A stretch of DNA of 64,000 nucleotides from an uncultured Chloroflexia bacterium (GCA_963781705.1 CAWAGP010000010.1:101028-165027); one strand, 5' to 3'. Counted from the first letter of the stretch, positions 1-64,000 are shown. Notes: a model not told the origin generated them from the sequence alone. Translations and numbers: made by a program.

Positions 1-888
1 GCGCATATGACGGATGTGCTCCGGTGTGGTGCCGCAGCAGCCGCCGACGATGCGCGCGCCCGCGTCCAGGAAACGCGTCACCTCGGCGCCGAAGTATTCC
101 GGCCCGGCGGCGTACACGAACTGGCCCTCGATGCGTTGCGGCAGACCGGCGTTGGCCACGATCGAGCGCGCCAGCCCGGGCGAGGGGCGGCCCATCTGGG
201 CCAGGGCGTCGAGGCAGATCAGCGGTCCGCCGCCGCAGTTGACGCCCACGGCATCGACGCTCGCCGCGGCCAGCGCGGTGGCCGCCGTCTGCGGGCTGGT
301 GCCATCGATCGCGGTCAGATCCTCGCCGAAGGTCATCTGCGCGATGATCGGCAGGTCGGACAGCGATTGCGCCTCGGAGATACCCACCAGCAGCTCGGCC
401 AGGTCGCTGAAGGTCTCGAACAGCAGCACGTCGACGCCACCCTCGAGCAGGCCCTCGATCTGCTCGCGAAAAGCGGCGCGGATCTCGGCCTCGGAATAGC
501 GATCGGGTCCGTGGACGGGCGATTCGAGTGGTCCGATCGAGCCGGCCACGAGCACGTCGCGCCGCCCGGCCACGTCACGCGCTTCACGCGCCAACTGCGC
601 GGAGCGGCGGTTCAGCCGGGCAGCGGCGGCGGCCAGGCCATACGGCGCGAGGCGCAGGCGGTTGGCGCCGAACGAGTTCGTCTCGATCGCGTCGGCGCCC
701 GCCTCGATGTACTCGCGGTGGATGCTGCCGATCAGGTCGGGGCGCGCCTCGACGAGCTGGTCGAGAGGCGTCCGTTGGGGTACTCCCCGGCTGTACAGCA
801 AGGTGCCCATCGCGCCATCGAGCAGCAGCGGGGCGCGCGCCAGACGATCGGCGAACGCGCGGCGCGGCTGTGACGCGGTCTTCCCCAT
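1..888 (-). CDS. Homocysteine S-methyltransferase domain protein, partial (MetH N-terminal module or MmuM-like). The 3' end runs off the left window edge.
   Basis: Reverse-strand translation from ATG (rc of cat 886-888) reads MGKTASQPRRAFADRLARAPLLLDGAMGTLLY... and ends at the window edge with ...ARIVGGCCGTTPEHIRHMR. LLDGAMGT and GGCCGTTPEHI are the hallmark motifs of the Hcy-binding (Pfam S-methyl_trans) domain. Not listed in the ORF track because it is truncated. Confidence 0.75.
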   Translation of the reverse strand, partial: MGKTASQPRRAFADRLARAPLLLDGAMGTLLYSRGVPQRTPLDQLVEARPDLIGSIHREYIEAGADAIETNSFGANRLRLAPYGLAAAAARLNRRSAQLAREARDVAGRRDVLVAGSIGPLESPVHGPDRYSEAEIRAAFREQIEGLLEGGVDVLLFETFSDLAELLVGISEAQSLSDLPIIAQMTFGEDLTAIDGTSPQTAATALAAASVDAVGVNCGGGPLICLDALAQMGRPSPGLARSIVANAGLPQRIEGQFVYAAGPEYFGAEVTRFLDAGARIVGGCCGTTPEHIRHMR

Positions 889-955
889 CCCGTCACAAGG
901 TTACAGGCGCGTCATGGCTGCCAGCGAAGCGCTGCCTCGATCAGCTCCGCGCACG

Positions 956-1366
956 TCAGGCGCGCGGCGTGATCAACCGAACCAGTGCCAGCATGGTGGA
1001 GACGACGCTGACCACGAGGGAGGTCAGGAAGGCGGCGACGACGACGTCCACGCCAAACGCGCCGGTCGGCCAGCCGGCGAGCGTGAAGTCGAGCTTGAGT
1101 TGGTCGCTCACCAACGCCAGCAGCAACACCATGGCGATGTTGATGACGAACCCCACCAGGCCAAAGGTGAGCAGGTTGAGCGGCAGGCTGAGCAGCTTTG
1201 CGATCGGCCGCAGGTAGGCATTGATCACGCCGAAGAGCGCGGCGACGACCAGCAGGTGCCACCAATCGCCCTTGAAAGCGACGTTGGGCACGAGTTGCAC
1301 GGCAGCCATCAGCGCGACGGCGTTGATGACGATTCGGACCAGCAAATCGAACACGGCGCGCGTCAT
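956..1366 (-). CDS. Phage-holin-family 4-TM membrane protein (YvlD/DUF360-like)
   Basis: Internal ATG of track ORF 956..1693 gives MTRAVFDLLVRIVINAVALMAAVQLVPNVAFKGDWWHLLVVAALFGVINAYLRPIAKLLSLPLNLLTFGLVGFVINIAMVLLLALV... This is four hydrophobic helices in the typical holin superfamily IV arrangement. The upstream part of the track ORF is low-complexity and overlaps the DUF885 gene. Confidence 0.6.
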   Translation of the reverse strand: MTRAVFDLLVRIVINAVALMAAVQLVPNVAFKGDWWHLLVVAALFGVINAYLRPIAKLLSLPLNLLTFGLVGFVINIAMVLLLALVSDQLKLDFTLAGWPTGAFGVDVVVAAFLTSLVVSVVSTMLALVRLITPRA

Positions 1367-1423
1367 GCTACATCCGGGTCGCCGGGCTACGATGGGCCAC
1401 CGAGCGCACCAGGGAGGGCCCCG

Positions 1424-3247
1424 TTGACCGACGCTGCTCCGACAGGTTTCGAATCGCTGGCCGAGGACACGCGGCCAGAACCGCAGACACCGTTCGACTT
1501 CGCACTGCACCGGCTGCTCGACGATCTCTTTGCGGCCTACCCAACGTGGGCCACCCACGTTGGCTTTCATGCTCACGATGATCGCTGGCCGGATGTCAGA
1601 GTGACGGCGCGCGACGCGCGGCTGGCGATGCTGCGCCACCATCGAGCGCGGCTGCACGCGCTGGTCGACGACGAGCTGAGCGCGGCCGAGCACGTCGACC
1701 GGGGCATCACCCTCGACGCGATCGACGCGCTCGAGTTCAACGAGGCAGAGCTGCGCGAGTGGTCATGGGATCCGCTGGGCGTGGTGCACATCGCCGGCAG
1801 TGGCCTGTTCGATCTGCTGGCGCGCGAGTATGCACCGTGGCGCCACCGCGGCAGCGCCTTCGCCGGCCGTCTGCGCCTCCTGCCGGCTTTCCTGGAAGCA
1901 GCCGCCGAGGCACTCACCGGTTCGCCCGGCCGCCCGGTCTCGAGACTCCACACCGAAACCGCGCTGTCCCAGCTGGGCGGGGTCGGCGACCTGATCGATG
2001 AGGGCCTGGCCGAGGCGCAACGACATGAACGACTGGGTCTCGACGCGGACATAGCGGCTGACATACGCGTCGCAGCCGGCAGCGCGCGCGCGGGCGTTGC
2101 CGAATTCGGCCGTCGCCTGAGCGAGGAAATCGCGCCGCGCGCCGAGGGGGAGGGTCGGCTGGGCGCCGATCTCTTCGGGGCGAAGCTGCGCCACACGCTG
2201 TCGAGCGACCTGCCTTATGCGGAGCTCGAACGGCGCGCGCGGCGCGACTATGAGCTGGTCCGCACCGAGATGGCGCGTCTCGCGCGCGCCGCGTGGTCGA
2301 CCTGGCTGCCCGATGAGGACCTGCCCAGCGCCGACGACGAGATCACCCGGCGCGTTCTCGATGTCATTGCCCGCGACCATCCGCACGCCCCCGAGCTGCT
2401 TGACTGGTGCACCGCGGAGGTTCGCCGGCTGGAGCAGTTCTGCGCCGAACGCAACGTGATCGGCCTGCCCGACGAACCCTTGACGCTGACCTGGACGCCC
2501 GTGTTCATGCGTGCCTACGGCGGCGCGTTCCTCGATTCGCCGGGGCCGCTCGACAAGGGCCTGTCGAGCTACTTCTGGATCACGCCGCCCGACGAGCACG
2601 CCGACCCGGCCGACGTCGAGTCGTACCTGCGCGAGGACAACTCGCGCATGCTGCGGCTCCTGTGCATCCACGAGGGCGTGCCCGGCCACTACCTGCAGGG
2701 CGCGTGGGCGAATCGGACACCCAACCTGGTCCGCTCGGTCTTCGGCAGCGGCACGTTCGCCGAGGGCTGGGCCGTCTACGTAACCCAGGTGATGATGGAC
2801 CTCGGCTACGGCGAACACGAGCCGGCGCTCATGCTCCAGCACTGGAAGTTCTACCTGCGCGCGATAACCAACGCGATCATGGACGTGGCCATCCATACCG
2901 GCGGTATGACCGAGGAGCAGGCAATGGCGTTGATGGTCGGTGGCGGCTTCCAGGAAGAGCACGAGGCGCACGCCAAGTGGCTGCGCGCGCGGCTGACCGC
3001 GACCCAGCTGTCGACCTACTACCTGGGCTCGCTCGAGCTGTGGGACCTGGAGCAACTGGCGCGCCGGCGAGCGGCACTGGCGGCTGGAGTCGGCGGGCAG
3101 GCAGTGCCCGACCTGCGCATCGCCGGCGGCCTGGATCCGACGCCTGGTTTCGACTACCGCGCCTACCTCGAATCGGCCCTTTCGCACGGGACGCCGCCGA
3201 TCAAGTGGCTGCGGCGGGTGCTGCTCGGCGAGGCGGCGGGCAACTGA
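1424..3247 (+). CDS. DUF885 family protein (putative HExxH-type metallopeptidase fold)
   Basis: C-terminal motif CIHEGVPGHYLQ (DUF885 HExxPGH signature) and about 600 aa of conserved length. The track ORF starts at 662 but that extension overlaps the holin gene on the other strand. The likely start is TTG 1424, preceded by GGGAGGG (1410-1416). Confidence 0.7.
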   Translation: MTDAAPTGFESLAEDTRPEPQTPFDFALHRLLDDLFAAYPTWATHVGFHAHDDRWPDVRVTARDARLAMLRHHRARLHALVDDELSAAEHVDRGITLDAIDALEFNEAELREWSWDPLGVVHIAGSGLFDLLAREYAPWRHRGSAFAGRLRLLPAFLEAAAEALTGSPGRPVSRLHTETALSQLGGVGDLIDEGLAEAQRHERLGLDADIAADIRVAAGSARAGVAEFGRRLSEEIAPRAEGEGRLGADLFGAKLRHTLSSDLPYAELERRARRDYELVRTEMARLARAAWSTWLPDEDLPSADDEITRRVLDVIARDHPHAPELLDWCTAEVRRLEQFCAERNVIGLPDEPLTLTWTPVFMRAYGGAFLDSPGPLDKGLSSYFWITPPDEHADPADVESYLREDNSRMLRLLCIHEGVPGHYLQGAWANRTPNLVRSVFGSGTFAEGWAVYVTQVMMDLGYGEHEPALMLQHWKFYLRAITNAIMDVAIHTGGMTEEQAMALMVGGGFQEEHEAHAKWLRARLTATQLSTYYLGSLELWDLEQLARRRAALAAGVGGQAVPDLRIAGGLDPTPGFDYRAYLESALSHGTPPIKWLRRVLLGEAAGN

Positions 3248-3248
3248 G

Positions 3249-4130
3249 ATGGACTTTGGCCTGATCCTGCCCAGCTACCGCGCCGGGGCGACGACCGAAT
3301 CGATCGACGCCGGCGCCGAGACGGCAGCACGGCTGGGCTGGCACTCGGTCTTCACTACCGACCACATCCTGGTCAACCCGTCGGCGCGGGCCGAGGACTA
3401 CTACAACATCTTTGACGCGCTGCTCACGCTGCCGCATGTCGCGGCGCGACAGCCTTCATTGCGCGTCGGCATCAGCGTGCTGGTCGTTCCGATGCGCAAC
3501 GCCGTGGTGCTGGCCAAGGAACTGGCCACCATCGACGCCCTGTCGGGCGGGCGACTGATCCTGGGCGTAGGCGTCGGCTGGAACGAGGCCGAGTTCGCCA
3601 ACGTCGGCGCGAGTCGCGTCTTCCATCGACGCGGTGCCTACCTGGACGAGTCGATCGCCCTGTGGCGTCACCTGTGGAGCGGCAGTCAAGACCCGTTCGA
3701 CGGCCGCTTCCACAGTTTCGCGCAGGTCCGTTTCGCGCCGCTCCCGCCACAGGGCGCCGACCTGCCCATCTGGGTCGGCGGCGCGCACGAAGCGACGCTG
3801 CGGCGCGCTGGGCGGCTGGCGCAGGGTTATCACGCGACCGCGTCGGGCCCGGCTCAGCTTGCGCCGCGCATCCCCGTCATCCGGGCTGCCGCCGAGCAGG
3901 CGGGCCGACCGATGCCGCGTCTCTCAGCACGCGTTCGCGTGGCCTTTGGGCCGCACGAGGCGGCCTCCTACATGCTGGCCGGCACGTCCGAGCAGATGGC
4001 CCAGGACGTCCGCTCGTTTGCCGACCTGGGCGTCGACCACCTGGCGCTCGACTTCGCCGTGACCGACCCGGAGGAATTGGGCCGGCTGATGGCGCGCTTC
4101 GACGACGAGGTTGTCGCCGCCGTCCGATGA
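3249..4130 (+). CDS. LLM-class (luciferase-like) F420/flavin-dependent oxidoreductase
   Basis: MDFGLILPSY...GWHSVFTTDH...GGRLILGVGVGWNEAEF... is the typical LLM TIM-barrel N-terminus, and the size (293 aa) fits. Confidence 0.7.
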   Translation: MDFGLILPSYRAGATTESIDAGAETAARLGWHSVFTTDHILVNPSARAEDYYNIFDALLTLPHVAARQPSLRVGISVLVVPMRNAVVLAKELATIDALSGGRLILGVGVGWNEAEFANVGASRVFHRRGAYLDESIALWRHLWSGSQDPFDGRFHSFAQVRFAPLPPQGADLPIWVGGAHEATLRRAGRLAQGYHATASGPAQLAPRIPVIRAAAEQAGRPMPRLSARVRVAFGPHEAASYMLAGTSEQMAQDVRSFADLGVDHLALDFAVTDPEELGRLMARFDDEVVAAVR

Positions 4131-4987
4131 GCGACGACGCGCCGGTCCAGCCGCCCCACCGGCCGGCGACGGCCCGTCCGCGCAGCGACGCCGGCGGAGA
4201 GGTCCAGCCGCCGACGGCCGCTGAGCTGACGGCCATCGAGCGTCAGCACTCGCAGCTGTCCGAGCAGGCCGGCGCGACCATCACCCGCGACGATGAGCTG
4301 GGAGTGACATGGGCCCGCTTCGGGCGCGGCCCGGCGCTCGACTACGCAGCCAGTCCTGACTGGCCGAGTCATGAGCACGCGGCGCGCCTTGCCCGGCTGG
4401 TGGCACGCATGCGCGCCGCCGATGCGTGGCCGACCCTGATCGTGGAGGACAACTCTGTGGAGCGGGCGGAGCTCCGGCTGGTGCTGGAGAGCGCCGGCTG
4501 GCTGCCCGTCGCCACCGAGCGGATCATGTTCACCAGGCACGCCGCGGTGGTCCCGCACCTCGATGCCGAGTTGCGCGTCGAAGCGGTCACGCCGGCGTCG
4601 GCGGCCGATTGCGTGCGCCTCGAGACCCACGTCTTCGGGCTGCCCACCGAACACGTCACGCGGCGCATCCAGCGCCTGACCGACGACGTCCACTCCGGCC
4701 GCGTACGGGCGTTCGTGTTGCGCCTCGTCCGTGAGCCACTCGCCAGCGCGCGGCTGACACCGGGTCGCGGCGTAGCCGCGCTCAGCGCTGTGGGCGTTGC
4801 CGAGCGCCACCGCCGGCGCGGCTACGGCCGCATGATCACCGCTGTCGCCAGCCGCGCCGGTCTGGCCACCGGGCACAAGCTCGTGTGGCTATCGGTTGAG
4901 GAGGCCAACCCCGCTGCGGTTAGCCTGTATCGCGGCCTGGGCTTCGAACCTTCCTTCGCCTGGTCGCGCTGGATCTCGCCCGCCTAG
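4127..4987 (+). CDS. GNAT family N-acetyltransferase
   Basis: The ATG at 4127 overlaps the LLM stop (ATGA). The C-terminal VGVAERHRRRGYGRMITAVASRAG...LYRGLGFEP is the acetyl-CoA-binding motif A (R/Q-x-x-G-x-G/A). Confidence 0.6.
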   Translation: MSDDAPVQPPHRPATARPRSDAGGEVQPPTAAELTAIERQHSQLSEQAGATITRDDELGVTWARFGRGPALDYAASPDWPSHEHAARLARLVARMRAADAWPTLIVEDNSVERAELRLVLESAGWLPVATERIMFTRHAAVVPHLDAELRVEAVTPASAADCVRLETHVFGLPTEHVTRRIQRLTDDVHSGRVRAFVLRLVREPLASARLTPGRGVAALSAVGVAERHRRRGYGRMITAVASRAGLATGHKLVWLSVEEANPAAVSLYRGLGFEPSFAWSRWISPA

Positions 4988-7080
4988 ACGCGCTGCTCGG
5001 CGGCCGACCGGTCGTGCCGCTGCTCAAACGTGAAGCGCAGCGCGAAGGTGGCAGCTTCACCCGGACCCAGCAACAGCGGCCAGCGGTAGATCAGGCACGA
5101 ACCCTGGTAGACGCGTTCGAAGCCGGCCTCCGAGTTGGAGACGGTGTCGACCGGATGCCACTCGGCTGGCGCCGCGGGCTCCGCGACGGCGCGCAGCGCG
5201 ACTTCCTCGTATTCGTTGCCGAAGGCCAGTTCAAGGCCAGCCACGGCCGCGCCGGCCGAGTCGTGGCGCGCCTCGTTGTCGGCCCAGCGGTAGTACGCCG
5301 CCGGGTTGCCGCCGCCGCCCAGCAGGTTGATGTTCCATTCAAGCTCCAGTGAGCCGTCCAGGGCCCCTGCGTCTTCGTTGAGCACCTCGACCGTGACGCT
5401 CAACGATCCCTCGCGGCGGCCGCCGTCGAGGCCGATCGTCTTGCGCAGCGCGAGGCCATCGGCCCGTCGCCGGACGATCAACTCTGACGCGCTGGCTTGC
5501 TCCACTTCCCAGTTGCCGTTGACGAAGTCGCCGAGCTCGCGCTGCCGCCCGTGGCCGGCCGACACGCGCACCAGTCCGCTGCGCCGCTCGTGGTCGTCGT
5601 AGGCGAGGTAGCGCCCGAGGCCGCTCTCCTTGACGGTCATCTGTTCATGCGGGCTGAGCGACTCGCCGGCGCTGGTTCGGCCGAGCGCCTCAGCGTCCAT
5701 CTCCCTGAGCGTTTCGTGGTACGCCTCCGGTCGACGCCGCATCACCGATGCGAGCGCGACGCGACCGGCGCGCAGATCCCAGGAACCGATGCCCGCGCCG
5801 TCGCCCGGATCGACCAGCACCGTCTGTCCCTCGGTACCGAGCAGCACCTCCTCGACGCCATCGAGGTCATAGTCCGCGACACCGTGCAGCGGCCGGCCGC
5901 CACTGGCCAGGTCCTCGGCGGCGATCAGCTCCGCCAGCGTCGCCATGCGCATGTGCACGATGTAGATGCCGCCGAAAAGGCCGTGCCAGTAGCAGTCGTT
6001 CGACTGGCCGCGATACAAGTGGTCGAGCGCCCGCTCGCGCAGTGCGCCGTCCGGCAGCGCGTCGACTGCTGCCGATGCGCGCAGCATCTGCTTCTCGAGG
6101 TCGTTGACTTCGCGGTAACGGGCCTGGAAGTTGCGCCACAGCCCACCGCGCAGGAAGCGCGCAGCCGGCGAATTTGCCGCGACGGCATCGTCGATCAGGT
6201 GATGAAATGTGTTCGCTTCGTATGGCGGCAGCGCCCACTCGCTCATCTCGATGTACGAACTCGTGGGCACGTAGATGCGGCCGATCGGTGCATTGCCGGC
6301 CAGCCAATCGGACGGCGTGACGGTCGTCAGCCAATCGGCATTCAGGTCGAGCGCGCTGAAGCATTCCTCGATCCAGCCACCCTCGCCCCAGCACAACTCG
6401 TGCGTGCCCGGCCAGGCGCCGAACTTCTCGCCATCGTCGCCCATCACGCCCAGCCGATCGCCCTCCTCGGTCGCGGCCGCGCGGAGGTAGTCGATCAACT
6501 CGGGCACCGGCCGCCACGGGATGCGGTAGCGCAGCCCTTTCTCCGTGCCGAAAATGGTCAGGCGGCGGCCCTGGTCGTCGGTCGTGTACGGACCCCACAT
6601 GGCGTCCTCCGGCACCGACGCGCCACGCAGGTGGTTATCGTCGAGCACGGTGTAGCGATAGCCGGCGCCGGCGAGGTCGAACGGCAGGGACGGCTCCCAC
6701 ACTCGTTCGGCCAGCCACGCACCCGCGGGCGGCGCGCCGAAGCGCCGGGCCAGGTCGTCGCGCATGAGTGCCAGCTGGCCGTGCCGGTCGCGTTCGGGCA
6801 GACCGACCAGGATCGGCTCGAACTGGCCGCCGCCGAGAATCTCCACCTGGCGGCGGTCGACCAGTGCGCGCAGCCGCTCGATCGCGGTGGGCCGGTTCGC
6901 GTCAAGCCACTCGAGCAGCGGCCCCGAGTAATGAAGACCCATCCGTACTCGTGGATGGCGCTCGAGGGCGCCGATCAGCGGCTCATACGCGCGGCGATAG
7001 ACGTCCTCGATCACCCAGCCGAAGTTGCCGACCGGCTGGTGATTGTGGGTCACCAGAGCCAGCGCGATTCGCCTGGTCAT
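4984..7080 (-). CDS. Glycoside hydrolase family 57 protein (alpha-amylase / 4-alpha-glucanotransferase-like)
   Basis: MTRRIALALVTHNHQPVGNF... is the GH57 region-I signature (HNHQP). The roughly 700 aa length with a long C-terminal region is typical of GH57 glucanotransferases. The start was chosen at the internal ATG (rc cat 7078-7080) because the upstream 130 aa are Arg/Gly-rich junk. Confidence 0.75.
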   Translation of the reverse strand: MTRRIALALVTHNHQPVGNFGWVIEDVYRRAYEPLIGALERHPRVRMGLHYSGPLLEWLDANRPTAIERLRALVDRRQVEILGGGQFEPILVGLPERDRHGQLALMRDDLARRFGAPPAGAWLAERVWEPSLPFDLAGAGYRYTVLDDNHLRGASVPEDAMWGPYTTDDQGRRLTIFGTEKGLRYRIPWRPVPELIDYLRAAATEEGDRLGVMGDDGEKFGAWPGTHELCWGEGGWIEECFSALDLNADWLTTVTPSDWLAGNAPIGRIYVPTSSYIEMSEWALPPYEANTFHHLIDDAVAANSPAARFLRGGLWRNFQARYREVNDLEKQMLRASAAVDALPDGALRERALDHLYRGQSNDCYWHGLFGGIYIVHMRMATLAELIAAEDLASGGRPLHGVADYDLDGVEEVLLGTEGQTVLVDPGDGAGIGSWDLRAGRVALASVMRRRPEAYHETLREMDAEALGRTSAGESLSPHEQMTVKESGLGRYLAYDDHERRSGLVRVSAGHGRQRELGDFVNGNWEVEQASASELIVRRRADGLALRKTIGLDGGRREGSLSVTVEVLNEDAGALDGSLELEWNINLLGGGGNPAAYYRWADNEARHDSAGAAVAGLELAFGNEYEEVALRAVAEPAAPAEWHPVDTVSNSEAGFERVYQGSCLIYRWPLLLGPGEAATFALRFTFEQRHDRSAAEQRV

Positions 7081-7118
7081 GCCGAGCTGTCTCCGGGAAC
7101 GATGTGCCGGGGCGGTCG

Positions 7119-9317
7119 CTAGCCGCGTGTCCTGGTCGCGCCGCCGGCCGCGGCGACCGTGCGCCGCCGCGCACGTGCCGGAGTCTTCAGCTGCTGGGAC
7201 GCGGGGACGTAGAGCTCCTCGACGTACTGGCGCAGCATCCTGCTCGTCGAGAACTGCCAGATGGAGCTGGCCATCGCCTCTTTCATCATCGCCAGCCAGC
7301 GCCGCGGCAGGCCGGCCTGATCGCGCTCGTAGTAGGCCGCGGTGATCTCGTTCTCGAGCAGGCGATAGAGGTCCTGTGCGTCGGCCCAGTCCTGTGCCCC
7401 TTCGTCGGCGTTCTGCTCGCGGCTGCCGATCGCCCAGCCGTTGCGGCCGTTGTAGCCCTCGTCCCACCAGCCATCGAGGACCGACACATTGGTCACGCCG
7501 TTCATGGCGCCCTTCATGCCGCTGGTGCCCGACGCCTCGAGTGGCCGGCGCGGGGTGTTCAGCCAGACGTCGACGCCCTGGACCAGGTAGCGCCCGACTC
7601 GTATGTCGTAGTCCTCGAGCACGAACACCCGGTTGGCGAACTTGGGCGACCGGCTGCGAGTGAAGATGTCCTGGATCACCCGCTGGCCGGGCCGGTCGGC
7701 CGGGTGGGCCTTGCCGGCAAACACGATCTGCACCGGGCGCTGCTCATGAAGCAGGATCCGCGCGAGGCGCTCCTCGTCGGAGAAGATCAGCGCCGCGCGT
7801 TTGTACGTCGCGAAGCGCCGCGCGAAGCCGATCGTCAGAACGTCCTGGTCGAGCGCCGAAGCCAGCGCCTCGAGCAGGCTGGGCAATTCGCCGTGGCGGG
7901 CGAACTGCGAGGTCAGCCGGCGACGGCAGAAGAAAGCCAGCTCGAGCTTCTGGCGCCGGTGCGCCTCCCACAGCTCACCGTCGGGCAGGTCTGAGATCTT
8001 CTTCCAGAACGGCTTCTCCTCTGGATCGAGGTTGTCCAGGTCGCCGCCGAGCTGCTGGTACAGGCGCCGGAAAGGCTCTCCCACCCAGCTCGGCGGGTGA
8101 ACGCCGTTGGTGATCCCGAGGATCGGCTTGTCGACCACCGCGCTCCAGGTCGCATTGGCCGTCTGGGCGTGCAGCTGGCTGACCGCGTTGGCGCCCTCTG
8201 TCTCGCGCAGCGAGAAGGCGGTCATGTCGAACTGGTCAGCGTCGTTGTCCGCGCCGCGGCCAAGGGCGAGGATGCGCTCCATGTCCAGGCCGGTTCCTTC
8301 GCCGAGCGGTGCCGCCAGCCGGCGCACCAGCGCGGCGTCGAAGCGCTCATTGCCCGCCGACACGGGCGTGTGGATGGTGAACACGGCGTTGCGCTTGACC
8401 TGCTCGAGCGCCTGATCGAGCGACTGCCCGCCGGCCGCGAACTCGCGCGCGCGCTCGACGAGCATGAACGCCGAATGGCCCTCGTTGAGATGCCATGCCG
8501 TCGGCTCGATCTTGAGCGCGCGCAGCGCGCGCACGCCACCGACGCCGAGCACGATCTCCTGGTGCAGGCGCATCTCCCGGCCGCGCACGTACAGGATGTG
8601 GGTGATCGGCCGGTCGGCTTCGTCGTTCTCGGGAATATCCGTGTCGAGCAGCAGCAGCGGCACCCGTCCCACCTGGGCCAGCCACACGCCGCACCACACC
8701 TTGCGCCCGGGCAGGTCGACGTCGATGCGCAGCGGATCGCCGTCGGGGCCCATCACCTGGCGCAGCGGGAGACGCGTCGGGTCGTAGTCGGGGTAGGCGT
8801 GCTCCTGGTGGCCGTCGGCGTCGATCGTCTGGCGGAAGTAGCCGTGGCGATAGAAGAGGCCGACCGCGACGAACGAGACGGCCATGTCCGACGCCGCCTT
8901 CAGGTGGTCGCCGGCGAGGACACCCAGGCCGCCGGAGTAGATGCCCAGTGATTCGTGCAGGCCGTATTCGGCGCAGAAGTAGGCGATGGGTCCGTCGAAC
9001 TCCTTGGCGTGCTCGCGCGTGAACCAATGGCCGGCGCCGTTCTCCATGTACCGGTCGAAACCGTCCAGCAGCGTGCGGTACTCGGCCATCAGGTCGATGT
9101 CGGACAGGATGACCGACCAATCGCGGTGGGCCTGCAGCAGGGGCACCGGGTTGCGATAGCGCAACCAGCCGGTGGCATCGACACGGCGGAATAGAACGCG
9201 CACCCGCGGATGCCACACCCAGTAGAAGTTGTAGGCCAGGCGCTGGAGGCCTTCAAGTTGGGCGGGTAGCCGCAGGTCTGCCGGTGGCAGCGTGGAAATT
9301 TCGATCCTGCGTGGCAA
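7119..9317 (-). CDS. glgP: Alpha-glucan (glycogen/maltodextrin) phosphorylase, GT35 short form
   Basis: N-terminal LAYNFYWVWHPRVRVLF (DUF3417-like) plus ...FAGKAHPADRPGQRVIQ...TSGMKGAMNG... (PLP-Lys region). TTG start at 9317. Confidence 0.85.
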   Translation of the reverse strand: MPRRIEISTLPPADLRLPAQLEGLQRLAYNFYWVWHPRVRVLFRRVDATGWLRYRNPVPLLQAHRDWSVILSDIDLMAEYRTLLDGFDRYMENGAGHWFTREHAKEFDGPIAYFCAEYGLHESLGIYSGGLGVLAGDHLKAASDMAVSFVAVGLFYRHGYFRQTIDADGHQEHAYPDYDPTRLPLRQVMGPDGDPLRIDVDLPGRKVWCGVWLAQVGRVPLLLLDTDIPENDEADRPITHILYVRGREMRLHQEIVLGVGGVRALRALKIEPTAWHLNEGHSAFMLVERAREFAAGGQSLDQALEQVKRNAVFTIHTPVSAGNERFDAALVRRLAAPLGEGTGLDMERILALGRGADNDADQFDMTAFSLRETEGANAVSQLHAQTANATWSAVVDKPILGITNGVHPPSWVGEPFRRLYQQLGGDLDNLDPEEKPFWKKISDLPDGELWEAHRRQKLELAFFCRRRLTSQFARHGELPSLLEALASALDQDVLTIGFARRFATYKRAALIFSDEERLARILLHEQRPVQIVFAGKAHPADRPGQRVIQDIFTRSRSPKFANRVFVLEDYDIRVGRYLVQGVDVWLNTPRRPLEASGTSGMKGAMNGVTNVSVLDGWWDEGYNGRNGWAIGSREQNADEGAQDWADAQDLYRLLENEITAAYYERDQAGLPRRWLAMMKEAMASSIWQFSTSRMLRQYVEELYVPASQQLKTPARARRRTVAAAGGATRTRG

Positions 9318-9406
9318 GGTGGACCCGATGCTACAGGACCTCCGAGTCGACCGTGGACCTGTTCAGCCGGAGGTCGGCCAGCAGCCGCACGCTAGCATTC
9401 GCGGCC

Positions 9407-10837
9407 ATGCACATAGCGATGGTCGCCTCCGAGTGTGAGCCCTTTGCCAAGACCGGCGGACTGGCCGACGTGGTCGACGCGCTGGCTCGCGCGGTCGGCC
9501 AATTGGGCCACGAGGTCGATGTCTACCTGCCGTTGTACCGCGGCCTGCGGCCGCCTGAGCCGGCGCAGCAGCTCGAATTGAGCGTGCCGGTTGGCGGCGG
9601 GCGGCGCGAGCACGTAGTCGTGCACTCGGCCCAGGCGCGTGGCTACCGGTTGCGCCTGGTCGAGCACCCGGCCAGCTTCGATCGGCCCGATTACTACGTC
9701 GTCGATGGCGCCGACTATCCCGACAACGGCTTCCGTTTCGCGCTGCTCGGCCGCGCGGCGCTGGAGGCGATGCTTGCCGAGGAGCGCGCCGTCGACGTAT
9801 TGCACGGCCATGACTGGGAAGGCGCACCGGCGCTGCTGCTCCTGCGTCACCGTTATCAGGCGACGCCGCTGGCGTCGATCGCAACCATGCTCACCTGCCA
9901 CAACCTGGCGTACCACGGCTGGGTGGCGCGCGCGGCGGCGGCGCAGCTGGACCTGCCGGCAGCGGTCGGCGCGCCCGATGGCGTCGACCTGCTGCGCGAA
10001 GGCATCCTTGCCGCCGACCTGGTCAGCACCGTCAGCCCCACCTTCGCGCGCGAATCCCTGGAGCCGGAGTTCGGCGCCGGCGTTGACGACGCCCTGCGCA
10101 GCATCGGCGAGCGCTACGGCGGAATTCTCAACGGCATCGACGCCGAGCTGTGGAACCCCGCCACCGACACCGCGCTGCCGGCGCGTTACTCGGCCGACGA
10201 CCTCGCCGGCAAGGATGTCTGCCGCGCCGAGCTGTGTCGCGAGCTCGGCCTCGATCCGGACGGGCCGCTGTTGGCCATGGTCAGCCGGCTCGATCCACAG
10301 AAGGGCTTCGACCTGCTCACCGCCGCCGCGCCGCAACTGCTGCAGGATGGCGCTCGGCTGTGCGTGCTGGGCACGGGGGACCACGCCCTGATCGGCCGCC
10401 TGGGTACCCTGGCGCAGCAGCACGGCCGGCGCGTGGCGCTCGTCGATCGCTTCGACCGCGATCTCGCGCGGCGCATGTACGCGGGCGCCGATGCGTTCCT
10501 GATGCCGTCGCGCTTCGAGCCGTGCGGCCAGAGCCAGATGATCGCCATGCGCTACGGCACGCCGCCGATCGTCCGCGTGACGGGCGGACTGGCCGACACC
10601 GTGGTGGACGCCGACGGCGACGCCGCCGGCTTCGGTTTCACCTTCGGCCCGATTGATCCGGACGCGCTGACCGACGCAAGTCGGCGCGCGATGACGGCCT
10701 GGGCCGACCGGACACGCTGGCGGCAGATCCAGCTGCGCGGCATGGCCGTCGACCACTCATGGCATGAGCCGGCACGCGAATACGTCACCGCGTACCGCGA
10801 AGCCGCCGCGATCGCTGCGAAGGGAGGAGCTGGGTGA
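9407..10837 (+). CDS. glgA: Glycogen synthase (ADP-glucose type, GT5)
   Basis: MHIAMVASECEPFAKTGGLADVV is the KTGGL motif, and the length is 476 aa. It is divergent from glgP with a 90-nt shared promoter region. Confidence 0.85.
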   Translation: MHIAMVASECEPFAKTGGLADVVDALARAVGQLGHEVDVYLPLYRGLRPPEPAQQLELSVPVGGGRREHVVVHSAQARGYRLRLVEHPASFDRPDYYVVDGADYPDNGFRFALLGRAALEAMLAEERAVDVLHGHDWEGAPALLLLRHRYQATPLASIATMLTCHNLAYHGWVARAAAAQLDLPAAVGAPDGVDLLREGILAADLVSTVSPTFARESLEPEFGAGVDDALRSIGERYGGILNGIDAELWNPATDTALPARYSADDLAGKDVCRAELCRELGLDPDGPLLAMVSRLDPQKGFDLLTAAAPQLLQDGARLCVLGTGDHALIGRLGTLAQQHGRRVALVDRFDRDLARRMYAGADAFLMPSRFEPCGQSQMIAMRYGTPPIVRVTGGLADTVVDADGDAAGFGFTFGPIDPDALTDASRRAMTAWADRTRWRQIQLRGMAVDHSWHEPAREYVTAYREAAAIAAKGGAG

Positions 10838-11616
10838 GCTTGCTCGAGGGAAGGAAGGCGCTCGTCTTTGGCGTCGCCAACGATCATTCGATCGCCTGGG
10901 GCATCTCCCGCGCCCTTCACGCGCACGGCGCGCAGGTCGGTTTCAGCTCGATCGAGGCGCTCATCGAGAAGCGCGTTCGGCCCCTGGCCCAGAGCATCGG
11001 GTCGACTTTCGTGGAGCCGTGCGACGTGCAGGACGATGCGCAGATCGAGCGCGTCTTCCGCGCGTGGCAGGAGCGCGAGGGCCGGCTCGACATACTGGTT
11101 CACGCGCTGGCCTTTGCCCGGCGCGAGGATCTCGACGGACGTTTCGTGGACACGTCGCGGGACGGTTTCGCGCTCGCGCTCGATGTGAGTGCCTACTCGC
11201 TCGTGGCACTCGCGCGAGCGGCCGCGCCGCTCATGGGCGACAGCGGATCGATCATGACGCTCACCTACTACGGCGCCGAAAAGGTGGTCGGCAACTACAA
11301 CGTGATGGGCGTGGCCAAGGCGGCGCTGGAGGCGGGGATGCGTTACCTGGCCAGTGACCTGGGCCCGGCGGGCGTTCGCGTCAACGCCATCAGCGCCGGC
11401 CCCATCCGCACATTGGCGGCGACCGGCATTGCCGGCTTTCGCTCCATGTACGGCAAGTTTCGCGACATCGCGCCGCTGCGCCGCAATGTCACCATTGACG
11501 ACGTCGGCGGCGCCGCCGTCTACCTGGCCAGCGACCTGTCGGCGGGCGTGACGGGCGAGGTCATCTACGTCGACGGCGGCTTCAACATCCTGGGCGTACC
11601 GACGACCGAAAGTTGA
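10834..11616 (+). CDS. fabI: Enoyl-[acyl-carrier-protein] reductase (NADH), FabI
   Basis: ALVFGVANDHSIAWGISR...SAGPIRTLAA...IYVDGGFNI are FabI SDR signatures. The GTG start overlaps the glgA stop (GTGA). GGGAGGAG is present 4 nt upstream. Confidence 0.85.
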   Translation: MSLLEGRKALVFGVANDHSIAWGISRALHAHGAQVGFSSIEALIEKRVRPLAQSIGSTFVEPCDVQDDAQIERVFRAWQEREGRLDILVHALAFARREDLDGRFVDTSRDGFALALDVSAYSLVALARAAAPLMGDSGSIMTLTYYGAEKVVGNYNVMGVAKAALEAGMRYLASDLGPAGVRVNAISAGPIRTLAATGIAGFRSMYGKFRDIAPLRRNVTIDDVGGAAVYLASDLSAGVTGEVIYVDGGFNILGVPTTES

Positions 11617-12122
11617 GCGCTTCATCGGCGCGCCGGTCGTCCGGCGCGCGCTTACCGTCGCTCGGACCGCGCGGCGAGGGCTGGTTCGCGCTGCAGGTGC
11701 TGCTACTCGGCGCGATCGGCGCGGCGGGAGTCCTGGCGCACTCGGCCTGGCCGGGCGTGCTGGCCGGCCCGGCCGTGGCGGCCGGCGCCATCCTGATCGC
11801 GGCCGGCCTGGCGGTCGGCTTCGCCGGCATCCGCGCGCTTGACATCTCGCTCAGCCCGCTGCCCAAGCCGACCGACAACGGGCTGCTTATCGTGCGCGGC
11901 CTGTATGGCGTGGTCCGTCATCCGATCTACGTCGGCTTGGTTCTCGCCTCGCTCGGCTGGTCGCTGATGACGGCCAGCTTCGCCGCCCTGGTCGTGACCC
12001 TGTTGCTGTGCCTCCTGCTCGACCTCAAGGCACGCCGCGAAGAGGCGTGGCTACGCGAGCGCTACCCGGGCTATGCCGCCTACGCCGAGCACACCCGCCG
12101 TTTCATCCCCTGGCTGTACTGA
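11613..12122 (+). CDS. Isoprenylcysteine carboxyl methyltransferase (ICMT/PEMT) family membrane methyltransferase
   Basis: GLYGVVRHPIYVG...EEAWLRERYPGYAAYAEHTRRFIPWLY is the C-terminal ICMT motif. Hydrophobic helices are present, and the TTG start overlaps the fabI stop. Confidence 0.55.
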   Translation: MSASSARRSSGARLPSLGPRGEGWFALQVLLLGAIGAAGVLAHSAWPGVLAGPAVAAGAILIAAGLAVGFAGIRALDISLSPLPKPTDNGLLIVRGLYGVVRHPIYVGLVLASLGWSLMTASFAALVVTLLLCLLLDLKARREEAWLRERYPGYAAYAEHTRRFIPWLY

Positions 12123-12461
12123 CGCCTGCCCGGTAGCACGGCCGGGGACCGCAATCCACACCGGCTATCCCCAGTCGGCGCGCCGTCGTGGATAAAGCGC
12201 GCGAATCCAGCGAAAGTCGTGGATGAGTGATCTTGCGCCGGGCACCTGCCGGCCCTAATGTCTGAACTAGCCCGAAGGGGCCACGGAAACCGGACTCAAC
12301 GACCGGGGCTTGCTCCAGTCGATGAAATTCCGGAGAGGATGCGGAGCCGAAGGACTTGTTCCGGAGGCTGCGGCAGGAGGCTCGTCCTCCCGCCACCCGT
12401 TCTCGCCTCCGAGGTTCCTTCGGGTCTTTGATTCGTCCGCCGGTAAGAATTTGTCCGCCGG

Positions 12462-12962
12462 TCAGGCGACGACGTCGAGGATGTAGCGGAAGAGGTCGCG
12501 CGCCGACACGATGCCGGTCGGTCGGCCGCCCTCGACCAGCGGGATGTGGCGAAAACCCCCGACGGCCATCTTGTTGATCGCCACGGCCATGCTGTCGCCC
12601 AGGCGGAGCACAACGGGATCGGGTGTCATCAGCTCTGCCACGGTCACTCCTTCGAGTGGTCCGTCGGTCAGCTTGAGCACCAGGTCACGCTCGCTCAGGA
12701 TGCCGCGCAGTTGGCCCTCGTCTACGACCAGCAGGCAACCGACTCCCGCCTGCCGCATCTGCTCGACTGCCTCGCGCGCGCTGGCCGCGCTGCCGATCAC
12801 CACCGGCCGGTGCGGGTGGATGTCGGCCAGCGGCGTGACGACCAACTGCGCCTCGAAACGGGTGTCCGGCTGGGGCACGTCCGCGGTGCGCAGGTCGGCT
12901 CCGCAGTTGTCGCACTCACCGGTGCCCTGGATGTTGTCGAAGCCGCACGCGGGGCAGATCAT
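12462..12962 (-). CDS. Zinc-ribbon plus CBS-pair domain protein
   Basis: MICPACGFDNIQGTGECDNCG (C4 zinc ribbon) is followed by two CBS motifs (GCLLVVDEGQLRGILSERDL ... FRHIPLVEGGRPTGIVSARDL). The ATGA overlap with the korB stop indicates co-transcription. Confidence 0.6.
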   Translation of the reverse strand: MICPACGFDNIQGTGECDNCGADLRTADVPQPDTRFEAQLVVTPLADIHPHRPVVIGSAASAREAVEQMRQAGVGCLLVVDEGQLRGILSERDLVLKLTDGPLEGVTVAELMTPDPVVLRLGDSMAVAINKMAVGGFRHIPLVEGGRPTGIVSARDLFRYILDVVA

Positions 12963-14026
12963 TTGACCGTCCAGGTCTCCCCGCTGACGAGCAGCTTCTC
13001 TAGATCGCCCTTGCCCTGCCGAGTGATCGCGTCGTCAATCTGGCCCACGACCAACTGGTCGTGCGTGGGCCGGACAACGCGCCGCAGCACGCCGACCGGG
13101 ACCGGGAATTGCGGCCACCACATGCGCGACAGCATGTACGCCAGGTACGGGTCGTCGGCATCCTCGTGGTGGATCAGCAGGTCCTCCTCGCTGACGCCGT
13201 TGCCCAGCTGGACGACCTCGGGATGCAGGCGGTTAAGCCGGATGCCCTTGTCGCGTTCCTTGCCGAAGACCATTGGCTGGCCGTCCTGGAGGAACAGCAT
13301 CCGGTCGTCGCGCACGTCGCGCTCGGTGAACTCGCGGTAGGCGCCGTCGTTGAAGATGTTGCAGTTCTGGAGCACCTCGACGAAGACCGAGCCGTGGTGG
13401 AAGCCGGCCTTGCTGAGCGTCTCCTGGAGGTGCTCGGTATGCGTGTCGACCGAGCGCGCCACGAAGCTTGCCTCGGCGGCGAGGGCGATCGACAGCGGCT
13501 GGACGGGATAGTCGACCGTGCCTGCCGGGGATGATTTGGTCTTCTTGCCCAGCTCCGAAGTGGGCGAGGCCTGGCCCTTGGTCAGGCCGTAGATACGGTT
13601 GTTGAACATCACGACCTTGATGTCCGCGTTGCGGCGCATCGAGTGCAGGATGTGGTTGCCGCCGATCGACAGCGCGTCGCCGTCGCCGGTGATGACCCAG
13701 ACCATCAGTGCCGGGTTGGCCAGCTTCAGGCCGGTGGCCAAGGTGGGCGCGCGGCCGTGGATCGAGTGGAAGCCGTAGGTGTTCATGTAGTACGGCAGTC
13801 GTCCCGAGCAGCCGATGCCGCTGATGAAGACGACGTTCTCCTTGGGCACGCCGAAGTCGGGCATCGTCTTCTGTGTCTGGGCCAGGATCGAATAGTCGCC
13901 ACAGCCGGGGCACCAGCGCACTTCCTGGTCGGACACGAAGTCCTTGCGCGTCAACTCGATGACGCGCGCGTTTTCGGGGCTGAGGGCCGGCTGGCCGCCG
14001 ATGGGGTCGGTCATTGGTGTCGTCAC
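12959..14026 (-). CDS. korB: 2-oxoglutarate:ferredoxin oxidoreductase beta subunit (TPP-binding)
   Basis: WCPGCGDY...GIGCSGR...ITGDGDALSIGGNH is the TPP-binding fold of OFOR beta. The size is 355 aa, and the GTGA overlap with korA shows coupling. Confidence 0.8.
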   Translation of the reverse strand: MTTPMTDPIGGQPALSPENARVIELTRKDFVSDQEVRWCPGCGDYSILAQTQKTMPDFGVPKENVVFISGIGCSGRLPYYMNTYGFHSIHGRAPTLATGLKLANPALMVWVITGDGDALSIGGNHILHSMRRNADIKVVMFNNRIYGLTKGQASPTSELGKKTKSSPAGTVDYPVQPLSIALAAEASFVARSVDTHTEHLQETLSKAGFHHGSVFVEVLQNCNIFNDGAYREFTERDVRDDRMLFLQDGQPMVFGKERDKGIRLNRLHPEVVQLGNGVSEEDLLIHHEDADDPYLAYMLSRMWWPQFPVPVGVLRRVVRPTHDQLVVGQIDDAITRQGKGDLEKLLVSGETWTVK

Positions 14027-15888
14027 TTCCCGTCGCGGCCGAGCAACTCCTCGGCCGCCTGCTTGATCTCGACGATGCGGAACGGTTTGCCGCGCACGCG
14101 GTTCAGGCCGACCACGTCGATCAGGTAACGCGCGCGCAGCAGCAGCGATAGCTGGCCCAGGTTGATCTCAGGCACGAGCACCGTGCGGTAGCTGCGCAGG
14201 ACTTCCTCGGTGTTGGCCGGCAGCGGGTTGAGGTGGCGCAGGTGCGCATGGGCGACGCTCCAACCTTCGGCCTGCAGCCGTTCGGTCGCGCTGCGGATGG
14301 CGCCGTAGGTCGAGCCCCAGCCGAGGATCAACAGGTCACCCGACTGCGGGCCGTAGGCGGTCAGCGTCGGGATGTCGCTCGCGATGCCGGCAACCTTCTG
14401 TTGCCGCAGCATCTGCATGTGGTGGTGGTTCTCTGGGTCATAGCTGACATTGCCGGTGACATCGGCCTTCTCGAGGCCGCCGATACGATGCTCGAGGCCG
14501 GGCGTGCCCGGCACCGCCCACGGCCGTGCCAGCGTGTGCGGATCGCGCGCATATGGCTGGAAGGTGGCTTGGTCGGTGAAACCGGGGACCGAGATGTCGG
14601 GCATCCCGTCGACCGCCGGGATTTGCCACGGCTCGGCGCCGTTGGCGAGGAATGCGTCGGACAGGTAGATCACCGGGGTCATGTACTTGAGCGCCAGGCG
14701 CGCGGCCTCGATGGCGTAGTCGAAGCATTCGGCCGGCGTGGCCGGTGCCACGACGGGAACGGATGAGTCGCCGTTGCGGCCGAACATGGCCATCAGCAGG
14801 TCGCCCTGCTCGGTCTTGGTGGGCATGCCCGTGGAGGGGCCGGCGCGCTGCACGTCGACCACGACCAGTGGCAGCTCGGTCATCACGGCCAGGTTGAGCG
14901 CCTCGCTCTTGAGCGCGATGCCCGGGCCGGAACTTGCCGTCAGGCCGAGCGCGCCGCCGTAGGAGGCGCCGATGGCCGACCCGATGGCGGCAATCTCGTC
15001 CTCGGCCTGGAAGGTCTTGACGCCGAAGTTCTTGTAGCTCGCCAGGGCATGCAGGATGTCGCTGGCCGGGGTGATCGGATAGCTGCCGTAGAACAGGTCG
15101 CGCTCCGCGAGCTGCGCCGCGGCGACGAAACCGAGTGCGGTCGCCTCGTTGCCGGTGATATTGCGATACGTGCCCGGGGCAAGCTTCGCCGGCGGGACGT
15201 TATAGGTGGTGTGGAACATCTCGGTCGTCTCGCCGAAGGCGTAGCCGGCCTTGAGCGCGCGCCGGTTCGCCTCGGCGATGACCGGCCGTGCCGTGAAACG
15301 CGTCTCGATCCAGCGCAGCGTGGGATCCATGCTGCGCTCATACAGCCAGAACATCAGCCCCAGCGCGAAGAAGTTCTTGGTCAGATCGATCTGCTTGGAG
15401 GTCATGTCGAGGCCCTCGAGCGCGCGCGCGTTGAGCGTGCTGATGGGGATCTCGAACAGGTCGTACTGCTTGAGCGTGCCGTCGGTCAGCGGATTGCTCT
15501 GAAAGCCCGCCTTCTTGAGGTTGTTGGCGTTGAACGCGTCCGCGTTGACGATCAGCGCACCGCCCGCCGGCAGATCGCCGACGTTGGTGCGCAGCGCCGC
15601 CGGGTTCATCGCCACCAGCACGTCGGGCTGGTCGCCCGGGGTGTAGATGTCGGCCGACGCGAAGCTGATCTGGAAGCCGCTCACGCCCGGCAGCGAGCCG
15701 GCCGGCGCGCGGATCTCGGCGGGATAGTCGGGCAGCGTCGACACGTCGTTGCCGAAGACGGCCGCAGTGCTGGTGAACTGCGTGCCGGTCAACTGCATGC
15801 CGTCGCCCGAGTCGCCGCAGAAGCGGATGGTGACGCGCTCTAGGTCCTGGACGGTGACGTCCTTTGGTGGGGCAGTCTCAGTAGTCAT
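14023..15888 (-). CDS. korA: 2-oxoglutarate:ferredoxin oxidoreductase alpha subunit
   Basis: 621 aa, N-terminal RFCGDSGDGMQLTG..., the two-subunit KorAB architecture (alpha about 600 aa, beta about 350 aa). Confidence 0.8.
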   Translation of the reverse strand: MTTETAPPKDVTVQDLERVTIRFCGDSGDGMQLTGTQFTSTAAVFGNDVSTLPDYPAEIRAPAGSLPGVSGFQISFASADIYTPGDQPDVLVAMNPAALRTNVGDLPAGGALIVNADAFNANNLKKAGFQSNPLTDGTLKQYDLFEIPISTLNARALEGLDMTSKQIDLTKNFFALGLMFWLYERSMDPTLRWIETRFTARPVIAEANRRALKAGYAFGETTEMFHTTYNVPPAKLAPGTYRNITGNEATALGFVAAAQLAERDLFYGSYPITPASDILHALASYKNFGVKTFQAEDEIAAIGSAIGASYGGALGLTASSGPGIALKSEALNLAVMTELPLVVVDVQRAGPSTGMPTKTEQGDLLMAMFGRNGDSSVPVVAPATPAECFDYAIEAARLALKYMTPVIYLSDAFLANGAEPWQIPAVDGMPDISVPGFTDQATFQPYARDPHTLARPWAVPGTPGLEHRIGGLEKADVTGNVSYDPENHHHMQMLRQQKVAGIASDIPTLTAYGPQSGDLLILGWGSTYGAIRSATERLQAEGWSVAHAHLRHLNPLPANTEEVLRSYRTVLVPEINLGQLSLLLRARYLIDVVGLNRVRGKPFRIVEIKQAAEELLGRDGK

Positions 15889-15901
15889 GATCGGTGGCGG
15901 G

Positions 15902-16367
15902 TCAGGCGCCCTCCGGCTCCTCCATGAATTGATGCGGCCGAGGCGGCAGGTTGAGGATTTCCTGCGGGAACGCCTCGGCGACGTACTCGAGCAGGTCCTG
16001 TTGACGAAGCAGCGCGACGATGCGTCCGCTCTCGTCGACGAGCGGCACGTTGCGATAATGGCCGCGCTCCATGGCGCGCATCGCCTCGATCAGCGTGGCA
16101 TCAGCCGGTAGCGTGTGCGGCGTGGAGGTCATGAACTCATCGACCGGTCGGGACTGGTCGACGGCCTCCGCCAGCACGCGGATGAGCACGTCACGTTCGG
16201 TCAGAATGCCCACCAGCCGTCCATCGTCGGTGATCAGTACGGCATCGCCATGGCCGGCGCGCATGTGTACGAGCGCGTCGCGCAGCGATGTGCCCCGTTG
16301 GACGGTCTGCGGATCGGGTCGCGCCAGTACGCGCGCCTTCTCGTTGCGCAACTCGAGCCGGGTCACG
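15902..16367 (-). CDS. CBS-pair domain protein
   Basis: Two CBS motifs (AVLITDDGRLVGILTERDVL ... NVPLVDESGRIVALLRQQDLL). The stop lies 13 nt before the korA start. The start is uncertain: GTG 16367 was chosen, while the track extends to 16594 through a low-complexity region overlapping the divergent ATP-grasp gene. Confidence 0.5.
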
Positions 16368-16490
16368 TGTTCGGTCGTGTCGCTCGGGCTCTTGGTGTTG
16401 ACGGTCGTTCGCACAGGCTCCAATCGCGCTGTGGTGGGTGGGCCGTTGATTCTACTCTCGGTGCTGACGGCGTCCGTAAACTCCGTTGGC

Positions 16491-17654
16491 GTGAACGTCG
16501 TCTTCCTTTCGCCGCACTTCCCGCCCAACTGGCTGCACTTCGTGCGCGGCCTGCGTGCGGCCGGGGCCACCACGCTGGGTATTGCCGACACCAACTGGGA
16601 AGCGCTGCGGCCCGAGTTGCGCGCCGCGCTGGTCGACTACTACCGCGTCGACGACCTGGGCAACTACGACCAGCTCGTGCGCGCGGTCGGCTACTTCATC
16701 AGCCGCCATGGGCGGATCGACCGGCTCGATTCGCTCAACGAGCACTGGCTCGAGGCCGAGGCCGCGCTCCGCACCGACTTCAACATCCCGGGCATCGACC
16801 GGCGGCTGATCGCCCCGATCAAGCGCAAGTCGTTGATGAAGGAGCGTTTCGTCGCGGCCGGCCTGCCGGTCGCGCGCGGCCGTGTCTGCCACACGGCCGA
16901 TGAGCTGCGCGCGTTCGTCGCCGAGGTCGGCCTGCCGGTGGTCGCCAAGCCGGACGTCGGCGTGGGCGCGGCGCGCACCTACAAGCTCGAGACACCGGCC
17001 CAGGTCGAGCGCTACCTGGCCGACAAGCCGGCGGTCGACTACATCGTCGAGGAGTTTATCGCCGGCGAAATCCTGACCTACGACGGCCTGGCCGGTCGGG
17101 ACGGCGAGATCGTCTTCGACTCGACCTTGATCTACTCGACCGGGGTGATGGAGTCGGTCAACGAGGGGCTCGACCTGTACTACTGGATCCCGCGCCAGAT
17201 ACCCGCCGACGTGGCCGAAACGGGGCGTGCAATGGCGCGTGCATTTGACGTTCGCGAGCGGCCGTTCCACTTCGAGATGTTCCGCACCGACGCCGGGCGG
17301 CTGATCCCGCTCGAAGTCAACATGCGGCCGCCCGGCGGACTGACCGTGGACATGTTCAACTTTGCCAACGACATCGACTTCTATCGCGAATGGGCGAACG
17401 TGCTTGTCAACGGACGTTTCGAGGCGACCATCAACCGCCCCCACAACTGCCTCTACGTCAGCCGCCGCGACAATCGCGCCTACGCCATGGCGCACGCCGA
17501 CGTGCTGCGCGAGTTCAGCGCCCTGATCGTCCATGAGACGCGCATGGACAGCACGTTCTCGGCAGCCATCGGCGACCACGGCTACGTGCTGCGCGGTCCC
17601 GAACTCGAACCGCTCATGGCCGCTGCACGCCGGATCCAGGCCACGCCGGCATGA
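16491..17654 (+). CDS. ATP-grasp domain protein (carboxylate-amine ligase-like), function unknown
   Basis: VNVVFLSPHFPPNW... N-terminus is followed by an ATP-grasp core (GLPVVAKPDVGVGAARTYK...DYIVEEFIAGEILTYDG...PLEVNMRPPGG). GTG start at 16491. The 140 aa upstream of this in the track ORF are Ser/Thr/Arg-rich antisense of the CBS gene. Confidence 0.6.
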   Translation: MNVVFLSPHFPPNWLHFVRGLRAAGATTLGIADTNWEALRPELRAALVDYYRVDDLGNYDQLVRAVGYFISRHGRIDRLDSLNEHWLEAEAALRTDFNIPGIDRRLIAPIKRKSLMKERFVAAGLPVARGRVCHTADELRAFVAEVGLPVVAKPDVGVGAARTYKLETPAQVERYLADKPAVDYIVEEFIAGEILTYDGLAGRDGEIVFDSTLIYSTGVMESVNEGLDLYYWIPRQIPADVAETGRAMARAFDVRERPFHFEMFRTDAGRLIPLEVNMRPPGGLTVDMFNFANDIDFYREWANVLVNGRFEATINRPHNCLYVSRRDNRAYAMAHADVLREFSALIVHETRMDSTFSAAIGDHGYVLRGPELEPLMAAARRIQATPA

Positions 17655-18388
17655 GACGCGCCGAACGCCGCTGGTTCAGCGGCAACCTTGGACACGACAT
17701 GGACGTGTTCATCTACGGCCACGCCGGACAACCACTCGTGTGCCTGCCCTCGCAGAACGGGCACGCCGGCGACTGGGAGGCCTTCGGCATGGTCGACTGC
17801 GTGGCCGATCTGCTCGAAGCCGGCCGGCTGCTGATAGTCGCCGTCGACGGCATCGACTGGCAGAGCTGGACCAGCGCCGACGCCCCGCTCCCGCACCGCG
17901 CGCGGCGCAACAACGACTACATGCGCTACATCAACGATGAGGTCGTGCCGCTGGCACGCAGTGAAGGCGGCCGCGAGAGCGTGTGGGCGACCGGCTGCAG
18001 CGTCGGCGCCTTCCACGCCGCCAACCTCTTCTTTCGCCGGCCCGATCTGTTCGACGGCATCATCGCCCTGTCGGGGATCTACCAGGCCAGCCATTTCGTG
18101 GGCGGTTTCACCGACGACGACGTGTACTTCAACAGCCCGCTCTACTACCTGCCCGAGCTGCGCGATCCATGGCACCTGGAGCGCTACCGGCGCAGCCGTA
18201 TCGTGGCGTGCGTGGGTCAGGGCGCCAACGAGAACGAGGCGATTGCCGACACGCGCCGGCTGCAGCAGGTTCTCCATGACAAGGGCGTGCCGGCAACGTT
18301 CGACTATTGGGGGCACGATGTTGAGCATCACTGGTACTGGTGGCAGAAGATGTTGCGTCACCATCTGGAGGTCCTGTGGAACGACTGA
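17651..18388 (+). CDS. Esterase family protein (PF00756-like alpha/beta hydrolase)
   Basis: DVFIYGHAGQPLVCLPSQNG...GCSVGAFHAANLFFRRPDLFDGIIALSGIY (GxSxG nucleophile elbow) ...WGHDVEHHWYWW. The ATGA overlap with the ATP-grasp stop shows translational coupling. Confidence 0.65.
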   Translation: MRRAERRWFSGNLGHDMDVFIYGHAGQPLVCLPSQNGHAGDWEAFGMVDCVADLLEAGRLLIVAVDGIDWQSWTSADAPLPHRARRNNDYMRYINDEVVPLARSEGGRESVWATGCSVGAFHAANLFFRRPDLFDGIIALSGIYQASHFVGGFTDDDVYFNSPLYYLPELRDPWHLERYRRSRIVACVGQGANENEAIADTRRLQQVLHDKGVPATFDYWGHDVEHHWYWWQKMLRHHLEVLWND

Positions 18389-19680
18389 AGCTTGATCCGG
18401 CCCGCGCGCTGGCGGTGTGCGTCGGTGCCGTGCTGGTGGCAGCCTGCGGTCCGACGGCGACCGCCATCACCACGCCCACGGTGGCACCGCCGGCGACGGT
18501 CGGGGGGCCGCTGGCGAGCGTCCCGCCGTTCTCGCCGCCGCCGGCGCCGAGCCTCAGCGTGCCGCCCGACGCCGCCTGGCAACTGCTGTCCTCGTTCCCG
18601 GCGGGAACGGCCTACGAGGTCATGTCGACCGTCGTGACCCCGGACGGCCTGGTGGCCGCCGGCTATGGGCCGCAGCCGGGCGAGGACTATTTCGGCCTGC
18701 GCCAGGGCATCACGTGGCGTTCCAGCGACGGGCTCAACTGGCAGATGTCGGCTGATCCGGAATTGAAGTATGAGACGCCGCAGACCATGGTGGCGCTCGG
18801 CTCGGACGTGTACCTGCTCGGCGACTACACCGAGTGTTCGCAGCTGTACGACGACAACTGCACCGAATCGCCCAAGGCGGGCAATGTGATCTGGCGGTCG
18901 TCGGGCGGCGGGGCGTGGCAGATGCTGCCGCAGGATCCCGGCATGCAGGCGGCTTTCGTTGACGGCCTTGCCGCCGGTCACGATCGGTTGATCGCCTACG
19001 GCAGCGCCGACGATGACGCCGGAACGCCGACCATCTGGGCCTCGTCCGATGGTGCGAACTGGACGAGCTCGACCAACCTTGGCGGTATCAGCCAGGCGAC
19101 CGCGTTCGAGCCGACGCCGGGCGGTTTCGTCATGTTCGGCATCCCGGATGACAGCAGCGCGGCTGACCTGGCGGCGGCCACCTCGTCCGATGGCGCCAGC
19201 TTCACGGCGGCCCAATTGCCCGACGTGTCGTCATTCCCCGGCGCGGAGATCGACGGCGTGGCCGTGGGCGCCAACGGCATGGCCGCCGTGGGCTACGGCA
19301 ACGACGACAACGGCGACCTGCTGGGCTTCGCCCTGTTCTCGAGCGATGGCACCGACTGGAGCCTGGCCAGCGACACCGACGGCAGCTTCCAAGGCAGCGC
19401 CGTAGTCGAGATCGAGGCCGTGTCGAACGGTTACGTTGCCTTCGGATTTACGCCCGACCAGAACGACGCGGCGATCGTCGGCCGGGCCTGGTTCTCGCCT
19501 GACGGCCAGTCATGGCACGCCGCGGCGACCACCTCCGCCTCGTTCGACGATCTCGACTCGGTGGGTGTCATCGGCAATACCGCAGTGATGTTCTCGCTGA
19601 TCGAGACGGATATCAGCGACACGAACATCTCGAGCACGATCTATCCGTGGTACGCAACCCTCGACCAACTGGCCCGCTGA
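18376..19680 (+). CDS. Secreted lipoprotein with about six Asp-box (BNR-like, SxDGxxW) repeats, predicted beta-propeller
   Basis: The GTG at 18376 is preceded by GGAGG. The signal peptide plus lipobox is LAVCVGAVLVAACG. Repeats are WRSSDGLNWQM, WRSSGGGAWQM, WASSDGANWTS, TSSDGASFTA, FSSDGTDWSL and WFSPDGQSWHA. It overlaps the esterase end by 13 nt. Confidence 0.55.
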   Translation: MERLKLDPARALAVCVGAVLVAACGPTATAITTPTVAPPATVGGPLASVPPFSPPPAPSLSVPPDAAWQLLSSFPAGTAYEVMSTVVTPDGLVAAGYGPQPGEDYFGLRQGITWRSSDGLNWQMSADPELKYETPQTMVALGSDVYLLGDYTECSQLYDDNCTESPKAGNVIWRSSGGGAWQMLPQDPGMQAAFVDGLAAGHDRLIAYGSADDDAGTPTIWASSDGANWTSSTNLGGISQATAFEPTPGGFVMFGIPDDSSAADLAAATSSDGASFTAAQLPDVSSFPGAEIDGVAVGANGMAAVGYGNDDNGDLLGFALFSSDGTDWSLASDTDGSFQGSAVVEIEAVSNGYVAFGFTPDQNDAAIVGRAWFSPDGQSWHAAATTSASFDDLDSVGVIGNTAVMFSLIETDISDTNISSTIYPWYATLDQLAR

Positions 19681-19751
19681 CGGCGGCGATTCGGATACCG
19701 ACCACAGCGCCTTCTCAGGTCGCTCTCAGGCGTGGCGCCTAGAAAGTAGCC

Positions 19752-20687
19752 ATGTTGTACCGCGATCCTGATTGGCCGCCTACCTTGCCCGTTTCCCCGG
19801 GGCCGGTTGCGCCGCTGTCGACGCCACTTGCTCCGCCTCCGCAGTTCACCCCGCCGCCCGCCCAGCGGACGCCGACGGCGCGCGCGTTCTTCGCCGTCGC
19901 GCTCTTGTCGGCGACGCTCACGTCGGCCATTACCTTCGGCCTGGTAACCGCCTTTCCGACGGCAACCACGCCCGCTGCGTCGCCGGCTGCCTCCTCACCG
20001 GCGACGCAGCAGCCCGATGTTGTTCCTGCGGTCAGCTCGCAATCGAACGATCTGACCGCGATCGTCGCCCAGGCGACCAAGTCAGTCGTGACCATCACCT
20101 CGCAGGCCCAGGTGCGCCAGGGCTTCTCGCCGTTCGCCATCCCGGCCACCGGCGTCGGCTCGGGCATCATCGTCAGTACCGATGGCCTGATCCTGACCAA
20201 CAATCACGTCGTCGAGGGGGCCCAGAGCCTGACCGTGACCACGGCCGACGGGCAGAATCTGCAGGCCACTGTGGTGAGCACCGATGCGGCGCACGACCTC
20301 GCGGTCATCAAGGCCACCGGCGGGCAGCAGCTCACCCCGGCGACACTGGGTGACTCCGCCGGCCTCATGGTCGGCCAGACGGTGCTCGCAATCGGTAGTC
20401 CGCTGGGCGAATTCACCGAGACGGTGACCAAGGGCATCGTTTCCGCGCTCGACCGGACCATCACCGTTACCGATGAGATGACCGGCCAGCAGAAGCAGTT
20501 GAGCGGCCTCATCCAGACCGATGCCGCGATCAACCCGGGTAACAGCGGCGGCCCGCTCATCAACGACGCCGGCCAGGTGGTGGGTATGAACAGTGCCCTG
20601 GCGGGCAGCGCCGAGGGGATCGGCTTTGCCATCCCGATCAACACGGCCAAGGCGCTGATCAGCCAGGCGGCCGGTTCGGCCGCCTGA
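19752..20687 (+). CDS. Trypsin-like serine protease, S1C (HtrA/DegP-like, no PDZ domain), membrane-anchored with a Pro-rich N-terminus
   Basis: LTNNHVV (His), HDLAV (Asp), GNSGGPLIN (Ser) catalytic triad motifs. There is an N-terminal Pro/Thr-rich region plus a transmembrane segment. Confidence 0.75.
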   Translation: MLYRDPDWPPTLPVSPGPVAPLSTPLAPPPQFTPPPAQRTPTARAFFAVALLSATLTSAITFGLVTAFPTATTPAASPAASSPATQQPDVVPAVSSQSNDLTAIVAQATKSVVTITSQAQVRQGFSPFAIPATGVGSGIIVSTDGLILTNNHVVEGAQSLTVTTADGQNLQATVVSTDAAHDLAVIKATGGQQLTPATLGDSAGLMVGQTVLAIGSPLGEFTETVTKGIVSALDRTITVTDEMTGQQKQLSGLIQTDAAINPGNSGGPLINDAGQVVGMNSALAGSAEGIGFAIPINTAKALISQAAGSAA

Positions 20688-20692
20688 GCAGG

Positions 20693-20768
20693 TGGAGCGG
20701 GAGACGGGGATCGAACCCGCGACAACCGGCTTGGAAGGCCAGCGCTCTGCCAACTGAGCTACTCCCGC
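20693..20768 (-). tRNA. tRNA-Gly (anticodon UCC)
   Basis: The reverse complement is GCGGGAGTAGCTCAGTTGGCAGAGCGCTGGCCTTCCAAGCCGGTTGTCGCGGGTTCGATCCCGTCTCCCGCTCCA. It has a 7-bp acceptor stem, D-arm, anticodon loop CTTCCAA, T-arm GGTTCGATCC and a CCA end, 76 nt. Confidence 0.85.
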
Positions 20769-20909
20769 CCGCCTGACACATGTTAGTGGCGTTGTGCCCA
20801 TCGGCACCGCGCTGCCGGGCCGTTGGGCCCTATGGCCTGCTCGCTCCACGGGGCGAAGGTGGAAGCGTGACGCGAAGTCCGCGTCGAGGAGCCCAAGGAG
20901 GCGCTCCAG

Positions 20910-21305
20910 ATGAGCCGGGTGTTGGTAGTCCACCACGATGTCGATATGGCTGACCAGGAAGTGGACTGGCTGCGCCGCGCCGGGCATCTACCCGTACAGT
21001 GCGCCGGTCCCACCCATGGTCCATGTCCAATTTTCCAGGGCCTGCCCTGCCCAGCGGTCGACGATGCCGATGTGCTCGTCTACGACGTGTGGGCGAGTGG
21101 CGAGTCCCAAGCTGAGCGCGAGCTGATCGAAGGGCTGCGCGAGATGCACCCCAACGTGCCCATCGTGCTGACGGCACCGGGCATGGAGTTCGACTGGGTC
21201 GAAACGGTCGGGATCAATGCCGTGGTGCCGCTGGTCGGCGTTCCGACAGCAGAGAGCCTGGTCGCGGCCGTCGAGCGTGCTTTGAGCATGGGCACGCCGG
21301 CCTGA
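20910..21305 (+). CDS. Hypothetical protein with a receiver (CheY)-like fold, atypical
   Basis: AAGGAGG lies 8 nt upstream of the ATG. It has beta-alpha alternation (RVLVVHHD...DADVLVYDVWA...NVPIVLTAPG) resembling a REC domain, but without the canonical DD...D...K set. It also contains CAGPTHGPCP. No family was recognised confidently. Confidence 0.45.
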   Translation: MSRVLVVHHDVDMADQEVDWLRRAGHLPVQCAGPTHGPCPIFQGLPCPAVDDADVLVYDVWASGESQAERELIEGLREMHPNVPIVLTAPGMEFDWVETVGINAVVPLVGVPTAESLVAAVERALSMGTPA

Positions 21306-21317
21306 CCGGTCGGCGCG

Positions 21318-21830
21318 CTACTTCCTGGCGGTTTCGAACGCCAGCGCCGTGACGAGGCCAAAGGCCATGTGCGGCGCAACGTCGGCCAGCCAGTCGGTGC
21401 CGCTCCATGCCTTCGGATCGCTGAGCCCCAGGCGGCTGGCCGGATAGTCCGAGGCGGCCATCGCCGCGCCGCCCAGCACGGCGCCGGCAAGCCACGTTGG
21501 CGGTCGCGGCATGATCAGCCGCACCGTCGCATAGGCCACCCCGATGCCCAGGCCGTTGGCCATGCCGAGCAGGGCGCCGAGCGCCTCCTGGCGGTGGGCC
21601 AGTCGTGCGCTCGGGGAGTGATCGTCGTCGGCTGCGCCCGTCGCCTCGAGCGCGGCCTCGAGATCGAAGTCGAGCGGCAGGCCGACCTCGTCCGCGATCT
21701 TGCCGGCGACCTGCGCCGGCAGCCTGCTCGCCGGTCGACCGCGGACGAGCATGTCGACGTAGCTGGTCACGTTTAGCGCCAGCGTGCCTGCTGCGCCGGC
21801 GAGGAGCCCCACTGCGATCCTGTTGGCCAT
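21318..21830 (-). CDS. Hypothetical membrane protein
   Basis: Internal ATG (rc cat 21828-21830) with GGAGG 8 nt upstream gives MANRIAVGLLAGAAGTLALNV... plus a second hydrophobic stretch. The track N-terminal extension is Arg-rich. Confidence 0.45.
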   Translation of the reverse strand: MANRIAVGLLAGAAGTLALNVTSYVDMLVRGRPASRLPAQVAGKIADEVGLPLDFDLEAALEATGAADDDHSPSARLAHRQEALGALLGMANGLGIGVAYATVRLIMPRPPTWLAGAVLGGAAMAASDYPASRLGLSDPKAWSGTDWLADVAPHMAFGLVTALAFETARK

Positions 21831-21924
21831 TTCTGTCCTCCGGCTGCGCCGGGCGGCACGTTGCCGGCGGGCGCTGTGCTGGTTCGGTTCTGGTTCGTTG
21901 CTGGTTCCGCTAGCGTAGTCGGCC

Positions 21925-22860
21925 GTGACCAACGGCAGTCATCGGCCGCGCCAGACCGACGTGCACTTCGCGCACCAAATCGACCTTGCGGCCACGCTCG
22001 CGCCACTCGGCCGCGCCGGCGACGACCTGCTGGATCGCTGGGACGGCCGCGTTCTGGCGCGGACCGCGATCGTCGCCGGCGTGGCCGTGCCGTACGTCGC
22101 GCGGCCGCTCGCAGGCCGGCCCGGTCCGTCGGTCGGACTCGCGGTCGTCTTTCCGGCCGCCGGGCCCAACCCGGCAGAGGTCGCACGCCTGGTGCTGTCG
22201 ACCCTGGTGCTCGAGCTGCCGGCCCTGTCCGGGCTGGCCGAAAGGGACGAACCGGTCGCGCGGCTCATGCGGGCGTATCCGGGCGTGGTGCCCGTCCTGT
22301 TTCGCGACCCATTCGCCGCGTTGATCCGTTCGATCAGCGCCCAGCAGGTCAACCTGCGCTGGGCGGCGACGGTGCGCCATCGCCTTGCCGAGCGTTACGG
22401 CGAACGCCATCCGATCGACGATCGTTTCGTCTATCGGCTCGATGCTGCCAAGCTGGCGCGCGCCGCCGTGCCCGAACTGCGCGCGCTGCAGTTGACCAAT
22501 GCCAAAGCGCGTTCGGTCATCGCCTGCGCGCAGGCCGCGCAGGCCGGTGAGCTTCAGTTCGCCCAGCTGGAGCGTGCCGCTGACGAAGAGGTCATCGCGC
22601 ACCTCACCGGGCTGCGCGGCATCGGCCGCTGGAGCGCCGAGTGGTTCCTGGCGCGTACGCTGGGCCGGCCACGCGTGGTAGCGGGTGACCTGGGCGTGCG
22701 TAAGGCTGTCGGCCGCCTGTATGGGCAAGCGCAACTGCCGAGCGAGAACGAGGTTCGTCGCCTGACCGAGCACTGGCGCTCGGCCGCGACGCTGGCGCAG
22801 ACGCTCGCGCTGCACGCCCTGGCGCTCAGCGAGCTGCCTCCTCCGCCTCCAGCCGGCTGA
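21925..22860 (+). CDS. DNA-3-methyladenine glycosylase II-like (AlkA / HhH-GPD superfamily)
   Basis: HhH-GPD region ...IAHLTGLRGIGRWSAEWFLARTLGRPRVVAGDLGVRKAV..., the size (311 aa) and the helix-hairpin-helix Gly/Pro-rich loop followed by Asp. GTG start. Confidence 0.65.
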   Translation: MTNGSHRPRQTDVHFAHQIDLAATLAPLGRAGDDLLDRWDGRVLARTAIVAGVAVPYVARPLAGRPGPSVGLAVVFPAAGPNPAEVARLVLSTLVLELPALSGLAERDEPVARLMRAYPGVVPVLFRDPFAALIRSISAQQVNLRWAATVRHRLAERYGERHPIDDRFVYRLDAAKLARAAVPELRALQLTNAKARSVIACAQAAQAGELQFAQLERAADEEVIAHLTGLRGIGRWSAEWFLARTLGRPRVVAGDLGVRKAVGRLYGQAQLPSENEVRRLTEHWRSAATLAQTLALHALALSELPPPPPAG

Positions 22861-23281
22861 TCTTGTCGACGCGCCGCGCGTGGCGGCCGCCCAGGAACTC
22901 GGCGCTCATGAACGCGGCCACGCAGCCCAGCGCAACCTCGCTGCCGATGATGCGTGCGCCCATCGCGAGCACGTTGGCGTTGTTGTGCTCGCGGCCGAGC
23001 CGAGCGGTGACCGGGTCGGTGGCCTCCACGCACCGGATGCCGCGCACCTTGTTGGCCACGATCTGCTCGCCGGTGCCGCTGCCGCCGAGCACGATACCGC
23101 GCCCGCATTCGCCGCTGGCGACGGCTCGCGCGGCCGGCGCGATCACGTCCGGATAGTCGACCGGCGGAAGGGCTGCCTCGACGCCGAAATCGACCACCTC
23201 GTGGCCGGCCGCAGTGAGCCATTCGGCAATCGGCGCCTTGAGCGGAAAGCCGGCGTGATCGGTGGCCAGGGCAACGCGCAT
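22826..23281 (-). CDS. rpiB: Ribose-5-phosphate isomerase B (LacAB/RpiB family)
   Basis: MRVALATDHAGFPLKAPIAEWL...ECGRGIVLGGSGTGEQIVANKVRGIRC is the RpiB active-site Cys region. The start is at the internal ATG 23281, and the length is 151 aa. Confidence 0.8.
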   Translation of the reverse strand: MRVALATDHAGFPLKAPIAEWLTAAGHEVVDFGVEAALPPVDYPDVIAPAARAVASGECGRGIVLGGSGTGEQIVANKVRGIRCVEATDPVTARLGREHNNANVLAMGARIIGSEVALGCVAAFMSAEFLGGRHARRVDKISRLEAEEAAR

Positions 23282-23374
23282 GTCGTCACCGTAGCACTGC
23301 CGCAGAGCGGGTTCCGTGCTGCCTCCCAGCGCGTCCCAAGGCGGGCTTTGGCCGCCCTCGCTATCGTGGCGGCC

Positions 23375-24508
23375 ATGCTGCACAACTCGTTCCGCCTGTT
23401 CACCATCCGCGGCATCGAGGTCGGCATTCACTACAGCTGGTTATTCATCTTCGGGCTGCTGACCTGGTCGCTCGGCTCGTACGTCTTCCCACAGGACTAC
23501 CTTGCCAATGGGTTGCGGCCGCTGCCGGCAGCGGAGTACTGGCTGCTTGGCGCGCTCACGACCATCCTCATGTTCGTCTCGGTGCTCATCCATGAGCTGG
23601 CGCATTCCTTCGTCGCGCGCGCCCGCGGCCTGGACGCGCGGTCGATCACGCTGTTCATCTTCGGCGGCGTGTCGAACCTGTCGGGCGAGGCCAAGGAGGC
23701 CTCGACCGAGTTCCTGATCGCCATCGTCGGCCCGCTGACCAGCTTCGCACTGGCCGGCCTCAGCTTCGGCATCGCGTCCGTCATCGATGAGCCGCGCATC
23801 GACCTGGTCGCCAGTTACCTGCTGTACATCAACCTGGTGCTGGGCCTGTTCAACCTCGTGCCCGGCTTTCCGCTCGACGGCGGCCGGGTGCTGCGCGCGG
23901 TGCTGTGGACGGCCCTCGGCAATGTCCGCCGGGCGACCGAGTGGGCTGGCAACGTGGGCAAGCTGGTGGCGTGGGGCATGTTCGCGCTGGGCCTGCTGTT
24001 CCTGTTCCAGGGCGACGTGATCAGTGGCATCTGGCTGGCGGCGATCGCCTGGTTCTTGCACAACGCTGCGTCGGACAGCGTTCAGCACATGGTCTTCGAG
24101 ACGCGCCTGCGCCGCGTCCGCGCGGCGGACATCGTCGAGCACGACAGCACCACCGCGCCGCCGGGCATCTCGGTCGCGGAGCTGATCGAGCAGTACGTGC
24201 TGCCCACGAACCGCCGCGCGGTGGCCGTCGCCGACAACGGCCGGCTGGTCGGCATCGTGACGGTCGGCGACATCATGCACGTGCCGGTCGAGCAGCGCAC
24301 CCGGGTGGCTGTGGCGGAGATCATGAGCGGTCACGAGGGGCTGTTCACAATCCGCGCCGACACGCGTGCTCAGGATGCCGTCGAACTCCTCGCTGAGCAC
24401 GATCTCGAGCAGGTGCCGGTAATGGATGGCGACCGTTTCATCGGTCTGCTGACGCGCGGCGACGTGATGCGCCAGCTGCAGCTGCGCGAGGCGCTCAACG
24501 TCGGATAG
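23375..24508 (+). CDS. Site-2 protease (M50) family metalloprotease with C-terminal CBS pair
   Basis: HELAHSF (HExxH) in TM helix, ...NLVPGFPLDGGRVL (LDG motif), C-terminal CBS motifs (AVAVADNGRLVGIVTVGDIM ... VPVMDGDRFIGLLTRGDVM). The start is at ATG 23375, because the track ORF upstream is antisense of rpiB. Confidence 0.75.
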   Translation: MLHNSFRLFTIRGIEVGIHYSWLFIFGLLTWSLGSYVFPQDYLANGLRPLPAAEYWLLGALTTILMFVSVLIHELAHSFVARARGLDARSITLFIFGGVSNLSGEAKEASTEFLIAIVGPLTSFALAGLSFGIASVIDEPRIDLVASYLLYINLVLGLFNLVPGFPLDGGRVLRAVLWTALGNVRRATEWAGNVGKLVAWGMFALGLLFLFQGDVISGIWLAAIAWFLHNAASDSVQHMVFETRLRRVRAADIVEHDSTTAPPGISVAELIEQYVLPTNRRAVAVADNGRLVGIVTVGDIMHVPVEQRTRVAVAEIMSGHEGLFTIRADTRAQDAVELLAEHDLEQVPVMDGDRFIGLLTRGDVMRQLQLREALNVG

Positions 24509-24547
24509 CACGGGCTGACTTCGGTCGGCACGAGACCGCCGGCGGAG

Positions 24548-25291
24548 TCAGGCGGGGGGCTCTTCGGTGGCCTCGTGTGCTGCCTTGGACGCGGCGAACG
24601 CCTCGACTATCCATGCCACCGCCTCGTCGGTGTCGTCGGTCACGCGCAGCAGATCGAGGTCGCCAGGCCCGATCATCGAGTGCGCGGACAACGTGTCGCG
24701 CAGCCAATCGAGCAGCGGCTGCCAGTAACTGCGGTCCCACAGAATGATCGGGAAGTGGTCGATCTTGCCCGTCTGGACGAGGACCAGCGACTCGCACAGC
24801 TCGTCGAGCGTGCCGAAGCCGCCAGGAAAGATCACGAAGCCCTGCGCGTACTTGACGAACATCGTCTTGCGCGCGAAGAAGTAGCGAAAGTTCAGGGCGA
24901 GCGTGCACCACTCGTTCACGTCCTGCTCGTGCGGCAACTCGATGCCCAGGCCGACCGATACGCCGCCGGCCTGCGCCGCGCCCTTGTTGGCGGCGGCCAT
25001 GATGCCCGGCCCGCCGCCTGTGATCACGGTGATGTCGTGCCGCGCGAGCTTGCCGGCCACCTCCTCCGCCGCGAGCGCGGCGGGATCGTCGGGCGAGATG
25101 CGCGCCGAGCCGAAGATGCTGATGGCCGGTCCGAGCCGGGCGAGCGTGTCGAAGCCCTCGACGAACTCGCCCATGATGCGCAGCGCGCGCCAGGCGTCGC
25201 TGTCGAGGAACGAGGTGTCGGCGTAGGGCGCCGGCCGCAGGAACTTGCGATCCTCGGACGGCCCGCTGCGCAGGCGGCGCTGTTGGCTCAT
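24548..25291 (-). CDS. LOG family protein (TIGR00730 Rossmann-fold, cytokinin riboside 5'-monophosphate phosphoribohydrolase-like)
   Basis: ISIFGSARI...ITGGGPGIMAAANKGA...PGGFGTLDEL are the LOG family signature motifs. Confidence 0.8.
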   Translation of the reverse strand: MSQQRRLRSGPSEDRKFLRPAPYADTSFLDSDAWRALRIMGEFVEGFDTLARLGPAISIFGSARISPDDPAALAAEEVAGKLARHDITVITGGGPGIMAAANKGAAQAGGVSVGLGIELPHEQDVNEWCTLALNFRYFFARKTMFVKYAQGFVIFPGGFGTLDELCESLVLVQTGKIDHFPIILWDRSYWQPLLDWLRDTLSAHSMIGPGDLDLLRVTDDTDEAVAWIVEAFAASKAAHEATEEPPA

Positions 25292-25485
25292 GCGCAGGCA
25301 GGATACCCGCGGCGCCGATGCTCGGCATGTATCGGCAAAGTGCAGCGCGCTGCAGGCAAAGCGTGGCCAGATGGCGCCCCCTCACGAAACCGCGCGTGAC
25401 GAATCGTTCGGACGGCCGCAGGCAAGTGCCTGCAATGGCAACGGCGATCCGACGCTGGTCGCCGGCGAGTTGTCCACGATCGCCG

Positions 25486-25544
25486 GTAAGCGGGCGATAA
25501 GTCGCCGTTGAGTGCTGGCTAAGTCGCCCTGCCTAAAGTCGCCG
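25486..25544. promoter_or_regulatory. Array of 3-4 direct repeats (consensus YTAAGTCGCCS) in the LOG / small-membrane-protein divergent promoter
   Basis: GTAAGCGGGCG (25486-96), ATAAGTCGCCG (25497-507), CTAAGTCGCCC (25519-29), CTAAAGTCGCCG (25533-44). They lie 57-115 nt upstream of ATG 25601. Confidence 0.45.
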
Positions 25545-25600
25545 TGCTGACCGGCCACTTCGGGCGGCCACCCGTCGATAGGTGTTGTGAATGGAGAGCC

Positions 25601-25786
25601 ATGCGCATCGCATCGTTGCCCCGCTTCCTGCCCGCCGCGATCGGCCTGCTGCTGCTGGTCGCCATCGTGCCGAGCGCGGTCTTCGTCGGAGCAGGCCTGC
25701 TCGGTCTGATCGGCGACCACGCCGCCGTCCCGATCCTGGGCTGGGTTGTTGACTGGTCGCCCATCGAGCCCTTCCGCTGGGGCTGA
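25601..25786 (+). CDS. Small (61 aa) predicted membrane protein
   Basis: ATG 25601 is preceded by GGAGAG. MRIASLPRFLPAAIGLLLLVAIVPSAVFVGAGLLGLIGDHAAVPILGWVV has two hydrophobic helices. It lies immediately upstream of the cupredoxin gene, and no homolog was recognised. Confidence 0.35.
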   Translation: MRIASLPRFLPAAIGLLLLVAIVPSAVFVGAGLLGLIGDHAAVPILGWVVDWSPIEPFRWG

Positions 25787-25832
25787 ACTCGCCTGAGCGC
25801 CTCAATCGGCCGGTGGGCCTACAGTCGGTCAT

Positions 25833-26372
25833 GTGCCGCAGGAGTCTGGACAGCGCCAGTCGAGAATCTCTCGTGCCCCGGTCTACGTTGCTGCATTCGG
25901 CATCGTGCTCGCGGTTGCCCTCGTGCTGCTGGGCGCCGCGCTCGCTCAGGCGCCTGCGGCGCCGCCGGCCATCACCCAGCCGGGCACGCCGGACGCGCCA
26001 CGCGACGTTAACGTGATCCTGCGTGAGTACGCGTTCGATCCGAACCCGCTCTATCTCGTTGCTGGGGAAACCGTCCGCTTTCACGTCATCAACGGGGGAA
26101 TGATCGAGCACGAGTTCGTGCTCGGCGGCGGCGACGTTCAGGCCGCCTGGGCAACTGCCGATGCGCTGGTGTCGCCCCCTGCACTGCTGGCCACCGCGCC
26201 GCCCGCCAGCGTGGCGCCGGGCACCGGCGGACTGCGCCTGCTGCTCGACTCAGGTGAACAGGCGACCGCCGTGTACACCGTCCCTGCCGGCGGTAGCCTG
26301 CAGTTGTTCTGTCACCTACCCGGTCACGCCGAACACGGCATGGTGGGCGAGGTGATCGTGCTCAGCCGCTAA
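25833..26372 (+). CDS. Cupredoxin-like (type-1 blue copper) domain protein, membrane-anchored
   Basis: N-terminal TM (VYVAAFGIVLAVALVLLGAALA), then a cupredoxin fold with Cu ligands H (IEHEF) ... C-x2-PGH-x2-HGM (CHLPGHAEHGM). GTG start. Confidence 0.6.
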   Translation: MPQESGQRQSRISRAPVYVAAFGIVLAVALVLLGAALAQAPAAPPAITQPGTPDAPRDVNVILREYAFDPNPLYLVAGETVRFHVINGGMIEHEFVLGGGDVQAAWATADALVSPPALLATAPPASVAPGTGGLRLLLDSGEQATAVYTVPAGGSLQLFCHLPGHAEHGMVGEVIVLSR

Positions 26373-26448
26373 GATGCGCGTGCGCCCCGTTCGGCCACGC
26401 CGGCCGGGTTGCTGCGGAGAGACTGCGAGCCCAAGGAGACGCTGCTCA

Positions 26449-26739
26449 ATGACGTACGTGATCGCCGAGCCGTGTGTGGACGTCATCGATCAATCGTGCG
26501 TGGCGGTGTGCCCGGTCGACTGCATCCACTTCGACCAGGGTGTCGATCGGATGCTGTACATCGATCCCGACGAGTGCATCGACTGCGGCGCGTGCGAGCC
26601 GGAGTGCCCGGTCAACGCCATCTTCCCCGAAGATGCGCTACCGGCCGAGGCGGCCCCGTACACGGAGATCAACGCGCAGTGGTTCCGCGACAAGGATGGG
26701 GCACGCGCCGCCCTTGACGCGCTGAAGCCGCCCGCCTGA
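26449..26739 (+). CDS. fdxA: 7Fe ferredoxin ([3Fe-4S][4Fe-4S], FdxA type)
   Basis: MTYVIAEPCVDVIDQSCVAVCPVDCI...DPDECIDCGACEPECPVNAIF is the classic 7Fe ferredoxin cysteine pattern. AAGGAG upstream. Confidence 0.8.
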   Translation: MTYVIAEPCVDVIDQSCVAVCPVDCIHFDQGVDRMLYIDPDECIDCGACEPECPVNAIFPEDALPAEAAPYTEINAQWFRDKDGARAALDALKPPA

Positions 26740-26756
26740 GCGAGTAAGGCGCGCGC

Positions 26757-28007
26757 TCAGGCGCGTGCAGTCACTGCAGCAATGATCCGGCGCAGGTTGG
26801 GCCGCGTGCCGTAGAGCAGCACCGTCGCGCGGAAGATGCGCCCCGCGGCGGCGATGGCGAAGACGACGAAGACCACCTGCACGAGCAGCGAAACGCCGAC
26901 CATGATCCACGGCGGCGAGCCGTTCGAGAGTACCTCGAGCAGTGCCGCCGGAGCGGTCAGTGGGATGAGCGCCAGCACCCACACGATGGGCGACGTGGGG
27001 TCGCCCAGGAATACCGGCGTGAGCACCAGTGGGATGACCGCGAAGAAGCCGAAGAAGCTCGAGTACTGCTGTGCCTCGCGCGCGCCGGCCGACAGCGCTC
27101 CCACCGCGGCGAAGATCGCGCCGTAGGCGAGATAGCCAAGGCAGAACACGATCACCGCCAGGGCGATCGTGATCGGCGGCAGCGCGACATGGACCGCCAG
27201 CTGCTGGTCGATGATCGGCAGCGCCAGCAGCGCGGTGCCCAGCCAGATGGCCACCTGGGTCAACCCGGCGACACCCAGGCCGATCGTCTTGCCGGCCATC
27301 AGCGGCAGGGCGGGGATCGAACTGAGCAGGATCTCGACGACGCGGTTCTCCTTCTCCTCGGTGACCGACTGGAGCAGGTAGCCACTGGTCATGAAGATGC
27401 TCAGCACAAAGATCAGCGTGAACACGTAGGGCACGATGAAGTCCGCCGCGACGGATGCATCGGATACCGCCTCGCCGCTGGTCGTGACCGAGGCGAACGT
27501 AATCGGCGTGAGCAGCTCAGCCAGCGTGCTGTCGGGCAGGCCGGCGTTGCGCAGCAGAGATGTGCGCAGCAGCAGCTGCACCTCGGCCTGCTCGGCCTGC
27601 TGGCGCGACAGCGCGTCGAGGGCGCGGCCGGTATTGGACTGCGACGACTCGACGAGCAGTACCTGTGGCTGCGTCGGCCAGGTGTTGGGCACCAGGAAGT
27701 AGTCCGCCACCGCGGTCGCAGCCAGGCGGGCATCGGCCTCGGCCCTGTCGACGAGGACCACGTTGGGCGTGATCGTGGCGTCGGTCTGCAGAGCCACCGC
27801 GGATTGGTTGACGACCAGAAGCGGGCCCTCGACCGAGCCGCTGGTCGCACTGTCGATCGACACCGCGCTCGACAGGATGAAGATGAACGCCATGGACGCC
27901 GGCAGCAGCAGCGTTGCCAGGAGGAAGCCACGCCGGCGAACCGTGCGCAGATAGTCGCGCCGGGCGACGAGCAGGACCAGCCTCAGGAAGTGGCCGCGCT
28001 CGTTCAT
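26757..28007 (-). CDS. ABC-2 type transporter permease
   Basis: 416 aa, an N-terminal TM, a large extracytoplasmic loop, then 5 C-terminal TM helices (ABC-2/NatB-like topology). It is translationally coupled to the upstream ATPase. Confidence 0.7.
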   Translation of the reverse strand: MNERGHFLRLVLLVARRDYLRTVRRRGFLLATLLLPASMAFIFILSSAVSIDSATSGSVEGPLLVVNQSAVALQTDATITPNVVLVDRAEADARLAATAVADYFLVPNTWPTQPQVLLVESSQSNTGRALDALSRQQAEQAEVQLLLRTSLLRNAGLPDSTLAELLTPITFASVTTSGEAVSDASVAADFIVPYVFTLIFVLSIFMTSGYLLQSVTEEKENRVVEILLSSIPALPLMAGKTIGLGVAGLTQVAIWLGTALLALPIIDQQLAVHVALPPITIALAVIVFCLGYLAYGAIFAAVGALSAGAREAQQYSSFFGFFAVIPLVLTPVFLGDPTSPIVWVLALIPLTAPAALLEVLSNGSPPWIMVGVSLLVQVVFVVFAIAAAGRIFRATVLLYGTRPNLRRIIAAVTARA

Positions 28008-28981
28008 CCGACGCTCTCCGCACGCGGGTCGCCGGCCACTGCGCGGATGAAGATCTCGGCGAGGTTGGGGGCCTCGACCGCGAAGCGCTCCACCTGCGCC
28101 GGCGTGTCGCCGAGTTCACGGAACAGGTCCTGCGCGCTTGCGCCGTCGCGCAACAGGTAGCGCACCGAGCCGTCGTAGGCGGTCGCGTGGCTGGCGCTCT
28201 TGAGCGCCGTGCTGTCGGCCGGTAGCTGCCGGCCGACGACTTCGACCGCGCCGTCGCTGAATGCGCGCCGGATCTCGGCCACGGTTCCGTACAGCAGTCG
28301 TCGACCGTTGTCGATGAGCAGGATCCGGTCGCACAGGACCTGTGCGTCTTCCATGTCGTGGGTGCTCATGACCACTGCCGCGCCGCGTTCGCGCTGCGCC
28401 ATGAGCAGGCTCTTGAGCATCGTCGCGTTGACTGGATCCAGGCCCTGGAAGGGCTCGTCGACGATCAGCAGGTCGGGTTCGTTGATGATCGTGGCGATCA
28501 GCTGCGCCTTCTGGTGCATGCCGCGCGACAACTCGCCCGCCTTCTTGGTCAACGAGTCGCCCAGCCCGACTTCGACCAGTAGGTCGTGGGCGCGCGTGCG
28601 CGCCTCGTGCGCGGCCAGGCCGCGCAACGCGCCGAAATAGGTCAGCGTGTCGATGATCGGCACGTCGCGGTAGAGTCCGCGGTCTTCGGGCAGGTATCCC
28701 GTCCGCGACTGATGCGCGATGCCCGGTCGACCGCCGAACACACTTATCCGGCCGCGGTCGGGGCGGATGATGTCGAGGATCATGCGCATGGTCGTCGTCT
28801 TGCCCGCCCCGTTCGGCCCCAGGAAGCCGAGCATCTCACCCGGGCGAACGTCGAACGACAGATCTGACACCACGTCGACCGAACCGAAGCGCTTCCAGAC
28901 GCCGTCGACGACGACCGGCAGCGCGCCGGCTTCGTTGAGGCGGCCGGCGAGCGTGCTGTTGGGCACCGCTGCTGTGGTCAC
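28004..28981 (-). CDS. ABC transporter ATP-binding protein
   Basis: Walker A GPNGAGKTT, signature LSRGMHQKAQL, Walker B LLIVDEPFQGLD, H-loop STHDM. Confidence 0.8.
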   Translation of the reverse strand: MTTAAVPNSTLAGRLNEAGALPVVVDGVWKRFGSVDVVSDLSFDVRPGEMLGFLGPNGAGKTTTMRMILDIIRPDRGRISVFGGRPGIAHQSRTGYLPEDRGLYRDVPIIDTLTYFGALRGLAAHEARTRAHDLLVEVGLGDSLTKKAGELSRGMHQKAQLIATIINEPDLLIVDEPFQGLDPVNATMLKSLLMAQRERGAAVVMSTHDMEDAQVLCDRILLIDNGRRLLYGTVAEIRRAFSDGAVEVVGRQLPADSTALKSASHATAYDGSVRYLLRDGASAQDLFRELGDTPAQVERFAVEAPNLAEIFIRAVAGDPRAESVG

Positions 28982-29044
28982 GCTGCCAGCCTAACCAGCC
29001 GGCGCCAGCCGGCGCCAAGGGTCCAACGGCCTATCCTGCGGTAC

Positions 29045-29992
29045 ATGCGCATCGTCTCTCTCGTGCCATCGGCGACCGAGATCGTCTTCGCGCTGGGCAT
29101 CGGCGAAGACCTCGTCGGCCGCTCGGATGAGTGCGATTTCCCGCCGGAGGCGGCTGATGTGCCGGTGGTCACGCGTGCGCTGGTGACCGGCCGGCACAGG
29201 GGCAGCCGCGCTATCGATACTCACGTCGGAGCGGCACTGGGCGGCGGCGAATCGCTGTATGCCCTCGATGTCGACGCGCTGGCGGCGGCCGACGCCGACC
29301 TGGTCATCACCCAGCGGCTGTGCAGCGTGTGCGCCGTCAGCCACGGTCAGGTCGTGCACGCGCTGGAGCAGCTCGGCTCGTCGGCGCAGGTCGTCAGCCT
29401 CGACCCGGAAAGCGTCGAGGGCGTGCTCAACGCCATCTCGACAGTGGGCGCGATGGCCGAGGTCGAGGACGAGGCGATCGGCCTGATCGAGGTCCTGCGC
29501 GAACGCCTCGCGAACATCGAGAACCGCGTGCTCGAGCGCCGGCTGGCCGGTGTCGGCGCGCGCCGGGTGGTGTGTCTCGAGTGGCTCGACCCGCCGTTCG
29601 CGGCCGGTCACTGGGTGCCCGAACAGGTGCGCCGGGCGGGCGGCTGGGAGGTACTCGGCACAGCCGGCGAGCCGTCACTGCGCACCAGCTGGGAGCGCGT
29701 CCGCGAGGTCGACCCCGACCAGCTGATGCTCATGCCATGTGGCTTCGATGCTTGGCGAACGGCGGTCGAGTGGGGCCGCGTCGAGCGGCCCGACTGGCTC
29801 TCCGAGCTGCGCGCAGTCGCGCAGGGCGAGGTCTATGCGCTCGACGGCTCGGCATATTTCAGCCGCCCCGGTCCGCGGTTGATCGACGGCATCGCGCTGC
29901 TGGCCGAGCTGTTCGACCCCGGCAATTTCCTCGACGAGGCACCGGCCGGCGCGTGGCTGCCGCTGGGCGCGGTCGGCGAACGTGCCCGCTGA
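29045..29992 (+). CDS. Cobalamin-binding protein, BtuF-like periplasmic-binding-protein fold, no signal peptide
   Basis: MRIVSLVPSATEIVFALGIGEDLVGRSDECDFP... is a typical class-III (helical backbone) B12/siderophore binding protein N-terminus. It begins directly with the beta-strand, with no signal peptide or lipobox. Confidence 0.6.
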   Translation: MRIVSLVPSATEIVFALGIGEDLVGRSDECDFPPEAADVPVVTRALVTGRHRGSRAIDTHVGAALGGGESLYALDVDALAAADADLVITQRLCSVCAVSHGQVVHALEQLGSSAQVVSLDPESVEGVLNAISTVGAMAEVEDEAIGLIEVLRERLANIENRVLERRLAGVGARRVVCLEWLDPPFAAGHWVPEQVRRAGGWEVLGTAGEPSLRTSWERVREVDPDQLMLMPCGFDAWRTAVEWGRVERPDWLSELRAVAQGEVYALDGSAYFSRPGPRLIDGIALLAELFDPGNFLDEAPAGAWLPLGAVGERAR

Positions 29993-30833
29993 CAGCCCTT
30001 TCGCCGCCCGGTTCAACTGCCTGTGGTGTGGTCGGCCGCACGAGGTGCGTTCGGCCGACGATCTAGAGGGCTACGCGCGGCTGTGCCCCGACTGCATCGG
30101 GCGCGCCCAGGACAACGAGTTCCTGCGCTTCCGCCTGCGCGAGGGTCTGCGCCGGCGTTCCGCGGCGTCGGCGGGCGCACAGTCCGACGACGAAACGCTG
30201 AAGACCTACTACGCGGCGCGTGCGCCGGAGTACGACGAGATCTACTCGGGCATCGGCTGGCCGCCTGTCGAGCGGGCGGTGTTCCTGGCCGACCTCGACG
30301 CAGCCACGCTATGGCTCGACCGATTGCCGTGGCGCGGTGAGATCGTCGAGCTTGCAGCGGGTACCGGCTGGTGGTCGCCGTTGCTGGCTCAGAAGGGCGA
30401 GCTGTGGCTGTACGACGCGGTCGGGGAGCCGCTTGAACGCGCCCGCGACCGATTGCTGGCGCATGGCCTGCGCGCGCACATTCACCTGCGCGATGCCTGG
30501 GCGGAGCCGGACCGCCCGGTCGATGGTCTGTTCTGCGGCGGGTGGCTGAGCCACGTTCGACGCGAGCGGCTGGCCGACTTCCTGGGCATCTGCCGCCGCT
30601 GGCTGAAGCCGGGCGGGATGTTCGCTTTCATCGACGAGGCGCCCGGTTGGGGCTACACGCCCACGGTCGACGATCGCCAGCCGCGCCGCCTCAACGATGG
30701 CCGCGAGTTCACGATCGTCAAGGTCTATTACGAGCCGTCCGAGCTCGAGACAGCCCTGCGGGCGGCGGGTTTTGCCCAGGCCGAGGTGGGCACGACATCG
30801 CGCTTCTTCCAGCTGGGTCGCTCGACGGCATGA
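29982..30833 (+). CDS. Class I SAM-dependent methyltransferase with N-terminal C4 zinc-ribbon (paralogue 1)
   Basis: CLWCGRPHE...CPDCIG zinc ribbon, SAM motif I EIVELAAGTGWWS, and post-I acidic LWLYDAV. The GTG start overlaps the stop of the cobalamin-binding gene. Confidence 0.65.
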   Translation: MPADSPFAARFNCLWCGRPHEVRSADDLEGYARLCPDCIGRAQDNEFLRFRLREGLRRRSAASAGAQSDDETLKTYYAARAPEYDEIYSGIGWPPVERAVFLADLDAATLWLDRLPWRGEIVELAAGTGWWSPLLAQKGELWLYDAVGEPLERARDRLLAHGLRAHIHLRDAWAEPDRPVDGLFCGGWLSHVRRERLADFLGICRRWLKPGGMFAFIDEAPGWGYTPTVDDRQPRRLNDGREFTIVKVYYEPSELETALRAAGFAQAEVGTTSRFFQLGRSTA

Positions 30834-31507
30834 ACGACCAACTGCGCGAGTACTACGCGGCGCGGGCCGGCGAGTACGACGACTGGTACCTGCGCCGCGG
30901 CCGCTATGAGCACGGCCCGGACGCTGACGCCGCGTGGGCGGCGGAGCTGGAGCATGCGCGCCAATGGCTGGACAGCCGGCCCCTGCAAGGGGAGATCGTG
31001 GAGCTCGCGGCGGGCACCGGCTGGTGGTCGCGGCTGCTCGCCCGGAAGGGACAGCTGTGGCTTTACGACGCCGTGCCCGAGCCGCTCGAGCGAGCGCGTC
31101 AGCGTTTGCTCGAGCACGGGCTGGCCGCCCACATTCACGTGCGCGACGCGTGGGCCGTGCCCGATCGCCGCGTCGATGCGCTGTTCTGCGGCTTCTGGCT
31201 GAGCCATGTGCCGCGCGACCGGCTGGCGACGTTCCTGGGTGTCTGCCACCGCTGGCTCAAGCCCGACAGTGTGTTTGTCTTCATCGACTCACGCCGCGAC
31301 CCGGATTCGAGCGCGTTCGACCATCCCGCGCCGGCCGATGACGTGTCGCTGCGCCGCCTCGACGACGGCCGCGAGTTCGTCATCCCCAAGATCTACTACC
31401 AACCGGGGGATCTCGAGACGGCCCTGCGCGAGGCTGGCTTCGCGACTGCCCACGTCACGACCACGCCGCGCTTCTTCGTGCTGGGCGAGGCGAGCACGGG
31501 TGCCTGA
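30830..31507 (+). CDS. Class I SAM-dependent methyltransferase (paralogue 2, no zinc ribbon)
   Basis: About 50% identical to the preceding MTase over the catalytic domain (EIVELAAGTGWWSRLLARKGQLWLYDAVPEPLERARQRLLEHGLAAHIHVRDAW...). The ATGA overlap with paralogue 1 is consistent with tandem duplication. Confidence 0.65.
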   Translation: MNDQLREYYAARAGEYDDWYLRRGRYEHGPDADAAWAAELEHARQWLDSRPLQGEIVELAAGTGWWSRLLARKGQLWLYDAVPEPLERARQRLLEHGLAAHIHVRDAWAVPDRRVDALFCGFWLSHVPRDRLATFLGVCHRWLKPDSVFVFIDSRRDPDSSAFDHPAPADDVSLRRLDDGREFVIPKIYYQPGDLETALREAGFATAHVTTTPRFFVLGEASTGA

Positions 31508-31529
31508 GCCCGAACCTATACTCGGCGCG

Positions 31530-32375
31530 ATGTCGCTCAGCGGGGCCACCATCGCCACGATCGGCTCGGGTGTGATGGCCGAGGCGATGATTGCTGGTTT
31601 GCTGCGCGGTCATCAGGTCGCCGCGGAGCAGATCATTGCCAGTCACCCGCGCGCCGACCGGCGCGCGGAACTTGTGGCCACCCATGGCATCCGCACCGTC
31701 GCGGAAAACGTCGCTGCTGTCGGACCGGCCGACGTCGTGGTGCTGGCCATCAAGCCGCAGATGCTCGCCCGCGTTGGACGCGACATAGCGCCGGCCATGT
31801 CGGACGGCAAGCTGGTCATCAGCATCATCGCCGGCGCGACGACTCGGGCACTCAGCCAAGCTCTCGGTCACCGGCAGGTCGTGCGCAGCATGCCCAACAC
31901 CCCCGCCCAACTGGGCCGTGGCGTCACCGTCTGGTACGCGACGCCGGAGGTCAGCGAGGCGCAGCGCGCCCAGGCGCGCGCGCTGCTGGGCAGCCTGGGC
32001 ACCGAGCTCGAGGTCGATGACGAGAAGCTGGTGGCCATGGCCACGGCCGTCAGTGGCACCGGTCCGACCTACGTCTTCCTGTTCATGGAAGCGCTCATCG
32101 ATGCCGCCGTGCACCTGGGCTTTGCGCGCCACATCGCCCACGATCTGGTGATCGAGACACTTGAGGGCAGCACCCTGTTCGCCAAGTCGAGCGGCATGCA
32201 CCCGGCCCAGCTGCGCAACATGGTCACCTCGCCGGGCGGCACGAGCGCCGCAGCACTGCACGAGCTCGAGTCGGGTCGGCTGCGGACTGTCGTGTCGGAA
32301 GCGGTCTGGGCGGCATATCGGCGCACGGAGGAGCTGGGCCGGGCGCTCGAGACCGAGACGGCGCCTGATCGATGA
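31530..32375 (+). CDS. proC: Pyrroline-5-carboxylate reductase
   Basis: IATIGSGVMAEAMIAGLL (NADP-binding GxGxxA/G), ...SMPNTPAQLGRGVT..., C-terminal dimerisation domain TSPGGTSAAAL, 281 aa. Confidence 0.8.
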   Translation: MSLSGATIATIGSGVMAEAMIAGLLRGHQVAAEQIIASHPRADRRAELVATHGIRTVAENVAAVGPADVVVLAIKPQMLARVGRDIAPAMSDGKLVISIIAGATTRALSQALGHRQVVRSMPNTPAQLGRGVTVWYATPEVSEAQRAQARALLGSLGTELEVDDEKLVAMATAVSGTGPTYVFLFMEALIDAAVHLGFARHIAHDLVIETLEGSTLFAKSSGMHPAQLRNMVTSPGGTSAAALHELESGRLRTVVSEAVWAAYRRTEELGRALETETAPDR

Positions 32376-33142
32376 GTGCCAGACGCGCGCGACTGTTGAC
32401 GGTGCCGCTGCTCGCTGTGTCACTGCTGGCGGGCTGCGCGGCACAGCCGGTCGCTGAGACGACCCAGCTGCCGCTGGTGACGATCGGCCTGCCATCGCCG
32501 GGCGCCTCATCTCTGCCGACGCCCGGCGTCACGCCGTCGCCGGGCCCGTCATCGACCGCGTCACCGTCGGCCACCAACACATCCAGCAGCCCGCCGACTC
32601 CGAGCACCATCCCGCTGTCCACGCCACCACCCTCGCCGACCGTGCCACCTCCCACGCCGCTGCCCTCCGGCGCGCCCACGCAGGGCTGCGTCAACGGCTG
32701 GGCGAGTCCGGCACCGGGCACTCCGCTGTACCAGGAGGCACTGTCGATTCTGGCCGCGCAGATGGGCCAACAGGGCCCCTGGAACGTCGCCGAGATGCGC
32801 TACTTCACCGGCCCTGACGTTCCGTGGATCCAGCCTGGCTACGACGTGGTCGAGCGCTGGTACGTCAAGGCTTCGCGGGCCGACGACGCCGGCTTCCAGG
32901 GCCGCTGGCTGATCGAGAAGCGCACCGACCAGATCGAGGGCATCTCGGCCGTCGCGCCGTGGTACACGGCCGGCTACCGCTCGCCCGACTGGACCGGTTT
33001 CGAAGGCGAGGGGCCGCCGGTCACCTACCTCGGCCTGCCGGGCCAGTGGGCCGGCGTGCCGTACGACTTCGTTACCGGCGCCGGCGACGGCGGGCAGCCC
33101 GGCCTTCCAACGCAGGTCAGCGACTGTCTCAAGGGGACGTGA
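32372..33142 (+). CDS. Hypothetical lipoprotein with a Pro/Ser/Thr-rich linker
   Basis: Signal peptide plus lipobox LLAGC, then a 90-aa P/S/T-rich low-complexity linker and a globular C-terminal domain. The ATGA overlap with the proC stop. Confidence 0.5.
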   Translation: MSARRARLLTVPLLAVSLLAGCAAQPVAETTQLPLVTIGLPSPGASSLPTPGVTPSPGPSSTASPSATNTSSSPPTPSTIPLSTPPPSPTVPPPTPLPSGAPTQGCVNGWASPAPGTPLYQEALSILAAQMGQQGPWNVAEMRYFTGPDVPWIQPGYDVVERWYVKASRADDAGFQGRWLIEKRTDQIEGISAVAPWYTAGYRSPDWTGFEGEGPPVTYLGLPGQWAGVPYDFVTGAGDGGQPGLPTQVSDCLKGT

Positions 33143-33144
33143 GC

Positions 33145-34440
33145 ATGCGCGTCGAGGTCCTGGCAACGCTCGACTGCCCCCATCTCGAGCGCGCCGAGCA
33201 GATCGTCCGCATCGCCCTGCGCGACGATGGTCGCGAGCCGGTCATCCAGCGCGTGTACGTGAGCGATCTCGACACGGCCGCCGGCCTCGGCTTCCACGGC
33301 TCGCCGACGGTGCGCATCGACGGCCTTGACGTAGTGCCGCCGCCGGCCGACCTGCCGATCAACCTCGGTTGCCGGCTCTACCCGCAGCCGGGCGGCGGTG
33401 TGGACGGCGTCGTGCCCGCCGAGACGATCAGCGCGGAGGTGGAGCGTCGGCACGAGGTTGAGATGCACGCGCGCGCGAACCGCACACACGTGCGCGATGC
33501 GCCCGGCCACCTGTCACGCCAGATGTTCCTGTGGGCGTCGCATCGCGGGTCGCTGGCGCGCGTCGCGACGGCCATCCCGATCACCCGCCGAATGGTCCGC
33601 CGCTTCGTCGCCGGCGACACGCTCGACGACGCGCTCGGCGCGCTGGAGCGGCTGCGCGAGCAGGGCATGCACTGGACGGTGGACGTGCTCGGCGAATCGG
33701 TCGATTCGCGGGAAATGGCAAACGCCGCGGCCGACCGCTACATCGCCACGCTCAACGCCCTGGGCGAGCGCGGCCTCGAAGCGAACGTGTCGCTCAAGCT
33801 CACCCAGATGGGGCTCGACATCGATGCCGGCTTCTGCCGCGACAACGTCGGCCGGGTCGTGGAGCGCGCCAGGCAGCTGGGCGCCTTCGTGCGCGTTGAC
33901 ATGGAAGATCACACCAAGACCGCCGCGACGCTGGCCGTCGCCCGGGCGCTGCACGCTGAATATCACGACGTCGGCGTGGTCATCCAGTCCTACCTGCGCC
34001 GCTCAGCCGACGACATCGAGCAGCTGATCGGCGAGCAGGTCCGCGTGCGGCTGTGCAAGGGCGCCTACGACGAGCCTGGCGCCGTCGCGTTCCCGGCCAA
34101 GGAGGAGGTCGACGAGAGCTACCGCGTGCTCATGGAGCGGCTGTTGCTGGCCGGACGCTACCCGGCCATCGCCACCCACGATGAGCGCCTGATCGACCAC
34201 GCCGTCGAATTCGCGACCAAGCATGGCATCGGCGCCGACCGTTTCGAGTTCCAGATGCTGTACGGCATCCGCCGTGACCTGCACGAGCGGCTCGTGGCGC
34301 AGGGTTTCACCGTGCGCGTGTACGTGCCCTACGGCACGCAGTGGTACCCGTACTACATGCGACGCATGGCCGAACGCCCGGCCAACGTCATCTTCCTGCT
34401 GATGAGCGTGTTGCGCGAAGGCCGCGGCGCGCGCAATTAG
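33145..34440 (+). CDS. Proline dehydrogenase (PRODH) with N-terminal degenerate thioredoxin-like (Thioredoxin_3-type) domain
   Basis: The C-terminal 300 aa show the PRODH TIM-barrel (…VDMEDH…VRLCKGAY…ATHDERLI…). The N-terminal MRVEVLATLDCPHL...GFHGSPTVRIDG matches the small redox-active disulfide-protein fold, with CxxC degenerated to CPHL. RBS AAGGGGA. Confidence 0.7.
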   Translation: MRVEVLATLDCPHLERAEQIVRIALRDDGREPVIQRVYVSDLDTAAGLGFHGSPTVRIDGLDVVPPPADLPINLGCRLYPQPGGGVDGVVPAETISAEVERRHEVEMHARANRTHVRDAPGHLSRQMFLWASHRGSLARVATAIPITRRMVRRFVAGDTLDDALGALERLREQGMHWTVDVLGESVDSREMANAAADRYIATLNALGERGLEANVSLKLTQMGLDIDAGFCRDNVGRVVERARQLGAFVRVDMEDHTKTAATLAVARALHAEYHDVGVVIQSYLRRSADDIEQLIGEQVRVRLCKGAYDEPGAVAFPAKEEVDESYRVLMERLLLAGRYPAIATHDERLIDHAVEFATKHGIGADRFEFQMLYGIRRDLHERLVAQGFTVRVYVPYGTQWYPYYMRRMAERPANVIFLLMSVLREGRGARN

Positions 34441-35105
34441 GTGGCGTCCGCGGCGGCCAGGCGATCCTCGATCTCCCACGCGTGATCGAGCGCGTGCCAT
34501 GCCGAGCGGCGGATGGCAAAGCGGGCTGGCCAGCGCTGGCCGCCGCGCGGCCCGCGATCGGGTAGCTCACCGCGCGCTCGTCGCTCGACCGCGTCGCTGA
34601 ATTCGGCCCGGATCTGGTCCCAGCCGGCGGACGGGTGAGAGCTGCCGCCGACGGCCGACGAGTAGGCGGCGTCCGCGTCGGCCACGTGGGCGCGCATCTT
34701 GTCCAGGGTCCGCCCCCCGCCGCGCGGCCCGGCGGGGGCGAGCAGGCGGCCCTCGGCCGCGTCCGCCGCGCGAGCGAAGGCCGCCCAGGCCGCTTCGAGC
34801 ATGGTCAGCTGCCTGCGCAGTTCGGCGGGCGATATGGGCCGCAGGTCGAAGTCGGCGATCCGCGCCGGCGCCCCGATGTCCGTCGTCGCGTTGCCTTCGA
34901 GTCGCGCCACGACGATGAGCTGCCCGACACTGATGGGCGGCTCGAGGTCGAGCGCCGACCCGCCCATGCTGGTGCGGTAGCGCGGGCCGTACTCGAGCAG
35001 TGCCAGCAGTGCTTCCTCGGCCGACTTGCGTGCCCGCGCCCAGCCCGGCCATTCGACCGCAGCCGCCACCGTGCGCTTGGCGCCGGCCTCCAGGTAGACG
35101 TCCAT
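34437..35105 (-). CDS. Hypothetical protein (possible DinB_2-like helical bundle; HxxxH near C-terminus)
   Basis: 222 aa, ends ...SAWHALDHAWEIEDRL. No confident family assignment. It overlaps the PRODH stop convergently and lies immediately downstream of the DinB-family gene. Confidence 0.4.
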   Translation of the reverse strand: MDVYLEAGAKRTVAAAVEWPGWARARKSAEEALLALLEYGPRYRTSMGGSALDLEPPISVGQLIVVARLEGNATTDIGAPARIADFDLRPISPAELRRQLTMLEAAWAAFARAADAAEGRLLAPAGPRGGGRTLDKMRAHVADADAAYSSAVGGSSHPSAGWDQIRAEFSDAVERRARGELPDRGPRGGQRWPARFAIRRSAWHALDHAWEIEDRLAAADAT

Positions 35106-35121
35106 CGGGCTCCGCGGCCCC

Positions 35122-35619
35122 CTACGCCAGTTCGTCCAGTTGGTCTGCGTGCTCCTCGAGGTGGTGGATCACGAACTCCCCGACGATGGCCTCGACGTCC
35201 ATCTCGCCGCGGCGCGGGTGGAGGCCGACGGCGTGCCGCTGGGCCGGGGTCAGCCCGCCCAGGAAATGGCGCAGCTCTTCGATCGAACTCAGTACGGCGC
35301 GGAGCTGGTCCGCCACCGACGCGCGCCGGTTGGCCTCGATTGTCTCGATCCGGGCGCTGTCTGCCTTGGTTCGGCCGAAGGCCACCGGCACGCCGTGATA
35401 GCCGGCGATGACGGCTTCGGCCTGGTGCTGCCAGTAGGGCACGAACTCCGCGATGTGCGCCCAGATCTGGCCGGCGTCCCAACGTTCGTCCGCGCCCGGA
35501 TCCGGCTCGCTCAGGCCGTGCGGGAAGGGCCGCTGCGCGAGTTGGTCGAGGCGCCCCTCGAGCACGCCGAGTTGCGCCACGAAGTCGACCCGGCCGTCTG
35601 TCTGGTCCGCGGCTGGCAT
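35122..35619 (-). CDS. DinB/DinB_2 superfamily protein (mycothiol-dependent maleylpyruvate-isomerase N-terminal-domain-like)
   Basis: GQIWAHIAEFVPYW ... FVIHHLEEHADQL (H...HxxxH metal-binding pattern of DinB_2), 165 aa. It is immediately downstream of hmgA. Confidence 0.55.
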   Translation of the reverse strand: MPAADQTDGRVDFVAQLGVLEGRLDQLAQRPFPHGLSEPDPGADERWDAGQIWAHIAEFVPYWQHQAEAVIAGYHGVPVAFGRTKADSARIETIEANRRASVADQLRAVLSSIEELRHFLGGLTPAQRHAVGLHPRRGEMDVEAIVGEFVIHHLEEHADQLDELA

Positions 35620-35630
35620 GCCGGTCGGCC

Positions 35631-36854
35631 TCAGTCGGGGAAGGCTTCCGGGCCGCGCTCGGCGAGCGCCTGCGCCTGCTCGTCGGGATTGTCCGGCGGC
35701 AGCCAGCTGTACGGGTAGGACTCGTCCTCGAGCCGCGCGGCCTCACGCGTGAGGTTGAGCGGATGGAAGGTGTCGACCATCACCGCCAGCTCTTCGGTGC
35801 CCTCCTTGCCGATCGACGCCTCGACCGTGCCCGGATGCGGACCGTGCGGGATGCCGCCCGGGTGGAGGGTGAAGGAGCTGGTCTCGACGCCGCGCCGGCT
35901 CATGAAGTTGCCCGCGACGTAGTAGATGACCTCGTCGCTGTTGATGTTCGAATGGTTGTACGGCGCCGGGATGGCCAGCGGGTGGTAGTCGAATTTGCGC
36001 GGCACGAACGAGCACACCACGTAGTTGCGGCCGGCAAAAGTCTGGTGGACGGGCGGCGGCTGGTGAACCCGTCCGGTGATCGGCTCGAAGTCGCCGATGT
36101 TGAAGATGAACGGGTACAGGTAGCCGTCCCAGCCGACGACGTCGAAGGGGTGGTGCCTGAAGTGGTAGGCGGTGATGCGCCCACGGACGCGCACCCAGAT
36201 GACGAATGCGCCCGTGTCGGTACGCGCCGCGGTCTCATCGGGCACGCGGATGTCGCGCTGCGAGAACGGGGAATGCTCGAGCAGTTGTCCCCACTCGTTG
36301 CGGTAGCGCTGGGGTGGGACTATCTCCGACGGCGACTCGACGTACATGATCCGGTGGGCGCTGCCAGGTTTCTGGGCGAGGCGCCAGGTGGTGCCGATGG
36401 GAATCACGATGTAGTCACCGGGGGCGTAGCTCATCGAGCCGAAGACGCTCTCGAACGTGCCCTCGCCCTCGTGCACGAAGAGCATCTCGTCGGCCTCGCC
36501 GTTGCGATAGAAGGTGTCGTCAGGCAGGCTCTCGGTCGGTCGCGCGACGCCGATCAGCACGTCGCTGTTGAAGAACAGCGGCGTTCGCCCGTCGACGATG
36601 TTGCCACCGGGTGCGATGCCGCCGGTCTTGACCAGCCGGTGCCGATGCAGCCCGTCATCGATCGCCTCATGGTGGATGTCGTGCACGCGCTCGATCTGGT
36701 GTGTCTGCGTCGGCGGCGTCACGTGGTACAGCAGCGACGATCGGCCGGTGAAGCCCTCCATGCCGAACAGCTCCTCGGCATAGAGCTTGCCGTCGGGAGC
36801 CCGATGCTGGGTATGGCGCTTGTGCGGGATGTTGCCCCGGCTCATGTAGAACAC
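35631..36854 (-). CDS. hmgA: Homogentisate 1,2-dioxygenase
   Basis: Highly conserved HmgA blocks (…GFTGRSSLLYH…, …YHPLAIPAPYNHSN…, …FTLHPGGIPHGPHPG…). The start is either GTG 36854 or ATG 36845. Confidence 0.85.
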   Translation of the reverse strand: MFYMSRGNIPHKRHTQHRAPDGKLYAEELFGMEGFTGRSSLLYHVTPPTQTHQIERVHDIHHEAIDDGLHRHRLVKTGGIAPGGNIVDGRTPLFFNSDVLIGVARPTESLPDDTFYRNGEADEMLFVHEGEGTFESVFGSMSYAPGDYIVIPIGTTWRLAQKPGSAHRIMYVESPSEIVPPQRYRNEWGQLLEHSPFSQRDIRVPDETAARTDTGAFVIWVRVRGRITAYHFRHHPFDVVGWDGYLYPFIFNIGDFEPITGRVHQPPPVHQTFAGRNYVVCSFVPRKFDYHPLAIPAPYNHSNINSDEVIYYVAGNFMSRRGVETSSFTLHPGGIPHGPHPGTVEASIGKEGTEELAVMVDTFHPLNLTREAARLEDESYPYSWLPPDNPDEQAQALAERGPEAFPD

Positions 36855-36892
36855 GATCGAAGTCTAGGTCAGTGGCACACAGGCCGAGCCGG

Positions 36893-37909
36893 TCACGAGC
36901 GCGTCGGGTGGTCGACCACGGGAGCGCTCAGCTCGCACAGCCGCTCGACGGCGATGGTCACGGTGTCGCCCGGCTGTAGGTAGCGGCCGAAGCCCGACTC
37001 GTCCTTCATCTCGAGCAGGCAGCCGGTGCCGACCGTGCCCGAGCCGAGCACGTCGCCCGGGACGAGGTGGACGTCGGCCGACGCGCGGGCGACCATCGCG
37101 CCGAAGCTGTGGCCAATGTCGCGCCAGTTGCCGCGCGAGATCTCCATGCCGTTGATCGTCGCCGTTGCCACCAGGTCGTAGCCCTTGGCAGCGCGTTTGT
37201 CGGCCAGCTCGTCGGGCGTGACCAGCCACGGCCCGAGCGTCGTGGCGAAGTCCTTGCCCTTGGCCGGTCCCAGGCGAACCGTCGTCTCGTCGCGCTGCAG
37301 GTCGCGCGCCGACCAATCGTTCATGAGCATGTAGCCGCCGATGGCCTGCTCACCATGGTCCGGCGACAGGTCGTGCGCGGGCGTATCGATCAGCGCCGCG
37401 ATCTCGAGCTCGTAGTCGAGCTCGAGCGAGCCGCGCGGCGCCCAGACCGGCGCGCCCGGGCCGCGGATCTCGGATACGTTGCTGAAGTAGAAGATCGGCA
37501 GCCGGTGCCAGGCCTCGGGGATGGGCATGTCACGCCGCTTCCACATGGTGCCCACGTGGCGCTCGAAGGCATAGAAGTCGCGCAGGCTGGCCGGGCGCAG
37601 GATCGGTGGCCCGAAGTCAAGATCGGCCGCGTCGCTGACGGCGTCGTCTTCTTCGTCGGCGGGCTCGAAGCGATCGAGGATGTCGGCCAGTGCTTCGACG
37701 CGAACGCCGCGCGCCAGGATCTCGTCCAAAGTGCTCAGCGGCTGCCGGAACAGGATGCTGTTGTGAGCCAGCCGCTCGTCGCGCTGCACGGCCCGGCGTC
37801 GGCCCACTTCCAGGTCCAGCCAGCGCCCGCCGGCCGGATCGAGCGCCGCATGGAGCCGGTACGGAGCACCGGCCGGCGCGTGCCGTTCGCGGGCGTGGGC
37901 AATCTTCAT
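36893..37909 (-). CDS. Fumarylacetoacetate hydrolase (FAH) family protein, probable fumarylacetoacetase
   Basis: FAH fold C-terminal domain (…GYMLMNDWSARDLQ…GPAKGKDFATT…GDVLGSGTVG…). It sits in an operon position directly upstream of hmgA. Confidence 0.7.
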   Translation of the reverse strand: MKIAHARERHAPAGAPYRLHAALDPAGGRWLDLEVGRRRAVQRDERLAHNSILFRQPLSTLDEILARGVRVEALADILDRFEPADEEDDAVSDAADLDFGPPILRPASLRDFYAFERHVGTMWKRRDMPIPEAWHRLPIFYFSNVSEIRGPGAPVWAPRGSLELDYELEIAALIDTPAHDLSPDHGEQAIGGYMLMNDWSARDLQRDETTVRLGPAKGKDFATTLGPWLVTPDELADKRAAKGYDLVATATINGMEISRGNWRDIGHSFGAMVARASADVHLVPGDVLGSGTVGTGCLLEMKDESGFGRYLQPGDTVTIAVERLCELSAPVVDHPTRS

Positions 37910-37919
37910 CTACCCGAGT

Positions 37920-38540
37920 CTATTGGCCTTTGCCCTTACGCTGCTGTCCGCCGACCGCCCGCCAGACCAGCGCCGCGGTGCGCGCCGGCCAATCTCGGCT
38001 GGCTGGCGCGCCCGCCAGCTCGCGCGCATACCACGACCCGGTGGGCAGGCTGGTGGCTGCCTCCAGGTCAGCGTCAGCGTCTATCAGACCGCGTTCGAGT
38101 GCCCGTTCCAGGATGGCGAGAATGCGTGCGCGTCGCGGCGCGACGACATGGTCGCGATAGCAGGCGAGTGACGTGTCGTCGGTGGACTGCTGGAGCATCG
38201 TGCCCACCAACGAAACCGCTCCGGGTCGGGTCATGATGCGCTGGAAGTCGGCCAGTTCCAGCTCAAGGTCGTGCAGCGGATCGTCGCTGTCGGTCCTTCG
38301 GTTGTCTTCCGCCCCCAATCGAATGGCGTCCGCGGCCAGGCTCGACTTGCTCGGCCAGCGGCGGTATAGCGCCTGGCGCGTGGTGCCCGCCTCATGCGCC
38401 ACCGCGGTCAGCGACAGCGCCTCGAAGCCGTGTGCCGCAAGGTGACGATTGGCTACCTCGAGCACACGCGTATCGATGGATGGATCGCGCCGCCGGCCTC
38501 GGCAAACGGCTGGCTGGGCGGCAGGGCGGTCAATTGACAT
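37920..38540 (-). CDS. TetR/AcrR family transcriptional regulator
   Basis: N-terminal HTH ...LSLTAVAHEAGTTRQALYRRWPSK is the TetR signature. It ends 10 nt upstream of the FAH start. Confidence 0.75.
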   Translation of the reverse strand: MSIDRPAAQPAVCRGRRRDPSIDTRVLEVANRHLAAHGFEALSLTAVAHEAGTTRQALYRRWPSKSSLAADAIRLGAEDNRRTDSDDPLHDLELELADFQRIMTRPGAVSLVGTMLQQSTDDTSLACYRDHVVAPRRARILAILERALERGLIDADADLEAATSLPTGSWYARELAGAPASRDWPARTAALVWRAVGGQQRKGKGQ

Positions 38541-38545
38541 ACGGT

Positions 38546-38569
38546 GCAGTATTGTATTGCATATAGCAG
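38546..38569. promoter_or_regulatory. AT-rich quasi-palindromic element TGCAGTATTGTATTGCATATAGCA in the tetR / DUF385 divergent promoter (putative TetR operator)
   Basis: An about 25-bp AT-rich island in an otherwise 70% GC genome. It contains the tandem GTATT GTATT and the inverted TGCA...TGCA, and lies 6 nt from the tetR start codon and about 70 nt from the divergent gene. Confidence 0.4.
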
Positions 38570-38638
38570 GGCCCCAGTGGCCCGGAACAACACTTCAGGC
38601 GGGCAGCCGGCCCGCGCACGAGAGGAACACAGCGAACC

Positions 38639-39067
38639 GTGTCTGATTGGAACTCCAAGATCATCGACGAATTTCATGCCAAGGGCGGCCAGGGAGTCGG
38701 TCCGTTCGGTGACCGTCTGCTGCTGCTCACGACCCGCGGCGCCAAGTCGGGGCGGCCGCATACCACGCCGCTGGCGTACACCCGCGACGGCGATCGTTAC
38801 GTGATCATCGCCTCGATGGGCGGCGCACCCAAGCACCCGGCCTGGTACCACAACCTCGTCAAGAACCCCGACGCGGAGGTCGAGATCGGCCGCGAGCGTT
38901 TCGCGGTGCGCGCCACGCCACTACCCAGCGGCCCGGAGCACGATCGGCTGTACGAACAGCAGGCGCAGGTAATGCCCGGCTTCCGGACTTACCAGGAGAA
39001 GACCAGCCGGATCATCCCGGTCGTCCTGCTCGAGCGCGCCGACGAGCCGGGTAGCCTCGCCGCCTGA
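38639..39067 (+). CDS. Deazaflavin (F420)-dependent nitroreductase family protein (DUF385 / PNPOx-like)
   Basis: MSDWNSKIIDEFHAKGG...LLLLTTRGAKSGRPHTTPLAY...PAWYHNL is the DUF385 signature. GTG start. Confidence 0.7.
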   Translation: MSDWNSKIIDEFHAKGGQGVGPFGDRLLLLTTRGAKSGRPHTTPLAYTRDGDRYVIIASMGGAPKHPAWYHNLVKNPDAEVEIGRERFAVRATPLPSGPEHDRLYEQQAQVMPGFRTYQEKTSRIIPVVLLERADEPGSLAA

Positions 39068-39336
39068 TCGTGGCCCGATGTCGTGTCCCCACGCTGCTCG
39101 TGACGAACGCGATGCCCTGCTGCCGATACCGACCCCCAGTCGGAAGTGAGCCGGATTTGCTATCGCGGTAGGCCCCGCGGGAGCCGAAACAGCCGGTCTG
39201 GGGCCGAAGTAGGCGCCAGCGTCGGCGAATTGACGAGATCCGCGTCCGCGAAGACCGAAACCGTTTCTAGCTTTCGGCGCACGCGCGGATTCGGCGGCGA
39301 TGAGCGCGGCGCCTCGTCGTGCGTCGGCCGCGCCGG

Positions 39337-40506
39337 CTAGAGGTTGCCGCGCTTGGCCTGCTCGCGCTCGATCGCCTCGAAAAGCGCCTTGAAGTTGCCC
39401 ACGCCAAAGCCGCGTGAGCCGTGGCGCTCGATGATCTCGAAGAAGAAGGTCGGCCGGTCCTGGATGGGCCGCGTGAAGATCTGCAGCAGGTAGCCCTCCT
39501 CGTCGCGGTCGGCCTCGATGCCCAGCTCCTCGAGCGTGTCCATGGGCACGCCCACGTCGCCCACGCGATCGGGCAGCGCGGCGTAGTACTCGTGCGGCAT
39601 GCCCAGGAACTCCACCCCGTTGTCGCGCAGCTGGCGGACCGTGGCCACGATGTCCTCCGTGCGCAACGCGACGTGCTGCGTCCCTGAGTCGAGGTACCAG
39701 TCCAGGAACTCCTGGATCTGGCTCTTCTTCTTGCCCGTCGCCGGCTCGTTGATCGGAAACTTGATGCGGCCGTTGCCGTTGGTCATGACCTTGCTCATCA
39801 ACGCCGAATAGTCGGTGTGGATGACCTTGTCGTCGTAGTGGATGAGCTGCGAGAAGCCGAATACGTCGCGGTAGTAGTCGACGTACTTGTTCATGTCGCC
39901 CAGCTCGACGTTGCCCACGCAGTGGTCGATCTCGAGCAGCGACAGGCCCTTCGCCGCCGCGGCCGGCTTCTTGACCTTGCGATAGCCGGGCGCAAACGCG
40001 CCGTGGTAGTCGTTGCGGTCGATGAATGTGTGAATGACCTCGCCGTAGGTGCGCACGGCCGACTTGCGCAGCACGCCATCGTCGCCGGCATCGATCTCGG
40101 TCGGCTCGAGCACGCTCGCCGCGCCGCGCTTGGTCGTCTCGCGCCAGGCCGATTCGACGTCATCGACGCTGAACGCGATGTCCTTAACGCCGTCACCGTG
40201 GCGATGGACATGCTCGGCGATCTCGCCGTCGGGCGTGAGTGGCGCGGTCAGCACGAAGCGGATGTCGTTCTGGACCATCACGTACGAGGCGCGATCACGC
40301 ACCTTCGTCTCGAGGCCCGAGTACGCGACCGGCGTGAAGCCCCACAGGGCGCGGTAGTAGGCCGATGCCTGGCGGGCATTGCCGACCCAGAACTCGACGT
40401 AGTCGATGCCCTTGAGTGGCAGGAAGTCCTGTGCCTCGGCGTAGGCATCCTTGTTGATGTGCGCGCCGGCCTGGTTGGCGGCGCCGCGCGAGATGGTCTG
40501 CGTCAT
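39337..40506 (-). CDS. hppD: 4-hydroxyphenylpyruvate dioxygenase
   Basis: Two VOC modules, C-terminal ...LLQIFTRPIQDRPTFFFEIIERHGSRGFGVGNFKALFEAIEREQ is the classic HPPD tail. Internal ATG at 40506 with AGGAGT upstream. The track's 199-aa N-terminal extension is antisense junk overlapping cvpA. Confidence 0.85.
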   Translation of the reverse strand: MTQTISRGAANQAGAHINKDAYAEAQDFLPLKGIDYVEFWVGNARQASAYYRALWGFTPVAYSGLETKVRDRASYVMVQNDIRFVLTAPLTPDGEIAEHVHRHGDGVKDIAFSVDDVESAWRETTKRGAASVLEPTEIDAGDDGVLRKSAVRTYGEVIHTFIDRNDYHGAFAPGYRKVKKPAAAAKGLSLLEIDHCVGNVELGDMNKYVDYYRDVFGFSQLIHYDDKVIHTDYSALMSKVMTNGNGRIKFPINEPATGKKKSQIQEFLDWYLDSGTQHVALRTEDIVATVRQLRDNGVEFLGMPHEYYAALPDRVGDVGVPMDTLEELGIEADRDEEGYLLQIFTRPIQDRPTFFFEIIERHGSRGFGVGNFKALFEAIEREQAKRGNL

Positions 40507-40581
40507 CGCGTACTCCTGCCGTGCGTGGGTTCGGCCGTCATGGTAGCCCTCGTTCTGCCATGATCGCGCCTGGAGGGGCCA

Positions 40582-41196
40582 ATGGACATCGTTCTGGTCG
40601 GGTTCATCGCCGGTCTTACTTTCGGCGGCTGGCGGACGGGTTTCCTGCACCGCCTGGCCGGCCTGGCCTTCATGGCCATCGCCTTCGTGCTCGGTGCCTA
40701 TCTGCGCGGGCCGTTCGGCGACCTGATCACGGGCTTCTTCCCCAACATTCCGTCTGACTACGGCAGCCTGCTCGGCTACGTCTTCGTCTTCCCGGTCGTG
40801 CTGGCCGTGCTGCACATCGCCACGTATCCGTTCCTGCACGGACGACGGCTGGGCAGCATGACCAAGACGGTCGATCGCGGCCTGGGCGCGCTGCTCGGCT
40901 TCGCCGAGGCTGTGCTCATCCTGTCCGCCGTGGTGGTCATCCTGGATACTTACTTCACGGGCGGCCAGACCGCCGGCCACACGCCCGGCCTCAACTACAT
41001 CACCTCGCTGACGGGGTCGTTCAACGGCTCGGTCACGGTTGGCCTGCTGCGCGACACGACGGTGCCGCTCGTGCTGGGCCTGCTTGGCCCGTTGCTGCCG
41101 CACGACATCTCATCGCTGGTACCCGGCGGCATGCCCGGCCTGCCCGGCATGCCCGGCGGCCCGGGCGGCCTGCCCGGCGTGCCGCACCTCCCCTGA
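40582..41196 (+). CDS. CvpA family membrane protein
   Basis: MDIVLVGFIAGLTFGGWRTGFLHRLAGLAFMAIAFVLGAYL... has four TM helices (CvpA topology). It has a Pro/Gly-rich C-terminal tail. Confidence 0.6.
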   Translation: MDIVLVGFIAGLTFGGWRTGFLHRLAGLAFMAIAFVLGAYLRGPFGDLITGFFPNIPSDYGSLLGYVFVFPVVLAVLHIATYPFLHGRRLGSMTKTVDRGLGALLGFAEAVLILSAVVVILDTYFTGGQTAGHTPGLNYITSLTGSFNGSVTVGLLRDTTVPLVLGLLGPLLPHDISSLVPGGMPGLPGMPGGPGGLPGVPHLP

Positions 41197-41336
41197 GCCG
41201 CGCGACACTGGCCGATCTTCCGCCTACGACCACCAGGCTGACCCGGCCGCATCCCGACCACCGGCGGCTGGAGGAGCTGGCTTTCCTGGCCGAGGTCGCC
41301 CGGCTGGTCAGTTCGGCGCGGACGTGGGACGAGCTG

Positions 41337-42470
41337 ATGGGCACCATCGTCGATCGCGCCACGGCCGCCGCGCAGGCGGAGGTCTGCTCGCTCTACCTGA
41401 TGGACCGCGACGGCACGGGCGTCACGCTGGCCGCCACCAACGGCCTAGATCCGGAGCAGATCGGCGTCGCCCGGCTGCAGCTCGGTGTCGGCATCACCGG
41501 CCGAGTCGCCCAGACGCGCCGTCCGACCACCAGTGTCAACGTGCTGCACGACCGCCGCTTCCACTGGATTCGCGGCGTGGACGAGCCCAAGTTCACTTCG
41601 ATGTGCTCGGTGCCCTTGATCTGGAACGACCAGGTCGTCGGCGTGCTCAACGTGCAGACGGTGCGGCGCCGCCAGTTCACGCGGCGCGATGTCGGCTTTC
41701 TCGAGACGCTGGCGGCGCTGCTCGCCGGCACGGTCGAGCGCAACCGGCTGCAGGGCGAGGCCGAAGCACAGGTCGAGAGCCTGCGCGCGATCGACGAGGC
41801 GCGCGCCAAGCTGATCGCGATCGTGACGCACGCGCTGCGCACGCCGCTGGCCGTCGTGCGTGCCTATGTCGAGTTGCTCGGTGGCGCCGCGCAGCACTCC
41901 GACCTGGTGGCCGGCGCGGACGCCGCCGACTGGGAGCACAAGGCGCTCGAGCAGGTCGACCGGCTCGACCAGACGATCGACTCGATCCTGGCCAGCCTGC
42001 GCGTGCTGCAGCTTGATCTGGGTCCGGTGTCGGCCATCGATCTGGCGCAGGTCGTCGACGAGACGGCCCGCGAGCTGGCGCCGCTCTTCCGCCGTCAGCG
42101 GCTGGTGGCGAGCTTTCTCGATCGGCCGCTGCGCGCTATCGCCTCAGCCGAGATGGTCAGCCGGCTGCTCGGTTACCTGCTCGAAAACGCGGCGCGCTAC
42201 GCGCCGGCCGAGGGCCGCATCGACATCTACGGCTGGCGCCGCGGCGAGCGGGTCTTCCTGGCCATCACCGACGATGGCCCGGGGATTCCCGCGGGCTGGC
42301 GCGAGCGGATATTCGAACCCTTCGTGCGGCTCGACGACTCACCACGCGGCGCCGGCATCGGGCTGTTCGCCGCACGACACCTGGCGCGCTCGATGGCCGG
42401 TGACCTGCGCGCCGAAGACCGTGCACCAAAGGGCAGTCAGTTTGTACTCGAGTTGCCGGCCGGGCGCTGA
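41337..42470 (+). CDS. GAF-domain sensor histidine kinase
   Basis: GAF (…VCSLYLMDRDG…MCSVPLIWNDQVVGVLNVQ…), HisKA H-box IVTHALRTPL, HATPase (…ITDDGPGIP…GAGIGL…). The reading frame is open upstream of ATG 41337 with no alternative ATG/GTG/TTG, so the N-terminus may be longer (non-canonical start or error). Confidence 0.7.
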   Translation: MGTIVDRATAAAQAEVCSLYLMDRDGTGVTLAATNGLDPEQIGVARLQLGVGITGRVAQTRRPTTSVNVLHDRRFHWIRGVDEPKFTSMCSVPLIWNDQVVGVLNVQTVRRRQFTRRDVGFLETLAALLAGTVERNRLQGEAEAQVESLRAIDEARAKLIAIVTHALRTPLAVVRAYVELLGGAAQHSDLVAGADAADWEHKALEQVDRLDQTIDSILASLRVLQLDLGPVSAIDLAQVVDETARELAPLFRRQRLVASFLDRPLRAIASAEMVSRLLGYLLENAARYAPAEGRIDIYGWRRGERVFLAITDDGPGIPAGWRERIFEPFVRLDDSPRGAGIGLFAARHLARSMAGDLRAEDRAPKGSQFVLELPAGR

Positions 42471-42639
42471 CGGACAACGCGCAGCGACCGGCTACAGCGA
42501 ACGTCAGTGGCGCGGGATGTCGGGTCCGCGCCACCACTCGAAGGCGACGACGACCACGGCGAGGGAGAAGGCAACGGCGACGACGGTAAGCATTCGCGGG
42601 ACCGGCTCAACCGCTCACACGGCTGTTAGGTTCGCGCCG

Positions 42640-42900
42640 TCAGGCGGCGGCGGCGTCCTGTGCGGGGCCGAAATGCGCGCTTGCCGAGATGAGCACGCGG
42701 CCCTCGTGATCGTGCAGGGCGTCGATGCACTGCGGCCGGCAGCCGCGCGCATCCTGACCGCCTGACATCGAGGAAAAGTGGCGGTAGGCGCCATCCTCGG
42801 CGCCGCTCAACGCGAGCAGCCGGCAACCGCATACCGCGCACGTGACCGGTCCGGACGAATCGTGCGTCGGCAGCTGCCTGCTCGTGGCGAAATCACTCAT
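42640..42900 (-). CDS. Hypothetical small Cys-rich protein (possible zinc-binding)
   Basis: 86 aa, CAVCGC...GCRPQC...HDHEG. Third-codon-position GC is high, consistent with coding, but there is no SD and no homolog recognised. Confidence 0.3.
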   Translation of the reverse strand: MSDFATSRQLPTHDSSGPVTCAVCGCRLLALSGAEDGAYRHFSSMSGGQDARGCRPQCIDALHDHEGRVLISASAHFGPAQDAAAA

Positions 42901-42956
42901 GGAATGAGGCTAGTGCCGGCCGAGCAGGGCATCAACGCCGCCGCGGTATCCGTTCG

Positions 42957-44249
42957 GTGGCGGGACGGTTGCAGCCGGCGGCCGTCAGCCGCTGTATCGT
43001 CGGCCGCTTGACCACCCGCCTGCGCGCCACTCTCTCGTTCCACGGCCGTGAACTGCCGCCGGCCTTCTGGTTCCTGTGGCTGGGCACGCTGGTCAATCGT
43101 CTGGGCGGTTTCGCGGTCCCGTTCCTGATGCTCTACCTGACCCAGCGTCTGGCGATCGCGCCGGCTACCGCGGCGCTGATGGTGTCGGTGCTCGGCGCCG
43201 GCTCATTCGTCTCGCAGCTCACCGGCGGTGAACTGGCGGATCGCTTCGGCCGCCGGCCGACCATGCTGCTCAGCTTCTTCGTTTCACCGATCGCGATGAT
43301 CACGCTCGGCCTGGTGCACGAGGCGTGGCTGCTGGTGGCAGCCATGTTCGCGCTGGGGTTCTTCATGGATCTGTACCGGCCGGCGGTCAACGCCGCAGTC
43401 ATCGACATGGTCCCGCCCGGCTTGCGGACGCGCGCCTTCGGCTATATCTACTGGGCCATCAACCTCGGCGCGGCGCTGGCTCCCATCGCCGCCGGCGTCA
43501 TGGCCAACTACGACTACTTCCTGCTTTTCCTGGGGGATGCGCTGACCACTGCCCTGTTCGGCGTCATCGTCGTGCTTCGCCTGCCTGAATCACGGCCGGA
43601 GCACCAGCCTGGCGTGGCGCACGCCGGCCTGAGCCGGCGCTTGGGTCAGGTCGGTCGCGAGCCAGTCCTGCTGGTCTTCAGCCTGCTCGCGCTGCTGTGG
43701 GGGACCGTCTACTCACAGCACCTGGTGACCCTGCCGCTGGCGATGGCCGGCAGTGGCCTGCCGCCCAGCGACTATGGCATTGCGATCGCGGTCAACGGTG
43801 TCCTGATCGTGCTCATCACGCTGCGCGCGACCCGTATCGTCGAGCGCTGGCCGCGATTCGGGGCGATGGCCGTCGCGTCGCTGCTGCTGGGGACCGGTTT
43901 CGGCCTGACCGCGCTGGCCGGTCCGCTCATCGCCTACGCCGCAACGGTCGCCGTCTGGACGATGGGCGAGATCATCAGCGCGGCGGTCGCGCCGGCGATC
44001 ATCGGTGACCTCTCGCCACCCCAACTGCGCGGTCTCTACCAGGGCATCTGGGGCTCCGCGTGGGGGCTGGCGTTCTTCATCGGCCCCGCCGTCGGCGGCT
44101 TCGTCTATGGGGTGTACGGCGGCCCGGTCCTTTGGGCCGGAACGTTCGTCATCGGCCTGGTGCTCGTTGCCGGCTACCTGCTGCTGTCGGTGCCCGCCGC
44201 CCGGCGCATGCATGCGGAGGCCGTCGAAACCACCGGCGAAACCACTTGA
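42957..44249 (+). CDS. MFS transporter
   Basis: 12 predicted TM helices, ...LADRFGRRPTML... (MFS motif A between TM2-3). The start is ambiguous (GTG 42957 or TTG 43008). Confidence 0.7.
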   Translation: MAGRLQPAAVSRCIVGRLTTRLRATLSFHGRELPPAFWFLWLGTLVNRLGGFAVPFLMLYLTQRLAIAPATAALMVSVLGAGSFVSQLTGGELADRFGRRPTMLLSFFVSPIAMITLGLVHEAWLLVAAMFALGFFMDLYRPAVNAAVIDMVPPGLRTRAFGYIYWAINLGAALAPIAAGVMANYDYFLLFLGDALTTALFGVIVVLRLPESRPEHQPGVAHAGLSRRLGQVGREPVLLVFSLLALLWGTVYSQHLVTLPLAMAGSGLPPSDYGIAIAVNGVLIVLITLRATRIVERWPRFGAMAVASLLLGTGFGLTALAGPLIAYAATVAVWTMGEIISAAVAPAIIGDLSPPQLRGLYQGIWGSAWGLAFFIGPAVGGFVYGVYGGPVLWAGTFVIGLVLVAGYLLLSVPAARRMHAEAVETTGETT

Positions 44250-44250
44250 G

Positions 44251-44961
44251 TCAGGGTACCGGCTGGCCCGGCAAGCGGTAACCGACGCCGCGCACGGAGA
44301 TCGGCACTGGCGCGCCGAGCGCGTTGAGCTTCTCGCGCAGGCGGCCGAGATGCGGTTTCAGCCAGAGTGGGTCCGGGTCGCTCACGTCGGGCCAGCCGGC
44401 GGCCAGCAGGTCAGCATGGGACACGAGCTCGTCGAGCCGCTCGACGAGCGCCGCCAGCAATTCGAACTCGATCGCCGTTGCCCCGACCAGGTGGTCTTGC
44501 CAGCGGATCTCGTGACGCGGAGCGTCAAGATTCCAGCCCGAGTCGGCAAGCAGCGCAGTGTGCGACCGCGCACTCCTTCCTCGGGCGTGCCGGCGCACGA
44601 CGGCGTGGATGCGCGCGAGGAGCTCGGCCGAGGGCGCGCCCTTGCGCACGAAGTCGTCGGCGCCCAGGTCGAGCAGCTCGGCGGGCACGGACCGGTCACG
44701 CTCGCCCGACACGATCAGGATGGGCACGTCCGATGTGGCTCGCATGCTACGGCACACGTCGGCGCCGTCGAGTCCGGGCATGGCCAGGTCGAGCAGCACC
44801 GCGTCAAGATGCTCGCTGCGAAATCGGCGCATCGCCTCTTCACCGTCGTAGGCGGCGACTATGCGGTGGCCGGCCTTGCCCAGCACCGCGCCGAGCGCGC
44901 CGACCCACGCCGGCTCGTCGTCGACCACCAGCACGGTCAGGCCGCGCGGCACGTCAGCCAT
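44251..44961 (-). CDS. OmpR/PhoB-family response regulator transcription factor
   Basis: REC (LVVDDE...VLLDLAMPGLDG...) plus winged-helix C-terminus (…VSVRGVGYRL). It is about 4 kb from the GAF-sensor histidine kinase, with the MFS transporter and a small Cys-rich ORF between them. Start at internal ATG 44961. Confidence 0.75.
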   Translation of the reverse strand: MADVPRGLTVLVVDDEPAWVGALGAVLGKAGHRIVAAYDGEEAMRRFRSEHLDAVLLDLAMPGLDGADVCRSMRATSDVPILIVSGERDRSVPAELLDLGADDFVRKGAPSAELLARIHAVVRRHARGRSARSHTALLADSGWNLDAPRHEIRWQDHLVGATAIEFELLAALVERLDELVSHADLLAAGWPDVSDPDPLWLKPHLGRLREKLNALGAPVPISVRGVGYRLPGQPVP

Positions 44962-44963
44962 GG

Positions 44964-45869
44964 CTATCGGGCGCGCTCCTCGCGGCACACGTTGCGCAGG
45001 CGGCCGATGCGCTCGATGTCGATGACCAGCTCGTCCCCGTCGTGGAGCGTCCGCTGAGGGTGGCGGAACCAGCCCACCCCGGCCGGTGTGCCGGTCGCCA
45101 GGATGTCGCCCGGCTCGAGCGTGAACGCCTGGGAACAGAACGAGATCAACTCGGCGACGCCGAAGATCATCTCGGCCGTTGACGCGTCCTGCATCACCTC
45201 GCCGTTGACCAGGCTGCGCACACGCAGCCGCTGCGGATCACCGGCCTCGTCCGGGGTGACCAGCCAGGGACCCATCGGGCAGAACGTGTCGAGTGACTTG
45301 GCGCGCACGAATTGGCGGTCGGCGTATTGCAGGTCGCGCGCGCTGACGTCGTTCAGGCAGGTGTAGCCGAGGACGTGATCGAGTGCCTGCGCCGGGGCGA
45401 CGCGCCGGCAGGAGCGGCCGATGATCACCGCGAGCTCGGCCTCGAGGTCGACTGCCTGCGTCAGCTGCGGGTCCCAGCGGATGTCGGCGTCCGGGCCGAC
45501 CACCGCGGTGGTCAGCTTGGCGAACAACACCGGGTGGTCGGGTGGTTCGCGATTCTGCTCGGCCGCATGGCCGGCGTAGTTCACCCCCACCGCGACGATC
45601 TTGCCCGGCCGCGGAAGGGGAGCGAGTAGCTCGACCTCGTCCAGGGCCATGCTCAGAGCATTGATCGCCCGCTCGCTTGAGTCGGCCACGGCCGCTATCT
45701 GGCGCAGCTCGGCCGGCCCGCGGCGACACAACTCGGCCATCGTCGCGGGCAGCGACTCGTCGAGTGCCGCAACGGCCACGACGCGCTCCCCGAAGACCAG
45801 GCCCAGCCGCGCTTCGCGACCCGTCTCGGCGGGCAGCGCAGTGATCGAGCGGAAGGAGGCAAGCTTCAT
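44964..45869 (-). CDS. Fumarylacetoacetate hydrolase family protein (2-keto-4-pentenoate hydratase/isomerase-decarboxylase-like)
   Basis: MKLASFRSI...GKIVAVGVNYAGHAAE...VIIGR...LNDVSARDLQ... are FAH-family catalytic-domain motifs. Internal ATG 45869; the upstream extension is low-complexity. There is a 4-nt overlap with the response-regulator start. Confidence 0.7.
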   Translation of the reverse strand: MKLASFRSITALPAETGREARLGLVFGERVVAVAALDESLPATMAELCRRGPAELRQIAAVADSSERAINALSMALDEVELLAPLPRPGKIVAVGVNYAGHAAEQNREPPDHPVLFAKLTTAVVGPDADIRWDPQLTQAVDLEAELAVIIGRSCRRVAPAQALDHVLGYTCLNDVSARDLQYADRQFVRAKSLDTFCPMGPWLVTPDEAGDPQRLRVRSLVNGEVMQDASTAEMIFGVAELISFCSQAFTLEPGDILATGTPAGVGWFRHPQRTLHDGDELVIDIERIGRLRNVCREERAR

Positions 45870-46831
45870 TGCGGTTGCCGTGATTGTGCAACCAGCACGC
45901 CGATGATGACCAGCGCGCCACCGATCAGCTGGACCGGCGTCAACTGCTCGTGCAGCAGGATTGCGGCGAGGGTGATCGTGTACACGGGCTCGACCGTGCT
46001 GACCAGCGAAGCCTGCGCCGCACCGATCCGCCGCGCTCCGGCATAGAACGTCTGCAGCGCAATCGCAGTCGAGACGATGCCCACTCCGAAGAGCGGCAGC
46101 CAGGCATCGCCGGGGATCTGGGCCGGCCATGCCGGATGACCCGTAGCGAGAACGATCAGCCACCAGGCAATCGCGGTGGCGCTGAGCATGATCGCGGCGG
46201 TCGGTGCCGCGTCCGGCGCCGAGGCCACAGCAGCCGTTTCCGACTCATGCGGCGGCACGTTGCCGGCACGTCCGTGGCTGGTCGACCGCTCGCCGGCCAG
46301 CCGGCCGGCGAGCACGATCCACACCGCATAGATGACCGGCGACGAGATCATCAGCAGCAGGCCGCCGATGGGCGGCGCCGTCGACTGATCGATGCCGCCG
46401 ACCGCAAGCGCGACTCCGACCGTCGCTAGGCCCAGTGCACCCCACGCCCGGCGACCCTCGAGCCGCCGCCCGAAGCGGATCGTCATCACCGCCACCAGCG
46501 CCGGATAGATGTAGACGATCAGCGCCGCGAGGGAAGCCGAAACCGTCTCGAGTCCGGCGAAGTAAGTCCCGCTGTTGCCGACGAAGAAGAAGCCGAGCAG
46601 GACCAGCAGGAGCACGCGCCGGCGCGGCAGCAGGCGCAACGCGCGGCGCTGGCCGGGCCACAGGAGCAGCCACGCCCACGAGGCCAGTGCGGCGAACAGG
46701 AAGCGCCAGGCGAGCAGGGTCAGCCAGTCCACGCCGGCTCCGTAGGCGGGCTTGGCGAACAGCGGCCCCGAGCCGTAGCCGCAGGCGGAGATGACGACCA
46801 GCAGAATGCCCAGCGCGCGCTGGCGGGTCAT
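45866..46831 (-). CDS. DMT superfamily (EamA-like) transporter
   Basis: 10 TM helices in two EamA repeats, 321 aa. Confidence 0.7.
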   Translation of the reverse strand: MTRQRALGILLVVISACGYGSGPLFAKPAYGAGVDWLTLLAWRFLFAALASWAWLLLWPGQRRALRLLPRRRVLLLVLLGFFFVGNSGTYFAGLETVSASLAALIVYIYPALVAVMTIRFGRRLEGRRAWGALGLATVGVALAVGGIDQSTAPPIGGLLLMISSPVIYAVWIVLAGRLAGERSTSHGRAGNVPPHESETAAVASAPDAAPTAAIMLSATAIAWWLIVLATGHPAWPAQIPGDAWLPLFGVGIVSTAIALQTFYAGARRIGAAQASLVSTVEPVYTITLAAILLHEQLTPVQLIGGALVIIGVLVAQSRQPQ

Positions 46832-46884
46832 CGGTGGGCGTCCTCGGGCATGCCGGCCGATGCTATCGGTAGACTGGCTGCACA

Positions 46885-47277
46885 GTGGCAGCTCCCGCTA
46901 CGCCGTCAAGCCCATCAGAGCAGGCGACCGTCGTCGTGCTGGCGGATGATCTGATCTGGGCATCGCGACTGGTCGCGGCCGTGCGCCGGGCCGGCGCCGA
47001 GCCGGTCGCGTGCAGCACGGAAGCGACTTTTGCCGCTGCGGTGGCGTCCGGCGGCGGAACGGCCATCGTCGACCTTGCCGGCCGCTCGTACGACGGCATC
47101 GCGCAGGTCGGCCGCGCGGCGGCGGCCGGTCACGTGGTGCTGGCCGTCGCGCAGCACGACGATCTCGATCTGCGCCGCCGCGCGCTCGCTGCCGGAGCGC
47201 GTCGCGTCTTGTCTTACAACAAGCTGTTCACCGCCGGCCAGCAGGTTGTGGCGGCGCTGCTGGACGGCGACCTGTGA
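46885..47277 (+). CDS. Hypothetical protein, receiver-domain-like fold
   Basis: TVVVLADDLIWASRL...AIVDLAGRS...VVLAVAQH... is a beta-alpha pattern with DD and D positions resembling a REC domain. It is translationally coupled (GTGA) to the downstream M24 peptidase. Confidence 0.35.
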   Translation: MAAPATPSSPSEQATVVVLADDLIWASRLVAAVRRAGAEPVACSTEATFAAAVASGGGTAIVDLAGRSYDGIAQVGRAAAAGHVVLAVAQHDDLDLRRRALAAGARRVLSYNKLFTAGQQVVAALLDGDL

Positions 47278-48467
47278 GCACGCGCAGCATCGCCGGCGCT
47301 CGCTACGTGGCGCGCATCGCCGCGGCGCGCACGCGACTGCCGACCGAGGATGCCGCGGCGCTGCTCGTCGGCGTCGGTGCCGACCTGCAATGGCTGACCG
47401 GCTATGCGGCAACGGCGCTGGAACGCCTGACGATGCTGGTCGTGCCGGCCGAGGGCGCGGTGACGCTGGTGGTGCCGCGCCTGGAGCGAGCCGCAGCGGA
47501 GGCATGCAGCGCGGCTCAATCTGGCGCCATCGAGCTGGTCACGTGGGAGGAAACCGACGATCCGTTCGAATTGGTGGCGCAGCTGCTGCAACGGGCCAAG
47601 AGCCGCCCTGAGATCCAGCTCGGCGCGCTGGGCGGTGCCTGGGGCCGGCTCGGTGGACTGCTGCTGTCGGACCGGCTGTGGGCCACGTTCGTTCTGCGGT
47701 TGCAGGCTGCATTGCCCGACGCTGCCTTCGGTCTCGCATCGACGGTGCTCGCCAATCTGCGCGCCGTGAAGGATGCCGAGGAAACCGAACTGCTGCGTGG
47801 CGCGGCGCACGCCGCCGATCGAGCCGTCACGGCGATCGCCCGCGGGCCGCTGGTCGGCCGCAGCGAGGCCGACGTCTCGCGCGAGATACGTGAACGGCTG
47901 GTCGCCGAGGGCCACGATCTGGCCAGTTTCGCCATCGTCGGCAGCGGGCCGAATTCAGCTTCGCCGCACCACGAGGCGAGTGAGCGGGTGATCGGCGCGG
48001 GGGAGCCGATCGTGCTCGACATCGGCGGCCAGATCGAGGGCTACTGCTCCGATACCACGCGCACCGTATGGGTGACAGGTGAGGCGGCCATCCAGCCGAC
48101 CGCGGACTACCGGCGGCTGTACGACGTTCTCCAGGCTGCCCAGTCGGCGGCGACCGCGGCGGTCAAGCCGGGCGTCCCGGCCGAGGCAATTGACGGTGTC
48201 GCGCGGGGCATCATCGATGCGGCAGGCTTCGGGCCGAACTTCATCCACCGCACCGGCCACGGCATTGGGCTCGAGGGGCACGAGGAGCCCTACATCGTGG
48301 CCGGCAACGACGACCCGCTGCTGGCCGGCAACGCCTTCAGCATCGAGCCCGGCATCTACCTCGACGGCCGTTACGGGGCGCGCATCGAGGACATCGTCAT
48401 CTGCACCCAAGACGGACCCGACGTCCTCAATCAGACGGCGCGCGAGCTGCTGGTGGTCAAGGGATGA
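47274..48467 (+). CDS. M24 family metallopeptidase (Xaa-Pro aminopeptidase-like)
   Basis: Pita-bread fold metal ligands (…DIGGQIEGYCSDTTRT…HRTGHGIGLEGHEEP…SIEPGIY…). The GTG start overlaps the upstream stop. Confidence 0.75.
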   Translation: MSTRSIAGARYVARIAAARTRLPTEDAAALLVGVGADLQWLTGYAATALERLTMLVVPAEGAVTLVVPRLERAAAEACSAAQSGAIELVTWEETDDPFELVAQLLQRAKSRPEIQLGALGGAWGRLGGLLLSDRLWATFVLRLQAALPDAAFGLASTVLANLRAVKDAEETELLRGAAHAADRAVTAIARGPLVGRSEADVSREIRERLVAEGHDLASFAIVGSGPNSASPHHEASERVIGAGEPIVLDIGGQIEGYCSDTTRTVWVTGEAAIQPTADYRRLYDVLQAAQSAATAAVKPGVPAEAIDGVARGIIDAAGFGPNFIHRTGHGIGLEGHEEPYIVAGNDDPLLAGNAFSIEPGIYLDGRYGARIEDIVICTQDGPDVLNQTARELLVVKG

Positions 48468-48868
48468 GCCGCGACGAGCCACTCGACGGCGCCCCGGAGC
48501 GCGGCGTCGCCGTTGGCCGAGAACCCGCCGAGGCGCCGCCGACGTTCGACCACGGACAGCCCGATGCCGCGCTGGCGTCAGAGCGCCGTGGACCGACCCA
48601 GGCGCAATTGCGTCGCTTCATCAAATCGCGCCCATATGTACCGCTGCACGAGCTGCGCCGCCGCTTCGAGCTGGCCGGTGACCTAGACGAGGTGTGCCAG
48701 ATCGAGGACCCGCTGGCAGGAGCAGTCTTCATCGGCGTGCCCGCGCGCGAGGCCCAATTCATCGAGGGCTTGTGCCGCGACGGTGAGGTCGGCCTGGAGT
48801 TATCACGTGATCCGGGCGTGCCGATCGTGGTCGGCGTCTTTGCAATGAGGCCGGTCAGCCGCAACTGA
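48464..48868 (+). CDS. Hypothetical protein (possible winged-helix); coupled between M24 peptidase and copA
   Basis: 134 aa. The ATGA overlap with the peptidase stop, and it ends 57 nt before copA. No recognised motif; the N-terminal 45 aa are low complexity. Confidence 0.4.
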   Translation: MSRDEPLDGAPERGVAVGREPAEAPPTFDHGQPDAALASERRGPTQAQLRRFIKSRPYVPLHELRRRFELAGDLDEVCQIEDPLAGAVFIGVPAREAQFIEGLCRDGEVGLELSRDPGVPIVVGVFAMRPVSRN

Positions 48869-48925
48869 GGGGTCCGTTCGGCACTGCGGGGCCGGCGCCG
48901 GGGTCGTCTTATACTATGGGGGAGT

Positions 48926-51256
48926 ATGAGCGACACAACAATTCAGGCCCCGCTGCCGGAGATCGAGCTGATCCTGCCAATCGAGGGCATGACCTGCGCC
49001 GCGTGCGTGAACCGCGTCGAACGCTTCCTGCGCAAGACCGATGGCGTGCTCGAAGCCAACGTCAACCTGTCGACTGAGCAGGCGCGCATCCGCTTCGATC
49101 CGCAGATGGTCGGCCGCGGCGAGCTCGTCCATGCGGTCGAGGCGTCCGGCTATGAGGTGCGCACCGAACCGGAAACCGACGACGCCGCGCGGCTGACGTC
49201 CGAACCCGACGAGACCTACGAGCTGCGCCGGCGCGAGACGCGCCGCCTGTTCTGGCAGGCAACGGGCGCCCTTGCGATCGGCGCCGCGATGATGGCCGCC
49301 GGGCTGGTCTCCGCCGCCTGGCTGACGGTCGCGCAGCTCAACCTGCTGCTGTTGGTGCCGGCGACGGTGGTCCAATTCGGCCTGGGCTATCGCTTCTATG
49401 ACGCCGCATGGCGCGCGGCGCGCCACCGTTCCGCGAACATGAACACGCTGGTCGTGCTGGGCACCAGCGCAGCGTGGCTGTACTCGACCGTGGTTACCTT
49501 CTGGCCCGGCGCAGTGGCCGGCTCGGGCCTCGCGCCCGCGACCTACTACGACAGTGCGGCGGTGATCATCGGCCTCGTGTTGATGGGCCGTTGGCTCGAG
49601 GCGCGCGCTCGGTCGCAGACGTATATCGCGGTCCGCCGGCTCGCCGGCCTGCAACCGTCCACCGCCCGGCTGCTACGCGACGGTATTGAAGCCGACGTTC
49701 CCCTCGCGCAGGTCCAGCCCGGCGACGTGCTGCGCGTACGACCGGGTGAGAAGGTGCCCGTCGACGGCCGCATCCTCGAAGGTTCATCCACGCTCGACGA
49801 GTCGATGCTCACCGGCGAGGCGATGCCGGTGGCCAAGGGCATCGGCGACGAAGTCATTGGCGCCACGATGAACCAGACCGGCAGCTTCCTGTTCCGCGCC
49901 ACCCGTGTCGGGCGCGACACCGTGCTCGGGCAGATCGTCCACCTGGTCGAGCAGGCACAGGGCTCGAAGGCACCCATTCAGCGCCTGGCCGACGCAGTGA
50001 CCGGCTGGTTCGTGCCGGCCGTGTTGGGGCTCGCCACGCTGACCATGCTCATCTGGCTGGCGTTTGGCCCCGAGCCGCGGCTGACCTTCGCCTTGGTCGG
50101 CTTCATCAGCGTGCTGATCATCGCCTGCCCGTGCGCCATGGGCCTGGCCACGCCGACCGCGATCATGGTCGCTACCGGCAAGGGCGCCGAAGCGGGCGTG
50201 CTCATCCGCGGCGGGGAGGCGCTCGAACAGGCGGAGCGCATCGATACCGTCATCTTCGACAAGACCGGAACGCTCACCCGTGGGCGGCCGCAGGTTGCTG
50301 CCGTCGCGCCGGTCGCAGGCGTGAGCGAAGCTGCTCTGCTGGCCGTCGCAGCCGCCGTCGAGCGCGGCAGCGAGCATCCGCTGGCGGCCGCCATCCTCGA
50401 GCGGGCCCAGACGGCCGGGGTCACCATCCCGCCGGCGGCCGACTTCGCGGCCGCTGCCGGCCACGGTGCCCACGCGCTGGTCGACGGCATGCCGGTCATC
50501 GTCGGCAATCGGACGCTCATGCACGACCACGACGTCGACGTTGCCGAGCTCGATGACTCGCTCAACACGGCGGCCGGGCTGGCTCAAACGCCGGTGTACG
50601 TGGCCCGCGACGGCCACCTGCTCGGCCTGATCGCGGTCAGCGATCCGGTGCGCAGCGAGGCGAGGACGGCGGTCAGCCGGCTGGCCGACCGCGGCGTGGC
50701 CGTCTGGCTGGTGACCGGTGATCAGCAACGTGTGGCGGACGCAGTCGCGGCGCAGGTCGGCATCCCGCCGGCCCACGTAGCGGCCGAGGTCCTACCCGCC
50801 GACAAAGCCGAGGTGGTTCGTCGTCTGCAGCAGGACGGTCACCGCGTGGCGATGGTCGGCGACGGTATCAACGACGCCCCGGCGCTCGCCCAGGCCGATT
50901 TGGGCGTGGCCATCGGCACGGGCACCGACGTGGCCATCGAGGCGTCTGATGTCACCCTGGTGGGCGGTGATCCGCGGCTTGTGGCAACCGCCATCGCCCT
51001 GTCGGCCGCGACCATGCGCACCATCCGCCAGAACCTGTTCTGGGCGTTTGCCTACAACGTGGTCCTGATCCCGGTCGCGATGGGTGTGCTGTACCCCTAC
51101 TTTGGGGTACTCCTCAACCCGGTGTTCGCCGCCGCGGCGATGGCCTTGAGCTCGGTCACCGTGGTCAGCAACTCGCTGCGGCTACGGCGTTTCTCGGCGC
51201 GCGAACCGGCACCGGCCGGGGAGCAGGCCGCCGTCGCGGGTGCGGTCGCGGGCTAG
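48926..51256 (+). CDS. copA: Copper-translocating P1B-type ATPase
   Basis: N-terminal [13 protein letters not shown]6 CPC ([13 protein letters not shown]), DKTGTLT phosphorylation site, [10 protein letters not shown] hinge, 776 aa. Confidence 0.85.
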
Positions 51257-51505
51257 AGTAGGCCGGAGCCGCAGGCGAACCGTGATCGCCGCGCGGCCGG
51301 GCACGCTGAGCGGCCACTGCCAACAACCGGTGGTACCGCTCTGGGGTGACGATGGTGGTGTGGTAGGACGAGCCGCCGCTGCCTAGGTTGTTGCCCTTAC
51401 CAGTCGTGTTCACCCGCGCACAGGCTCCGTGGCGCCCGGGCGATGGGACAACAAATCAAAGCCCCGCCGGTGCCGCCAACGCCAGCGAGGGATTGGAGGG
51501 AAACC

Positions 51506-53911
51506 TTGGCACTCGTCCGGGCCGCCCGGCTCATCCTCGTCGCCTGCCTCGTCGCGCTGGCCGGTCTCGCACCCGCCGCTCTGGCGACGGCCAACGGCTC
51601 GACGACCATCTCGCCGACCGCCGATGCGTTCGTGGTCGCATCCAAGCCGAATCGCAACTTCGGCCGGTCGCCGTGGCTGCAGGCGGCCGATGGCGTATCG
51701 GCCAGCTATCTGCGCTTCGACCTCAAGCCATGGCTGGGTATGCATCCCCAGCAGTTGCTGCTGAACCTCAGCGGGCTGGTCGGCGAAGGTAGCGGACTGT
51801 CCGTCGTCGAGGCCGTCGGCGGCTGGGGGCAGCGCACGATCGACTTCAACAACCAGCCGGCCGGCTCGATCGGTGCGCCGGTCGCTGCCGTTATCTCGGG
51901 TGACGCGGCCACGTTCGATATCGCGTCGCTCTTCCCATCCGGGGCCATCGACCGCGCCTCGTTGTCGCTGCGCGTGAGCAACTCGCTGAATGATCCCGTC
52001 TACTTCGGATCACGGGAGAGCAACGCGCCACCCACCCTGGTGCTCGTGGCGCGGGCCGAGACGGACGCCGTCGGCATCGCCGCATCGGCGGATACCTACG
52101 TCAGCAAGGCCACGCCGACGGCCGACTACAGCGCGGCGCCGATCCTGGTCGTCGATGGCCGGCCCGCCACTGACGCCTATGTCACCTTCAGCCTGTCGGG
52201 TTGGGCCGGGCAGACGATCAGCCGCGCGCGACTCCAGCTGCACGTGCAGAACCCCGGCGGTCGCACGGTCAGCGTCTATCGCGTCGACAACGTCTCTGCG
52301 CAGGGCGGTCTGACCTGGGACGGCCGGCCGACGAGCGGCCCGCTGGCGGGCGCCGTAAACACCGCGCTTGCCGTCGGCACGCGCTCGATCGACGTGACGG
52401 GTGCCTTCACCAACGGCGTCGTCGACAGCGCGACCATCTCCTTCCGCATCACCAGCAGCAGCCGCAACGGGTTCATCGTCTCGTCGCGCGAGGGGGCCGC
52501 GCCGCCGCTGCTCGTGCTTACGCCGGGCCAAAGCGGTGGTGCTAATCCAACGCCGACCCCAACTCCAACGCCGACCCCAACTCCAACGCCGACCCCAACT
52601 CCAACGCCGACCCCAACTCCAACGCCGACCCCAACTCCAACGCCGACCCCAACTCCAACGCCGACCCCAACTCCAACGCCGACGCCGACCCCAACCCCGG
52701 CGCCGACATCCACACCCGGCTCCGGCGCGGTCTGGTACTTCAGCGGCAACGGCAGCGATCACGGCGTGGGCATGTCGCAGTACGGCGCGCGCGGTCGTGC
52801 CGCGGCCGGCCAGACGTACGACCAGATCCTCGCCCACTACTACACGGGTACGACCATAGGCACGATCGACCCGAACCAGATCGTGCGCGTGCTGCTAGCG
52901 TCGAACTACACGCCGACCGCCAACGCACCGGCGCGCGTGACCGCCCGCAACGGTAGCTGGTCGTCGGCTTCGTTGGTCGGTGGCAATGGTCAGCCGACCG
53001 TATTCCCGGCCGACTCCTACCTGCAACTCGAACAGGACACCGGCGTCTGGACCGCCGACGTGTTCGACGCCAGTGACACGTTGCTCGCATCGGTGCCGGC
53101 CAGCGACGTCGTAATGAACGGCCGCGACGGCAACACCGAATTCGAGATGCACTTCCGCGGCAGCCTGACCAAGTACGACATGTATCGCGGCGGCATGCAC
53201 CTGACCGTCGAGGGCAGCGGAGTACGGGCGATCAACGTGGTCAGCATGAACGACTACGTGAAGGGTGTCGTGCCGGCCGAGATGCCGCCACTGTGGCCGC
53301 TTGAGGCGGTCAAGGCACAGGCCGTGGCGGCGCGCAGCTACGCCTACGTGCGGCTCCGGCCCGACCGCGACTACGACGTCGTGCCCACCTCGGCAAACCA
53401 GGTCTACGGCGGCGTTGTGCTGGAACATCCACGTTCAGACCTGGCCGTCGATGAGACTGCCGATCAGGTCGTGATGTCGGACGGCAAGGTCGCCAACGCA
53501 TTCTTCTTCACGGTTGCCGGCGGCTATACCGAGAACAATGAGTACGCCTGGCCGGGCAGCAACGGCAAGGTCATCGCCAAGCCCATCAGTTACCTGCGCG
53601 GCGTGCCTGACTATGACGAGAACGGCGTGCCTTACGACGTCAACGCGCCCGGCTTCGCCTGGCAGGGCGGCGACTTCACGTGGGCTCAACTGCAGCAGAT
53701 GCTCGATGCCGACTCACGCACGGCGGTGGGCACGCTGCTCGACGTGACCTTTGACCGCGGGGTATCGGGCCGCATCTATCGTGCCACGATCACCGGCAGC
53801 GACCGTACGGTCCACGTCTCCGGCCAGGTCTTCAAGATCGTCTATAACCACCACCGCGTGTCGGGCGGCCAGCTCCAGTCGACGATGTTCTACTTCCAGC
53901 GCGCCAACTGA
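51506..53911 (+). CDS. Secreted SpoIID/LytB-domain protein with two N-terminal DNRLRE domains and a (PT)n linker
   Basis: TTG 51506 is preceded by GGAGGG (5-nt spacer). The signal peptide is [27 protein letters not shown]. Two DNRLRE-type modules (TADAFV...N.G...YLRFDL and SADTYV...AYVTFSL) are followed by about 35 PT repeats. The C-terminal SpoIID/LytB region is ...[13 protein letters not shown]...[10 protein letters not shown]. The track start of 51443 is also possible. Confidence 0.65.
52546..52705 (+). repeat. Tandem 18-bp repeat (CCAACTCCAACGCCGACC)n encoding the (PT)n interdomain linker
   Basis: About 9 near-perfect head-to-tail copies, in frame within the SpoIID-like gene. There are no spacers, so it is not a CRISPR array. 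Confidence 0.85.
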
Positions 53912-53947
53912 CGCGCACGGGCCGCCGGCGGCCGATAGATTCGACAC

Positions 53948-54226
53948 GTGGACGGCGTGGCCCTGCTGGTGTTCTTCGTCGTCGTTCCGGTGACTACCAC
54001 GCTGGCAGGCATCTGGCTCGCGCAGTACATGCGTGGCCGATTGAAGTCGCCCCAGTTCCGGATGCAGGCAGCGCTCGGTTACGGCCTGTTCGGCGCCTTC
54101 GTCATCGTCGTCGGCGCCCTGGGCGCCAATTGGGCGATGGCCGGAGCCGGGGCCCTGTTGATCCTGATCGCATTTGGCATCGCCCGCCGCGGGTGGTTCG
54201 ACGGCCAGCCCGGCTCGACGGCCTGA
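53948..54226 (+). CDS. Small hypothetical membrane protein (2-3 TM)
   Basis: GTG start, VALLVFFVVVPVTTTLAGIWLAQY ... FGAFVIVVGALGANWAMAGAGALLILIAFGI. No homolog recognised. Confidence 0.35.
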   Translation: MDGVALLVFFVVVPVTTTLAGIWLAQYMRGRLKSPQFRMQAALGYGLFGAFVIVVGALGANWAMAGAGALLILIAFGIARRGWFDGQPGSTA

Positions 54227-54234
54227 GGCGTCCG

Positions 54235-54714
54235 GTGGCCAGGCGGCATGATCGGCAACTGGGCGAGTTTCGGTACGAGCACCCAGTCGAGGTCCGTTTC
54301 GTGGATACGGACGCCTTCGGTCACGTCAACAACGCGGTCTACCTCTCCTATTTCGAGGCGGCGCGCGCCGGTTACTACGCGACGGTAACCGGCACGCCAT
54401 TCATGACCGGCGCGCATGGGACCAAGCACGCCTTCGTCATCGCCGAGGCGCGCATCAGCTATCGCGCGCCGGCCCTGTTCGGCGAGACGCTCCTCGTGGC
54501 GTGCCGCTTCGGATGGACTTCGCGCTCGTCATTCGGTCTTGAATACCGCGTGCACGCGCCGCAATCGGCAATCGCACCGGCGCGCCTCGTCGCCGATGGC
54601 GAGACGGTGCAGGTGATGTTCGATCTCGCACGCAGCCGCATCAGCCGCGTACCCGCCGATCTGATCGCCCAGTTCGAGACCTACGAAGGATGCGCGATCC
54701 CGCGGCGGGTCTAG
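54235..54714 (+). CDS. Acyl-CoA thioesterase, hotdog fold (YbgC/4HBT-like)
   Basis: VEVRFVDTDAFGHVNNAVYLSYFEAAR has the conserved Asp and the HVNN motif of 4HBT thioesterases. GTG start 54235, 159 aa. Confidence 0.65.
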   Translation: MARRHDRQLGEFRYEHPVEVRFVDTDAFGHVNNAVYLSYFEAARAGYYATVTGTPFMTGAHGTKHAFVIAEARISYRAPALFGETLLVACRFGWTSRSSFGLEYRVHAPQSAIAPARLVADGETVQVMFDLARSRISRVPADLIAQFETYEGCAIPRRV

Positions 54715-55979
54715 GGTTCGAAGCGTCGAAAGACCGCTACCGCGTTCTGGCCACCGAAGCCGAAGCCGTTGATGATCGCCGTATCCACCCTGGCTTCACG
54801 CGCCACCAAGGGCGTGTAGTCGAGGTCGCACTCGGGCAGGTCCGGGTTGTCGAGGTTGATGGTGGGCGGGATGATGCCCTCTCTTATCGCGCCGATGGCG
54901 GCAAGTGCGTTCAGCACGCCCGCTGCGCCGATCGTGTGGCCGACCATCGACTTGGTCGAGCTGATGTGCACCTTGTGCGCGTGCCCGCCGAACGCAGCTT
55001 TGATGGCCCGCGTCTCGGTCACATCATTGAGTGACGTGCTCGTCCCGTGCGCCGCGATGTAGTCGACCTCGTCGGGCGCGACGCCGGCATCCTTCATCGC
55101 CTTGGTCATGGCCATGCACGCGCCCCGGCCGGTGGGCTCGGGTGCGGAGATATGGAAGGCGTCGGCGGTCAGTGCCGCACCGATCAGCTCCGCCTGGATG
55201 TTCGCGCCGCGCGCCAGCGCGTGCTCGGCCAATTCGATGATCACGACTCCCGCGGCCTCGCCGTACACGAACCCGTCGCGATCCCGGTCGAACGGTCGCG
55301 AGGCGCGTTCCGGCTCGTCGTTGCGCCGTGAAAGCGCGTGCATGTTGCCCAGCGCCGCGAAACCCATCGGCAGTAAGGGCGCCTCCGTGCCGCCGGCGAC
55401 GACGACATCCACCTCGCCCCGCTGGATCATGCGCAACGCGTCGAGGAAGCAGATGATCGAGGTTGCGCACGCCGCCGACTGAGTGATGACCGGCCCGGTG
55501 ATTCCATACTGCATCGACAGCTGGCAGGCGGCCATGGACGCCGACAGGGCCGGAAACGCGAACGGACTGACCGACCCGGGGCCTTTGGTTTCGAGCACGC
55601 TCTGGTTGATGGTGACCTGCTCGATGCCTCCGCCGCCGGTGTTCAGGGCGACGGCCGCGCGGTCGCGCTGTTCGGGCGACCAGGCGCTGAAATCCAAGCC
55701 GGAGTGGGCGACAGCCTCGCCACCGGCGGCCATTCCCAGGTGGACGAAGCGGCTCATCCGGCGGGCCATCTTGCGATCCATCACGGTCGTCGGGTCGAAA
55801 TCCTTGACCTGTGCCGCGATGCGCACGTCGAAGTCGGACGCATCGAACGTGGTGATCGGGCCAACGCCGCTGACGCCGGCCACGAGGTTTCGCCAGAAGG
55901 TCGGGTGGTCGTTGCCGATGGGGGTGATCGCACCGAGGCCGGTGACCACGGCGCGCCGGCTGAGGTCGGTCTGGGGCAA
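54711..55979 (-). CDS. fabF: Beta-ketoacyl-[ACP] synthase II (KAS II) paralogue A
   Basis: Active-site Cys AACATS and His motifs HGTSTSLND and GHTIGAAG, 422 aa. Confidence 0.8.
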   Translation of the reverse strand: MPQTDLSRRAVVTGLGAITPIGNDHPTFWRNLVAGVSGVGPITTFDASDFDVRIAAQVKDFDPTTVMDRKMARRMSRFVHLGMAAGGEAVAHSGLDFSAWSPEQRDRAAVALNTGGGGIEQVTINQSVLETKGPGSVSPFAFPALSASMAACQLSMQYGITGPVITQSAACATSIICFLDALRMIQRGEVDVVVAGGTEAPLLPMGFAALGNMHALSRRNDEPERASRPFDRDRDGFVYGEAAGVVIIELAEHALARGANIQAELIGAALTADAFHISAPEPTGRGACMAMTKAMKDAGVAPDEVDYIAAHGTSTSLNDVTETRAIKAAFGGHAHKVHISSTKSMVGHTIGAAGVLNALAAIGAIREGIIPPTINLDNPDLPECDLDYTPLVAREARVDTAIINGFGFGGQNAVAVFRRFEP

Positions 55980-56092
55980 GGCTTGTGTGACTCCTGGGAA
56001 TTAGCCCGCGAATTGTACCCGCGCGCCCGGGGCGGTCCGGCTGCGCGCAGCGGCAACGGCGACGTGGTTGCGCCGCGTAGGCTTTCCAGTCG

Positions 56093-57472
56093 ATGGACGG
56101 CGTGCTCGATCTGATCGTCCGCAACGCGGACCTGGTCAATGCGACCGGCCGGCGCCGAACGGACATCGGCGTCGCCGGCGGCCGCATCGTTGCGCTTGTG
56201 CACAACGGCGTGCTCGATCAGCCAGCGCGCGAAGTGATCGATGCAGCCGGCTTGGTCGCGCTCCCCGGCCTGATCGACGAGCACGTCCACTTCCGCCAGC
56301 CTGGACTCGAACACGAGGAGGACTGGCTGACCGGGTCACGTGCCGCGGTGATGGGCGGCGTCACGACCGTCCTCGACATGCCCAACACCGTGCCGCCCAC
56401 CGACAGCGTCACCGCCGCGCGCGCCAAGCTCGGCCTCGCCGGGCAGCGATCAATGTGCGACTTTGGCATCTTCGGCCTGGCCGCGCAGAACCTCGGCGCG
56501 CTAGCCGAGATGGTTAGCGCGGGGCTGATCGTCGGGTTGAAGGTCTTCCTGGGCCCGACCACGGGCGGCCAGCCGGCACCATCGGACGACACCCTGCGGC
56601 GAGCGCTGGACTTGGCCCACGGCGCCGGCCTGCGCGTCGGCTTCCACGCCGAAGACGACGAGATCGTCCTCGCCAACGAGGCGCGCCTGCTGGCCGCCGG
56701 CCGGCAGGATGCGGTGGCACATCTTGAGGCTCGCCCCGCTGGGGCAGAGGTAGCGGCCATCGACCGCGCCGGCAGGCTGCTGCATGAGAGTGGCACCGCC
56801 GGCCACATCTTCCACCTCTCGTCGCTCGACGGCCTGGTGGCCGTCGAGCGCTGGCGACTGGCCGGCGTCGACCTGACCTGTGAGGTGACTCCGCACCACT
56901 GTCTTCTCGGCCGCGAGGCGTACGCGGCGGTCGGCGGTGTGGCGCGCGTCAACCCGCCCTTCCGCGGCGAGCCACATGCCGCCGGCCTGCTCGCCGCGCT
57001 GGCCGATGGACGCATCGATTGCCTGGGCAGCGACCATGCGCCGCATCTGCCCACTGACAAGCGACGGGCCTCGATCTGGAGCGTGCCGTCCGGCTTCGCC
57101 GGTGTCGAAACACTGCTGCCGCTGATGCTGACTGCGGTTCACCGGCAGCAGTTGAGCCTGGAGCGGCTGGTCGCGGCCACCTCCGAGCGGCCGGCGCAGA
57201 TCTGGGGCCTTGCCCCGCGCAAGGGACACGTCGCGGTCGGCGCGGACGCCGACCTGACGCTGGTCGATCTGCAGCGGCGCGGAGCGGTCCGCGCCGCCGA
57301 AATGCACGGCAAGAACAACGAGTCGCCGTTCGAGGGCCGCCCGACGATCGGGGCACCGGTGGCGACAATCGTGCGTGGCCGGGTCGTCATGGGCCACGGT
57401 CAGCTGCTCGCGCGGGCCGGCTGGGGGCGCGCGGTGAATGATGAAAACGATCAAGCGCGCTCGCCCAGCTAG
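56093..57472 (+). CDS. Cyclic amidohydrolase (dihydroorotase / allantoinase / dihydropyrimidinase family), most like type-I dihydroorotase
   Basis: HVHFRQPG (HxH metal site), ...FHAEDDE..., ...GSDHAPH..., about 459 aa. Confidence 0.65.
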   Translation: MDGVLDLIVRNADLVNATGRRRTDIGVAGGRIVALVHNGVLDQPAREVIDAAGLVALPGLIDEHVHFRQPGLEHEEDWLTGSRAAVMGGVTTVLDMPNTVPPTDSVTAARAKLGLAGQRSMCDFGIFGLAAQNLGALAEMVSAGLIVGLKVFLGPTTGGQPAPSDDTLRRALDLAHGAGLRVGFHAEDDEIVLANEARLLAAGRQDAVAHLEARPAGAEVAAIDRAGRLLHESGTAGHIFHLSSLDGLVAVERWRLAGVDLTCEVTPHHCLLGREAYAAVGGVARVNPPFRGEPHAAGLLAALADGRIDCLGSDHAPHLPTDKRRASIWSVPSGFAGVETLLPLMLTAVHRQQLSLERLVAATSERPAQIWGLAPRKGHVAVGADADLTLVDLQRRGAVRAAEMHGKNNESPFEGRPTIGAPVATIVRGRVVMGHGQLLARAGWGRAVNDENDQARSPS

Positions 57473-58415
57473 CGCGCAGGATCAACTCATGGAGATCTCC
57501 ACGGCCCAATCCGACACGTTCGTCCGGTTCGTGGACGGCCTGGCCGATGCACTCGCCGGCGACGCCTTGAGCGCCGACGAGCACGCTGCCCGCGCATTCA
57601 TGTCGCGCAGCCATTTCGATCGCGTCATCCGCGCGGTCGCCGGCGAACCGCCGATCGCCTTTCGGCGACGGCTGCTCCTCGAGCGGGCGGCGTATCGACT
57701 GGCCATCGCGGGCGACGACATCCTTGAAATTGCGCTCGAGGCCGGCTACTCGTCGCACGAGGCATTCGTGCGCGCGTTCCGCCGCGCCTACGGCGTCAAC
57801 CCATCCGAGTGGCGCTCGGCACCACGGCAGATCCGGCTGCCGACGCCCAACGACGTGCATTTCCACCCACCCGGCGGCCTGCGGCTGCCGACCCGAAACG
57901 AGGTGACATCAATGGACCTGATCGTGCGCATGGTCGAGCACCACGTGTGGCTGCTCGGCGAAATGGTCGATCGCGCCGCGCGACTCGACGACAAGGCACT
58001 CGACAAGCGCATCGAGCTGTCGGTCGAGGACATCGACGAGGACCAGACAATTCGTTCGCTGCTCTCGCGGTTGATCGGCCAGATGGACATGTGGAACAAC
58101 GTCATTCATGACCGGCCGTACGACTGGGAGGTCGAGAAGCACGAGTCGATCGCCTCGTTGCGCTCGCGGCTGGCGAGCGTGGGCCCGGCGTTCCTGGCCG
58201 AGGTGCGTCGCGTGACGTCCGAGAACCGGCTCGACGAGACCTTCGTCGACGCTCATTGCGAACCGCCGGAGATCTTCACCTACGGCGGCCTGATCGCTCA
58301 TGTACTGACGTTCGCGGCCCATCGCCGGGTGCTCGTCCTGGGAGCGCTCGAGTCGGCCGGCATCGCCGACCTGGGCGCCGGCGACCCGCGCAAGTGGGTG
58401 GCCGAAGCTGCCTGA
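57438..58415 (+). CDS. AraC-type HTH domain fused to DinB_2-like four-helix-bundle domain
   Basis: N-terminal AraC HTH (…IALEAGYSSHEAFVRAFRRAYGVNPSEWR), C-terminal MVEHHVWLLGEM... DinB-like. Alternative start ATG 57489. Confidence 0.6.
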   Translation: MMKTIKRARPASAQDQLMEISTAQSDTFVRFVDGLADALAGDALSADEHAARAFMSRSHFDRVIRAVAGEPPIAFRRRLLLERAAYRLAIAGDDILEIALEAGYSSHEAFVRAFRRAYGVNPSEWRSAPRQIRLPTPNDVHFHPPGGLRLPTRNEVTSMDLIVRMVEHHVWLLGEMVDRAARLDDKALDKRIELSVEDIDEDQTIRSLLSRLIGQMDMWNNVIHDRPYDWEVEKHESIASLRSRLASVGPAFLAEVRRVTSENRLDETFVDAHCEPPEIFTYGGLIAHVLTFAAHRRVLVLGALESAGIADLGAGDPRKWVAEAA

Positions 58416-59567
58416 CTAACCCGCCCTGACGAACGCGGCGAGTTCCGCGATCGCGTCGTCGACGGCCCGGCGCACTTGTGCGCCGGGCCGTTCCGATTCC
58501 CAGTGCAGCCGCCGGACGACCAGCTCATTTGTCTTGCGGTTGCGCTCCGAATCGAGCCGCCCGACGAGTTCGTTGTCGAACAGCACCGGTAGCACGAAGT
58601 GGCCGAACTGCCGCTCCGCCTTGGGCACGTACATCTCGAGCTTGAAGTCGAAATTCCAGATCAGGCTCGTCCGCTCGCGGTCGTAGATCGAGGGATCGAA
58701 CGGGGAAAGGAGCGTGGACCGCGACGAGCCGCCGGAGTCGGCTGCCGCGAGCGCGTCGGGCGTCGCCCACGCCGGTCGCTTCTTGGGGTTGTTCGGCAGG
58801 CTTACGGGGACCATGCGACCGTCTTCGACGAAACGCTCGATCGCCCGTGGCAGCGCCTTCTTGTCGGCCCAATAGGTGCGTGTCTTTATCTGCGCGAGGT
58901 CGGCGACCCCAAAGCGAGCCAGCGCCCCGCTCAGGCGGTGCTCGGCGTACTCGTCGTCGCTCAGCTCGTAGTCCGGCGCGTCGGACGGAATGACGCGTTC
59001 GGCAAGGTCCCACAGGCGTTCCTGGCCCTGGCGGCCGGTGACCAGCACGTCGAGCGCCTTGGCCATGAACTCGAGCATGCGCGTCGTGTTCTTGCCGTGC
59101 GTCCAGCCGCTCGAGCGCCAACCCTCGACCAGCGTGGAGTCGTCAATGTCGCGTGATTGGAGCGGGCCGCGGTCACGCAGTTGGTCGATGACCGAGTCGT
59201 GAAAGGCGCGATTGGTTTCAATCCAGCCCTTGACGCCGGCCCAGCGGTCGATCCACGGCCCGGCCTCGTAACGCAGCTCGGGCAGGCGCTCGATGGGCAC
59301 GAGGAAAGCATTGTGCTCGAGCAGCCGCCGCTCGCGCCACAGCACCCGGTCCAGTTCGTCGCGATCGTACACGCCGAGCCGGCTCCAGAGCACCAGGAAG
59401 TGGGTGCGTTCGACGGTGCGCGTCGGGTCGAGCTGCAGGCTGCCGAAGTGGCGAACGACGCTCAGGATGCCGTCGCCGTTCGCCGCCGGCTGCGCATCCT
59501 TGCTCAGCAGAGAGGCATGGACGGCAATCCGGCGCGCAGCCGCCGGGTCGAGCCGAACGGGGGTCAC
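58416..59567 (-). CDS. Winged-helix DNA-binding protein, YcaQ/AlkZ-like (DUF1006; interstrand-crosslink DNA glycosylase family)
   Basis: 383 aa. ...FGSLQLDPTRTVERTHFLVLWSRLG..., the conserved C-terminal ...HFVLPVLFDNELVGRLD..., and the QxQ-region topology are typical of the YcaQ family. Confidence 0.6.
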   Translation of the reverse strand: MTPVRLDPAAARRIAVHASLLSKDAQPAANGDGILSVVRHFGSLQLDPTRTVERTHFLVLWSRLGVYDRDELDRVLWRERRLLEHNAFLVPIERLPELRYEAGPWIDRWAGVKGWIETNRAFHDSVIDQLRDRGPLQSRDIDDSTLVEGWRSSGWTHGKNTTRMLEFMAKALDVLVTGRQGQERLWDLAERVIPSDAPDYELSDDEYAEHRLSGALARFGVADLAQIKTRTYWADKKALPRAIERFVEDGRMVPVSLPNNPKKRPAWATPDALAAADSGGSSRSTLLSPFDPSIYDRERTSLIWNFDFKLEMYVPKAERQFGHFVLPVLFDNELVGRLDSERNRKTNELVVRRLHWESERPGAQVRRAVDDAIAELAAFVRAG

Positions 59568-59953
59568 TCGGGCAGGGCTTGCTCTTCGAGCGGCACGTCC
59601 CAGTGCGCGTCGAGCAGCTCGAAGCGCCGCTGTTCCTCCCTGCGGTAGGTCTCCCGGTCGGGGAAAAGACGCTCTGAAAGGGCCTCGGGCGTGTGGCCCT
59701 CCATGGCCGCCCAGTCACGGTAGGTGATGCGCACCATGACGTCCCAGTCGGCCCGGCCATCGCCGTGGAAGCGCGGCGTGAACAGTCTTACCTCGAGGAT
59801 GTGGCCGGCACGCATCGCCTCGCGCAGCAGCGGCCAATGGTTGCGCCGGAACAGGTCCAGCCACTCGTCGTGGAAGCCCCAGCGCACCCTGTAGAAGTAC
59901 TCAACGTTCACCGGTTCGGCCATCGCCTGCAGCGCCCTCCTTGCTTGAATCAT
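59564..59953 (-). CDS. Hypothetical protein (possible ABM/Dabb-like alpha+beta fold)
   Basis: About 120-130 aa. An alternative start at ATG 59923 (MAEPVNVEYFY...) has AAGGAGGG 11 nt upstream and may be the true start. It is divergent from arsR. Confidence 0.4.
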   Translation of the reverse strand: MIQARRALQAMAEPVNVEYFYRVRWGFHDEWLDLFRRNHWPLLREAMRAGHILEVRLFTPRFHGDGRADWDVMVRITYRDWAAMEGHTPEALSERLFPDRETYRREEQRRFELLDAHWDVPLEEQALPE

Positions 59954-60049
59954 CGTAGCTGTCGAATGCCCTTGTGCTGCTTCGCCCGCGGGGGCGGCCC
60001 ACGCTTCGCGCCGACTTGACACATGCCGATATGGGCATATATTGCGCAC

Positions 60050-60391
60050 ATGGCCCGCTCAGCGACGACATCGGACGTCTTCAACGCCATTGCCGAGGCA
60101 GACCGCCGCGCGATCCTCGACATGCTCGTCGGCGGTGAGAAGGCAGTTGGCACGATCGTCAGCGGCCTGTCGATGTCCCAGCCGCAGGTCTCGAAGCACC
60201 TGCGCGTGCTGAGCGAGGTGGGACTCGTCAGGGCGCGGGCAGAGGGTCGTCAACGGCTCTACCACCTGGAGGCTGCGCCGCTGCAACCGATGAATGACTG
60301 GCTATCCAAGTTCGAGCGGGCGTGGAACAGCCGGCTCGACCGCGTCGATGACTATCTCGCGGAGCTGCAACGACAAGGAGAGCTGCGATGA
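60050..60391 (+). CDS. ArsR/SmtB family transcriptional regulator
   Basis: FNAIAEADRRAILDML...QPQVSKHLRVLSEVGLV is the ArsR HTH signature, 113 aa. Confidence 0.75.
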   Translation: MARSATTSDVFNAIAEADRRAILDMLVGGEKAVGTIVSGLSMSQPQVSKHLRVLSEVGLVRARAEGRQRLYHLEAAPLQPMNDWLSKFERAWNSRLDRVDDYLAELQRQGELR

Positions 60392-60891
60392 CAGGGACCC
60401 GGCATGGAACGGCGGTCATTGAGTTTCCGAGTGAGCTGGAGGTCCTGATAACGCGGAAGTTCGATGCGCCCATCCAGCTGGTCTACGACGTGTTCACGGA
60501 GACAGAGCATGTGCGCCACACCATCGCCCCGTTCGGCGAGGTGGTGACCGAGTGTTCGTTCGACGCGCGCGTCGGCGGCGAGTATCGCTACACCTTTCTT
60601 GCTCCGGACGACGGGCGGGACATGACTTTTCACGGGGAGTTCCTCGAGATCCAGCCGCCCACGCATATCGTCGACACGTGGCACTACGACGGTTGGCCGG
60701 ACGTGAAGGCGGTCGAGACCGTGGATCTGTCGGAGGAAGACGGGGTCACCACGGTCAGGTGGAACCTGGCCTTCAGCGACAAGGCCGGCCGTGACCACAT
60801 GACGAAGTTCGATGGCATCGCCGCCAACTTCGACAACGTCGAGGACTACCTGCGCTCGCTGATTGCCTCACGCCCAACCGCCGCGGGCTAG
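60388..60891 (+). CDS. SRPBCC family protein (AHSA1/START-like)
   Basis: About 167 aa, ATGA overlap with arsR (the common ArsR-SRPBCC pair). ...ITRKFDAPIQLVYDVFTE... is the typical Aha1-like N-terminal strand. Confidence 0.65.
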   Translation: MTGTRHGTAVIEFPSELEVLITRKFDAPIQLVYDVFTETEHVRHTIAPFGEVVTECSFDARVGGEYRYTFLAPDDGRDMTFHGEFLEIQPPTHIVDTWHYDGWPDVKAVETVDLSEEDGVTTVRWNLAFSDKAGRDHMTKFDGIAANFDNVEDYLRSLIASRPTAAG

Positions 60892-60903
60892 TCCTGCCGC
60901 GGT

Positions 60904-61305
60904 CTACGGACCGCCCTGCAGCGCGTAACCGACGTATGCGTCGTCGTCGAAGCGCACGAAGATGACCGTGGCGCATGGCCCGCTGGCCCACGCGCTGCAG
61001 GCGTTGGCTGGGCACGCCGTCAGGAGGCCGGGATCGGCCACGGCGGGCGCAGACCCGCCGCCTTGCGTGCTCGCGTCCGCGAACGTGACACCGCGCCCGG
61101 TTGCGTCCTTGCTCCAGGACCGGCCACACGTACCTATCGACTGCGGCAGCGAAGCGATGTCGTGAATGGCCGGTTGCCCATGCCACGGCAGCGGCAGGGA
61201 GACCTGCGTTGCGAGCACATTTGCCCCGAGGATAAGCCCCAGGGCGGCAGCGGCGACAACCGCCAACGCCCTCGATGCGGTGGCCACTGTCGTCCTGGCA
61301 ACCAT
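60904..61305 (-). CDS. Hypothetical secreted Cys-containing protein
   Basis: Strong SD (GGAGGGAG, 7-nt spacer). Signal peptide MVARTTVATASRALAVVAAAALGLILGANVLA. Six Cys in the mature part. Confidence 0.45.
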   Translation of the reverse strand: MVARTTVATASRALAVVAAAALGLILGANVLATQVSLPLPWHGQPAIHDIASLPQSIGTCGRSWSKDATGRGVTFADASTQGGGSAPAVADPGLLTACPANACSAWASGPCATVIFVRFDDDAYVGYALQGGP

Positions 61306-61718
61306 CGGCTATCTCCCTCCGGGCGCTGCGGAATGCCGGTTGCGCATTCGGCACTCGGATTGTCGCCGCGGTTCGACGCGCGTCAATGGCCGTCGGAGGG
61401 CGCACTTTTCACGCGTGGAGTGACCGAGGCTGGTGCGGTGCGTGCCATATACGCGCCTGCCGCGTCTTGGGTCCCCCGCACCAGCCTCACGGCTCGCGAG
61501 CCACGTGTGGCGACGGCCTATCGCTGCACCAGCTGCGCGTATGGTGCGCATATGGCAGCCCGGGCATGGCTAACACGCGTGGAGCGCGCATGTGGGCAGT
61601 TTTCGCGGCTTTCTGGCGTTAAGACGCGTGTGGCGCGCGCATGACGCCACAAGCCTCGCCGCAGTCGATCGCGCGGGTGAGTTGCGTCAGAGGTCGCCGT
61701 CGAGCTGCCGCGTTGGGG
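61306..61718. repeat. 413-nt non-coding, repeat-rich intergenic region (multiple CGCG(C)AYRTGG-like motifs and a hairpin)
   Basis: Motifs are ACGCGTGGAG (x2), GCGCATATGGCAG, GCGCGCATGTGGGCAG, GCGCGTATGGTGCGC and GTGCCATATACGCGC. The hairpin is TGTGGCGcgcgcatgaCGCCACA at 61629-61651. No credible ORF. Confidence 0.5.
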
Positions 61719-62993
61719 TCAGTCGCCCTCATAGTGCTTGAAGATGACCGCCCCGTTGTGGCCACCCAGGCCGATGTTGTCGCTCATCGCGTAGCGGATG
61801 CGCATCGGTCGAGCGGTCGGCCCCTGGACGATATTGAGGTTGATCTCGGGATCCTCATCGCGGTAGTTGATGGTCGCCGGCGCGCACTGGTTGTGGACCG
61901 ATAGGACCGTGAACACGCCCTCGACCGCGCCGGCGGCGCCCATCAGGTGGCCGGTCATCGACTTGGTCGCCGAGATCGCCACGTCGGGCGTGTGCTTGCC
62001 GAAGACGGCCCAGATCGCCTCCGCCTCGCGCAGATCGCCGAGCGGCGTCGAGGTCCCGTGCGGGTTGATCAGGTCGATCTCGTCGGAGGGCACGTTATGT
62101 CGCTCCAGCGCCTGGAGCATCGCGCGCCGCGCCCCGTCACCCTTCTCGACCGGCTGGATGAGGTCCCACGCATCGGCGGCCGAGCCGTAGCCTACGACCT
62201 CGGCGTAAACCTTGGCGCCGCGCGCCCGCGCAAACTCGAGGTCCTCGAGCATCAGCGCGCCGGCGCCCTCGCCGAGCACGAAGCCGTTGCGTGTCCTGTC
62301 GAACGGTCGCGACACGGTCTGCAGATCCTCGCCCGGCCGGGGCAGGCCCATGCCGCGCATGTTCGAGAAGCCGATGTGCACCAGCTCGTGGAGCGGGTTC
62401 TCGGTCGAACCGGCCAGCGCAGCGATGTAGTCGCCGCGCCGAATTCCCTCGGCCGCCTCGCCGATGTTGTGCGTACCGGTCGAGCAGGCCGTCACGACAC
62501 ACATGTTCGAGCCGCGGATGCCCGTCTCGATGGCGATCTGGCCCGACGCCGTGTCGGGCAGCATGTTGGCGATGAAGAAGGGCGAGACGGTGCGCGCGCC
62601 GCTCTTCTCCCACTTCTGGACGTTGTCCATCATCAGCTGCGGTCCGCCGCCGCCCGAGCCGAAGATCACGCCGATGTCGTCGCGGTTGCCGTCGTTTATC
62701 TCCAGGCCTGAGTCGGCCAGTGCCTGTCTGGCTGCCGCGACGCCCATGACCACGTTGCGGTCGGTGCGCCGGATGGCCTTGAAGTCCATCCATTGGGTGC
62801 CGTCGAAGTCGTTGATCTCGCCCGACGCCTGCGCTTCGTAGGGCGACGGATCCCAGCGCGTGATGCGCTTGAGCCCCGAACGCCCGTTGGCCAGGTTGTC
62901 CCAAACCGTGTCGACATCCTGCCCAATCGGGCTGATGATGCCGAGGCCGGTGACCGCCACGCGGCGCGAGAAATCGGGTCGGCGAATTGGCAT
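61719..62993 (-). CDS. fabF: Beta-ketoacyl-[ACP] synthase II (KAS II) paralogue B
   Basis: Cys TACSTGTH, His HGTSTPLGD, GHLMGAAG; 424 aa. It starts 3 nt after the fabD stop. Confidence 0.8.
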   Translation of the reverse strand: MPIRRPDFSRRVAVTGLGIISPIGQDVDTVWDNLANGRSGLKRITRWDPSPYEAQASGEINDFDGTQWMDFKAIRRTDRNVVMGVAAARQALADSGLEINDGNRDDIGVIFGSGGGGPQLMMDNVQKWEKSGARTVSPFFIANMLPDTASGQIAIETGIRGSNMCVVTACSTGTHNIGEAAEGIRRGDYIAALAGSTENPLHELVHIGFSNMRGMGLPRPGEDLQTVSRPFDRTRNGFVLGEGAGALMLEDLEFARARGAKVYAEVVGYGSAADAWDLIQPVEKGDGARRAMLQALERHNVPSDEIDLINPHGTSTPLGDLREAEAIWAVFGKHTPDVAISATKSMTGHLMGAAGAVEGVFTVLSVHNQCAPATINYRDEDPEINLNIVQGPTARPMRIRYAMSDNIGLGGHNGAVIFKHYEGD

Positions 62994-62995
62994 GG

Positions 62996-63973
62996 CTAGC
63001 TCTGAGCTCCTGTGGTCGTGAGGAAGGTGGGGATGGCCAGGCCGCCGTCGCCCGACGGATCGTCGAGCGTGGCGGCTTCCGCTTGCGGTGCGATGCGTTT
63101 GATCAGCCCGGTGAGCACCTTGCCCGGCCCGACTTCGACGAAACGATCGACGCCGGCTGCCGACATGTGCTCGACGGCGGCGACCCAGTCGACGCCCCGG
63201 GTGAGGTGCTCGACCAGTTCTGCGCGGCAGGCGTCGGCGGTCTCCAGTGGCCGCGCGTCGGCGTTGGCTAGCAGGGGCGCGCTCGGGTCGTGGAACTCGA
63301 CGCGCGCGAGGACGCCGCGCATTGCCTCTGCCGCGCGCGCCATAAGCGGCGAGTGTGCGGCCACGCTGACGGGCAGCACGATCGCCCGGCGCGCGCCCAG
63401 CGCACGCGCCGCGGCAGCGCCGGCTTCCACCGCCGCGCGCGTGCCGCTGACCACGATCTGCCCGGGCGAATTGCGGTTCGCGACGGTGAACTCACCGTGC
63501 GCCGAGCCCGCGGCCAGGAGTGCCGGGATGTGCTCGTCGTCGAGGCCGATGATGGCGGCCATCGCCCCATCCGACGCCGACGCCTGCATCTGGCGACCGC
63601 GCTCGCGGACCAACCGCAGCCCGTCGTCCAGGCTGACCACGCCGGCCGCGACGAAGGCGCTGTACTGGCCCATCGAGTGGCCGGCCATGAACGCCGGCGC
63701 CAGCCTGGTCTGACCGCCCAACCGTTCCTCGAGCGCGCGCAGCAGCGCGATCGACGTCGCCAAGATGGCCGGCTGCGCGTTGACCGTCTGGTCGAGTTGG
63801 TCCTGGGGGCCGTTGAAGCACAACTCGGAGATTGGCCGTCCGAGCGCCTCATCGGCTGCGCGGAAGACCTCTGCCGCGGCCTCCGACGCGTAGGCCAGGG
63901 ACTGGCCCATGCCGACGTATTGCGAGCCCTGGCCGGGAAAGACGAGCGCGAAACGGTGCACGACGTTGGGCAC
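62996..63973 (-). CDS. fabD: [Acyl-carrier-protein] S-malonyltransferase
   Basis: FALVFPGQGSQYVGMG...GHSMGQYSA (GHSxG) ...VSVAAHSPLM. GTG start 63973 or 63961. The frame stays open to the window end, so the true start and any upstream partner cannot be resolved. Confidence 0.75.
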   Translation of the reverse strand: MPNVVHRFALVFPGQGSQYVGMGQSLAYASEAAAEVFRAADEALGRPISELCFNGPQDQLDQTVNAQPAILATSIALLRALEERLGGQTRLAPAFMAGHSMGQYSAFVAAGVVSLDDGLRLVRERGRQMQASASDGAMAAIIGLDDEHIPALLAAGSAHGEFTVANRNSPGQIVVSGTRAAVEAGAAAARALGARRAIVLPVSVAAHSPLMARAAEAMRGVLARVEFHDPSAPLLANADARPLETADACRAELVEHLTRGVDWVAAVEHMSAAGVDRFVEVGPGKVLTGLIKRIAPQAEAATLDDPSGDGGLAIPTFLTTTGAQS

Positions 63974-64000
63974 CGTACCAGCGCTCAGCGGCGGGGCCGA

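Follow-up and report, generated by a model that had tools for sequence, protein, structure and literature searches.

Two DinB-type maleylpyruvate isomerases of the gentisate pathway, BagL and MDMPI, are among the characterized proteins closest to the one described here. BagL from Paenibacillus sp. NyZ101 is reportedly a small, thiol-dependent isomerase that uses L-cysteine in a Gram-positive host lacking GSH, and it is said to be metal-stimulated and to contain three essential conserved histidines. Among DinB/YfiT proteins, MDMPI has been described as the only one whose in vivo role is known (PMC5790435). Previous studies indicate that functions vary widely within the DinB superfamily and that its characterized members are mostly thiol S-transferases (PMC10950700, PMC5815605), a diversity that counts against reading a further member as an isomerase. 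In the homogentisate pathway, the gene for maleylacetoacetate isomerase was not identifiable in B. anthracis (PMC4457819). Here we describe a DinB-type candidate for this step, of which the searchable literature yielded no earlier description.

The window analyzed is a 64,000-nt stretch, one strand, from an uncultured Chloroflexia bacterium (GCA_963781705.1 CAWAGP010000010.1:101028-165027). The co-occurrence check proposed in the initial annotation was aimed at Actinobacteria, but the names of all close homologues indicate that the source is a Limnocylindria MAG (Chloroflexota) and not an actinobacterium. The minus-strand order given in the initial annotation was borne out: hppD, a divergent F420H2 quinone-reductase gene, tetR, FAH, hmgA, DinB, and a 222-aa ORF (hyp222). 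The hppD gene (39337-40506, minus strand) encodes the homogentisate-forming 4-hydroxyphenylpyruvate dioxygenase and lies well over the equivalog cutoff (TIGR01263, 426 bits against 277), with Pfam matches to Glyoxalase and Glyoxalase_5. Its ORF is readable back to 41103, and the family match begins near the ATG at 40506. The F420H2-dependent quinone reductase family gene (DUF385/Ddn-like; 38639-39067, plus strand; PF04075 132 bits, TIGR00026 106 bits) is divergent from tetR and occupies the identical position in 11 related loci; it is an accessory gene that close relatives alone retain, with a putative role in the pathway. The TetR-family regulator (37920-38540, minus strand; Pfam TetR_N and TetR_C_11) is encoded by the first gene of a co-directional block, tetR-FAH-hmgA-DinB, and is found upstream of FAH in close relatives too. 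The intergenic gaps are 10 nt (tetR-FAH), 38 nt (FAH-hmgA), 11 nt (hmgA-DinB), and 16 nt (DinB-hyp222), so that the DinB gene does follow hmgA directly and hyp222 does lie close behind it, as first annotated, with 11 nt in place of the 12 nt given for the former gap.

HppD, HmgA, and fumarylacetoacetase are indeed encoded together, the latter two being recognized by residue alignment; both are divergent short forms under the NCBIfam equivalog cutoffs. The predicted homogentisate 1,2-dioxygenase homologue of 407 aa (35631-36854, minus strand; Pfam HgmA_N, 33 bits) scores only 44 bits on TIGR01015 against a cutoff of 510, and is therefore regarded as a divergent short form of hmgA. Its similarity to human HGD (1ey2) is remote only (E 4e-7), but the alignment matches the iron-ligand positions (His/Glu/His), pairing YNHSNINSDE with YYHRNCMSE, and IPHGP with TPHGP. 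The FAH-family C-C hydrolase (36893-37909, minus strand; 338 aa; PF01557, 163 bits) is a predicted fumarylacetoacetase of short form, whose core (residues about 106-240) aligns best with the solved fumarylacetoacetases 4qku, 5ti1, 9sqs, and 1hyo and retains the signature residues DFYxxxxH, ELE, NDWSARDxQ, and GPxxxKxFxT. In agreement with the annotated absence of a GST-zeta-type isomerase, a GST_N or GST_C domain was found in none of the 57 candidate ORFs (at least 80 aa) scanned in the window, and no GST domain occurred in any of the annotated contexts examined besides.

The DinB gene (35122-35619, minus strand) encodes a DinB/YfiT-fold metalloprotein of 165 aa. In the profile search, its score for the DinB_2 family fell just below the gathering score of 24.8 (PF12867, 22.8 bits, E 1.3e-4), and no NCBIfam model, TIGR03083 included, matched at E <= 0.01. 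Most homologues carry a precomputed PF12867 match, and some also PF11716; a profile search of the PDB gave 2rd9 as the sole match (E 0.037). The low DinB_2 score, the missing NCBIfam match, and the single PDB match count against an isomerase. The AlphaFold (AF2) model, with a pLDDT of 92.5, is a YfiT/MDMPI-like four-helix bundle, distinct from the thioredoxin-like fold of GST_N/GST_C. Foldseek against the PDB matched it to YfiT (1rxq, TM 0.69), BH0186, MDMPI (2nsf, TM 0.66), and mycothiol S-transferase, with a probability of 1.00 each. The annotated kinship with MDMPI within the DinB superfamily is thus supported at the level of structure, and Pfam MDMPI_N is matched by some homologues; the alignment covers only the N-domain of 2nsf (TM 0.47 normalised on the target), and the single-domain protein of the window is missing a C-terminal second domain of the MDMPI type. 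The annotated H...HxxxH motif is real and corresponds to H55...H153xxxH157. All three histidines occur without exception in 23 homologues, and across 308 domains of the family each is conserved to at least 98%, so the metal-binding residues are retained. Family-wide conservation extends over W47, H55, E58, W63, G82, R83, R90, G132, H134, G138, H153, H157, and Q160.

We consider the 165-aa protein a strong candidate for the missing isomerase. It is probably a metal-dependent, and probably also thiol-dependent, maleylacetoacetate isomerase that replaces the GST-zeta enzyme, as the initial annotation had proposed; linkage, fusion, the histidine triad, the fold, and the gentisate-cluster homologues support this function, and from them we infer the substrate, the reaction, and the use of a thiol, whichever it may be. 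In such a scheme, the DinB/YfiT-fold metalloenzyme would take the cis product that HmgA releases, 4-maleylacetoacetate, and turn it into 4-fumarylacetoacetate, on which FAH acts, a role equal to that of the glutathione-dependent GST-zeta MaiA/HmgC in proteobacteria and eukaryotes. Modelled on the two characterized DinB-type maleylpyruvate isomerases, the mechanism would start with a low-molecular-weight thiol being bound and activated by a divalent metal on H55, H153, and H157. Attack of the thiolate on the maleyl C=C bond would be followed by rotation about it, and departure of the thiol would leave the trans isomer, while the conserved R83 and R90 may hold the carboxylate and diketone of the substrate. 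Of mycothiol and bacillithiol, the thiols first suggested, mycothiol is not expected as the cofactor because the host belongs to the Chloroflexota, a phylum not known to make it. The window showed no genes for thiol biosynthesis.

The genome collection held 325 relatives, of which the best 80 were fetched, and 81 distinct Limnocylindria loci were compared. In this set of the best 80 of 325 relatives, the DinB gene directly follows FAH in 55 of the 81 loci, usually overlapping or touching it, and directly follows hmgA in 13; hmgA or FAH is located elsewhere in the locus in 12, and a contig end cuts the remaining one. In 68 of the 81 loci, then, the DinB gene adjoins FAH or hmgA and runs in the same direction, an adjacency that is more than chance, and conservation of the gene beside pathway genes, on which the initial annotation had staked its proposal, is found both here and, as a fused domain, in operons of Acidimicrobiia. 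Most of the loci come from one class, the Limnocylindria, in which gene order could persist by descent, so the DinB gene might be a hitch-hiker in inherited synteny with no functional meaning. This explanation was already disfavoured and we hold it to be extremely improbable: the gene occurs in two arrangements, after hmgA and after FAH, with only 44-68% identity among its orthologues; the domain is fused into the same pathway in a second phylum; and homologues reside in analogous gentisate clusters in a third. Two features of the Limnocylindria loci do count against an isomerase. Nineteen Limnocylindria loci have a Thr/Ser-dehydratase-like PLP domain, without an evident role in the pathway, joined in frame to the DinB domain, and several close relatives have an ECF-sigma block between hmgA and DinB, with DinB remaining beside hyp222 and the proline dehydrogenase (ProDH) gene.

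In Acidimicrobiia, we found more than 100 protein clusters in which a PRK03321 (HisC/Pat-type) aminotransferase continues C-terminally into the fused DinB domain, and the full DinB domain is kept in 110 of 120 relatives among those listed. The fusion contexts are tyrosine operons in five of the six examined, some with phenylalanine hydroxylase nearby. Two of them (L086 and L087) contain hppD, the fusion gene, canonical FAH, and hmgA, together with genes for phenylalanine hydroxylase and for an AsnC regulator; the others combine hppD, the fusion, and FAH (L089), the fusion and FAH (L090), or the fusion and hmgA (L085). L086 and L087 hold a gene for every step from phenylalanine to fumarate and acetoacetate, the isomerase excepted; DinB is the sole domain without an assignment, and isomerization the sole step without one. 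Counting against an isomerase are a fusion gene without pathway neighbours (L088) and one Acidimicrobiia genome (L094) with the aminotransferase and hmgA in which the DinB domain has decayed. These operons also bear on the idea that no dedicated isomerase is needed, with DinB tied instead to PLP enzymes or to regulation, and with maleylacetoacetate either isomerizing spontaneously or by free thiol, or being cleaved by the FAH-family hydrolase to maleate and acetoacetate. That the short FAH might act on the cis isomer without prior isomerization counts against an isomerase; the window FAH is a non-canonical form, its superfamily includes direct maleylpyruvate hydrolases (PDB 6jvv, which matched weakly), two different PLP enzymes have the DinB domain fused to them, and maleylacetoacetate hydrolase activity in Bacillus is the subject of an old report as cited in PMC4457819. 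We nevertheless regard this idea as quite unlikely, as the Acidimicrobiia fusion operons encode a canonical fumarylacetoacetase with an FAA_hydrolase_N domain, the signature residues of fumarylacetoacetases are retained in the window FAH, and the tracking of FAH and hmgA by DinB through rearrangements would be left unexplained.

Further homologues were sought among 72,556 plasmids, where the sole DinB homologues lie in gentisate clusters of two Bacillota plasmids. In Alicyclobacillus dauci, the genes for 3-hydroxybenzoate 6-monooxygenase, gentisate dioxygenase, an FAH-family protein, and DinB follow one another, and in Bacillus toyonensis the order is FAH-family, DinB, and gentisate dioxygenase. 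These remote homologues have 28% and 23% identity to the window protein and share W47, H55, E58, W63, G82, R83, R90, H153, H157, and Q160 with it. Judged by gene context, they fill the isomerase slot of the gentisate clusters, which is independent support for an isomerase. The same contexts speak against a thiol S-transferase that would guard the pathway without isomerization, conjugating a low-molecular-weight thiol to reactive electrophiles, either alkylating maleylacetoacetate or fumarylacetoacetate, or benzoquinone acetate arising from oxidised homogentisate. Such a guard enzyme would suit the closest solved structure, the bacillithiol S-transferase YfiT/BstA, the additional Foldseek match to mycothiol S-transferase, and the prevalence of S-transferases among characterized DinB enzymes, and the F420H2-dependent quinone reductase gene in the cluster suggests that quinone stress is relevant. 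We consider it unlikely, given that the isomerase step would then have no enzyme, not even in operons that are otherwise whole and have canonical FAH, and that neither an amidase nor an exporter gene for processing conjugates is conserved alongside DinB in the contexts examined. The overlaps with FAH genes and the aminotransferase fusion better fit a stoichiometric pathway enzyme.

The hyp222 gene (34437-35105, minus strand) encodes a protein that begins with a HicB-like alpha/beta domain and has the DinB fold in its C-terminal domain, and the 3' end of the gene shares 4 nt with the convergent proline dehydrogenase gene. The profile search proposed for it in the initial annotation gave no Pfam or NCBIfam match. 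As it follows the DinB gene so closely, possesses its own invariant triad (H140...H204xxxH208) in addition to the DinB-fold domain, and stays beside DinB where the insertion splits hmgA from DinB, hyp222 could itself be the isomerase or an obligatory partner of the 165-aa protein. That seems highly improbable to us, since hyp222 is missing from the 55 loci with FAH followed by DinB and from the Acidimicrobiia operons, and in one locus (L084) it lies ~3.5 kb from DinB, still beside ProDH. Moreover, with more than 7000 proteins, its family exceeds the DinB family (260 proteins) more than 25-fold and is therefore not pathway-specific. Hyp222 is probably a neighbour outside the pathway module, with a pathway linkage confined to close relatives.

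Compared with the known systems, the 165-aa candidate isomerase shares its proposed reaction and its place between HmgA and FAH with GST-zeta (MaiA/HmgC/GSTZ1), but the latter is a glutathione-dependent thioredoxin-like GST, unrelated to the DinB helical bundle. YfiT/BstA, the best structural match, is likewise a single domain of ~170 aa with a His triad; however, YfiT/BstA and the M. tuberculosis mycothiol S-transferase conjugate thiols to xenobiotic electrophiles outside catabolic operons, and enzymes of the YfiT/BstA type have about 17% sequence identity to the window protein. In the case of MDMPI (NCgl2918 of Corynebacterium glutamicum, PDB 2nsf/2nsg), both proteins have a DinB-type metal site in a four-helix bundle, and the gene of each belongs to a ring-cleavage cluster, where it stands between the cupin dioxygenase and FAH-family hydrolase steps. 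Their reactions would be chemically equivalent, a cis-trans isomerization of a maleyl-ketoacid via thiol addition, although MDMPI functions in the gentisate instead of the homogentisate pathway, is a 240-aa protein with an extra C-terminal domain, and defines a family model that the window protein does not match. The metal triad also differs, being His/His/His in the window protein and His/Glu/His in MDMPI. The proposed substrate, maleylacetoacetate, distinguishes the window protein from BagL, which acts on maleylpyruvate. The likeness to BagL rests on the Bacillota DinB proteins of bag-like gentisate clusters (23-28% identity), which have the motif set of the window protein, and not on the BagL sequence, and the context is of the BagL type, with a small DinB gene beside the genes for a ring-cleaving cupin dioxygenase and an FAH-family hydrolase.

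The minus-strand gene order proposed in the initial annotation was borne out by ORF listing and family scans. The hppD gene (39337-40506, -) scores 426 bits against the TIGR01263 equivalog model, which has a cutoff of 277, and it is followed by a TetR regulator gene (37920-38540, -), likewise from ORF listing and family scans, and by two genes assigned by family scan, an FAH-family hydrolase (FAH) of 338 aa (36893-37909, -) and an hmgA homologue of 407 aa (35631-36854, -). The block closes with a DinB_2-like protein of 165 aa (35122-35619, -), whose Pfam DinB_2 score of 22.8 bits is just below the gathering score, and a 222-aa ORF (34437-35105, -) without any family match. The five co-directional genes from tetR to the 222-aa ORF are close-packed, with intergenic gaps of 10, 38, 11, and 16 nt, and the last of them runs 4 nt into the 3' end of a convergent proline dehydrogenase gene; a promoter and terminator scan of 34000-41200 found none on the minus strand. 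Both the hmgA and FAH products are divergent short forms, far under the NCBIfam equivalog cutoffs. Nevertheless, HmgA aligns with human homogentisate dioxygenase at the His/Glu/His iron-ligand positions known from 1EY2, and the FAH core aligns best with solved fumarylacetoacetases and keeps the motifs DFYxxxxH, ELE, NDWSARDxQ, and GPxxxKxFxT. The gentisate pathway is out as the role of this cluster, since HppD passes its equivalog model, and it is also countered by the phenylalanine hydroxylase and aromatic aminotransferase genes that accompany the family in Acidimicrobiia. A GST domain was absent from the 57 candidate ORFs scanned across the whole 64-kb window.

Several further genes surround the cluster. 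An F420H2-dependent quinone reductase gene of the DUF385/Ddn family (38639-39067, +) is divergent from tetR, and homogentisate clusters of the close clade keep it in this position (L006, L008, L009, L011, L017, L021, L022, L037, L042, and L084, genomic loci of DinB relatives); the enzyme could return benzoquinone acetate, formed when homogentisate auto-oxidizes, to homogentisate. Pyrroline-5-carboxylate reductase (31560-32375, +) and proline dehydrogenase (about 33500-34440, +) adjoin the cluster, a neighborhood conserved throughout the close Limnocylindria clade. A second FAH-superfamily gene (44964-45869, -; ORF readable to 46163; PF01557, 252 bits) lies ~7 kb away and shares a broad blast cluster with the pathway FAH. 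The C-terminal part of an AraC-type HTH regulator (57438-58415, +) gives a sub-threshold DinB_2 match of 22.8 bits and is possibly a third DinB-like domain of the window, a putative ligand-sensing module.

The NCBIfam scan of the 165-aa DinB protein gave no match, an exact-sequence lookup for its genomic context returned no record, and the family alignment, run as a profile against PDB sequences, yielded a marginal DinB match alone (2rd9, E 0.037); hence, its classification rests on the predicted structure. The AlphaFold2 model built from an alignment of 23 homologues is confident (pLDDT 92.5), and its best structural matches in the PDB are the bacillithiol S-transferase YfiT (TM 0.69) and BH0186, followed by the N-domain of the mycothiol-dependent maleylpyruvate isomerase (MDMPI, TM 0.66) and a mycothiol S-transferase. 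The model therefore places the protein in the DinB/STL superfamily as a YfiT-like member with one domain, and this architecture rules out the two-domain MDMPI type. In the same alignment the H...HxxxH metal triad (H55, H153, and H157) is invariant, as are D40, E45, W47, W53, E58, Y62, W63, F81, G82, R83, K85, D87, R90, and H134. One reading, which we regard as unlikely, makes the protein a thiol S-transferase for the detoxification of benzoquinone acetate or the alkylating intermediates. Our best-supported candidate function is that of a metal-dependent, probably thiol-dependent maleylacetoacetate isomerase. As such, the protein would isomerize maleylacetoacetate as a non-homologous substitute for the zeta-class GST, perhaps through thiol addition by analogy with MDMPI and GST-zeta.

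Searching the family alignment against one-genome-per-species GTDB contigs found 325 relatives, the best 80 of which were taken with 10-kb flanks. The loci were compared by tblastn with the proteins of the window, and frameshifted or truncated genes were then resolved, giving 81 distinct loci; adjacency was counted from tblastn coordinates because GC-frame gene calling over-extended or mis-called several ORFs. FAH lies directly upstream of DinB in 55 of the 81 loci, co-directional and mostly overlapping or touching, hmgA takes this place in 13/81, and one or the other is found elsewhere in the locus in 12/81, while a single locus is uninformative at a contig end (1/81). Five apparent exceptions (L028, L016, L004, L005, and L007) proved to carry frameshifted or contig-truncated hmgA or FAH. 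The hmgA or FAH gene is split over two or three frames in L004 (3448-4670), L016 (3202-4425), and L028 (8967-9971), either by sequencing frameshifts in the assemblies or as real pseudogenes. That the adjacency is meaningless synteny is scarcely credible: identity among the Limnocylindria DinB orthologues is 44-68%, and the linkage has outlived rearrangement, because the partner gene (FAH or hmgA) differs between clades. Several close relatives (L004, L008, L009, L013, L016, and L092) have a block with an ECF sigma factor separating hmgA from DinB, in some cases with an additional large unannotated or NHL-repeat protein, and DinB there still stands beside the 222-aa homologue and proline dehydrogenase. 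The other conserved neighbors (HDAC-like, VOC, MFS, luciferase-like, and GGDEF proteins) offered no thiol or GST lead.

The 222-aa protein is itself a second DinB-fold gene in tandem, without a specific tie to the pathway. Its model is confident (pLDDT 91.6) and includes an N-terminal alpha/beta domain, H140, H204, and H208 are invariant in its family, and that family is very large (>7000 matches); one database source labels a homologue HicB-like. The fold and position could make this neighbor the isomerase or an obligatory partner. The ORF is confined to the close clade, where it stays with proline dehydrogenase; its homologue in L084 lies 3.5 kb from DinB. We consider an isomerase or partner role very improbable.

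A family search over 1.84 billion representative proteins gave 610 members, fused forms included, and typing by Pfam and NCBIfam revealed three kinds of fusion partner: a HisC/Pat-type (PRK03321) aminotransferase N-terminal to the DinB domain, a Thr/Ser-dehydratase-like PLP domain C-terminal to it, and, more rarely, GNAT and hemerythrin. The aminotransferase fusion is widespread, with >100 clusters (about 530-545 aa) in Acidimicrobiales, Ilumatobacteraceae, and other Actinomycetota, and the full DinB domain is kept in 110 of 120 among the relatives listed. Its genomic context was inspected in six Acidimicrobiia loci. Both L086 and L087 read hppD / fusion / canonical FAH / hmgA, with phenylalanine hydroxylase and AsnC; L089 has phenylalanine hydroxylase, AsnC, and hppD / fusion / FAH; L090 has fusion / FAH; L085 has hppD ... 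fusion / hmgA; and L088 carries the fusion without pathway neighbors. In L086 and L087, there is a gene for each step from phenylalanine to fumarate and acetoacetate, the isomerase excepted, and DinB is the sole domain without a job. A counter-example is L094 (7001-8278), an Acidimicrobiia locus syntenic with L085, in which the aminotransferase is shortened to 425 aa and the DinB domain is decayed and partly deleted, yet hmgA directly follows. An isomerase might be needless, if FAH takes the cis isomer or a free thiol suffices, which we hold to be quite unlikely. In Acidimicrobiia, the label "histidinol-phosphate aminotransferase" has been given to hundreds of proteins that are such fusions in tyrosine/phenylalanine catabolic operons (genes at about 7001/8001 to 8560/9623 in L085-L090; proteins P0253, P0254, P0400, P0459, and others), and the current annotation overlooks the C-terminal domain.

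The main observation that fits poorly with an isomerase comes from 19 Limnocylindria loci, where the second kind of fusion stands beside FAH (L024, L026, L031, L032, L049, L050, L055, L059, L061, L062, L064, L066, L071, L073, L076, L077, L079, L080, and L081). In these genomes, the DinB ORF continues in frame, with no stop and hardly any linker, into a ~310-aa domain (for example, L062 10001-11410) that is PLP-dependent and Thr/Ser-dehydratase-like, its nearest relative being threo-3-hydroxy-L-aspartate ammonia-lyase.

Close homologues of the DinB protein all come from MAGs named Limnocylindria, Limnocylindrales, or Chloroflexota, so the actinobacterial and mycothiol framing of the initial annotation is inapplicable to this genome. 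Many bacteria that degrade tyrosine via homogentisate make no glutathione, and to our knowledge all characterized maleylacetoacetate isomerases are glutathione-dependent zeta-class GSTs. On balance we lean towards the DinB family being the long-missing glutathione-independent maleylacetoacetate isomerase of glutathione-lacking Chloroflexota and Acidimicrobiia, with an evolutionary link to the maleylpyruvate isomerases of Bacillota. The Acidimicrobiia form would then be bifunctional, serving steps 1 (transamination) and 4 (isomerization) of tyrosine catabolism, and in Limnocylindria it could use a thiol so far unassigned to this class, or the enzyme could act with the metal alone. A literature search on the thiols of Chloroflexi found nothing.

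If true, a DinB family filling the isomerase slot in two phyla would close a gap in a textbook pathway, and hundreds of genes that now bear the labels "hypothetical", "DinB family", or "histidinol-phosphate aminotransferase" would be correctly annotated. The very large, mostly function-less DinB/STL superfamily would gain a further physiological reaction, MDMPI being the sole DinB/YfiT protein with a known in vivo role according to reviews (PMC5790435), and the family would offer a route to the low-molecular-weight thiol of Limnocylindria. No maleylacetoacetate isomerase gene is identifiable in B. anthracis, and what becomes of maleylacetoacetate there is described as unclear (PMC4457819). The full-text literature searched, which leaves most subscription journals outside its coverage so that an earlier description is possible, contained no DinB-type isomerase or DinB link to maleylacetoacetate or homogentisate; a Streptomyces paper merely lists the automatic annotation "maleylpyruvate isomerase family". 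The candidate would extend a known kind of enzyme, the DinB-type maleyl-ketoacid isomerase, to a new substrate and pathway in further phyla, and its fusions would be new as well.

Among 72,556 plasmids searched, family homologues occur only in gentisate clusters of Bacillota. Alicyclobacillus dauci (L091, NZ_CP104065.1, 140939-144737) has the order 3-hydroxybenzoate 6-monooxygenase / gentisate 1,2-dioxygenase / FAH-family / DinB, and Bacillus toyonensis (L095, NZ_CP126522.1, 173146-175738) has FAH-family / DinB / gentisate dioxygenase with a 4-nt overlap; upstream in the latter cluster are genes for a CoA ligase, a thiolase, a thioesterase, and an FAD oxidoreductase. The two DinB proteins share 28% and 23% identity, respectively, with the window protein, and both keep W47, H55, E58, W63, G82, R83, R90, H153, H157, and Q160, corresponding almost exactly to the residues conserved over 308 domains of the homogentisate-linked family. 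Their slot in the gentisate clusters is that occupied in Paenibacillus by BagL, reportedly described by Liu and Zhou in 2012 as an L-cysteine-dependent maleylpyruvate isomerase.
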